NCBI GenBank assembly: GCA_003574845.1
Contig: NDHY01000003.1
Coordinates: forward strand, 64,646-103,007
Origin: a candidate division NPL-UPA2 bacterium Unc8
GTDB lineage: Bacteria > NPL-UPA2
Direction: 5' to 3'
DNA: 38,362 nucleotides
Of the stretch, positions 1 through 38,362 are shown in pieces. A model generated the notes under the pieces. The model saw only the letters and a program-made list of their open reading frames with translations. It was not told the DNA's origin and did no database searches. Made by a program: the position numbers and the translations under genes. Position 1 is the first letter of the stretch, and each line of letters opens with the position of its first letter.

Positions 1-45
1 CAATTTCCAATTTCTAATTTCATCTCTCTCTACTCTCTACTTATT
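1..45. repeat. Heptamer tandem repeats (CAATTTC/TAATTTC, then TCTACTC-type)
   Basis: CAATTTC CAATTTC TAATTTC ... TCTACTC TCTACTT just downstream of the tRNA 3' end; same units recur at 15053-15130 and 18265-18310. Confidence 0.75.
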
Positions 46-117
46 AGCTGGTGGAGGGAATTGAACCCCCAACCTGCGCATTACAAGTGCGCTGCTCTAC
101 CGTTGAGCCACACCAGC
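46..117 (-). tRNA. tRNA-Thr (anticodon UGU), CCA not encoded
   Basis: Reverse complement GCTGGTGTGGCTCAACGGTAGAGCAGCGCACTTGTAATGCGCAGGTTGGGGGTTCAATTCCCTCCACCAGCT folds as a cloverleaf; anticodon loop CTTGTAA, T-loop GTTCAAT. Confidence 0.95.
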
Positions 118-175
118 CGCTATTATGTAGCTCTTAACACATTTCAGGATTTTAGTCAAATTATAACCGTAATTT

Positions 176-204
176 TTGCGATTGCTGCCTTTCTATGATA
201 AAAT
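176..204 (+). promoter_or_regulatory. Putative sigma70 promoter of the LPS operon
   Basis: TTGCGA-17 nt-TAAAAT with extended -10 TG. Confidence 0.5.
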
Positions 205-254
205 TCACACTTACGTAGATTCTTTTAATCAATTAATGCAAAGACGGTGAATTA

Positions 255-1076
255 GTGAAAGAGATAGCTTCTCATATTTATTCTGTTTATAGTAAAGAAG
301 AGACAGATAAACATTTAAGAAAAGTAGACCTGGTTCTAATAGACATGGATGGCTGTGTTTATCCAAGAACAACCGGACTATCTTTATTCAAAAACTGTTG
401 TCTTCTTTATTTTGACGACAGAAACATTAAGATTATTTTCTACATTATTTCCTTCATTGCTTACTACCCCATAATAATGTTTCTTCACTTGATTCGCTTG
501 GTTAATAATCATAAGCTCATGTGTTTCTTTTCTGGAAGATTTCGCGGTATCCCGCTTTCGTATTTGCAAGCTGCTGCCAGGCCTATTCCTGCCAAATCTT
601 TTCCCGGAGCAAAGAAAGTGTTAAGTATTCTATCCAAACATGCAAAGACAGGATTTATCAGTTTTGGATTAGATATGGTTTTAAATGAATACAAAGTTCA
701 ATTCAGGGATGAGGGACGTCAATTAATTAGCTTTTATGATAGCAATCATTGTATCTGGCGAAAAGACAGCGAAAGAATAGTTAGCAATGGCATAGAGCAA
801 GAGCAACTAATGATAAAAGCATCAGATAAGGCCGATAGAGCAAGAGAAAGAATAAAAGAGTTTAGAGCAAAGGCGCCGCTGGTTATCGGACACAGTCAAG
901 GTGATCTGGAAATGATGAAGGTGGCCAAAGAGTATGGAGGTTTGGCTTTAGGTTTTAACCCTTCCTCAAAGATAGCAAAGCATTGCCATATAGTAGTAAA
1001 AGCAAAGAACTGGCAACCATTGGCAAGCTATCTCTCCTCGGTATTCTCCGATACGATGGATAAAAAATGTATTTAA
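255..1076 (+). CDS. HAD-superfamily hydrolase with a hydrophobic segment
   Basis: Motif I VLIDMDG, motif IV-like IGHSQGD; overlaps msbA start. Confidence 0.65.
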   Translation: MKEIASHIYSVYSKEETDKHLRKVDLVLIDMDGCVYPRTTGLSLFKNCCLLYFDDRNIKIIFYIISFIAYYPIIMFLHLIRLVNNHKLMCFFSGRFRGIPLSYLQAAARPIPAKSFPGAKKVLSILSKHAKTGFISFGLDMVLNEYKVQFRDEGRQLISFYDSNHCIWRKDSERIVSNGIEQEQLMIKASDKADRARERIKEFRAKAPLVIGHSQGDLEMMKVAKEYGGLALGFNPSSKIAKHCHIVVKAKNWQPLASYLSSVFSDTMDKKCI

Positions 1077-2923
1077 GGTTGATAAAATCCCTCAAGCCGT
1101 ACCGGGGAAAGTTTCTCCTGGCAATTACCTGTATGCTCTTTTATTCTATCTTTAGCCTACTCTCCCTGGGCACGATTATTCCCTTACTTGAAAGAGTGTT
1201 GGGCGAGAATGAAACAGCCGCTCATCAGGAGATAGAGCCACTCCCTTCTCATACTGACCAACCTGACTGTGACGTGCTCGACACGGCAGACAGGTCACTT
1301 ATTATACAGGCAAGGCAAGCTGTAGATGAGAAGATGGTTCTTTTTCTTGAACGTTATGATGGATGGCATTTACTGGCAGTTATTGCCATTGCCTTGGTGG
1401 GTTTCGCCTTTCTCGGTGGGCTATGTGCCTTTGGCAGGGATTATTTTATGTTCTATACTGCCGAAGGTGTAGCTATGAATATGCGTTCCATCCTTCATAG
1501 GAGTCTCCAATCTCTTTCCCTTGATTATTTTACCAGTCATCGTACCGGAATGCTTATCTCGCGCTCAACTAATGATGTTAAGCTCGTTGAGAGTTCAATC
1601 AGCATAGCATTGGCTAATCTCCTGCAGCAATCACTCCAGGTAGTAGTTTTTCTCATTGCTATATTTATTTTTATTCCCTGGCAGCTTGCTTTGCTATCTA
1701 TTGTAACTGCTCCATTTATTGCCCTTCCTATAGTCAAAATTGGAAGAAAAATCCGCTATATCAGCGCCAGATCTCAAGAGAAAATGGCTGACATATATTC
1801 TTTTATTGGAGAGACAATTTTCGGAGCGCCGATTATTAGAGCATTTTTAATGGAAAATTACGAAATAAATAAATTTCAGAATGAGAATAAGGAATTTTTT
1901 AATGTTATTATGAAACTGGCAAAGCGCCAAACGGGACTTTCTCCTATGATACGTCTTGTTGCTACTTTGGGAGGAGTGATAATTATTCTTTATGGGGGCT
2001 GGCTTGTTCTGGAGGGAGCCCTCTCCAGCGCTCTCTTTATTTTCTTTCTTTTACTTTTTGCCTCACTGACTGGTCCTTTTGCAAAACTCAGCAATGTTAA
2101 TGCAATGATTCAACAGGGATTAGCCGCTGCCGGACGCATCTTTAAAATTATTGACACCTACCCCACCGTGAAAAATGCACCGGATGCCATCCCGCTTCCC
2201 AGAATAAAAAATAAGATTTGCTTCTCAAAGGTGAGTTTTTCATATAATGACACCGAAGTTGTGCTCAAAGATATTGACATAGAAGTCAAGGCTGGAGAAA
2301 CGGTAGCATTGGTTGGGCCTACCGGGTCGGGAAAGACAACTCTGGTTAATCTCATACCCCGTTTCTACGACCCTACATCCGGCTCAATTGAAATAGATGG
2401 TTACAATATCAAAAAAGTAACTATGGAGTCCCTGCGGGAGCAGATAGGAATAGTCACTCAAGAGACAATCCTTTTCAATGATACAATTTATAATAACATT
2501 ACCTATGGCAGAAAAGATGTTTCTTCCAGGCAGGTGGAGCGAGCCGCGCGTATTGCAAATGCCCATCAATTTATTGCAAAGATGTCCGAGGGTTACCAGA
2601 CATCGGTGGGAGACAGGGGAATAAGGCTCTCTGGAGGAGAAAGACAGAGAATTGCCATTGCCCGGGCAATTCTCAAGGACTCGCCCATCTTAATCCTTGA
2701 TGAAGCGACATCAGCTTTAGACACAGAGTCAGAAAAATTGGTGCAGGATGCTCTTCGGAAGCTGATGGCCAACAGAACAACATTTATCGTTGCTCATCGT
2801 CTTTCCACGCTCAGGGATGCTGATTGTGTAATTGTACTTGATGGTGGAAGAATTGTCGCAACCGACAGACATGAAGAGAGCCAGAAGAGAAGAGCCAACA
2901 GTAAAGAATGGCAGTGCTTATGA
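1067..2923 (+). CDS. msbA: MsbA-like lipid A ABC exporter (permease + ATPase)
   Basis: TM domain, Walker A GPTGSGKT, signature LSGGERQ, Walker B ILILDEATSALD; next to lpxK. Confidence 0.85.
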   Translation: MYLRLIKSLKPYRGKFLLAITCMLFYSIFSLLSLGTIIPLLERVLGENETAAHQEIEPLPSHTDQPDCDVLDTADRSLIIQARQAVDEKMVLFLERYDGWHLLAVIAIALVGFAFLGGLCAFGRDYFMFYTAEGVAMNMRSILHRSLQSLSLDYFTSHRTGMLISRSTNDVKLVESSISIALANLLQQSLQVVVFLIAIFIFIPWQLALLSIVTAPFIALPIVKIGRKIRYISARSQEKMADIYSFIGETIFGAPIIRAFLMENYEINKFQNENKEFFNVIMKLAKRQTGLSPMIRLVATLGGVIIILYGGWLVLEGALSSALFIFFLLLFASLTGPFAKLSNVNAMIQQGLAAAGRIFKIIDTYPTVKNAPDAIPLPRIKNKICFSKVSFSYNDTEVVLKDIDIEVKAGETVALVGPTGSGKTTLVNLIPRFYDPTSGSIEIDGYNIKKVTMESLREQIGIVTQETILFNDTIYNNITYGRKDVSSRQVERAARIANAHQFIAKMSEGYQTSVGDRGIRLSGGERQRIAIARAILKDSPILILDEATSALDTESEKLVQDALRKLMANRTTFIVAHRLSTLRDADCVIVLDGGRIVATDRHEESQKRRANSKEWQCL

Positions 2924-3561
2924 AAAATATTATATTAAAACTTATTTCTTTTCTTGGCTGGCTGATAATTTTTCTAATCGGGAAAACAGTGCGCATTAAA
3001 ATTATTGGGAAAGAAAATCTGAATGCACTGAAGGGGGAAAAAAAGAATGCTATTTATGCTTTCTGGCACAACCGACTTTTTTTACTAACATACATCTTTC
3101 GTTATCGTCACATTCAAGTCTTAATCAGCTCCAGTCGCGACGGAGATTATATAGCTGCAGTAGCGTCCCGGTTCGGAGCAGAAACAATCCGTGGGTCAAC
3201 GACCCGCGGTGGTAAAGGAGCAATCTTGGGCATAACAGAGAAGCTGAAATCCGGTTATGACGGAGTGGTCGTTCCTGATGGGCCACAGGGGCCTAAATAC
3301 ATTGCTCAACCAGGTATAGTGCACATAGCAAAGAGAACAGGACTTCCAATAGTCCCGGTAGCTTATGGCGCTGAGAGGAAAAAGGTGCTTGGCAGCTGGG
3401 ACGCTCTCCTCATCCCCTACCCTTTTAGCCGCGTTGTCCTTATCTATGGCGCGCCTGTTAAAGTTCCAAGAGAGACTGCAGGCAAATCATTGGAAAGCAA
3501 AAGACAGGAATTAGAAAAAACATTGATGGCAATCACGCAACGGGCAGATGATTATTTCTAA
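2920..3561 (+). CDS. DUF374 lysophospholipid acyltransferase family protein (LpxJ-like)
   Basis: AFWH, SxSRDGD, RGSTTRGG, PDGPQGP, SWD motifs; ATGA overlap with msbA stop suggests start at 2920. Confidence 0.8.
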   Translation: MKNIILKLISFLGWLIIFLIGKTVRIKIIGKENLNALKGEKKNAIYAFWHNRLFLLTYIFRYRHIQVLISSSRDGDYIAAVASRFGAETIRGSTTRGGKGAILGITEKLKSGYDGVVVPDGPQGPKYIAQPGIVHIAKRTGLPIVPVAYGAERKKVLGSWDALLIPYPFSRVVLIYGAPVKVPRETAGKSLESKRQELEKTLMAITQRADDYF

Positions 3562-4675
3562 TATAAAAAACGGCTGGTTAAAGCAACTGGAGGGTCTCAG
3601 CAATAAAACAGGGATATCGGGTTACTTCCTGAATATAATTCTCACAGTTCTTTCGCAACTTTATCGCGTTGTAATTTTTTTTATCGCTCTCTTCTATCGC
3701 AGGGATATTTTGCGCCGCAGAAAACTGCCATGTTACGTAATAAGCGTAGGAAATATCACCGCCGGCGGAACTGGAAAGACACCGGCTGTGGCTATGATTG
3801 CGGGGTTGCTTAAGGAAAGGGGGAGAAAAGTAGCAATTTTAAGCCGTGGATATAAGAGAATCCACAGTCGATGGTCCATAGTCCATAGTAAAATAGGAGT
3901 AGTTTCTGATGGGGCAAAGACATTAATGGATGTTAAAGAGTCTGGAGACGAACCCTATCTCCTATCCCGGAAGTTACCTGGAATAGCGGTGCTGGTGGGA
4001 GGGGACCGCAGATTGACAGGTAGCTACGCAATAACCAATTTTAGAACAGATACCATTGTTTTAGATGACGGATTTCAATATTTACGACTCCATCGGGATT
4101 TAGATATTGTCATTATTGATAGCGCTGCTCCATTTGGCAACGGGAGGCTTCTGCCGCGAGGAAGATTGCGTGAGCCTTTGAGGAGCCTCAGACGAGGAAA
4201 AATTTTTCTACTGACAAGAGTTGACCAGGCAGATAACATTGATAACCTGATTAAGAGATTAGGGGAAATTAATCCTCACGCCAAAATCGTGCAGACCATT
4301 CATTTTCCCGAACACCTAATTGATATCAGAACAGGAAGCAGAGAGGAAATTGCTGTCCTCTCAGGAAAAAAAATCCTTGCTTTATCCAGCATTGGCAGCC
4401 CGGAATCTTTTGAGAAAACCCTTATCGGGCTGGGGGCTGTTTTAGTAAAAAAACTCCGTTTTCCTGACCATCACTGGTATGTGGAAAATGAGCTCCGGGA
4501 GATAAAGAAAAAAGCAATAGAGAAAAGGGCTGAGTTTATCGTTACCACTGAAAAAGATGCAGTTCGTATTGCCTTGACGGAGGAAGAGCCTTCAATAGAT
4601 TTCTTCTGCATGGTAATTAAGCTAAAAATTATTAAAGGGGAAAAACTGCTGGAGGAGCAAATTTTGCACCAATGA
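3548..4675 (+). CDS. lpxK: Tetraacyldisaccharide 4'-kinase
   Basis: VISVGNITAGGTGKTP, SRGY, GDEP, LDDGFQ, LLPRGRLRE, FPDHH, TTEKDAV. Confidence 0.95.
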   Translation: MIISNIKNGWLKQLEGLSNKTGISGYFLNIILTVLSQLYRVVIFFIALFYRRDILRRRKLPCYVISVGNITAGGTGKTPAVAMIAGLLKERGRKVAILSRGYKRIHSRWSIVHSKIGVVSDGAKTLMDVKESGDEPYLLSRKLPGIAVLVGGDRRLTGSYAITNFRTDTIVLDDGFQYLRLHRDLDIVIIDSAAPFGNGRLLPRGRLREPLRSLRRGKIFLLTRVDQADNIDNLIKRLGEINPHAKIVQTIHFPEHLIDIRTGSREEIAVLSGKKILALSSIGSPESFEKTLIGLGAVLVKKLRFPDHHWYVENELREIKKKAIEKRAEFIVTTEKDAVRIALTEEEPSIDFFCMVIKLKIIKGEKLLEEQILHQ

Positions 4676-5709
4676 GTAAAATAAAGAAGATTATAGTCAG
4701 AGTGCCTAACTGGATTGGAGATGCTGTGCTCTGTACACCGGCGCTTCATCTACTTCGCAAGAGCTTTCCTTCCGCTTCTATCACTGCATTAGCCAAAGAA
4801 TGGGTAGCGCCGGCGCTTAAAGCTAACCCCGATATTGATAGAATAATCGTAATGACAGAGAAAGAAAGTTACTTTGAATTAGCCGGGAAGATAGCGGTTA
4901 ATAAATTTGAAACAGGAATACTCTTTCCAAATTCCTTTTCTTCGGCTCTTCTTTTCCGATTAGCTCGTATTCCCAAAAGAATAGGCTATTCTACCAACGG
5001 CCGTTCCCTTCTTCTTACTCAGCGGATAAAGCGTCCACTTAATTTCAAAAAAGAGCATCAAGTTTTTTACTATCTTCAACTAATAGAAAAATATCTATCC
5101 ATAACAGGCAATTTTAGGTCTAATCAGGAAATGGTAAAACTGATATGGAATATAACGGAGGAAGAGAAGGTAGGCGCTGATGAGCTACTTCGGGGAGCTA
5201 ATATTTCATCACAAAAGAGATTGATCGGAATAAATCCAGGGGCAGCCCACGGTCCTGCCAAGCGCTGGTTCCCGGAAAGATTTGCTGAAGTGAGCGATGA
5301 GTTAGTGCAAAAATATGATGCGAGAATAGCTATTTTTGGCAGCCCTGATGAAAGGAAAACAGCGATTTCAATTGCAGAGATGATGAAATTCAAGCCGCTT
5401 AATTTTGCCGGAAAAACAAATCTCCGACAATTAGCCGCCATCATCTCCAGATGTCAACTATTCGTTACTAACGATACGGGAAATATGCATATTGCTGCTG
5501 CGGTGGGAACCCCGGTGGTAACAATTTTTGGCCCCACCGATTCCCGGAGAACAGCTCCCCGGGGCAACGGTCATATTATAGTTCAGAAAAAAATTAGGTG
5601 CAGCCCTTGCATGAAAAAAAATTGCCCAAAGAGACATCATAAGTGTATGAAAGCAATAAAAGCACAGGATATCTTAGACGCTGTAGAGAATAGGCGATTT
5701 TTAAAATGA
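4672..5709 (+). CDS. waaF: LPS heptosyltransferase II (GT9)
   Basis: PNWIGDAV, PNSFSSA, PGAAHGPAKRW, NDTGNMHIAAA, FGPT. Confidence 0.9.
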   Translation: MSKIKKIIVRVPNWIGDAVLCTPALHLLRKSFPSASITALAKEWVAPALKANPDIDRIIVMTEKESYFELAGKIAVNKFETGILFPNSFSSALLFRLARIPKRIGYSTNGRSLLLTQRIKRPLNFKKEHQVFYYLQLIEKYLSITGNFRSNQEMVKLIWNITEEEKVGADELLRGANISSQKRLIGINPGAAHGPAKRWFPERFAEVSDELVQKYDARIAIFGSPDERKTAISIAEMMKFKPLNFAGKTNLRQLAAIISRCQLFVTNDTGNMHIAAAVGTPVVTIFGPTDSRRTAPRGNGHIIVQKKIRCSPCMKKNCPKRHHKCMKAIKAQDILDAVENRRFLK

Positions 5710-6494
5710 AAGTGGGAATCATTATTACAACGTATGATAATCCATCTGCTCTGGAGCGGGTCCTAAAAGGATTAAACCTCCAGACAAGGTTGCCTGATGA
5801 GGTCATCATTGCCGATGACGGCTCGGGCAATGAGACAGCAACCCTCATAAGTACCTTTAAAGAGAGGGCATCATTTCCCGCCACTCATCTGTGGCAGGAG
5901 GATAGCGGATTCAGACCAGCAGAGATCCGAAATAAAGCAATTAAATGTTCAAGCAGCGATTATCTCATAATCTTAGATGGCGATTGTATTCCTAACAAGC
6001 ATTTTGTAGCTGACCATATCCTGATGGCTGAGAAAGGTTGTTTTTTTCAGGGAAAAAGAGTATTGGTTGGCAAAAAGGTAGCAGAGAAATTTATGAGCAC
6101 TCACACCGCCTCGCCCCTCTATCTTCTCAGGTTAATATTTTACGGTTCTATATCAAACACCCATCATCTTCTTCGGATGCCCTTTTTCCCATCTTTAAAA
6201 AACAGGAAGGTAGAAGAAGCAAAAAGCTGTAATATGGGTATCTTCAGAGACGACCTTTTGGCTGTTAACGGATTCAATGAGGAGTTTGTAGGATGGGGAA
6301 GGGAGGATTCTGAGCTTACAGTAAGGCTTTATAGATATGGGTTAATACGAAAGATGCATCCATTCATCGCAATATGTTTTCATCTCTGGCACTCGCCCAT
6401 TTCCAGAGAGAACCTCAGCAAAAATGATGCGATTTTACAGATGGCAATAAATTCAAAGGAATACTTTTGCAAAAATGGAATTGTTAAAAAATAA
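5706..6494 (+). CDS. Glycosyltransferase family 2
   Basis: IIADDGS, LDGDC, NGFNEEFVGWGREDSE. Confidence 0.9.
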   Translation: MKVGIIITTYDNPSALERVLKGLNLQTRLPDEVIIADDGSGNETATLISTFKERASFPATHLWQEDSGFRPAEIRNKAIKCSSSDYLIILDGDCIPNKHFVADHILMAEKGCFFQGKRVLVGKKVAEKFMSTHTASPLYLLRLIFYGSISNTHHLLRMPFFPSLKNRKVEEAKSCNMGIFRDDLLAVNGFNEEFVGWGREDSELTVRLYRYGLIRKMHPFIAICFHLWHSPISRENLSKNDAILQMAINSKEYFCKNGIVKK

Positions 6495-7659
6495 AGGCAT
6501 AGCGGTAGAAAAGCTAATTTTCTGGACATTTTGCGCAATGTTCTTTTCTATGCCTATTGGCACTACCCCGATGGTGATTTTCGGCTTATTGACCCTTCTC
6601 TTATGGATATTCTCAGGAAGGTTTCTTAAAAGCAAGCAACAACTGCTTAAAAACAAAAAAATATTTCTTCCGGTGCTGGTGTTCATGGCCATTCCGTGGA
6701 TAGGACTTATTTATACAGAAAACTTCTCTCTCGGGCTTGAATTTGCAAGAAAAAGTTACTACTGGTTATTTGCCTTTGCCATTGCTTCATTATCTTTCTC
6801 CCATTATTCGCCAAAAACCTTTTTCAAGGCATTTCTCGCCGGACTAACAATTACTTCTCTTTTCTCTGTAGGGCAGTTCATAGACCTTATTCCAATGAGA
6901 GAATGGCTTCCGACAGTCTTTGAAGGGCGACGGATAACTATGTCGCTCTTGCTTGTCCTGGGAATGTCAATATCATCATTTTACTTTTTAAAGGAAAATA
7001 GATTAAAGCACAGAATATTGATACTTTTCCTGATACTCTTGCTTCTTTTTACACTATCTATTAGTCAAGGAAGAATCGGTTATCTTGCCTTCATAGCGCT
7101 TTCTCCGTTAATTGCCTATAATCTCCTTGGACAAAAGCATATTTTTAAGGTCGCCGCTATCAGCATTTTGATTGTTAGCGCACTTTTTCTATCCCCTGTC
7201 GTCCGACATCGCTTTGACCAGACAATAAATGATATAAGGCTATACCGTGAAGGAGATCCACGGACAGGCATTGGCCTGCGACTCCATATGTGGGAGGGGG
7301 CGGTAAAGATTTTTACAAAAAATCCTATTATTGGAGTAGGTACTGGCGGGTATCAGTTAGCAATGGAAAAATTTGACGTTCCTGCGCTTCAGGAGGAATT
7401 TAGAGACCCACATAATAGCTTTCTTCACACCGCCGCAAACCACGGAATAGTGGGCTTGATTTCTCTTTGCTGGCTCTTTGCAATAATGCTCAAGGCTGGC
7501 TGGCAGCATCGGCACACGGCAACAGGTTTTTCCGTTTTCTCTTATGGACTTGTGCTACTCATAGGCAGCCTGGCCGCTACACAGATATTAACTCCAAAAA
7601 CAGGGATGTTATTTGCCCTGTTTATAGGACTCTGTGCTAAAATGCCGGAAGAGATTTGA
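6475..7659 (+). CDS. O-antigen ligase family protein (WaaL-like)
   Basis: Multi-TM protein with GRIG, R..W, NPIIGVGTG and PHNSFL motifs. Confidence 0.85.
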   Translation: MELLKNKGIAVEKLIFWTFCAMFFSMPIGTTPMVIFGLLTLLLWIFSGRFLKSKQQLLKNKKIFLPVLVFMAIPWIGLIYTENFSLGLEFARKSYYWLFAFAIASLSFSHYSPKTFFKAFLAGLTITSLFSVGQFIDLIPMREWLPTVFEGRRITMSLLLVLGMSISSFYFLKENRLKHRILILFLILLLLFTLSISQGRIGYLAFIALSPLIAYNLLGQKHIFKVAAISILIVSALFLSPVVRHRFDQTINDIRLYREGDPRTGIGLRLHMWEGAVKIFTKNPIIGVGTGGYQLAMEKFDVPALQEEFRDPHNSFLHTAANHGIVGLISLCWLFAIMLKAGWQHRHTATGFSVFSYGLVLLIGSLAATQILTPKTGMLFALFIGLCAKMPEEI

Positions 7660-7666
7660 TATAGAT

Positions 7667-8554
7667 ATGGGAAAACCCGTTAAATTCGGAGGTTTTGAGG
7701 GAATATTAGAAGAGACAACCTGCCCATTATGTCCACCTGAAGCTATTCCCAGACTGCTCTTTAAGGGGCCTGATAAGATTGGATTCTATCACTGCTCCAA
7801 CTGTAACATTATTTATGTCAGCCCTCGCTTTAGGAAAGAATCGCTTTCAGAGATTTATGAGAACAAAGACTCTATAAACTCATCTTTCTATGAAGAATGG
7901 TCTTACGATACCTGGAAAAGCAATAAAGACCGCTCTTATATCGTCTCTTATCAAAAAGTTATGTTAGTGAAAGAATTTTTGCCGGAAGGAAGTAGAGTTC
8001 TTGATGTGGGATGCGCCACCGGGCTTTTCGTTCTTGAGGCATTAAAGCATGGGCTTCGCTGTGAGGGCATTGACCCAAGTTCTATTCTTACAGAGATTGG
8101 ACAAAAAACGCTAAAGATACCTCTCCATTCAGGAAGTATTGGTGAGTTCAGTCCCCGTTATCAATTTAAAGGAATTATGCTCTGGGATGTCCTTGAGCAT
8201 ATACCTGACCTAATGCACATAATAAAAAAATGCCATGATTTACTTGAGCCGGGAGGTTTCCTTTTTTTACAGGTCCCGAATTACAAAGGTGTCTCTGATT
8301 CTTGTAAGATGTATATGTGTCGATTAGGATTAAAACGCTCTTTTAATTTCGGTTTTCCCTGGCATATATATGCCTTTGACAGAAGAAGCCTCTCATATCT
8401 GATGAAAGCCTCTAAATTCAGTCCAGTGCGTTTTGAATCATGGTCGCATTTTCTAAAAGACAACAATGAAGGTATTCTATCCCGTGCGGCTATGCTCTTC
8501 AAGAGATTTTGTCTGTCTGATTATATAACCTGTATCGCAAAGAAAGCAGCTTAA
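7667..8554 (+). CDS. Class I SAM-dependent methyltransferase with N-terminal Cys (Zn-finger-like) pairs
   Basis: CPLC...CSNC, VLDVGCATG, WDVLEH, QVPN; ATG at 7667 preferred over the upstream GTG. Confidence 0.85.
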   Translation: MGKPVKFGGFEGILEETTCPLCPPEAIPRLLFKGPDKIGFYHCSNCNIIYVSPRFRKESLSEIYENKDSINSSFYEEWSYDTWKSNKDRSYIVSYQKVMLVKEFLPEGSRVLDVGCATGLFVLEALKHGLRCEGIDPSSILTEIGQKTLKIPLHSGSIGEFSPRYQFKGIMLWDVLEHIPDLMHIIKKCHDLLEPGGFLFLQVPNYKGVSDSCKMYMCRLGLKRSFNFGFPWHIYAFDRRSLSYLMKASKFSPVRFESWSHFLKDNNEGILSRAAMLFKRFCLSDYITCIAKKAA

Positions 8555-8555
8555 A

Positions 8556-9326
8556 ATGAAGGTGCAAAAAGCTCCCTTTTCTGTAGCAATTATTACCAAA
8601 AATGAAGAAAAAAGGCTGCCTGATTGCCTCAAAAGTGTCTCTTTTGCCGATGATATTGTAGTTCTTGATTCAGAGAGCACAGACCGAACAGTGGAAATAG
8701 CAAAAGAATTTGGCTGCCGTGTATTTGTTGAAGAATGGAAAGGTGATGGCCCTCAGAAAAATAGTGCAGTTGCTAAATGCAGGTATGAATGGGTGTTTGT
8801 TATTGATGCCGATGAAAGGATACCGAAGGAGACAAAAAATGAAATTATAAAAATAGTTAACTATTCCCATAGCGCTGACGCCTATAGCTTCCCCAGAAAA
8901 AATTTATTTCACGGCAAGTGGATAAAGCACTCTGATTGGTGGCCAGATTATAAAGTAAGGCTATTTAAGAAAAATGCGGGACAGTTTCACTTTCTGACAC
9001 ATGAGGCGTGGTTGACAAAAGGCACTGTGAAGAAAGTAACTACTCCAATAGAACACTTTAGCTTTTCTAACTATTCCGATATGTTTAATGTCTTGAACGA
9101 AAGAACGACAATTATGGCTAAGGAACTCTTTGATGCTGGTAAAAAAGCAACTTCATTTACTCCTTTTCTTCATGGAGCCGGTATGTTTTTAAGAGCATAT
9201 ATTCTAAAGCTCGGTTTTCTCAACGGACTTGATGGTTTTATGATAGCAGCAACCGGAGCAGGTGGTTCATTTTTAAAATATGCAAAACTGCTTGAGTTGC
9301 AATGGAGGAGAGAGAGTACACAATGA
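8556..9326 (+). CDS. Glycosyltransferase family 2 (LPS core, WaaE/KdtX-like)
   Basis: IITKNEE, DSESTDRT, IDADE, WPDY..RL, HE, GFLNG. Confidence 0.9.
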   Translation: MKVQKAPFSVAIITKNEEKRLPDCLKSVSFADDIVVLDSESTDRTVEIAKEFGCRVFVEEWKGDGPQKNSAVAKCRYEWVFVIDADERIPKETKNEIIKIVNYSHSADAYSFPRKNLFHGKWIKHSDWWPDYKVRLFKKNAGQFHFLTHEAWLTKGTVKKVTTPIEHFSFSNYSDMFNVLNERTTIMAKELFDAGKKATSFTPFLHGAGMFLRAYILKLGFLNGLDGFMIAATGAGGSFLKYAKLLELQWRRESTQ

Positions 9327-10126
9327 CAGTTCTCCCTGAGAATGTTAATAATCTTATAAAAAAGATTGCTGAGGACTCAAAAGACATAGATGGTAATCTC
9401 ACCGGGAGAGAAGCAAGATTCCTCGCTCTCCTCGCCTTTTTCCCGACAGCTGACGGAGAAATATTAGAGATAGGAAGCTTTAAAGGTAAATCAACTATTG
9501 TACTGGCTAAAGGAGCCCAGCTCTCAAACAAACCTTGCATTATATCAGTTGACCCTCTGACTTCTCCATCACCAACAGACCCCGACTTGAAAAATGAAGG
9601 GACGTGCGGACAGCACTTCCATGCAAATTTAAGAGAAGCAGGTGTTGAAAATATGGTTGAATTTCACCAGAAGTATTCTTATGAACTTGCCAAAGGATGG
9701 AGCAGAAAAATCAGGCTTCTCTGGATAGATGGAGACCACCGATATAAAGGAACAAAATTAGACTTTGATTTATTTTCCAGGCATCTTTCTGACAGAGCCA
9801 TAATTGCATTTCACGATGTCCTTGCCCCCTTTTCCGGTCCCGTCAGGGTTTTTGTTGAAGATGTTCTTCTTTCGGATAAATTTGGCCCGGCCGGTCTTTG
9901 GGGAAGTATAGGGTGGGCACAATATATTGCTGATGGGAAAATCGCTTTAGGATTCAGACAAAAAAAATCAAAGTTACATTTACAACTGGCAAAGCTAATC
10001 CCTTTTTCAATTTTTGACGCGGGCAATAAAATGAGAGGGATAAAAAAATTGCAATATGAATTTTACCGTTCCAGAGTTCCTCACAAGGAAATTTCTCCCT
10101 CGGAATGGATAGGAGAACTTAAATGA
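9323..10126 (+). CDS. Class I SAM-dependent methyltransferase (Methyltransf_24-like)
   Basis: ILEIGSFKGKST, LWIDGDH, FHD; ATGA overlap with upstream stop. Confidence 0.85.
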   Translation: MTVLPENVNNLIKKIAEDSKDIDGNLTGREARFLALLAFFPTADGEILEIGSFKGKSTIVLAKGAQLSNKPCIISVDPLTSPSPTDPDLKNEGTCGQHFHANLREAGVENMVEFHQKYSYELAKGWSRKIRLLWIDGDHRYKGTKLDFDLFSRHLSDRAIIAFHDVLAPFSGPVRVFVEDVLLSDKFGPAGLWGSIGWAQYIADGKIALGFRQKKSKLHLQLAKLIPFSIFDAGNKMRGIKKLQYEFYRSRVPHKEISPSEWIGELK

Positions 10127-11256
10127 TGATGAAGATACCCTTACTTGACCTGAGAGCGCAATATGCGGTGATTAAAGATGAGATAATGCTTGCTGTTGAA
10201 GAGGTATTGGAAGCCCAATATTTTATTCTTGGTCCCAAAGTAATGAAAATAGAAGAGGAAATAGCCCACTACTGTAATGCCAGATATGCAATTGGGCTAT
10301 CTTCCGGCACCGATGCTCTCCTTGCAAGCCTGATGGCTATTAATATTGAACCGGGCGATGCCATTATTACTACTCCTTACTCTTTTTTTGCCACTGTAGA
10401 AGTAATTATCAGATTAGGAGCAACACCGATATTTGTGGACATTGACCCCCTAACCTATAATCTAAGTACGGACAAACTGAAAGAGCTTTTTGAGAAAGGA
10501 GAGAAGAAACCCAGGGCAATAATTCCGGTTCATCTTTACGGTCAGTGCGCCGAGATGAATGACATAATGACGCTCGCCAGAGAACAAAAAATAAAGGTTA
10601 TTGAAGATGCTGCCCAGGCAATAGGGGCAAAGTACAGAGAAAATTTTGCCGGCGCAATAGGAGATATGGGTTGTTTTTCTTTCTTCCCAAGTAAAAACCT
10701 GGGCGGATATGGCGATGGAGGCATGGTGATAACTAATAGCCCTGATTTAGCGAAAAAACTGAAATCTCTGCGAGTTCACGGTGTTGGTGATGCACATCAC
10801 TACCATATGATTGGAGGAAACTTTCGCCTTGACGCCCTTCAAGCTGCTGTTCTATCCGTTAAGCTAAAGTATCTGGACAACTGGACGGAAAAACGGAGGC
10901 ACAATGCCAATACTTACAACAGCCTCTTTAAAGAATACGGGCTTTGTTCTATTCAGACGCCACACTCTCTCCCTGAAAATTTTCATGTGTATAACCAATA
11001 TGTTATCAGAGCTTCAAACCGCGATAAACTGCAAGAATCGCTCAAAGCAGAAGGAGTAAACACAGCGGTATATTACCCAATTCCGCTTCACCTCCAGCCC
11101 TGCTTCTCTTGTCTCGGCTACAAGAAAGGAGATTTCCCGGAAGCTGAAAAGGCATCAAGAGAAACCCTCGCTCTCCCTATTTATCCAGAGCTTACCTTAA
11201 AGCAGCAAGAATACATAGTAAGAAAAATAGCAATGATAAAGGAAAGAAGGCTGTAG
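10123..11256 (+). CDS. DegT/DnrJ/EryC1/StrS PLP-dependent sugar aminotransferase
   Basis: SSGTDAL, PVHLYGQ, IEDAAQA, SFFPSKNLG (PLP lysine). Confidence 0.95.
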   Translation: MMMKIPLLDLRAQYAVIKDEIMLAVEEVLEAQYFILGPKVMKIEEEIAHYCNARYAIGLSSGTDALLASLMAINIEPGDAIITTPYSFFATVEVIIRLGATPIFVDIDPLTYNLSTDKLKELFEKGEKKPRAIIPVHLYGQCAEMNDIMTLAREQKIKVIEDAAQAIGAKYRENFAGAIGDMGCFSFFPSKNLGGYGDGGMVITNSPDLAKKLKSLRVHGVGDAHHYHMIGGNFRLDALQAAVLSVKLKYLDNWTEKRRHNANTYNSLFKEYGLCSIQTPHSLPENFHVYNQYVIRASNRDKLQESLKAEGVNTAVYYPIPLHLQPCFSCLGYKKGDFPEAEKASRETLALPIYPELTLKQQEYIVRKIAMIKERRL

Positions 11257-11295
11257 AGGGAGGGTTGAATTTGATGAGTAAAATAGGTAAAGATA

Positions 11296-12033
11296 ATGGA
11301 AAAGATTGGAATTATTCCTGCCAGGTATAACTCAAGAAGACTTCCGGGAAAACCTCTTCTTGATATTTGCGGAAAAACGATTATAGAGAGAGTATACCGG
11401 CAGGCAGAAGCAGCAAAAGTTTTGGACAGGATAATCGTCGCTACAGACGATGAGCGGATTATGAGAGAAGTCAGGAGATTCGGCGGAGAAGTTCTCCTTG
11501 TGCGAGGACAATTCAGCTCAGGAAGTGACCGTGTAGCCGCAACTGCTGCCAGGCTAAGGCTTCCCAACTCGGCAATTATCGTCAATATTCAGTGCGATGC
11601 TCCCCTACTCCCTCCCGCGATGATTAAGGCACTTCTGAAGCCGCTCCTCAAAAACCATTCAATTCCCGTAAGTGCGCTCTATGCCAAAATAAAAGATGAG
11701 AAAGAGCTAATGAAAACTGACATTGTCAAAGTTGTCGTTGACTGCAATGAATTTGCTCTCTTTTTCTCACGCCTTCCCATTCCATATTTTAGAGACCAGA
11801 AACGAATAAATCATTACAAGCATATCGGCCCTTACGCCTATTGCAAATTATTCTTGCACAAGTTAGCAAAAATGCCTCCAACGCCGCTTGAGAAGGCAGA
11901 AAAATTAGAGCAGCTTCGAATACTGGAAAATGGCTACCGGATTAAAATGGTAAAAACGAGACAGGGCTGTCCGGAAGTAGATACACCGGAAGATATAAGA
12001 GAGGTAAGAAAACTGTGTTCGCATTCAGAATAG
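11296..12033 (+). CDS. kdsB: 3-deoxy-manno-octulosonate cytidylyltransferase (CMP-Kdo synthetase)
   Basis: IIPARYNSRRLPGKPL, ATDDERI, SGSDR, FSRLPIP, HIG, EKLEQLR, VDTPED. Confidence 0.9.
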   Translation: MEKIGIIPARYNSRRLPGKPLLDICGKTIIERVYRQAEAAKVLDRIIVATDDERIMREVRRFGGEVLLVRGQFSSGSDRVAATAARLRLPNSAIIVNIQCDAPLLPPAMIKALLKPLLKNHSIPVSALYAKIKDEKELMKTDIVKVVVDCNEFALFFSRLPIPYFRDQKRINHYKHIGPYAYCKLFLHKLAKMPPTPLEKAEKLEQLRILENGYRIKMVKTRQGCPEVDTPEDIREVRKLCSHSE

Positions 12034-13160
12034 TTCCTGAGATAATTTTTGGCTGCGGAGTTGCTGATAGAATTGGTACCGAGGTAAAGAAAATTGGAGC
12101 AAAGAAAGTTCTTATAGTGAGCGATGCAGGAATAGGAAATGCCGGATTGATAAGTAAGGTAGAGAAATTCTTACATCAAGAAGGAATAAGCAATGAAACT
12201 TTCACTGATGTCCCTCCAGAGCCATGGGTAGATGTGGCGGATGAGGCAGGAAGCCTCGCACGAGAATGCGACCTCGTTCTTGGATTGGGAGGAGGCAGCG
12301 TTATGGATATAGCCAAAGCCGCCGCAGTGCTTGCTAAAAATGAAGGTAAGGCAAGTGATTATCAGGGAATGAACAAAGTCCATGCGCCAGGGCTGCCCAA
12401 AATAATGATGCCCACCACTGCAGGAACAGGGAGCGAAGTTACTTTTACTTCCGTACTCTCAAATAGACCGGTTGGAAAAGGAGGAATTAATAGTCCGTAT
12501 CTATTTCCCGAGATGGCACTGCTTGACCCGCTTCTGACACTTTCTATGCCTCCTGCGATAACCGCAGCGACCGGAATGGACGCCTTAACCCATGCCATTG
12601 AAGCCTACACTTCACAACAAGCGAATCCAATGACTGATATTTTTGCCCTGAAAGCAATAGAATTAATTTCAAAGAATCTACCTATTGCCTTTAATGATGG
12701 GGGCAATCTTACGGCAAGAGAAAACATGCTTATGGGAAGCCTTTTAGGCGGCATTGCCATCGCAAATGCAGGTGTGGGAGCAACCCATGCCCTTGCTTAC
12801 CCGTTAGGAGGATTTTACAGGGTTCCACATGGAATTAGCAACGCTCTCCTGCTGCCATACATTATGGAATTTAACTACAAATCCGCGGAGAAAAAATTTG
12901 CCCAAATCGGGAAAGTAATGGGAGGAAATTCCGACAATCTCTCACAGGAGAATGCAGCGCTGATGGCAATTACGGCAGTTCGCAAGCTTTTGCACAATGT
13001 TCAGATACCAGCTAAAATAAAAAAAATAGGTGTAGAGATAAAAAAGTACTCGCTGGAAGAAATGGCTGCAGCAGCTATGGGAGTAAGCCGCCCGTTAGAG
13101 AATAATCCAAGAAAATTAACATCTGAAGATGCAATTAAAATATACAAACAAGCTTATTAA
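12015..13160 (+). CDS. Iron-containing alcohol dehydrogenase
   Basis: GGGSVMD, PTTAGTGSE, DALTHAIE, H...HG metal ligands; overlaps kdsB end. Confidence 0.9.
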   Translation: MFAFRIVPEIIFGCGVADRIGTEVKKIGAKKVLIVSDAGIGNAGLISKVEKFLHQEGISNETFTDVPPEPWVDVADEAGSLARECDLVLGLGGGSVMDIAKAAAVLAKNEGKASDYQGMNKVHAPGLPKIMMPTTAGTGSEVTFTSVLSNRPVGKGGINSPYLFPEMALLDPLLTLSMPPAITAATGMDALTHAIEAYTSQQANPMTDIFALKAIELISKNLPIAFNDGGNLTARENMLMGSLLGGIAIANAGVGATHALAYPLGGFYRVPHGISNALLLPYIMEFNYKSAEKKFAQIGKVMGGNSDNLSQENAALMAITAVRKLLHNVQIPAKIKKIGVEIKKYSLEEMAAAAMGVSRPLENNPRKLTSEDAIKIYKQAY

Positions 13161-13257
13161 TGTTATCATAGTCTACAGGGATCGGTTTCCAGGGCTCAGG
13201 GAAAATCCGTGACAACTGACAACTGATAACTAGCAACTGAAATACTACGGAGGAAAA

Positions 13258-13401
13258 ATGCCAAAAAGAACATATCAGCCATCTAATACAAAAAGAAATC
13301 GCTCCATCGGTTTCTTGGTGCGAATGCGAACGAGGTCAGGAAGGAAAATCATCAAAAGGCAGCGGCAAAAGGGACGGTGGGAACTTACAATGTTATTATA
13401 A
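13258..13401 (+). CDS. rpmH: 50S ribosomal protein L34 (not in the ORF track)
   Basis: Translates [55 protein letters not shown] at 13249-13253. Confidence 0.93.
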
Positions 13402-13470
13402 GCCAGAATTCAGGAGTCAGAATTCAGAATAAAATAATCAACTCCTGACTACTGGGTTCTGGATTCTGGC
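13402..13470. repeat. Inverted pair of heptamer tracts between convergent rpmH and purF
   Basis: GCCAGAAT...ATTCTGGC terminal arms; GCCAGAATTCAGRAGTCAGAAT also at 26651-26672 (21/22 identical). Confidence 0.75.
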
Positions 13471-13485
13471 TTTAGGGTCTGTGCC

Positions 13486-14889
13486 TTACTCTTCCAATCT
13501 ATGCTTTGCTATCTCTTCATTAGGTTTGAGCGGATAATCAGCATTAAAGCAGGCAGTGCAAAATTCTTTACTATCAACAGGCATTGCCTGTAATAATCCA
13601 TCAAGACTGAGGTACTCTAAGCTATCTACCCCGAGATGCTGGCGAATCTCCTCTATTTCGCGAGAGGAGGCTATCAGCTCCCCTTTTGCTTGAAAATCTA
13701 TACCGTAGTAACACGGGAAACGGTGGGGAGGACAACTTATCCGCAGGTGCACTTCCCGCGCCCCGGCCCGCCGCAGGGTATTCATTCGCGTGCGGCCGGT
13801 CGTTCCTCTAACAATAGAGTCATCAATAACGACTACTTTTTTCCCACGAAAGAGACTTTTTATTGGACTAAGCTTTACGCGCACCTGAAAATCTCTGATT
13901 GACTGTGTCGGCTGAATAAATGTACGACCAATATAATGATTTCTGACCATTCCCATCTCAAATGGAAGTCCGGATTCTTCGGCAAAACCAAGAGCAGCAT
14001 AGTTAGCGGCATCCGGGACCGGCACTACCAAATCCCCGTCAGCGGCCATCTCAAGAGCCATCTTTCGCCCTATCATCTTTCGGGTAAGACAAACATTTCC
14101 GCCAAATATATTACTATCAGGTCGGGCAAAATAGATATATTCAAAAATACAGAAGGAATGTTTCTTCTTTGGAAATGGTGTTAGTGAGTGCAGCCCATTT
14201 TTATCAATAAAGATTACTTCCCCCGGCTCTACATCCCGCAAATATTCTGCCCCTATCAAATCAAGAGCACAGGTTTCAGAGGCAATTATATGAGCATTGT
14301 CTATTTTCCCCAGGCAGAGAGGACGAAAACCATATGGGTCGCGGGCAGCAATGAGCATATCTCCTGCCAGAAAGACGAAGGAATAAGCACCCTTTAACTG
14401 AGAAATGGAGTGAACAATTTTTTCCGCAAAGTCCTTCTTTCGAGAGCGAGCGATGAGATGAATAATTATTTCACTATCCATTGTTGATTGAAAAACTGAG
14501 CCCAAAGATTCTAAATGATTTCGTAATTGGGTGGAGTTTACAAGATTACCATTATGAGCAACTGCCAATTGACCTCCGCCGGCATAATCAACGAGAAATG
14601 GCTGAATATTCCTCGCCGCAGAAGAGCCTGTGGTTGAATAACGAACATGTCCAATGCTAAGATGCCCTGGAAGTAATTTATCAAACCTCCCGCCAAATAC
14701 ATCGGCTACCAACCCCATGCCCAGATAAGACTTTGCTTTTTTACCGTTAGCAGCGACAATCCCGGCACTCTCCTCGCCACGGTGCTGTAAAGCGTAAAGT
14801 CCCAGGTAGGTCAATTCTGCAGCGGATTGATGCCCATAAATACCAAAAACCCCGCAAGCCTCTTTCGGTCTGTCATTTTCCATCATCAT
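13486..14889 (-). CDS. purF: Amidophosphoribosyltransferase
   Basis: Propeptide then CGVFG, QHRGEESAG, GHVRYST, VIDDSIVRGTT, Fe-S cysteines (CTAC). Confidence 0.97.
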   Translation of the reverse strand: MMMENDRPKEACGVFGIYGHQSAAELTYLGLYALQHRGEESAGIVAANGKKAKSYLGMGLVADVFGGRFDKLLPGHLSIGHVRYSTTGSSAARNIQPFLVDYAGGGQLAVAHNGNLVNSTQLRNHLESLGSVFQSTMDSEIIIHLIARSRKKDFAEKIVHSISQLKGAYSFVFLAGDMLIAARDPYGFRPLCLGKIDNAHIIASETCALDLIGAEYLRDVEPGEVIFIDKNGLHSLTPFPKKKHSFCIFEYIYFARPDSNIFGGNVCLTRKMIGRKMALEMAADGDLVVPVPDAANYAALGFAEESGLPFEMGMVRNHYIGRTFIQPTQSIRDFQVRVKLSPIKSLFRGKKVVVIDDSIVRGTTGRTRMNTLRRAGAREVHLRISCPPHRFPCYYGIDFQAKGELIASSREIEEIRQHLGVDSLEYLSLDGLLQAMPVDSKEFCTACFNADYPLKPNEEIAKHRLEE

Positions 14890-14897
14890 AAGCCCCT

Positions 14898-14926
14898 AGT
14901 ATATCACATGTAACTACTCAGGTAAA
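14898..14926 (-). promoter_or_regulatory. Putative purF promoter (extended -10)
   Basis: TTTACC-17 nt-TATACT with TG at the extended position. Confidence 0.5.
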
Positions 14927-14989
14927 TAGATTGAAACAATCATTGATAAGCATGCCCCGATGCAAATCGGGGTCGCACCGCTACTCTGT

Positions 14990-15230
14990 TGGTAACTGGT
15001 CAATGGTCAATAGTAAATGGTCAATGGTCAATAGTCACCAATCACTAATCACTAATTTCCAATTTCCAATTTCCAATTTTCAATTTCTAATTTTCAATTA
15101 ATTTTCAATGACCTAATTTCTAATTTCTAATTTTGAATTTTGCATTGTAATTTTGACTTTTGAGTTTGTTTCGAGTTTCGAGCTTCGTATTTAGAGTTTA
15201 AGCTTCTTTGTGCCTTTGTGCCTTTGTGCC
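14990..15230. repeat. Mosaic tract of consecutive 7-8 nt tandem repeat families
   Basis: TGGTCAA, CACTAAT, CAATTTC/TAATTTC, ATTTTGA, TTTCGAG runs, then (CTTTGTGC)x3. Confidence 0.9.
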
Positions 15231-15233
15231 TGC

Positions 15234-15258
15234 TCAGATAGATAGCTTATCTATCTGA
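15234..15258. terminator. Perfect 11-bp hairpin downstream of the MMPL stop
   Basis: TCAGATAGATA-GCT-TATCTATCTGA; no U-tract on the - strand, so terminator role is uncertain. Confidence 0.35.
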
Positions 15259-15262
15259 TTTG

Positions 15263-18238
15263 TTACATTTTTAATCTTTTTTTTAATTCTACCTCTATCA
15301 TTTCTTTTCTTTTTTTAATTTCCGATTCTATCATTTCCCTTCCTTTTTTAAAATCTTCTCTTGCTCTCAAGATTAACTCTTCAGCTATTTGCTCAAGCGG
15401 ACCTATAAACCTTGACCTTGTTGCTACAATCAGCACAGGGAGTAGTGTCATTGACGATGATGAGGCAATCACCATACTCAAAGCGAGTAGATAGCCAAAC
15501 CTTTGCATGGGAACGATGTCTGCCAGGCCCAATACAAGGAAGCCTGCCCCCACCGAGGAGGCATTGATAACAATTGCCTTTCCTGTAGTAGTCCATGTAT
15601 TACTTAGCGCTATTGGCTCGGACTTCGTCCGGGCAAGTTCAAACTTGAATCGTGATACAAAGTGAATTGTGTAATCAATCCCAATGCCTACAATTACGCT
15701 TGCAGCCGTAATTGTAATCACATCCACCGGCATATTAAAAATTACCATCACAATGAAATTAATGAGCAGGGTAAAGAAAATCGGGGAGAGAGAAATCAAT
15801 CCGCCGATTAGTGATTTTAACCGCAGGGCAGAGAGAGCAAAAATTAGAAAAACGGCAATTGAGAGACTTTCCACCAAGCTTCTTACTAATATTCTGTCAT
15901 ATTCCAGCATTACTATATGCATTCCTGCCTGACTAACTGTTGAGATAACCCTGTTTTCAACATTATCTAATTCGGCAAAGTCAGCGTATCTCAAACTGTC
16001 TATTCCTGCCCAATCTTCATTTATCTCCCATAGCTTATTTCTTAAAGTTTCACGGTTAAAACCGGGCAGAAGAGGCGCAATTTCTGTAACAAGGAAATCA
16101 ACTCTCGCTCGCTTCCCGTCAATATTTATAATTTCTAAAATATCTTCAGCTATCCATTTCACCATCACCGGGTCTTCTGCATACAATTGTGGAGCATTTT
16201 TTCCTATAATGGAAATAAGCTCCTTATAATCTGGAGTTCTTATCAGTAATCTCCCTGTAATGTCATTAGCAATTGTGGCAATGATTTCTTCTGACAGATT
16301 TGTTTCTTCAGTTAAATACTCATAAAACTTTGTCCTCAGTATCTCTCCTGCATTGCGGTCAAATTGACCCTTAACAGCTTCTGTAGCGGATATAGCGATT
16401 AATTCTCCTACATTAAGTGGGATATCAGCAATTCCTTTCTTCTCAGCCTCCCAGCTTATTCGGGACAGGATTCGTTTCACCCTCTCTCTTTTCAGCACTT
16501 CAACCAATTCAGGAGCAGCGGAAGCAATTTCTACTCTTATCATATCTGTCCTCAGCTCTTCCTCTAAATAGCGGTTGATTGCCTCCACTACTTCAATAGT
16601 TTCTCTTTTATCTGCTGTACCCAATCTGAGCATAATAAGGGCTGCCGTAGCATCTTTATTTACCATATGAGGAAACATGGGGTGTTTTTCAAGAAAACCC
16701 CAGAGAAAGTCTATATCTCCTCTTGTCTCCGGGATGGTATAATGTCCAACCATGCGGCCATATGCCCTCTGAATCAGGTCAGCAATGGAGAAAGGATAGT
16801 TAATGTTGTATTGAAGTTCCAGATATTCCTGCAACCTGAGCATCTCCCGCAGCACAAGAGGGTCCTTCATATCCCCTTCAACTAACAGCTTAATAGGGAT
16901 GATAGAGCCGCCAAATTTATCCATCATCATTTCTTCAGTTTTTCTGAGTGGAGCCTCCTCTTCAAGAAACTCAATTAAGTTAGTTTCCCACCTCAAGCGG
17001 GGAACTACAAGTAGTCCCACTATTCCAAAAATAACACACCCGGCGATAAGGAAATTTTTATTTCTGAGTGTAAGCTCTCCTACTTTTTCTATAGCTCTTG
17101 TTATCCGGGTGTCTTGACTGTATTCCCTCCGGGGCTTGCCTTTTCTAACTTTCAAAAAGGAAAGGCATGCAGGTAGAAAAGATAGCGATATGCCTGTAGC
17201 AAGCATTGTGCCTATGCCGGTGAAAAATCCAAATTCCCGCACCACCCACATCTCAGCAGTAAGAAATGAGAAGAAGCCAATTGAAGTAGTAATGCCAGCC
17301 AGTAATATGGGAACACTCACTTTGCTCAGAGCGTTTTTTATCTCCTGGATTCTATTCTCTTCACTGCAAATATCTTCCCTGTATTTAGAAATCATGTGAA
17401 TCCCATAGGCACTTCCAATGGCGATAAGTATTATCGGCATAACAGCTGAAATAAAAGTAAGTGGACTTCCAATTAAACCCATTATTCCCAGCGTCTGAAT
17501 AGCGCTAATCAATATGGTGATAAGTGGAAGAAAGATACCATATAAGCTCTTGAAGCTGACATAGAGGACAACTGCTGAAACTATAATGGCAATCGGGATG
17601 AGCTTTCTTAAATTGTTTAAAATAAGCTCTGTGCTGAAGAGAATAAAGAATGGCCCACCACTGAAATGAATTTTTTCATCACCCGTGGTGTTGTGAACAA
17701 TTTCTTTTATCTGGTGCCCGATTGATATTAAGTCTACATCTCCCACGGTGACAGTAATCAATGTAGTGCTGCCATCTTCAGAAACCATGAGCCCCCTCAG
17801 GAGGTCATCGGCGAGAACGCGCTCTCTCAAATTTCTAAATCCTTCAGGGTTCTGCGGGAGATTATCAATATCAATGATTCTGGTGGGTCCTAATCCCTTC
17901 TCAGTCCTGCTGACATCAGTGACATTGGTCAGGCTTATTACCGAGACAATCTCATCCGTCGCTTCAAGACCGCGGGTAATTTCATCTACTCTTCTCAAGG
18001 TGTAATAATTAAAGACATCTTCTGTTTCCAGCGCCACTGCGGCTATGGTATAAATTCCAAATTCGTCCATAACTCTGGCGAGAAGCATCGCTGAAGGCTC
18101 ATCTTCATCCAGGTAACCTCCAGGGTCAGCGTCAATTTTGAGGTCTCCCAAAAAATAACCAAAGAAGAGAGTAGCGGCAATGGTTACTACTATAATTGGC
18201 AGGCGGAATTTGAGAATTAATTCAGCGAATTTCTGCAC
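15263..18238 (-). CDS. MMPL/RND family transporter
   Basis: Two repeats of TM + soluble domain + TM bundle; AIGSAYGIH, GIGIDYTIH, TTGKAI. Confidence 0.9.
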   Translation of the reverse strand: MQKFAELILKFRLPIIVVTIAATLFFGYFLGDLKIDADPGGYLDEDEPSAMLLARVMDEFGIYTIAAVALETEDVFNYYTLRRVDEITRGLEATDEIVSVISLTNVTDVSRTEKGLGPTRIIDIDNLPQNPEGFRNLRERVLADDLLRGLMVSEDGSTTLITVTVGDVDLISIGHQIKEIVHNTTGDEKIHFSGGPFFILFSTELILNNLRKLIPIAIIVSAVVLYVSFKSLYGIFLPLITILISAIQTLGIMGLIGSPLTFISAVMPIILIAIGSAYGIHMISKYREDICSEENRIQEIKNALSKVSVPILLAGITTSIGFFSFLTAEMWVVREFGFFTGIGTMLATGISLSFLPACLSFLKVRKGKPRREYSQDTRITRAIEKVGELTLRNKNFLIAGCVIFGIVGLLVVPRLRWETNLIEFLEEEAPLRKTEEMMMDKFGGSIIPIKLLVEGDMKDPLVLREMLRLQEYLELQYNINYPFSIADLIQRAYGRMVGHYTIPETRGDIDFLWGFLEKHPMFPHMVNKDATAALIMLRLGTADKRETIEVVEAINRYLEEELRTDMIRVEIASAAPELVEVLKRERVKRILSRISWEAEKKGIADIPLNVGELIAISATEAVKGQFDRNAGEILRTKFYEYLTEETNLSEEIIATIANDITGRLLIRTPDYKELISIIGKNAPQLYAEDPVMVKWIAEDILEIINIDGKRARVDFLVTEIAPLLPGFNRETLRNKLWEINEDWAGIDSLRYADFAELDNVENRVISTVSQAGMHIVMLEYDRILVRSLVESLSIAVFLIFALSALRLKSLIGGLISLSPIFFTLLINFIVMVIFNMPVDVITITAASVIVGIGIDYTIHFVSRFKFELARTKSEPIALSNTWTTTGKAIVINASSVGAGFLVLGLADIVPMQRFGYLLALSMVIASSSSMTLLPVLIVATRSRFIGPLEQIAEELILRAREDFKKGREMIESEIKKRKEMIEVELKKRLKM

Positions 18239-18307
18239 TTTTTTGTCCTCAGGTTAACCGACACCTAACTCTCTACTCTCTAATTTCCAATTTCTAATTT
18301 CTACTCT

Positions 18308-19120
18308 CTAAGTTCCCACTTTTACCACACTAACAATGCTTTTTAATGTGGCAATTGCCGAAAAGACAGCCAGATAACTTGTGCGTGGATTATCCGGGGA
18401 AAGAAAATTCTCAGTAGAGCTATAAATGCGACCAAATTCCCCTATAACCTCCATTTCGTGAACATTTCGCTTGAGCTTCGGGTTGACGATAATCTTCACC
18501 ACTGTCTCCTCAGGACCAAGACTCACCAAAGACAAGGTTGCGGCAACGTTAACATTTTGAGGGAATCCAGCCACTGCCTGGGCAACATTTCCTGTAAATA
18601 TTAACATTTCTTTCCTGACTGCCCCAAGATTAATCCTATTTTTTACGACATAAGGAGCTCCCTCTAATCCATGCGGATGTTTCCTGATGGTAAGGGTAGC
18701 CGATGTTATTTTACCAACTGATGCTGATTTAACCCCATCCAATCCTGCCAGCGCTCCTGATGGAATATAGATGCGCCGCTTTCTCTTAAAGGCAAGTGCA
18801 AATAAATCTTCTCTTCCAATCAACCCGCTACTGGAGAGCACCATAATCTCTTTGCCTTGCTCCAGTGTCTCTGCCACCAGCGCTCCTACTACCTCTTTTG
18901 CAGCGCACTCAACCACCAGGTCAACGGCAGCAATTAATTTAGTGATGTCTAAGACGGCAGGTTGCGGGAGGAGAGAAGATGCTAATTTTTCTGCCTTCTC
19001 GCTTTGAGTGTCACACACTGCCTTCAGATTTAGCTCAGGAATTTCTTGATTAATGGCACAAGAGAGCCTGCTCCCAATCGTCCCGCAGCCAACTATTCCA
19101 ATGTTCAGCTTTGTCTCCAA
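18308..19120 (-). CDS. nadX: L-aspartate dehydrogenase
   Basis: GCGTIG, VVECA, PSGALAGLD, FPQNVNVAA, NPRTSYLA. Confidence 0.9.
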   Translation of the reverse strand: METKLNIGIVGCGTIGSRLSCAINQEIPELNLKAVCDTQSEKAEKLASSLLPQPAVLDITKLIAAVDLVVECAAKEVVGALVAETLEQGKEIMVLSSSGLIGREDLFALAFKRKRRIYIPSGALAGLDGVKSASVGKITSATLTIRKHPHGLEGAPYVVKNRINLGAVRKEMLIFTGNVAQAVAGFPQNVNVAATLSLVSLGPEETVVKIIVNPKLKRNVHEMEVIGEFGRIYSSTENFLSPDNPRTSYLAVFSAIATLKSIVSVVKVGT

Positions 19121-20253
19121 TTAAAACTCTTTCTGTAAGGAATAAAGGAAATAGATAAAATAATCAAGAGAGTCCCGCTTACGATGAGAGGAACATGATA
19201 GCCATATCTGGTATTTAGATAACCGCTTATTAGTGCCCCTAAGAATACTCCCCCTGCCCTGATGGTCATCATCAACCCAAAACTACCCCCCATTCTCTCG
19301 CGCGGGAAGATAATAGAGATAATCAATGCCGATGAAAGAATAAGAAAAGCATCTCCGCTAACATGAAGTATGCGAACAATAATTATCGCAAGATAAGAAT
19401 TAGCCAGAGGTGTCAGCGCCTGAAAGATGCCTGAGATAGCTAACCCGAGCGAAAGAAAAATAAAAACATTTTTTTTAGTATCGAATGCGTGTCCGCAAAT
19501 AAGGCTGAATACTCCCAGCCATAAGCCTGAGATACCAAAGACAGTCGCTATTTCCCACGCGGTCAAATTAATCGCCGTATCCATAAAAAGAGCTAAGCTT
19601 GTCTTTTCCGTGCCAAAGTGGAATCCAACTGTTAGAATAATTAGAATGAGGAACAGAACATCCTTTTTCCTCAGGTCTTTCTTGTATTGCACCAAAGCAA
19701 ATTTGATTGGAGGAATATCACCAATCTTTGTTGTTATCATAAGGAGAAGCAGTACCGCTATCGCGCCAACAAGAAAGACTGCTCTTTGCCCAAAAAAATC
19801 AATTACAAGTCCGCCTGTCAGCGGGCCTAATCCAAGCCCAAGATGCCCCGAGAACATCAGGATAGCTAACTTTATGCCCCTTTTTCCACCTTGAAGATGC
19901 TTGAAGTAGAGAGAGTTCAGAGAGATTAAAAAAAGCGTTGTTCCTGCTCCAGCAACAACAAAAATAAGAAGAAGAGCAGGAAAGTTAGTGGCAAAGTAAA
20001 GCCCGCATAAAGAGAGTATAATCAATCCTGCTCCTGTTTGAATCAGACTGCGCGGGGATGACCGGTCAGAGAGAAGACCAAAGAATAATGCCAGCATTGG
20101 CGCAACGAGGGAGAAGACTCCAACAAGAATGCCTATCTCTATATTAGAGATATTAATAGTCCTGAGATAGACAGGCAAATAAAAGAAGACCATCCAGGTG
20201 ACATAGAAAAACAAAAAAAAACAAATGGAAAAAATAATAACAATTCTCTTCAT
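19105..20253 (-). CDS. MFS transporter
   Basis: About 12 hydrophobic segments, GLLSDR loop motif, GPLTGG; start taken as ATG 20253 (MKRIV). Confidence 0.85.
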   Translation of the reverse strand: MKRIVIIFSICFFLFFYVTWMVFFYLPVYLRTINISNIEIGILVGVFSLVAPMLALFFGLLSDRSSPRSLIQTGAGLIILSLCGLYFATNFPALLLIFVVAGAGTTLFLISLNSLYFKHLQGGKRGIKLAILMFSGHLGLGLGPLTGGLVIDFFGQRAVFLVGAIAVLLLLMITTKIGDIPPIKFALVQYKKDLRKKDVLFLILIILTVGFHFGTEKTSLALFMDTAINLTAWEIATVFGISGLWLGVFSLICGHAFDTKKNVFIFLSLGLAISGIFQALTPLANSYLAIIIVRILHVSGDAFLILSSALIISIIFPRERMGGSFGLMMTIRAGGVFLGALISGYLNTRYGYHVPLIVSGTLLIILSISFIPYRKSFNWRQS

Positions 20254-20257
20254 ATGT

Positions 20258-20430
20258 GCCAGACCACCAGTCACCAGTGCACCAGTTACCAGTTTAAGAA
20301 CTAATTCAAAAGTTAAAAGTCAAAAGGCAAAAGTGCAAGTTAAAAGTTAAAAGTTTTTTAAATCAATTTTGAATTTTGCATTGTAATTTTGACTTTTGAT
20401 TTTTGAATTTATCTCTTCAGCCCCTGTGCC
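20258..20430. repeat. Heptamer tracts incl. an inverted (CAAAAGT / ATTTTGA) pair
   Basis: CACCAGT run, then AATTCAAAAGTTAAAAGTCAAAA... facing ...TTTTGACTTTTGATTTTTGAATT; 35 nt identical to 15129-15163. Confidence 0.85.
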
Positions 20431-21315
20431 TTACTTATAGATAGAGGCTCCTTCTCTTCGTGTTAGACTTTTGAACTTCCTGCTCAGCTTGCGGGTAATC
20501 TCGCCGGGCTTTCCATTAGCAATTACTCTTCCGTCTACCTCTACTACGGGCATTACCTCGGCAGCAGTGCCGGTAAGAAAGCATTCTTCGCAATTATAGA
20601 GTTGATATCTGGTAAAAGGCTCTTCTTGAACTCCTATCCCGAACTCTTTTGCTAGATAAATAATTACATTGCGGGTAATGCCTTCAAGAACACCGAGGAA
20701 AGCAGGTGGAGTAAGAAGTGCTCCATTTTTTAAAATAAAGATATTTGTTCCGCTGCATTCCACAACATATCCTTCCACACTCAGCATCAAAGCATCATGA
20801 GCATTACTGTTTACCGCCTCAATCTTTGCCAGGATGTTGTTTAGATAGTTGAGTGACTTAGCACAGGGATTAACAGCTTCAGAGATATTCCGCCGTGTGG
20901 AAACAGTAACAATCTTTATTCCCTTTCGGTAAAGCTCATCCGGATAAAGAATAATTTTATCAGTGATGATAATTATGGAAGGATGATGACAAAGCCTCAT
21001 ATCCAGCCCCAGGTCTCCTTCTCCCCGCGTTACAATGAGCCGTATGTAGGCATCATGAAGATTATTTTTTTGCAACGTTGCGAAGACAGCCTGCTCCAAC
21101 TCCTCTATTTTAAGGGGAATTTTTAGCATTATCATCATGGCTGACTCATAAAGTCTCTTCAGATGCTCTTTCAGACGAAATACCTTTCCCCCATAAGCAC
21201 GAATACCCTCAAATACCCCGTCGCCATATAGAAGCCCGTGGTCAAAGACAGATATTTTAGCATCACTGCGGTCAAAAAACTCACCGTTGATATAGACCTC
21301 CAATCCCATATTCAT
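20431..21315 (-). CDS. ilvE: Branched-chain amino acid aminotransferase
   Basis: DHGLLYGDGVFEGIR, KSLNY, LEGITR, FLTGTAAEV. Confidence 0.95.
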   Translation of the reverse strand: MNMGLEVYINGEFFDRSDAKISVFDHGLLYGDGVFEGIRAYGGKVFRLKEHLKRLYESAMMIMLKIPLKIEELEQAVFATLQKNNLHDAYIRLIVTRGEGDLGLDMRLCHHPSIIIITDKIILYPDELYRKGIKIVTVSTRRNISEAVNPCAKSLNYLNNILAKIEAVNSNAHDALMLSVEGYVVECSGTNIFILKNGALLTPPAFLGVLEGITRNVIIYLAKEFGIGVQEEPFTRYQLYNCEECFLTGTAAEVMPVVEVDGRVIANGKPGEITRKLSRKFKSLTRREGASIYK

Positions 21316-21351
21316 CTCCTCTTTTTATCGGTTAATAGTGATATTTGCTCC

Positions 21352-22779
21352 TCAATCTTGTGTTACAGCTCCTAACTGAGGAAAGAGAATAACATCGCGC
21401 ACAGAGGCAGAATCTGTAAATAGCATTATAAGCCGGTCAATACCTATGCCCATGCCACTTGCCGGAGGCATCCCATGCTCAAGAGCAAGTAAAAAACCTT
21501 CATCAACCACATCTGCCTGCTCATAGAGCCTTTTTCTCTGTTCAATCGGGTCAGCAAGCTCTGAATAAGCATTCGCTATCTCAATGCCGCCGGCGAAAAG
21601 CTCAAATCTTTCACACACATCTAAGTTATCTTTCTTTCTTTTTGCTAAGGGGCAGAGAAATGCCGGGTAATCAATAATAAAGGTAGGGAAAGTGCTCGCG
21701 AGAGACTTCTCCAGCAGTCTAACGATACCGCTGCGGGTTATATTTTCACCGGGAATTTCTACTTTTGCGGCGCGAAGTTTTTGAGTAAGGCTTTTCAGGT
21801 CTTCGGTTTTAATGTCAACATTGTACAATTCACGCAGAGCCTCATTAAAAGTAGTCCTTCGCCATGGGGGAGACAGGTCAATCTTCATCCCTTGATAAGT
21901 TATTTGCCGTTTGCCTAAAATAGTATCGGCAAGATTAAGGATAAGTTTTTCACAAAATTCCATCATATATTCATAATCAGCATAAGCCTCATAAAGCTCC
22001 AGCATAGTAAACTCAGGATTGTGGCGGGTAGAAAGCCCCTCGTTACGAAAAGATTTGTTCAGGTCATAGACTTTTTCCTCTCCCCCGACAAGAAGTTGCT
22101 TAAGGTATAATTCAGGAGCAATCCGAAGGAAAAGCTCCATCTTTAATGCATCCTGATATGTGCGAAAAGGCTTTCCCGCCGCACCCCCGGGGATTGCCTG
22201 AAGTATAGGAGTTTCAACTTCAGTGAAGCCCTGTTCATCAAGCCATCGTCTCAGCTCTTTGGTCAGTGAGGAGCGAAGAGCGAACACTTCTCTCGCCTTA
22301 GCGTTGGCAATGAGGTCAAGGTAGCGCTGTCGGTACTTTATCTCTACATCTTTCAGCCCGTGCCACTTTGCAGGAAGTGGCCGCATTGTTTTGGTGAGCA
22401 GCGTCCAATTACTTGCTTTTACGGAAAGCTCCCCCATGCGGGTGCGAAAAACTTCCCCGGTAATTCCAATGAAATCTCCAATGTCAATTCCTTCTTGAAA
22501 TATATTATATTTTTCTTCTCCTATAAAACTACAGTTAAGGTAAATCTGAATTACAGCGCTTCCATCCCACAAATCAAAAAAGATTGACTTGCCATGCTTG
22601 CGAATAGCAATGAGACGCCCGGCAATAATTACCTCACCTTCCATTTCCTCATTTAAGTCGGCAATAGAATGAGTGCGCTTAAATCGACCACCATAAGGAG
22701 ATACGCCGCTACTCTTAACTTTTTCAAGCTTTTGGAGGCGCTCTTCCGGGATTTCTTCTATTTTTTCCTTCTTATCCAT
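21352..22779 (-). CDS. lysS: Lysine--tRNA ligase (class II)
   Basis: YRQRYLDL, LRIAPELYLK, FRNEG, HNPEFTMLE, GMGIGIDRL. Confidence 0.97.
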   Translation of the reverse strand: MDKKEKIEEIPEERLQKLEKVKSSGVSPYGGRFKRTHSIADLNEEMEGEVIIAGRLIAIRKHGKSIFFDLWDGSAVIQIYLNCSFIGEEKYNIFQEGIDIGDFIGITGEVFRTRMGELSVKASNWTLLTKTMRPLPAKWHGLKDVEIKYRQRYLDLIANAKAREVFALRSSLTKELRRWLDEQGFTEVETPILQAIPGGAAGKPFRTYQDALKMELFLRIAPELYLKQLLVGGEEKVYDLNKSFRNEGLSTRHNPEFTMLELYEAYADYEYMMEFCEKLILNLADTILGKRQITYQGMKIDLSPPWRRTTFNEALRELYNVDIKTEDLKSLTQKLRAAKVEIPGENITRSGIVRLLEKSLASTFPTFIIDYPAFLCPLAKRKKDNLDVCERFELFAGGIEIANAYSELADPIEQRKRLYEQADVVDEGFLLALEHGMPPASGMGIGIDRLIMLFTDSASVRDVILFPQLGAVTQD

Positions 22780-22806
22780 GCTTTCGTTCTGTCAAAAGTT
22801 TTTAGT

Positions 22807-23190
22807 TTATTCCCTCTCCCCTTGTGGGAGAGGGTTAGGGTGAGGGGATAGTAAGAGTGTGTCCCTTATAACTTCTAAGACACCTTCTATATTCTCAAGA
22901 ACATCGTGATCCCAAAACCTTAAAACCTCAAACCCTTCTCCCCTTAACCACTTATCCCTTTTTCTGTCTTGTGCACCTTCGATTGCATGCTGTCCACCAT
23001 CTACCTCTATTACAATCTTTCTTTTAAAATTTACAAAATCCACTATATATCTTCCTATTGGTTGTTGCCGCCGGAATTTAAATCCTTCTAATTGATTTCT
23101 TCTTATATATTTCCATAAATATCTTTCTGTATCAGTAAAATTTTTTCTAAGATTTCTTGCAATATTAACTGACTTCTTGCCCGATTTCAC
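22807..23190 (-). CDS. DUF559 (Vsr-like) endonuclease domain protein
   Basis: ARNLRK..T..E..LW, KFRRQQPIGRYIVDF, IEVDGGQH, VLRFW. Confidence 0.92.
   Translation of the reverse strand: MKSGKKSVNIARNLRKNFTDTERYLWKYIRRNQLEGFKFRRQQPIGRYIVDFVNFKRKIVIEVDGGQHAIEGAQDRKRDKWLRGEGFEVLRFWDHDVLENIEGVLEVIRDTLLLSPHPNPLPQGERE
22810..22848 (-). repeat. Palindromic repeat at the DUF559 3' end
   Basis: CCCTCTCCC-CTTGT-GGGAGAGGG hairpin plus TTAGGGTGAGGGG tail; encodes SPHPNPLPQGERE. Confidence 0.85.
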
Positions 23191-23225
23191 CCCTACTTTT
23201 GTCCTCCCCCATCAAGAGGGAGGAA
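23188..23225 (+). repeat. Related palindromic repeat at the DUF559 5' end, opposite orientation
   Basis: CACCCCTACTTTTG then TCCTCCC...GGGAGGA hairpin. Confidence 0.7.
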
Positions 23226-23341
23226 CAAGTTTATTAGATATTTTTTGATCTCAACCCATAAAAGTATATTCTCTCCCCCTTTATGCAAGATTTTCTCCTT
23301 CATTAACACATTAACAAGGGTTTTCTATAAATTCTTTCATA

Positions 23342-24434
23342 CTATTTTTTCCTTCTTATCCATGCTTTAATCAGGCTATCAATATCGCCGTCCATAACGG
23401 CATTGACATTGCCTATTTCCAGGTTTGTGCGATGGTCTTTAACCATTGAGTAAGGATGAAAGACATAGGAACGTATTTGACTGCCCCATGCAATCTCATC
23501 CTTCTTTCCTTTTTCTTTTAACATCTCTTCTTCTTTTTTCTTTCTATAATACTCGTGAAGTCGTGCCTTGAGGACTTTGAGAGCAGTTTCCTTGTTCTGA
23601 TGTTGAGACCTCTCATTTTGACACTGGGCAGTGATTTTTGTGGGAATGTGGGTAACTCTAACTGCTGAATCAGTAACGTTCACATGCTGTCCACCGGCGC
23701 CTGATGCGCGGTAGGTATCAATTTTCAAATCGGATTGAACAATTTGTATCTCTTCGTCTTTTATCTCAGGAACGACATCAACTGAGGAAAAAGAGGTATG
23801 ACGACGCTTGGCAGCATCAAACGGGGAAATTCTGACAAGCCGATGGACGCCGTTCTCGGCTTTGAGGTATCCGTGAGCATGGTCTCCTTTTATCAGGGCA
23901 GTAACGCTCTTTATCCCGGCTTCTTCCCCATGAAGCAAGTCAATGATATCTACTTTATAACCTTTCCTTTCTGCCCAGCGAAGATACATGCGAAGAAGCA
24001 TTTTTGCCCAATCACAGGACTCAGTGCCTCCGGCGCCGGCATGAATAGAGAGAAAAGCATTACAGTAATCATTTTCTCCATCCATCAAAAAAGTGAATTC
24101 CAGCGCTTTTAGGCGCTCATTCAGTTCTTTATATCCTTCAGCAACTTCACTTATAAGGCTTTCTTCTTTTTCTTCCCCTGCTAATTGGAGCAATTCCGAT
24201 AGTTCGCTTTCTTTCTTTTCCAGTTCCTGCCAGGGAGTAACCTCTGCTTTAAGACGGTTCAATTGCCCGATAACTTCTCTTGCTTCCCGCGGCTCATCCC
24301 AGAAAGAAGCCCCCTCTATTTTCTTCTCAAGGCTTTCTATTTCTCTTCCCTTATTGGCAAAGTCAAAGGTGCCCTCGCATTTTCAGGAGCTTTTCCCGAA
24401 TATCAATTAGCTCCTTGCGCAATTCATCAAACAT
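23342..24434 (-). CDS. prfB: Peptide chain release factor 2, programmed +1 frameshift
   Basis: ATG 24434 gives MFDELRKELIDIREKLLKMRGHL, then CTT TGA C (24368-24362) with AGGG upstream; +1 frame DFANKG... continues to SPF and GGQ motifs. Confidence 0.97.
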
Positions 24435-24449
24435 ATTCTTTCCTCCCCC

Positions 24450-24620
24450 TCTAACAGTCTTCAGTCTTCAGTCGGCAGTCTAACAGTCCTTAGTCTATCC
24501 ACCTGGGAACAAATCTTAAACTCCCTGCCTGCGGCAGGCAGGTAAATCCTAAATCCTACCCTGAACTTGATTCAGGGCAAAACCCAATTACCAGTTACCA
24601 ATTTCTAATTTTTAATTTCA
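24450..24620. repeat. Heptamer tracts containing two short hairpin elements
   Basis: CAGTCTT, TAAATCC, CAATTAC runs; CCTGCCTG-CGG-CAGGCAGG (24524-24542) and CCCTGAA-CTTGA-TTCAGGG (24559-24577). Confidence 0.8.
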
Positions 24621-25543
24621 CTCTTTGTGCCTTCCTCTTTTCCTTCCATTACTTCAATTGCATGTTCTAATATTGGAGATATTATTTCAAGAGAGTCTTT
24701 TGCCCCTTGAGGGCTTCCGGGAAGATTCACAATCAAAGTTTTTCCTCTGATTCCAGCAACACCACGGGAGAGATAGGCTCGCACTGTCTTTTTAGCTCCC
24801 TCAGCTCGTATTATCTCAGCAAAACCCGGCATCTCTTTATCCAATACCTCTCCGGTTGCTTCAGGGGTTACATCCCGCAGTGATGGACCTGTTCCACCTG
24901 TGGTGAGAATAAGATTAACGATACCGCTATCAGACCAGTTTTTCAAAGTTTTTATAATCTCGCCGAAGTCATCGGAAATGAGCTTATACAGCATCACTTC
25001 AGCAGCAAGAGCTTTTAATGTCTCTCTCAAGAGCATCCCGCTTTTGTCTTCTCTTTCTCCGCTTGCGCATCTGTCGCTTATAGTGAGTACACCTGCCAAA
25101 ATTTTCCTGCCGCCTCCCGGGGTAATCCTATCCCACTTTTTTACTTTACCTCCACTTAGAACTTTAGCAAATACTCCCTGAGAAGGCAGGATACAGTTAC
25201 CAAGACTTTTGTAAATTTTACATGGTTTCTGGCAGGTCTTGCCAATTTGAGTTATCTCAAGAAGAGCACTCTTGCCAACCTTGAGTCTTGCACCCACGAG
25301 AAGACTTGTAATTTCTATTTTGGTGGTAGTGAGGTTTTCTCCAAAGCCGCCACAGCTAATTTTTATGCCTTTTTTCTTCATTTCTTTGAGGGTCTCATCC
25401 GCCAGAAGACTTACTTGCCTGGAGCCTCCTCCGGCATGAGCATCTCCCTCCAACCCATAATTTTTCCTGAGAATTCCCTCCTCCACTCTATTTTTAGAAG
25501 TACCTTTCTTCTTGCTGATACAGACAGCTAAAACCTTTCCCAT
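24605..25543 (-). CDS. MOSC domain - MogA/MoaB molybdopterin adenylyltransferase fusion
   Basis: GLEGDAHAG..RQVSLL, FGENLT, TQIGK.C; then TISDR, DKSG, TTGGTG...RDVTPEA, NLPGSP; TAATG coupling to upstream gene. Confidence 0.88.
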   Translation of the reverse strand: MGKVLAVCISKKKGTSKNRVEEGILRKNYGLEGDAHAGGGSRQVSLLADETLKEMKKKGIKISCGGFGENLTTTKIEITSLLVGARLKVGKSALLEITQIGKTCQKPCKIYKSLGNCILPSQGVFAKVLSGGKVKKWDRITPGGGRKILAGVLTISDRCASGEREDKSGMLLRETLKALAAEVMLYKLISDDFGEIIKTLKNWSDSGIVNLILTTGGTGPSLRDVTPEATGEVLDKEMPGFAEIIRAEGAKKTVRAYLSRGVAGIRGKTLIVNLPGSPQGAKDSLEIISPILEHAIEVMEGKEEGTKSEIKN

Positions 25544-26502
25544 TACATTTCCCACCTATTACAGCGGCTTCCCCATCTGGAGACAGGCTCGCCTTCAAAT
25601 AAAAGCTGAACAATCTCGCAAGAGTTAGTGCACTCATCACACTCAAAGCCTGATGTTCTATAATCAGCCATAGTAATCTCAAGCCCTTTAAACCTTGTCG
25701 TTCCTGATAGCTCTTCCCGCGCCAGGATTGCCACTCCAATAGCTCCCATCATAATATGGTTTGGCGGGATAATGACCTTCTGCTCCAATTCCTGTTCAAA
25801 TGCCGACTTAATTCCTAAATTTGCTGCTACTCCCCCTTGAAATACAAATGGGGGAAGAAGCTCTTTTCCCTTAGCCACATTGTTGAGGTAATTCCTCACC
25901 AGCGCCTGGCACAGTCCAGCAATAATATTTTCCTTATTATGCCCTGTCTGTTGCTTATGCACCATATCAGTTTCAGCAAATACAGTGCAGCGTCCAGCGA
26001 TTCTAACAGGACTGCTTGCCCGAAGAGCATATTCTCCAAAGTCTTCAATGGGAATGCCAAGCCTCAATGCCTGATGCTCAAGGAAAGAGCCGGTCCCCGC
26101 AGCACAGACCGTGTTCATAGCAAAATCGGTCGCAATCCCGTCTCTGATGATAATGATTTTTGAATCCTGCCCCCCAATTTCAAATACCGTCTGGACCTCG
26201 GGAAGAAAGACAGTAGCTGCCACGGCATGAGCAGTAATCTCGTTCTTGATTGTATCTGCACCCACCAGGGTTCCTGCCAGGTACCTCCCGCTACCCGTGG
26301 TTCCCACTGATAAAATTTTGCTGGTTGCATCAGCTACGGAGGAAACTTCTTTTAAGCCGGCCTGGATTGTTCTGACAGGGTCTCCCTCTGTCTTGGCATA
26401 GCTACAGACTATAATCTCATCCTGCTCATTAATAATGGCTATCTTTGTCGTTATTGAGCCAACATCAATTCCCAAAAAAGCATTTGTCAGCGTATTATTC
26501 AT
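25543..26502 (-). CDS. Acyl-CoA dehydratase activase (ASKHA ATPase, 4Fe-4S)
   Basis: GIDVGSITTK, TTGSGR, EIGGQDSK, MNTVCAAGTGSFL, RCTVFAE, GGVAAN, C-terminal CxxCxxxC. Confidence 0.9.
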   Translation of the reverse strand: MNNTLTNAFLGIDVGSITTKIAIINEQDEIIVCSYAKTEGDPVRTIQAGLKEVSSVADATSKILSVGTTGSGRYLAGTLVGADTIKNEITAHAVAATVFLPEVQTVFEIGGQDSKIIIIRDGIATDFAMNTVCAAGTGSFLEHQALRLGIPIEDFGEYALRASSPVRIAGRCTVFAETDMVHKQQTGHNKENIIAGLCQALVRNYLNNVAKGKELLPPFVFQGGVAANLGIKSAFEQELEQKVIIPPNHIMMGAIGVAILAREELSGTTRFKGLEITMADYRTSGFECDECTNSCEIVQLLFEGEPVSRWGSRCNRWEM

Positions 26503-26549
26503 TGTGCGACTCCGGGTTTCCGATTTTTATTGCTAAATTATTTTGTGTT

Positions 26550-26578
26550 TCTATATCACATTTCTTTATTTTTATCAA
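26550..26578 (-). promoter_or_regulatory. Putative promoter of the activase/MOSC-MogA unit
   Basis: TTGATA-17 nt-TATAGA with extended TG. Confidence 0.4.
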
Positions 26579-26681
26579 GCAAAATTATTGGTCACAACTT
26601 TTTTAGTGAATGGTGATTAGTAAATGGTGATTGGTGAATGGGGGTCAGGAGCCAGAATTCAGAAGTCAGAATCCTGGACTG

Positions 26682-26808
26682 CCTGCCTGTGCGTTGCCTG
26701 CCTGAGCGCCTGCCTGAGCGTTGCTCGCCTGCCTGTGCGGTGCACGCAGACAGGCAGACAGGCAGACAGGCAGACAGGAGAGCGCTCGCAGTCAGGCACG
26801 CAGACAGG
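26682..26808. repeat. Nested array of a 27-bp imperfect palindrome CCTGCCTGWGCG-N3-CWCGCAGACAGG
   Basis: Four left arms followed by right arms, bounded by TGGACTG on both sides, inside heptamer tracts (26604-26845). Confidence 0.88.
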
Positions 26809-26846
26809 TGGACTGTATTTGAACTCTGAACCCCGGAACCTGAATA

Positions 26847-27686
26847 TTAGCTTTTTGTTTTACTTTTCTGCAAAGATTCCTGAAGAAAAGCCAAAAAAGT
26901 CCCAAAGAAAATTCCCAAAATGCCGGCTACGGACATATTCAAAGCCGGTCTTGGCTTAATCGGCACTTTCGGAATAAGCGGCGCTTTTATTACTTTAGTG
27001 GATCGGATATTTTCAAGTAATCTTTTATGAGAATTAATTCCTAAATATAGATTTTCTATTTCCCGTTTTCTGATTTCTAATCTTTCTTTGGTGGCAAAAA
27101 GGGCAAACTGAGAAGCAGGAGTCTGTTCTTTAAGAGGGACTTTTTCTAAAATTTCAATTTGAGTTCTTATGCTTTCATTTTCTTCTTCTAAAGAAATAAT
27201 TTTAGTTCTCAATCTTTCAATATCATTTTCAAAAAGCTCTTTTTTAACTTTAATTTGTTCCTGGTGGTTTGATAGAATCAAATTATTAATTTCCTGCAAA
27301 ATCGCTTTAGTTAGTTTCGGCTCAGTATCTTCTGCTTCTATTTTGAGCAAGTTAGTGCCTCCTGGGTTCTCAGATTTTACTTCTATATTTTTTTCTTCCG
27401 GGATGCCCAGCCTTGCCCTGATTAATCTTTCATATACGCCAAGTTTAAGTTTTTCTATTATCTGAGACGAGGCTTCAATAGCTTCTACTACTTCTTTTAT
27501 GTATCCTATTTCCAAAATGGTCTCGGCTCTATAAATTCTTGGCGAAATATAACTGAAAACTCCGGCCCCGGCCACTGCCAAAACAAAACCAAAAAAAATC
27601 AGCCGCTTTCTCCTCAAAATGACATTCAAATAATCCATCAAGTTTATTTCATCAAATTCCGAATGAACTTCTTGCTTTTGATCCAT
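26847..27686 (-). CDS. wzz: Wzz-type polysaccharide chain-length determinant
   Basis: DEINLMDY + TM1, coiled coil, Pro-rich PIKPRP + Gly-rich TM2. Confidence 0.8.
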   Translation of the reverse strand: MDQKQEVHSEFDEINLMDYLNVILRRKRLIFFGFVLAVAGAGVFSYISPRIYRAETILEIGYIKEVVEAIEASSQIIEKLKLGVYERLIRARLGIPEEKNIEVKSENPGGTNLLKIEAEDTEPKLTKAILQEINNLILSNHQEQIKVKKELFENDIERLRTKIISLEEENESIRTQIEILEKVPLKEQTPASQFALFATKERLEIRKREIENLYLGINSHKRLLENIRSTKVIKAPLIPKVPIKPRPALNMSVAGILGIFFGTFLAFLQESLQKSKTKS

Positions 27687-27706
27687 AATAAAACCTCCAT
27701 AGCAAA

Positions 27707-27735
27707 ACCATACTATCTGTTGCTAAACCTGTCAA
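27707..27735 (-). promoter_or_regulatory. Putative internal promoter for wzz
   Basis: TTGACA-17 nt-TATGGT, GGAGG RBS downstream. Confidence 0.5.
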
Positions 27736-27738
27736 GTC

Positions 27739-29571
27739 TTACTTTTTCTTCACATTCGGCCGATACTCAGGAATCATTTCCTTAAGTTTTTCAGCAATCC
27801 GGTGGCGATTTCCTTCCCGAGCCAATTCTTTCAGGACTTCCACATCTGCTTTTAGTCGCTTACCATCCACCCTGGGCATCTCAGCCACAAATATGCATTC
27901 ATGAATGGTAGCCCTAACCGCTCCTTGAACTCTTAGCGGTTCCTCGTGAAGTTTTTCTCCCGGCCGCAGCCCGATAAATTCAATAGAAATATCCTCATCC
28001 GGTTCAAATCCTGAAAACCTGATTAAATCCCGCGCTAAATCAACAATCTTGATAGGCTCTCCCATATCTAAAACAAAAATCTCTCCGCCCCTGCCCATTG
28101 CCCCTGCCTGAAGAATTAACTGCACCGCCTCCGGTATAGTCATAAAGTAACGGGTTGCCTCCGGATGGGTAACCGTTACCGGACCGCCTTCGGCAATTTG
28201 CCTGCGAAACAGAGGAACTACACTTCCATCACTTCCCAGGACATTTCCGAAACGAACACTGATAAAGCAGGTTTTCGAATCATCTTTACTCTGACCGAGC
28301 ATCTCGGCCATCCTCTTTGAGGCTCCCATAACACTGATGGGATTGACTGCCTTATCGGTAGAAATGTTGATGAACTTATGCCCCCCGTATTCATCGGCTA
28401 AATCAACTAAATTGGCTGTTCCGTTGATATTGTTCTTAATTGCTTCAGCCGGATTATCCTCCATCAGAGGAACATGCTTATAGGCAGCAGCATGAAAAAT
28501 AATCTCCGGTTGGAAGCGAGCAAAGATTAGACGCATTTTTTCTTTATCCTTAATATCACCGAGCGCTATCTTCAGAGAAACAGATTTAGAATTCTTATCC
28601 TTTTTCAACTCATGCTCTAAAAAAAAGAGCCCATTCTCATTATAATCAAGAGCGATTATCTCGGATGCATTTAATTGAGCGATTTGACGGCAGGTCTCAG
28701 AGCCTATTGAGCCGGCTGCCCCGGTAACCAAAACCCTCTTCCCTTCAAGATAAGAGGCAATTTCCGGCAAGTCCATCTTGACCTCTGCCCTGCGGAGGAG
28801 GTCTTTTAATGTTATATCTCTTATTTCCTTTATGCTTACCCGCCCGTAAATCAACTCATTCAACCCGGGAATAGTCCTGCACTTCACTTCTATCCCTTCA
28901 CAGATAGAGACTATATCGCGAATAATTTTCCCCGAGGCAGAAGGCATAGCAATAATTATTTCCTCTATATTCCTCTGCTTCACTACTTGAGGAATATCGT
29001 GTCTTCTCCCCAAAACCTTCACTCCATGAATAGACATCCCCTGCTTCGCCCGATGGTCATCAATAAAACCAACTACCAAATACTCCGACTTAAGGTGACT
29101 CCTTATCTCCCTTAAAATCATCTCTCCGGCATCTCCTGCTCCGACGATGAGGATTCTTTTCATCCTCTTCACCCTTTCAGTGCGCCACTCCCGCAAGGCC
29201 CTGACCGCAAATCTCTCCCCACCAACAAGGACTAAATTAAGCAGCCAATCTATAGCAAAAACTCCCCGCGAATAAGGCAATCTCAAAAAGAAGATGAACG
29301 CCGCCAAAACAACTGAGCCTAAGGTAACTGCTTTGATTATAGAGGAAAGGTCCCTGAGCCCGGCATAGCGCCACATCCCCTTATAAAGTCCAAACAGCCA
29401 GAAGATAGCCGGGCGAACGAAAATGATGATGGGCAGCATCCTTAAGAATGAAGCCATATGCGCATTATCTATCCTGCCCTCAAAGCGAAAAAGAAGAGCT
29501 AAATACATACATGCGGTAACAATAACCGCATCAATTACAGGTAACAAAAACCTCTTATTGCTAAACATCAT
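27739..29571 (-). CDS. Membrane-anchored UDP-GlcNAc 4,6-dehydratase (CapD/PglF/WbpM family)
   Basis: 4 TMs, GAGDAG, TGAAGSIGSE, HAAAYKHVP, STDKAVNP, RFGNVLGS, LRPGEKL. Confidence 0.93.
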   Translation of the reverse strand: MMFSNKRFLLPVIDAVIVTACMYLALLFRFEGRIDNAHMASFLRMLPIIIFVRPAIFWLFGLYKGMWRYAGLRDLSSIIKAVTLGSVVLAAFIFFLRLPYSRGVFAIDWLLNLVLVGGERFAVRALREWRTERVKRMKRILIVGAGDAGEMILREIRSHLKSEYLVVGFIDDHRAKQGMSIHGVKVLGRRHDIPQVVKQRNIEEIIIAMPSASGKIIRDIVSICEGIEVKCRTIPGLNELIYGRVSIKEIRDITLKDLLRRAEVKMDLPEIASYLEGKRVLVTGAAGSIGSETCRQIAQLNASEIIALDYNENGLFFLEHELKKDKNSKSVSLKIALGDIKDKEKMRLIFARFQPEIIFHAAAYKHVPLMEDNPAEAIKNNINGTANLVDLADEYGGHKFINISTDKAVNPISVMGASKRMAEMLGQSKDDSKTCFISVRFGNVLGSDGSVVPLFRRQIAEGGPVTVTHPEATRYFMTIPEAVQLILQAGAMGRGGEIFVLDMGEPIKIVDLARDLIRFSGFEPDEDISIEFIGLRPGEKLHEEPLRVQGAVRATIHECIFVAEMPRVDGKRLKADVEVLKELAREGNRHRIAEKLKEMIPEYRPNVKKK

Positions 29572-29585
29572 TTCCTCTTAAAGAA

Positions 29586-29765
29586 AATAGGGACACATCC
29601 CATTTAATTCCCTCTTTCTTTCTACGGGGCCTACCTTTCGGTCTGAAGGTTAAATCTCTCCCTACTTTTTTTGAAATCTGTTCTATGAATTCCGCACTCC
29701 CCAATGGATGACCCAGCCTTGTCCTTTGTCTAATCTCATCTGCCTGCCCATCACCTGCCCCTATT
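29586..29765 (-). pseudogene. C-terminal remnant of a RAYT/Y1 transposase with AATAGGG inverted ends
   Basis: Startless frame ADEIRQRTRLGHPLGSAEFIEQISKKVGRDLTFRPKGRPRRK; ends AATAGGGACACATCCC and CACCTGCCCCTATT. Confidence 0.6.
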
Positions 29766-29767
29766 AT

Positions 29768-30265
29768 CTATTCTCTAATCCTCCCTTTTAAAAGGTTATC
29801 TACTAATTTAAATGTATAGGAATTTCCTTTTTGGTAGCCGCAGGCTTCAGCCTGCGTTAATTTAATGGCTTTTTCTGCTGCCTGGATATTTCTTTCTGCT
29901 CCTTGCCTGGAAAATTTTCTTTTATAATCTGCCATCTCTCGAAGATCTAACGCCTGGACAAAATTATCATAATACTCCTGAGGAAGTAATCCTTGGTCTA
30001 TATAGAGGCTTTTAATGGCAAACGCCAGTTGAATATGACTTTTTTCTCGGTATTTTTTATTGTAAAGTAACGCCCTGGATGCGTGAAATATCGCAAAATA
30101 TGCAGTTACAGTAGCCAATTTGATCTTTTCTAACCCCAAAACATCTTTGGCGTCTTTTAAATCTTCTCTGGCAGTTCTCATTTCTTTAGAGCTGACCTTA
30201 GGACCGTCAGAAAAAGGAATGATTCTTCTCTTCTCAATTGCTTCCTGGATATCAAATTTCTTCAT
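29768..30265 (-). CDS. HEPN domain protein
   Basis: AYFAIFHASRALL, REKSH, REMADY; start MKKFDI overlapping the MNT gene. Confidence 0.85.
   Translation of the reverse strand: MKKFDIQEAIEKRRIIPFSDGPKVSSKEMRTAREDLKDAKDVLGLEKIKLATVTAYFAIFHASRALLYNKKYREKSHIQLAFAIKSLYIDQGLLPQEYYDNFVQALDLREMADYKRKFSRQGAERNIQAAEKAIKLTQAEACGYQKGNSYTFKLVDNLLKGRIRE
29834..29856 (+). repeat. GTAG-type REP-like palindrome inside the HEPN 3' end
   Basis: GTAG-C-CGCAGGCT-TC-AGCCTGCG. Confidence 0.75.
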
Positions 30266-30818
30266 AAGTCGGCCTTCCCCTCCAAAGAGTAATCCCCTTT
30301 TCCACTTGCCTGTGAAATACACTGTCTTCTTTTTTTGACGATACAGATTCTAAAGGGTCTTGAATAACAGCCTGATATTTTACATCGACAGTCTCGTATT
30401 TACTGATAATTTTTCTCACCTCTTTTTTATATTCTGTACGAATAAATAAGTCTATATCACTTTCTCCAGCATTGCACCCATCTGCACGAGACCCAAAAAG
30501 AACAATTTCATAACAGTATCTTTGAATTTCTTTAACCAATATTTGTAGGTCTAGTAAGTTCTCAAATACTTTGAATTGTTTCAAAAGGAAATTACCGGCG
30601 TTAAGTTTGTATAAAAATAGATTTCCTTTTCTTTCTCGAGATAAGAGAGCTAATTCTAAAAGCAATCTTAAGGCTTGATTAGTTGCGCCCTTACTACATT
30701 TAGTCGCCCGGGATACTTCATTGGCAGAAAATACCACTCCCGGATGGTTAGAGAGAAAGGAAAGTATCTTTAAAGGTGTTTGGTGGTATAGGTATTTTTT
30801 GATTTTTAGATAGTTCAT
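30252..30818 (-). CDS. Winged-HTH + minimal nucleotidyltransferase (MNT)
   Basis: HTH-like SANEVSRATKCSKGATNQAL; FGSRADG....SDIDL; start re-called at ATG 30818 with AGAGGA RBS. Confidence 0.88.
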   Translation of the reverse strand: MNYLKIKKYLYHQTPLKILSFLSNHPGVVFSANEVSRATKCSKGATNQALRLLLELALLSRERKGNLFLYKLNAGNFLLKQFKVFENLLDLQILVKEIQRYCYEIVLFGSRADGCNAGESDIDLFIRTEYKKEVRKIISKYETVDVKYQAVIQDPLESVSSKKEDSVFHRQVEKGITLWRGRPTYEEI

Positions 30819-30866
30819 TATATTATCCTCTTTGTTCATTATAATGAAAGATTACTGCGGTGTCAA
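30813..30866 (-). promoter_or_regulatory. Consensus sigma70 promoter with overlapping operator-like repeats
   Basis: TTGACA(30866-30861)-17 nt-TATAAT(30843-30838); palindrome TTCATTATAATGAA 30835-30848; GTTCATTATA repeated at 30813 and 30834. Confidence 0.8.
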
Positions 30867-30927
30867 TAGGTCTTTGTTAAATATTCAGCATTAAAGAACA
30901 AAAGTTGTCAAATTGGTCAATTCAAAA

Positions 30928-31488
30928 TTAATGCGTAACATTTTCCATTCGGACGACTTTTTTAAACGTTCTTACTAATATTTTCATATCAAAAAGAAAA
31001 GACCTGTTTTTCAAATAATATTCATCGAATTCAACCTTTATCGGAATCGGCAATTCATCCCTGCCATTTACCTGCGCCCAGCCGGTAATTCCCGGAATAA
31101 TCTTATCTATTCCCTTGCTGGTTCTTAATTCAATTAAATCATCCTGATTATACAGTGCCGGACGGGGGCCGACAAAACTTATATCTCCCTTTAAAACACT
31201 GTAAAGCTGCGGTAATTCATCCAGACTAAACTTACGCAAAAAAGACCCAATTGAAGTAAGATATCTATCAGGGTTTTTCATCAGATGAGTTGCGACGGCT
31301 GGGGTATCAATACGCATCGTGCGAAACTTTGGCATCCTGAATATCCCATTATTAATCCCCACTCTATCCGACCAATATAAAGCTGGCCCCTTTGATGTTA
31401 GCTTTACTATTAAAGCAACCACCAAAATCAGCACACTCAAAAAACACAATAAAAAACCGGCCATAGTTAGATCAAAGATACGCTTCAT
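30928..31488 (-). CDS. Bacterial sugar transferase (small phosphoglycosyl transferase)
   Basis: KRIFD, KFRTM, LDELPQL, VGPRP, PGITGWAQVNGRD. Confidence 0.95.
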   Translation of the reverse strand: MKRIFDLTMAGFLLCFLSVLILVVALIVKLTSKGPALYWSDRVGINNGIFRMPKFRTMRIDTPAVATHLMKNPDRYLTSIGSFLRKFSLDELPQLYSVLKGDISFVGPRPALYNQDDLIELRTSKGIDKIIPGITGWAQVNGRDELPIPIKVEFDEYYLKNRSFLFDMKILVRTFKKVVRMENVTH

Positions 31489-31492
31489 AAAA

Positions 31493-32449
31493 TTATCGCC
31501 TGCTTTTTTTATACCATTCAGCGGTTACCGCCAAACCTTCGGCCATTGTATAAGGCGGCTGCCAGCCAAGTTCACGCCTGATCTTACTACTGTCCACAAG
31601 CAGAGACCCTGTTAATTTCTCCAGCTCTTCAGTCTTTCCTGCAATCTTACACAACGCCTTTAGGATACTGGGATGCAAAGAAAATAACCTTGGCTTCTTA
31701 CCCATCGCACAAGCAATCATCTTTATTAAATCCGGCGTAGACACATCCTGCCCATCACTTACTAAAAAAGTCTCACCTGCTGCCAGCGGATGACTAATAC
31801 AAGTAATAATAGCATCCACCAAATTACCAAGGCAGACCATGCTGCGCCGGTTGTTAACGCTGGCAAACGGCAGAGGAATACCCCTTTCAACAATACTTAG
31901 CAGACGCAGGAAATTAGCCTTTACCCCCGGTCCATAGACCAGTGGCGGACGGAGAATCACGACCTCCAGACCGGTCTCTTCAGCAACTTTTCTGAGAATC
32001 TTTTCCGCTTCCAGTTTGCTGACACCGTAGGGATCCTGCGGAGCGAGGTGGTTTTCCTCCGAGTATGGAACATTAGTTTCCTCACCATGAACTTTTACTG
32101 AACTAAGGAATACCAACCGCTTTACCCCTGCCACGGCAGCCTGTTGCGCCAGACGTTCGGTCCCGGCAACATTAACCTGGCGATAAACAGCAAGAGGAAC
32201 CCCGGACGTCTCGTTCATAACATGCGCCCGCGCAGCCAAGTGCACAATGCTTTCAATACCGGCCAGAGCCCCAGACCAATCAGTTTCCGGGCTGATATCG
32301 CCGACCATCGCCCCTTCAACCCCTGAAGGCAGAGCCGTCATTTGAGCCGCGCTCCTGACAGCTCCCCGCACTTGGTATCCGTCAACCAGCATCCCCTCGC
32401 AGAGTGCTTTTCCGATAAACCCATTCGCGCCTGTTATTAAAATATTCAT
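31493..32449 (-). CDS. NAD-dependent epimerase/dehydratase (WbpK/WbpV-like)
   Basis: TGANGFIG, HLAARAH, SSVKV, YGVSK, RPPLVYGPG. Confidence 0.9.
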   Translation of the reverse strand: MNILITGANGFIGKALCEGMLVDGYQVRGAVRSAAQMTALPSGVEGAMVGDISPETDWSGALAGIESIVHLAARAHVMNETSGVPLAVYRQVNVAGTERLAQQAAVAGVKRLVFLSSVKVHGEETNVPYSEENHLAPQDPYGVSKLEAEKILRKVAEETGLEVVILRPPLVYGPGVKANFLRLLSIVERGIPLPFASVNNRRSMVCLGNLVDAIITCISHPLAAGETFLVSDGQDVSTPDLIKMIACAMGKKPRLFSLHPSILKALCKIAGKTEELEKLTGSLLVDSSKIRRELGWQPPYTMAEGLAVTAEWYKKSRR

Positions 32450-32461
32450 TACAAATTAATC

Positions 32462-32494
32462 TTACCCAAAATAGCCTTAAGCGGAAATGGGTAA
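32462..32494 (+). repeat. 33-bp RAYT-flanking repeat, copy 1
   Basis: TTACCCAAAATAGCCTTAAGCGGAAATGGGTAA. Confidence 0.85.
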
Positions 32495-32526
32495 AAATTG
32501 CACCTCTAAAAAGACAAATTAATTCT

Positions 32527-33450
32527 TTATAATGAAGCTTTTAATATGTTGTAAACGGTCTTTCGCGATACACCCAGTCGATCTGCTATTTCTGTTCGAG
32601 TATAGCCACGGGCAATGAGTTGTTCTATGAGGTATTTTTTCGCCTTTCTACTTTCGGGCTTGCTATGGGGAAACTCCTTTGCCACGGTTTCAATCTGTTT
32701 TTCTAACTCCTCCATTCCTGTTAAATCTATACCTAAAAATTTGGCAATCTGTTTTTTCTTGTTAACCATTTTGAAAATAGAAGGAAACATGGAGGCAAGT
32801 TTTACCTGAAAACGTTCTATGGCATCTTCCTGTTCCAAGACATGCGCAGACTCTAACTGGCCACCCTGTTTCAGTAGGAGCCGGTATTTCTTTTTATTCT
32901 CAATTTCGTTCCCGGAAAGCAAGTTTAAGATGAAATCGGGATCAATAAAGGATTTCGGAGCATTATCCTCATAATATAATCTACATGATGACCAGTGATA
33001 AGTCAAAGGGTCAGTTGCAAGGCCGACTTTTACAGGATTCAGATGAATATAAAGAGAAGCAGCTAAAAGATAGCTGTCATCAAGGCAAACAGCCTGCCTG
33101 TAAGGGCCACCGAACAGATGCCCTTTCCTTTCGTACTTTTTGTTGAACTTCATGGCGTATCTTGAGAACAGATCCCGCATGGCGTCATATAAGTTGCTTT
33201 CTGTTGGGCTCAGGAGTACATGCACATGATTCGGCATAAGACAAAAGGCATAAACCCTGAGAGAATAATTGTCGGCTATCTTCTTCAGGCATCCTATCAT
33301 AAAAAGATAGTCGCTATCTTCCATAAACAGCGGCTCCTTGCCAGCTGCCCTTTGTGTGATGTGAGAAACCACATTAGGGGCATTCAGTTTCCGGGTTGCC
33401 CGAAAATACCGCTTAATCTTCCCTTGTCTGATCAGATCAAATAGGTCCAT
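32527..33450 (-). mobile_element. RAYT / IS200-like Y1 HUH transposase with C-terminal HTH
   Basis: HITQR, LMPNHVH (HUH), GHLF, YIHLNPVK (catalytic Tyr), WSS; HTH TRTEIADRLGVSRKTVY. Confidence 0.9.
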
Positions 33451-33502
33451 GGTTTTTATATAAAACGATCAACAGCGCCCGCAAAATGAAGCATGCAGAT
33501 TT

Positions 33503-33576
33503 TTACCCAAAACAGCCTTAGGTCGAAAGGAGTAAAAAGTAGTTTACCCAAAAGTGCCTTGAGCGGAAATGGGTAA
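33503..33576 (+). repeat. 33-bp RAYT-flanking repeat, copies 2 and 3
   Basis: TTACCCAAAACAGCCTTAGGTCGAAAGGAGTAA (33503-33535) and TTACCCAAAAGTGCCTTGAGCGGAAATGGGTAA (33544-33576). Confidence 0.85.
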
Positions 33577-34779
33577 AGGAAAGATTTCTTCTGTCATTTG
33601 TTGTATGATTTTATTGCGGTTGTATTCTTTGTTTAAAAGTGACTTCATATTGCTTCCAAATGTTTGCAACTCCTGTTTTGGCGTAGCTAAAAATTTCTCG
33701 AACCCTGCTCTTATATCGTCAATATTGTTTGGTTGTGCAACAAAACCAATTTTATTGTTTGTTACTAAATCAGCGACTTCGCCTTTCATCACACAATAAA
33801 TTGGTTTACTGGATGCAAGATACGCTTGAAATTTAGCAGGCACTGTTAAAGAAAAAATTGGCTCATCTATTAGAGATATTATTAAAACATCACTGCCCTC
33901 AAACCATTTTGGCATTTCCTTTAATGGCCTTCGTCCCCAAAAATGAACATTGGTAATGTTCTCTTTTTTTACAATATTTTTTAGAGGTTCCAGATTTGAG
34001 CCATCACCAATGATATTTAAGTTAATCTGGTTATTGGATTTTGGCAGGAGCGCGAAACCCCTGATAATATTTTCCAAATTCTGAACTGTTCCTACATTAC
34101 CCGCAAATGTAAAATTAAACCCTTCTTTCAACGACTCATGTGGCGTTACTTGATCGAAATTCAATTCATTGGGAGCCCATTGAGGAGAAAAGATTATTCT
34201 GGCGTCTGGAACATAGTTTTGTATTTTCTGTTTGAACCCTTTGCATGAGACAAATACTGTTTCGCAATTTTTATAAACGGTTTTTACAAACCAATCCAAT
34301 AACTTCCTGGAAATTGCTTTTTCCCTGAATCCATACGCATAAACTGTATCCGGCCATATATCTAATGTCCAGATGTAAAGTTTGCTTCCAAAGATTTTTT
34401 TAATAAGTACAGCAGGAATTGCCTGCGTCAGAGGGCCGATATGATACACAAAAACATTATCATATGTTCGGCCTATAAACAAAGATGCCAAAGACGCAAA
34501 AAAAGCAAAACATAAATAATTCAATACTTTTAAGAGCACACCTTTTTTATAACCCATCAAAGAAAATACTCTGTAAATTTTAATACCCTGCCACTTTTCA
34601 GTCTGAAAAAGCTTATTCTTATATCCTTCATACACCCTGTCAAAAGGATAACTGGGGGCTTGTGTCAATACGGCAACTTCATAGCCTTTAGCCTGCCATG
34701 CCTGTGCCAGATCATTAATCCCGAACTCTTCCGGATAAAAACGTTCTGTGATTATTAACACACTATTATTTTTCTTCAT
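33544..34779 (-). CDS. Glycosyltransferase family 4 (putative L-FucNAc transferase)
   Basis: FYPEEF.IND, DIWPD, FAGNVG..QNL, PAKFQAYL; follows fnlABC. Confidence 0.85.
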   Translation of the reverse strand: MKKNNSVLIITERFYPEEFGINDLAQAWQAKGYEVAVLTQAPSYPFDRVYEGYKNKLFQTEKWQGIKIYRVFSLMGYKKGVLLKVLNYLCFAFFASLASLFIGRTYDNVFVYHIGPLTQAIPAVLIKKIFGSKLYIWTLDIWPDTVYAYGFREKAISRKLLDWFVKTVYKNCETVFVSCKGFKQKIQNYVPDARIIFSPQWAPNELNFDQVTPHESLKEGFNFTFAGNVGTVQNLENIIRGFALLPKSNNQINLNIIGDGSNLEPLKNIVKKENITNVHFWGRRPLKEMPKWFEGSDVLIISLIDEPIFSLTVPAKFQAYLASSKPIYCVMKGEVADLVTNNKIGFVAQPNNIDDIRAGFEKFLATPKQELQTFGSNMKSLLNKEYNRNKIIQQMTEEIFPLPISAQGTFG

Positions 34780-34826
34780 CTCTTACCGCGCTGCTCATTC
34801 CGGAGGAAGATATCTTCTGGTTCATT

Positions 34827-35954
34827 TTAATTTATTCCATCCCAGATATGACTCAACTTTGCAGTCCCTATTATCAGTTTGACCACCCTTTGTGATACAT
34901 TCTCAATTTCATACTCCGCAGGAATGGGATGCTTGCCTAGAGAAGCTTTTTCTTCTGTCACCATTTTAATTGCCTGAATAATGGTTTCGGGATTTAAACC
35001 TGTCAAAACAATATTCCCCGTGTCCAGAGCTTCCGGTCTTTCCATAGCGTTTCTTACCGTTATGGCTGGAAACGAAAGGATGGAAGATTCTTCACTGATT
35101 GTGCCGCTGTCTGAAATAGCGCAAAAGGCATTCATCTGGAGATGGTTATAATCAAAAAATCCAAATGGTTTCAAAAATTGGATATTGGCATGCAGCCTAG
35201 CTTCAGCTAAAGCCTCCAGACGTTTTCTTGTTCTCGGATGGGTCGACACGACCACAGGAAATCCATAATCTTCACAAACAAGACTCAAAGAACGCAGTAA
35301 CAGGCCAAGATTCTCCTTGTTATCTACATTCTCTTCCCTGTGAATGCTGGCGATAAAATAGCCATCTTTTTTTAATCCGAGTTGTTCAAGGATTTTGGAA
35401 GATTGTATCTTGTCCATGTATGTCAAAAGAACTTCTTTCATTGGCGAACCTGTAAGATAAATGCGGCGGTGGGGTAGCCCTTCAGAGAGCAAATGACGCC
35501 TGGCGTGTTCCGTATAGACGAGATTAAAATCACTGATATGATCAATTATCCTGCGGTTGATCTCCTCAGGAACATTAAAGTCAAAACAGCGATTCCCAGC
35601 CTCCATGTGATAGATGGGAATCTTCATGCGTTTTGCCATAATCCCTGCAATGGAGCTATTGGTATCGCCTAATATCAAAACTGCATCAGGCTTTTCCTTT
35701 TTAAGCACTTTCTCAATCAAAATAAGAATATTCCCCATAACAGCACCCAATGAGCTATAATCAACTCCTAAAAAATAATCGGGCTTTCGGACATTCAATT
35801 CTTTAAAGAATATCTTATTTAGTTCATAGTCATAATTCTGGCCGGTATGAACAATCTTATGGTCAACATATTTATCCAAGAGCGCCATCACGCACGAAAG
35901 ACGTATGATCTCAGGCCGTGTGCCCAGAATTGTCATCACTTTAATTTTATTCAT
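34827..35954 (-). CDS. fnlC: UDP-N-acetylhexosamine 2-epimerase (FnlC/CapG-like)
   Basis: GTRPEIIRLS, HTGQNYD, LGDTNS, HMEAGNR, SDSGTISEE, ERPE. Confidence 0.85.
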   Translation of the reverse strand: MNKIKVMTILGTRPEIIRLSCVMALLDKYVDHKIVHTGQNYDYELNKIFFKELNVRKPDYFLGVDYSSLGAVMGNILILIEKVLKKEKPDAVLILGDTNSSIAGIMAKRMKIPIYHMEAGNRCFDFNVPEEINRRIIDHISDFNLVYTEHARRHLLSEGLPHRRIYLTGSPMKEVLLTYMDKIQSSKILEQLGLKKDGYFIASIHREENVDNKENLGLLLRSLSLVCEDYGFPVVVSTHPRTRKRLEALAEARLHANIQFLKPFGFFDYNHLQMNAFCAISDSGTISEESSILSFPAITVRNAMERPEALDTGNIVLTGLNPETIIQAIKMVTEEKASLGKHPIPAEYEIENVSQRVVKLIIGTAKLSHIWDGIN

Positions 35955-35955
35955 T

Positions 35956-37071
35956 TTATACCTCACAATGATAAGTATCCGGTTCTTCAGGATTAAAAAT
36001 TTGATTTGCCCAAAACAAAACTACTATTTCACTATCCCCTAAATTTTCAATAGAATGGGTATGCCCTGGTGGAATATCTACAACTTCAAGATTATCGCCA
36101 GAAACATAATAAGATAAAACCTCATCTTCAAGAATATGCCTAAACCTAATAACAGCTTCCCCTTTCAGAACGCAAAACTTCTCAATCTTGGTATTGTGAT
36201 AATGATTACCCCTGATTATCCCTTTATGTGTTGTTGACACAAATATCTGACCAAAATGTTCAGACTTAATCAATTCCGCCAGACTTCCCCTTTGATCGGT
36301 CTTTAAATCCAATTTGTAGGAAAAATCATCTTTATCCAGGTAGGATAAGTATGTTGCATGCAGACATTTCATAAAGTCATCAGACAAATCAGGCACAACT
36401 AATGACTTACGCATACCCCTTAATTGATATATCTTCTCTGCCAGTTCGCCGAGGGTTATCCTGAACGTCCGTTTAACTTTATAATAATATTTATTTTTAT
36501 CCCCACTTTTTTGTGAAACCACGCTTAGAAATTCATCTATCACATCATCAATATAAACTAACTCAATTTCTTTATTGACATCTGAAATGGAAATATCGAG
36601 CCCGTGCCCAATATTACAACAAAATGTTGCCACAACCGAATTGTAGTTTGGCCTGCACCATTTCCCAAACACATTTGGGAAACGATAAATATATATCTTA
36701 GCATTGTTTTTCTCGCTATATTCAAGAAGCATATCCTCCGCTTGCTTCTTACTTATTCCATAAGGGTTATCAAGAGTTGCCTGGATTGAGGATGATAGTA
36801 CAACAGAGACATTCCTTTCTGATTTTTCAAGTATATTAACAATGGTTCGTGTCAGACCGGCATTCCCTGTCTCAAACTCCTCAACCTTCTCGGGCCGGTT
36901 AACCCCTGCCAAATGAAAAACAACATCAGCACTTTTTAAATACTTCACTAAAATAGATAATTCATCTTCGATATCAAAGGTCATTATTTCAACATCTTCA
37001 CATCTTTTTAATCTCACAACTAAATTCTTGCCGATAAATCCGTTTGAACCAGTAACAAGCACCTTATTCAT
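35956..37071 (-). CDS. fnlB: SDR + cupin reductase/epimerase (FnlB/CapF-like)
   Basis: TGSNGFIG, HLAGVNRP, YGISK, FGKWCRPNYNSVVATF, cupin RGNHYH; start re-called at ATG 37071. Confidence 0.88.
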   Translation of the reverse strand: MNKVLVTGSNGFIGKNLVVRLKRCEDVEIMTFDIEDELSILVKYLKSADVVFHLAGVNRPEKVEEFETGNAGLTRTIVNILEKSERNVSVVLSSSIQATLDNPYGISKKQAEDMLLEYSEKNNAKIYIYRFPNVFGKWCRPNYNSVVATFCCNIGHGLDISISDVNKEIELVYIDDVIDEFLSVVSQKSGDKNKYYYKVKRTFRITLGELAEKIYQLRGMRKSLVVPDLSDDFMKCLHATYLSYLDKDDFSYKLDLKTDQRGSLAELIKSEHFGQIFVSTTHKGIIRGNHYHNTKIEKFCVLKGEAVIRFRHILEDEVLSYYVSGDNLEVVDIPPGHTHSIENLGDSEIVVLFWANQIFNPEEPDTYHCEV

Positions 37072-37088
37072 AATAATCCCTTTCTCAT

Positions 37089-37115
37089 CTTCGTGTTCTT
37101 CGTGCGCTTCGTGGT
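37089..37115. repeat. 9-nt-period repeat (CTTCGTG x3)
   Basis: CTTCGTG at 37089, 37098 and 37107 between fnlA and fnlB. Confidence 0.7.
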
Positions 37116-37129
37116 GATAAATGTCTTTC

Positions 37130-38140
37130 TTACTTCGCAAGCTCTTCCCGAATATATTCTACCTTAAGCAACACCTCTTTTATTTCTTCAACATCCAATA
37201 TCCTTGTATTCTCAGACGTGTAGTCTTCTTTCTCTGATATCTGCTTTTCACCCTCAACAAAATACTCATTATAATTCAAATCTCTGGCATCAACCGGAAT
37301 CCTATAGTAATCACCCAAATCCTGGGCGCATGCCATCTCTTCCCTATTCAATAAAGTTTCATACAGCTTTTCCCCATGCCTTGTTCCAATTATCCTCACC
37401 TCATTTTTTGCTTTAAACAGCTCCTTAACCGCAACAGTCAGGTCTCCAATCGTGCAGGCAGGCGCCTTTTGAACAAATATATCACCCGCATTTCCATTCT
37501 TAAAGGCATATAGAACCAGCTCAATTGCGTTTCCCAGAGACATGATAAACCGTGTCATATTAGGATCTGTCACCGTTAATGGTTTGCCCGCTTTTATCTG
37601 CTCCACAAACAGAGGGATCACAGAACCCCTTGAAGCAATCACATTACCATAGCGCGTGCCGCAGAGCATGATCTTCTTTTCATCGACCGTTCTCGCCTTC
37701 GCAGTCATCACCTTTTCCATAAGAGCCTTTGACATCCCCATAGCGTTTACCGGATAAACCGCCTTGTCCGTGCTTAAAACAACCACCCTTTGGACATTTT
37801 GTGAAATGGCCGCATTTAAGACATTCTCCGTACCCAGAACATTTGTTCTTACTGCTTCAATAGGAAAAAATTCACACGACGGCACCTGTTTCAGGGCAGC
37901 AGCATGAAACACATAATCAACCCCATGCATAGCAAAAAGAATGCTATCACAGTCTCTCACATCTCCAATATAAAACTTCAGCTTATCATTACGATACGCA
38001 TTCCGCATATCATCCTGCTTCTTTTCATCCCTGCTAAAGACACGGATTTCTCTTATGCCGGTATTCAAAAATTTCTTGATTATCATATTCCCGAAAGAAC
38101 CGGTGCCGCCGGTTATAAGAAGTGTTTTGTCTTTAAACAT
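37130..38140 (-). CDS. fnlA: UDP-GlcNAc 4,6-dehydratase/epimerase (FnlA/CapE-like)
   Basis: TGGTGSFG, SRDEKKQ, HAAALKQVPSCEF, STDKAVYP, RYGNV..SRGSV, RDLNY; GGAGG RBS before ATG 38140. Confidence 0.9.
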   Translation of the reverse strand: MFKDKTLLITGGTGSFGNMIIKKFLNTGIREIRVFSRDEKKQDDMRNAYRNDKLKFYIGDVRDCDSILFAMHGVDYVFHAAALKQVPSCEFFPIEAVRTNVLGTENVLNAAISQNVQRVVVLSTDKAVYPVNAMGMSKALMEKVMTAKARTVDEKKIMLCGTRYGNVIASRGSVIPLFVEQIKAGKPLTVTDPNMTRFIMSLGNAIELVLYAFKNGNAGDIFVQKAPACTIGDLTVAVKELFKAKNEVRIIGTRHGEKLYETLLNREEMACAQDLGDYYRIPVDARDLNYNEYFVEGEKQISEKEDYTSENTRILDVEEIKEVLLKVEYIREELAK

Positions 38141-38336
38141 TTGTTTCCTCCTGACCACGACTTTTCATCATGTTTACAGTGTAGTGAAAAAGCTGGCGGT
38201 TTTGCTCAACAACCCCATCGTCCTTTGCCACGCCAAGCCCATACATCATTGCCTTTTCAGACCATTTTACATGTTCTTCTTGCTCCATATCCACACACTT
38301 CTGCAAAACCTCCCGACTCTTCAACTCTTGACTCAT
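38133..38336 (-). other. Short ORF, possibly the detached C-terminus of an upstream glycosyltransferase
   Basis: REVLQKCVDMEQEEHVKWSEKA...VVEQNRQLF reads like a GT-B C-terminal helix region; in-frame stops just upstream; window edge prevents confirmation. Confidence 0.3.
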
Positions 38337-38362
38337 GATTTAAATCGCAGCCATTCAACAGT

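Follow-up and report, generated by a model that had tools for sequence, protein, structure and literature searches.

How does a hairpin come to lie inside another hairpin, and that one inside two more? The question is raised by a short block in the genome of the candidate division NPL-UPA2 bacterium Unc8 (996 kb in 24 contigs, 43.7% G+C), of which a stretch of 38,362 nucleotides, here called the window, was analysed. The block sits between two minus-strand genes, a Wzz-like gene at 26847-27686 (PF02706 at 28 bits; GNVR at 23.7 bits, below its cut-off) and, downstream of the spacer, a BcrAD/BadFG-type activase gene at 25543-26502 (PF01869, 163 bits). A first-pass annotation had described positions 26675-26815 as a small non-autonomous element that repeatedly inserted into earlier copies of itself, and the letters agree exactly with the sequence it gave. 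The block looks like a very small mobile element, and we think it rather likely that it represents a non-autonomous element, similar to the short palindromic repeats (REPs) and small dispersed repeats (SDRs), which prefers its own hairpin as insertion target.

The block comprises four hairpin units of 27-30 nt, each nested in the next. The window holds four copies of a 12-mer, CCTGCCTGWGCG, starting at 26682, 26697, 26709 and 26728, compared with a mean of 0.17 copies in shuffled sequence, where none of 100 shuffles reaches four. On the plus strand, the left arms read CCTGCCTG and the right arms CAGACAGG, and their pairing leaves a C·A mismatch, while the same arm pair on the minus strand, CCTGTCTG/CAGGCAGG, forms a T·G (U·G) wobble. 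For this reason, the minus strand of the window was defined as the forward strand of the unit (CCTGTCTG...CAGGCAGG), and all layers are given on it. Sequence and folding delimit a compound hairpin with two flanking ACAGTCC heptamers (26675-26815, minus strand), and the minus strand of the block folds somewhat more stably than the plus strand, both as DNA (-43.2 kcal/mol, z -3.6, versus -40.2, z -2.2) and as RNA (-75.7, z -3.6, versus -71.2, z -1.8).

Once the inserts are excised, each layer becomes a canonical unit of 27 or 30 nt that has a loop of its own; the claim that removal of inner units restores the element is thus true of all four layers. The outermost, layer A, consists of a 5' half, CCTGTCTGCGTG (26797-26808), and a 3' half with loop and right arm, CAACGCACAGGCAGG (26682-26696), which join to a complete 27-mer with the loop AAC; no other variant is as frequent elsewhere (18 of 114 units). 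The split after nucleotide 12 of this host recurs in a second nest of the same genome (G000, contig C2), in G030, and in L037, L060 and L103. Layer B is a 30-nt unit of what we call the GAG type, with the left arm, inner stem and loop in its 5' half, CCTGACTGCGAGCGCTCT (26779-26796), and CGCTCAGGCAGG (26697-26708) as 3' half. Its inner stem is GAGCG/CGCTC and its loop CTCT on the minus strand; the plus-strand AGAGCG, which had been left partly unexplained at first, is the loop of this variant. The type stands uninterrupted in this genome at C12:1532-1561 and C2:9572-9601, the window copy being one mismatch off. Layer C is parsed into CCTGTCTG (26755-26762) and CGAGCAACGCTCAGGCAGG (26709-26727), where the choice among three identical octamers for the 5' half is arbitrary; once restored (27 nt, GAGC/AAC/GCTC, also GAG type), it has no uninterrupted copy in 41 genomes. 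Layer D, the innermost, is an intact 27-nt unit (26728-26754), and the identical 27-mer makes up 4 of 114 units from other phyla. Two further CCTGTCTG octamers at 26763-26778 (CAGACAGG on the plus strand) have no partner arm and remain outside the nest, as had been noted. Nesting does not account for these octamers, which have the appearance of slippage products; tandem-repeat analysis finds an 8-nt period at 26746-26778 with 4.1 copies and 100% match.

Outside the nest, the unit is a non-coding hairpin of 26-36 nt, with lengths of 27 and 30 nt dominating and 101 of 115 copies divisible by three. Its outer stem of 7-8 bp, CCTGTCTG/CAGGCAGG, carries a fixed T·G mismatch and encloses two unpaired bases (GC), a 4-5-bp inner stem, GTGC(G)/(C)GCAC, and a free loop of 3-4 nt. 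In five genomes, 144 of 150 copies have the T·G form, five a perfect C-G pair and one a perfect T-A pair. The free inner pairs are Watson-Crick in 15 of 18 distinct 27-mers and, for the two such pairs of the 30-mers, in 16 and 15 of 19 distinct variants. Loops vary widely among the distinct variants, while stems, mismatch and bulge are kept across phyla. The GAG type, a compensatory double change from GTGC/GCAC to GAGC/GCTC, is restricted to this genome among the 41. A related hairpin repeat, CCTGCCTG-CGG-CAGGCAGG, lies at 24524-24542 and has four copies with shared flanks in the genome; its 8-nt arms are those of the unit but pair without mismatch, and an inner stem is lacking.

The immediate borders of the unit are also constrained. 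Within the block, a G precedes every plus-strand left arm (four of four), in line with the original observation; on the forward strand elsewhere, the base following the unit is C at 98 of 114 units and the base preceding it a purine (G or A) at 92 of 114. The TGGACTG on both sides of the block (26675-26681 and 26809-26815) is no target duplication but two units of the ACAGTCC heptamer array that holds the block. Abutting direct repeats of at least 3 nt were found at 4 of 113 units, against 3.4 in a control with flanks paired from different loci, and hence no target-site duplication is apparent. Insertion at the apex of pre-existing hairpins was considered from the flanks as well; complementarity of at least 7 of 10 bases was seen at four units versus 1.0 expected, an excess too weak to sustain the idea.

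The unit is not confined to this genome. Matches to CCTGTCTGCG-N(2-30)-CAGGCAGG were present in 6 of 41 sampled genomes, with the backwards pattern absent from all of them. Eight were counted in this genome, 15 in G001, which belongs to the same genus, two in G002, one in G005, eight in G006, and 111 in G030, a member of another phylum that shares only the domain with G000. A stricter 22-base pattern, for which less than one match is expected by chance according to our own arithmetic, was found in at least 113 stretches from genomes and metagenome-assembled genomes (MAGs), counting one genome per species, with unrelated flanks. Going by record titles, the matches listed fall into about 20 named lineages, among them Planctomycetota (Brocadia, Kuenenia), Latescibacterota, Thermodesulfobacteriota, Verrucomicrobiota, Kiritimatiellae, Lentisphaeria, Zetaproteobacteria, Gallionellaceae, Methylomirabilota, Nitrospirota, Nitrospinota, Acidobacteriota, Chloroflexota, Bipolaricaulota, WOR-3, Binatia, Campylobacterota, Spirochaeta, Firmicutes and others. 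Three complete Latescibacterota chromosomes (G042-G044) have 35, 64 and 43 matches, a complete Brocadia genome has two, and carriage is patchy overall, with 1-2 matches (G041, G045) to 111 (G030) among carriers. Among viral sequences, 28 contigs from IMG/VR contain the strict pattern, in 33 stretches. The first-pass annotation would have given up its reading if the 27-mer never stood alone elsewhere and no empty-site allele existed; with at least five solo copies in this genome and hundreds in other genomes and viral contigs, this refutation fails.

Nesting recurs in other genomes too, where 9 of 110 units lie between the arms of another unit. In five of these nine cases the host has the opposite orientation (L037, L054, L060, L103, L112). 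G030 has a larger repeat of roughly 150-200 nt whose variable core consists of nests three units deep; in its copies, the numbers of left and right arms are unequal. Hosts are split after nucleotide 8, 9, 10, 12 or 18, most commonly after 12 (window, C2, G030 and three other lineages). As units cover only about 0.04% of the G043 chromosome with its 64 matches (our own arithmetic), a nested fraction of 8% is far above random placement, although the method by which the units were found may inflate this figure. Back in the genome under study, B is nested in A both in the window and in the second nest at C2:9548-9635, but it is itself interrupted after nucleotide 18 in the window and after nucleotide 12 at C2; at least those two events were therefore separate.

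These observations support the proposed self-insertion, while gain or loss at one orthologous site, or a clean empty-site allele, was found neither in order-level relatives nor in G001 nor in the contigs of sequencing runs. The comparison of the wzz-activase spacer suggested at the outset yielded no empty or shallower allele: activase orthologues in four order-level genomes (73-75% identity) adjoin a different gene, the spacer is not syntenic there, and contigs of three DNA runs and one RNA-library run contain no shorter allele. At three other unit-bearing loci compared with G001, the intergenic DNA was wholly different or a contig ended. Where the corresponding G001 spacers could be compared, they hold entirely different repeats; within the genus, the turnover of spacers is complete. 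CarB comes closest to an empty site. In-frame inserts derived from the unit occur in G000 and G001 in the linker before the second ATP-grasp half, and in G004 and G006 the linker is short and the insert absent; as the linker is variable, this is suggestive only. A phage capsid-like protein with an in-frame unit in three related contigs was set aside, its alignment to two unit-free homologues being too poor at this position to demonstrate a clean insertion.

An alternative origin must be weighed against the array-rich surroundings of the block. In this genome, 11 arm pairs were found, of which 10 are credible; the remaining one, spanning 105 nt on C21, is probably due to chance. Six copies are intergenic: the window nest, the second nest at C2:9548-9635, C5:4685-4712, C7:5975-6002, C12:1532-1561 and C12:155284-155311. 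The other four credible pairs have different palindromic centres and are located within long ORFs. All six intergenic copies occupy one type of junction, flanked 5' by (ACAGTYY)n and 3' by CAG-(TTCTGAM)n-(CAWTCAC)n, so that 6 of the 10 loci lie within heptamer arrays. In the window, the tandem 7/14-nt arrays by the hairpin (26603-26672) are (GTGAATG)n at 26603-26641 and (GTCAGAA)n at 26644-26672, and the arrays follow one another in this order at the five other copies, too. Unit-free modules built of these arrays exist at C1:84064, C23:24879 and C23:7235; being paralogous modules and not alleles, they do not serve as empty sites.

The palindrome could thus have grown in place, by slippage, intrastrand template switching and gene conversion between arms inside the heptamer module, with no insertion of units in this genome. 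We regard this as unlikely, but several features fit it. The genome is saturated with slipping arrays (398 period-7 and 126 period-8 rows in the TRF output for 996 kb), two octamers at the block have no partner arm, left and right arms are unequal in number in G030, the intergenic copies share one junction type, and the window and C2 have the A[B] arrangement in common. The last two points also bear on the insertion reading itself: the six intergenic copies could have spread inside a larger module and not singly, and part of the nest may have been copied whole. Slippage or deletion is needed in either case for the unmatched octamers here and the unequal arms in G030. Slippage should, however, generate identical neighbours, whereas the layers differ in type and each has its own loop, which lies to either side of the insert. 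Moreover, removal of the inserts yields exactly variants that are found alone in other phyla, B is split at different positions in two loci, and hosts and guests of opposite orientation occur elsewhere. The near-identical units with unrelated flanks in many phyla would also be left unexplained by growth in place. The view that simple slippage does not fit, already taken in the first-pass annotation, is upheld by these differences in layer type, loop, split point and orientation.

The hairpin might instead be a selected structural site, such as a protein-binding site or an RNA element (a 3' stabiliser or a transcription barrier), with nests as a by-product, a reading which we consider decidedly improbable. 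Conservation of the T·G mismatch, bulge and stems across phyla with variable loops is in agreement with such a role, as is the position of the hairpin, which lies 32 nt after the wzz stop codon on the minus strand in sense orientation. The RNA library yielded contigs with the two outer parts of the block (26587-26708 and 26780-26945), although carry-over of DNA into this library is possible. On the other hand, the orientation of the unit agrees with that of both flanking genes at only two of the six intergenic loci, according to crude ORF calls, and no terminator-like site (a GC-rich hairpin with a T run) was found in 26300-27000. No Rfam family reached its threshold: all 16 matches were below the gathering threshold, the best with 23 bits against a threshold of 48 bits, and 14 of them were to microRNA-precursor models, that is, generic hairpins. 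Copies inside ORFs, the patchy carriage described above and the complete turnover of spacers within the genus likewise argue against a selected site.

The nest could finally reflect the assembly itself. Logan contigs from three DNA runs of two studies and from the RNA-library run cover 26200-26728 and 26780-27300 with 0-1 differences and without joints, and thereby provide the outer layers. In all four runs, the listed contigs are interrupted within the block, and none of them spans 26729-26779. A second public metagenome record (L148), which may not be an independent assembly, is 99.9% identical over 5417 bases and identical throughout the nest. The number of tandem 8-mers is the least certain detail, since the listed contigs leave 26729-26779 uncovered and L148 may not be independent. 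The RNA-library run has no depth at 26533-26569, unlike the DNA runs, from which we infer nothing. A collapsed or chimeric repeat from short-read assembly, which the contig breaks in the block might suggest, is very improbable given that three DNA runs from two studies all yield the outer layers, that the second record agrees through the nest, and that similar nests appear in other assemblies, including complete chromosomes.

The first-pass annotation had concluded that the mobilising enzyme is not identifiable here, and explicit searches for Y1/RAYT genes, DUF559 genes and recurrent neighbours arrived at the same result. The genome encodes six RAYT-like Y1_Tnp genes, of which the one in the window (32527-33450) scores 61 bits to NF047646, the REP-associated tyrosine transposase, below the 80-bit cut-off. 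All six carry other flanking repeats or hairpins, and a partnership of RAYT/Y1 with the unit was rejected on this ground; likewise, none of six Y1 loci in five genomes is flanked by the unit. Y1_Tnp is present in 29 of the 41 genomes, in five of six with the unit and in 24 of 35 without it, at the level of the Pfam family only. In L135, a single unit-like copy in reverse orientation lies about 1.5 kb from a Y1 gene. A DUF559 nuclease was discarded as partner, with a T·G unit within 1.5 kb at none of 10 DUF559 loci and no DUF559 match in G030 with its 111 units. Clustering of the 1622 ORFs within 1.5 kb of the unit at 113 loci gave no cluster present in more than two loci, and neighbour clusters at viral loci reflect related phages only. 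Genes between close unit pairs in Latescibacterota (GltX, a TPP enzyme, and IS1595, DDE_5 and UPF0236 transposases) have no common theme, and the IS elements near the unit belong to three different families. On the G043 chromosome, with replichores set by GC skew in 20 sampled 20-kb windows, the forward strand of the unit lies on the G>C strand in 39 of 63 cases, a weak bias that is not significant.

From the anatomy, dispersal, conserved asymmetry, lack of target duplication and nesting frequency of the unit, we infer an act of insertion, a single-stranded intermediate and an enzyme. In the mechanism that we propose, the element would be copied in trans by an enzyme encoded elsewhere that recognises the single strand in its folded form; conservation of mismatch and bulge on just one strand would follow from this. 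Insertion would take place between a purine and a C without duplication of target bases. The preferred target would be the middle of a copy already present, with the host split after nucleotides 8-18 and mostly after 12, and repeated rounds at one site would produce nests. At the window locus, A would have received B, B would have received C, and C would have received D. Separately, the CCTGTCTG octamer would have been expanded by slippage, like the 7-8-nt repeats throughout this genome. The one-strand mismatch and bulge, the absence of duplication and the purine/C boundary resemble the action of HUH/Y1 enzymes on the ends of REP and IS200/IS605 elements, by analogy (for REP/Y1 enzymes, parts of PMC3116915 and PMC6006769 give background).

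A bolder version of this mechanism is open to considerable doubt. In it, the unit would be among the smallest mobile elements, a 27-nt hairpin which moves as a folded single strand, homes into its own apex, is carried between phyla by viruses and is copied by a conserved host enzyme, with the lengths of 27, 30, 33 and 36 nt representing surviving copies inside genes. If this were true, homing into the apex of its own hairpin would lead to the Russian-doll arrangement, and no partner gene would be found beside the unit because a host enzyme, and not a dedicated transposase, copies it.

The combination of features is what sets the unit apart: one sequence of about 27 nt that keeps its stems, mismatch and bulge in viral contigs and about 20 lineages, has no accompanying gene and nests far beyond chance. 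If mobile, it would offer a minimal substrate for what a transposition or copying enzyme must recognise and a marker of DNA exchange between distant bacteria sharing a habitat. Annotation benefits as well, since in many MAGs the unit accounts for GC-rich islands, breaks between contigs and odd peptides read in frame (LSAC.AQAG, CLRA.HRQ, PVCV.RTGR). No description of the unit sequence was found in Rfam or, judged by title and abstract, among the matches listed from a word search of the literature.

With the REP, BIME and REPIN families the unit shares a short imperfect palindrome, conserved irregularities in the stem, a free loop and the lack of a target duplication. Like REPs, it lies mostly outside genes and numbers between tens and a hundred copies (G000 with 10 credible loci, G030 with 111 matches, G042-G044 with 35-64), and like a REP/RAYT system it is found in a genome with RAYT-like Y1 genes. 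No Y1 gene is flanked by the unit, however, and at the level of the Pfam family its presence does not evidently follow that of Y1_Tnp. REPs have a conserved tetranucleotide (such as GTAG) beside the hairpin and form inverted doublets, the REPINs; here only a purine before and a C after the unit are conserved, and compound forms are nests instead of inverted spaced doublets. To our knowledge, each family of short palindromic repeats belongs to a single lineage and goes with a RAYT gene of its own, whereas the present unit has nearly the same sequence across phyla. Palindrome-associated derivatives of IS200/IS605 are similar in having a hairpin on one strand and in inserting by a short target without duplication. 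They have two different subterminal hairpins, exceed 100 nt and show a strong lagging-strand-template bias, compared with a weak and non-significant bias of the unit (39 of 63 in G043).

Miniature elements (MITEs) such as Correia/NEMIS and ERIC, and the Rickettsia palindromic elements, are likewise non-autonomous and hairpin-forming, with some in-frame copies in genes. MITEs measure 50-500 nt and have terminal inverted repeats and target duplications, while the unit has 26-36 nt and no target duplication. The STRR heptamer repeats of heterocystous cyanobacteria correspond to the arrays that flank the block and fill this genome; the hairpin unit itself is not tandem, and in other phyla it occurs without heptamer arrays.

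The closest described kind are the small dispersed repeats (SDRs) of Nostocaceae. SDR1-8 were reportedly described by Elhai et al. (2008) as 21-27 nt long with conserved ends and a variable palindromic centre; they are said to have no nearby partner gene and to occur as nested copies and inside heptamer tandem arrays. Compared by description only, the present unit is likewise small and dispersed, forms nests and lies in heptamer arrays, at 26-36 nt against 21-27 nt for SDRs. A passage in PMC4390886 has SDR5 inserting precisely into HIP1, and part of PMC5861425 gives SDRs as restricted to Nostocaceae. In contrast to these, the host of the block is not a cyanobacterium, and the unit is spread over about 20 named lineages, none of them Nostocaceae, and viral contigs.

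At the place of the other nest in the genome of the window (G000; contig C2:9400-9700, stretch L009), the genus-level relative G001 carries an ORF of ~400 aa on its contig C3 (stretches L160 and L157), which by eye looks like a putative membrane protein. Only ~27 first codons of an ORF of the G001 type are left in G000; after them come repeat arrays and then the nest, so that repeats fill the deletion junction. The lengths of the units themselves cluster at 27, 30, 33 and 36 nt (units from stretches L021-L133, and from the three complete Latescibacterota chromosomes, G042-G044). In 101 of the 115 copies from L021-L133 the length is divisible by three, although the copies are mostly intergenic.

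A second hairpin repeat with the same arms, CCTGCCTG-CGG-CAGGCAGG, is located at window 24524-24542 in a heptamer mosaic. Its 8-nt arms are identical to those of the unit and pair perfectly, while the inner stem is missing; four G000 copies of this repeat (C1:11833, C1:37345, C7:7875 and C18:89169) have flanks in common. In G030, a genome that shares only the domain with G000, the nests make up the variable centre of a larger repeat, itself dispersed and ~150-200 nt long (e.g. L161-L180). One of its conserved flanks reads ...GTAAGTTCCGGCAAGCCGGAACTTATGA...AAGCAAGCTTT, and the opposite flank reads CGCACTCCGAAAACGGAGTT.... Many contig ends of the G030 assembly fall within this nest-bearing repeat.

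Two genes of the window belong to the families considered as partners of the unit. The first, a RAYT-like Y1 transposase gene on the minus strand (32527-33450), encodes 307 aa with a C-terminal HTH; the 1-Mb genome G000 has six Y1 genes in all, this one included. The Y1 gene of the window is bordered on each side by a hairpin repeat, TTTACCCA...TGGGTAAA, which is unrelated to the nested unit. The second, also on the minus strand, encodes a DUF559 (Vsr-like) nuclease (~22767-23387, with the DUF559 match at 22858-23172) and is the only gene of its kind in G000. A direct repeat of ~25 nt, which includes a gene start (reverse complement of ATGGATAAGAAGGAAAAAA), is found on either side of it, an arrangement such as would result from the insertion of a cassette into a gene at its 5' end. 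The DUF559 gene also has a G-rich hairpin repeat next to it.

Repeats are also seen within coding regions. Another short dispersed repeat lies within a 1069-aa ORF of G000 (C12:103010-103055; L183 216-253), with 22 matches in the order-level relative G006 and several in G001 and in two other sampled genomes, G003 and G004, at 83-100% identity. In carB of G006 (C152, L188), the protein contains an in-frame insert of ~36 aa (aligned region ...RSQNSEDRRQKTEVRSQK...), which resembles the translation of tandem CAGAAGT-type heptamers.
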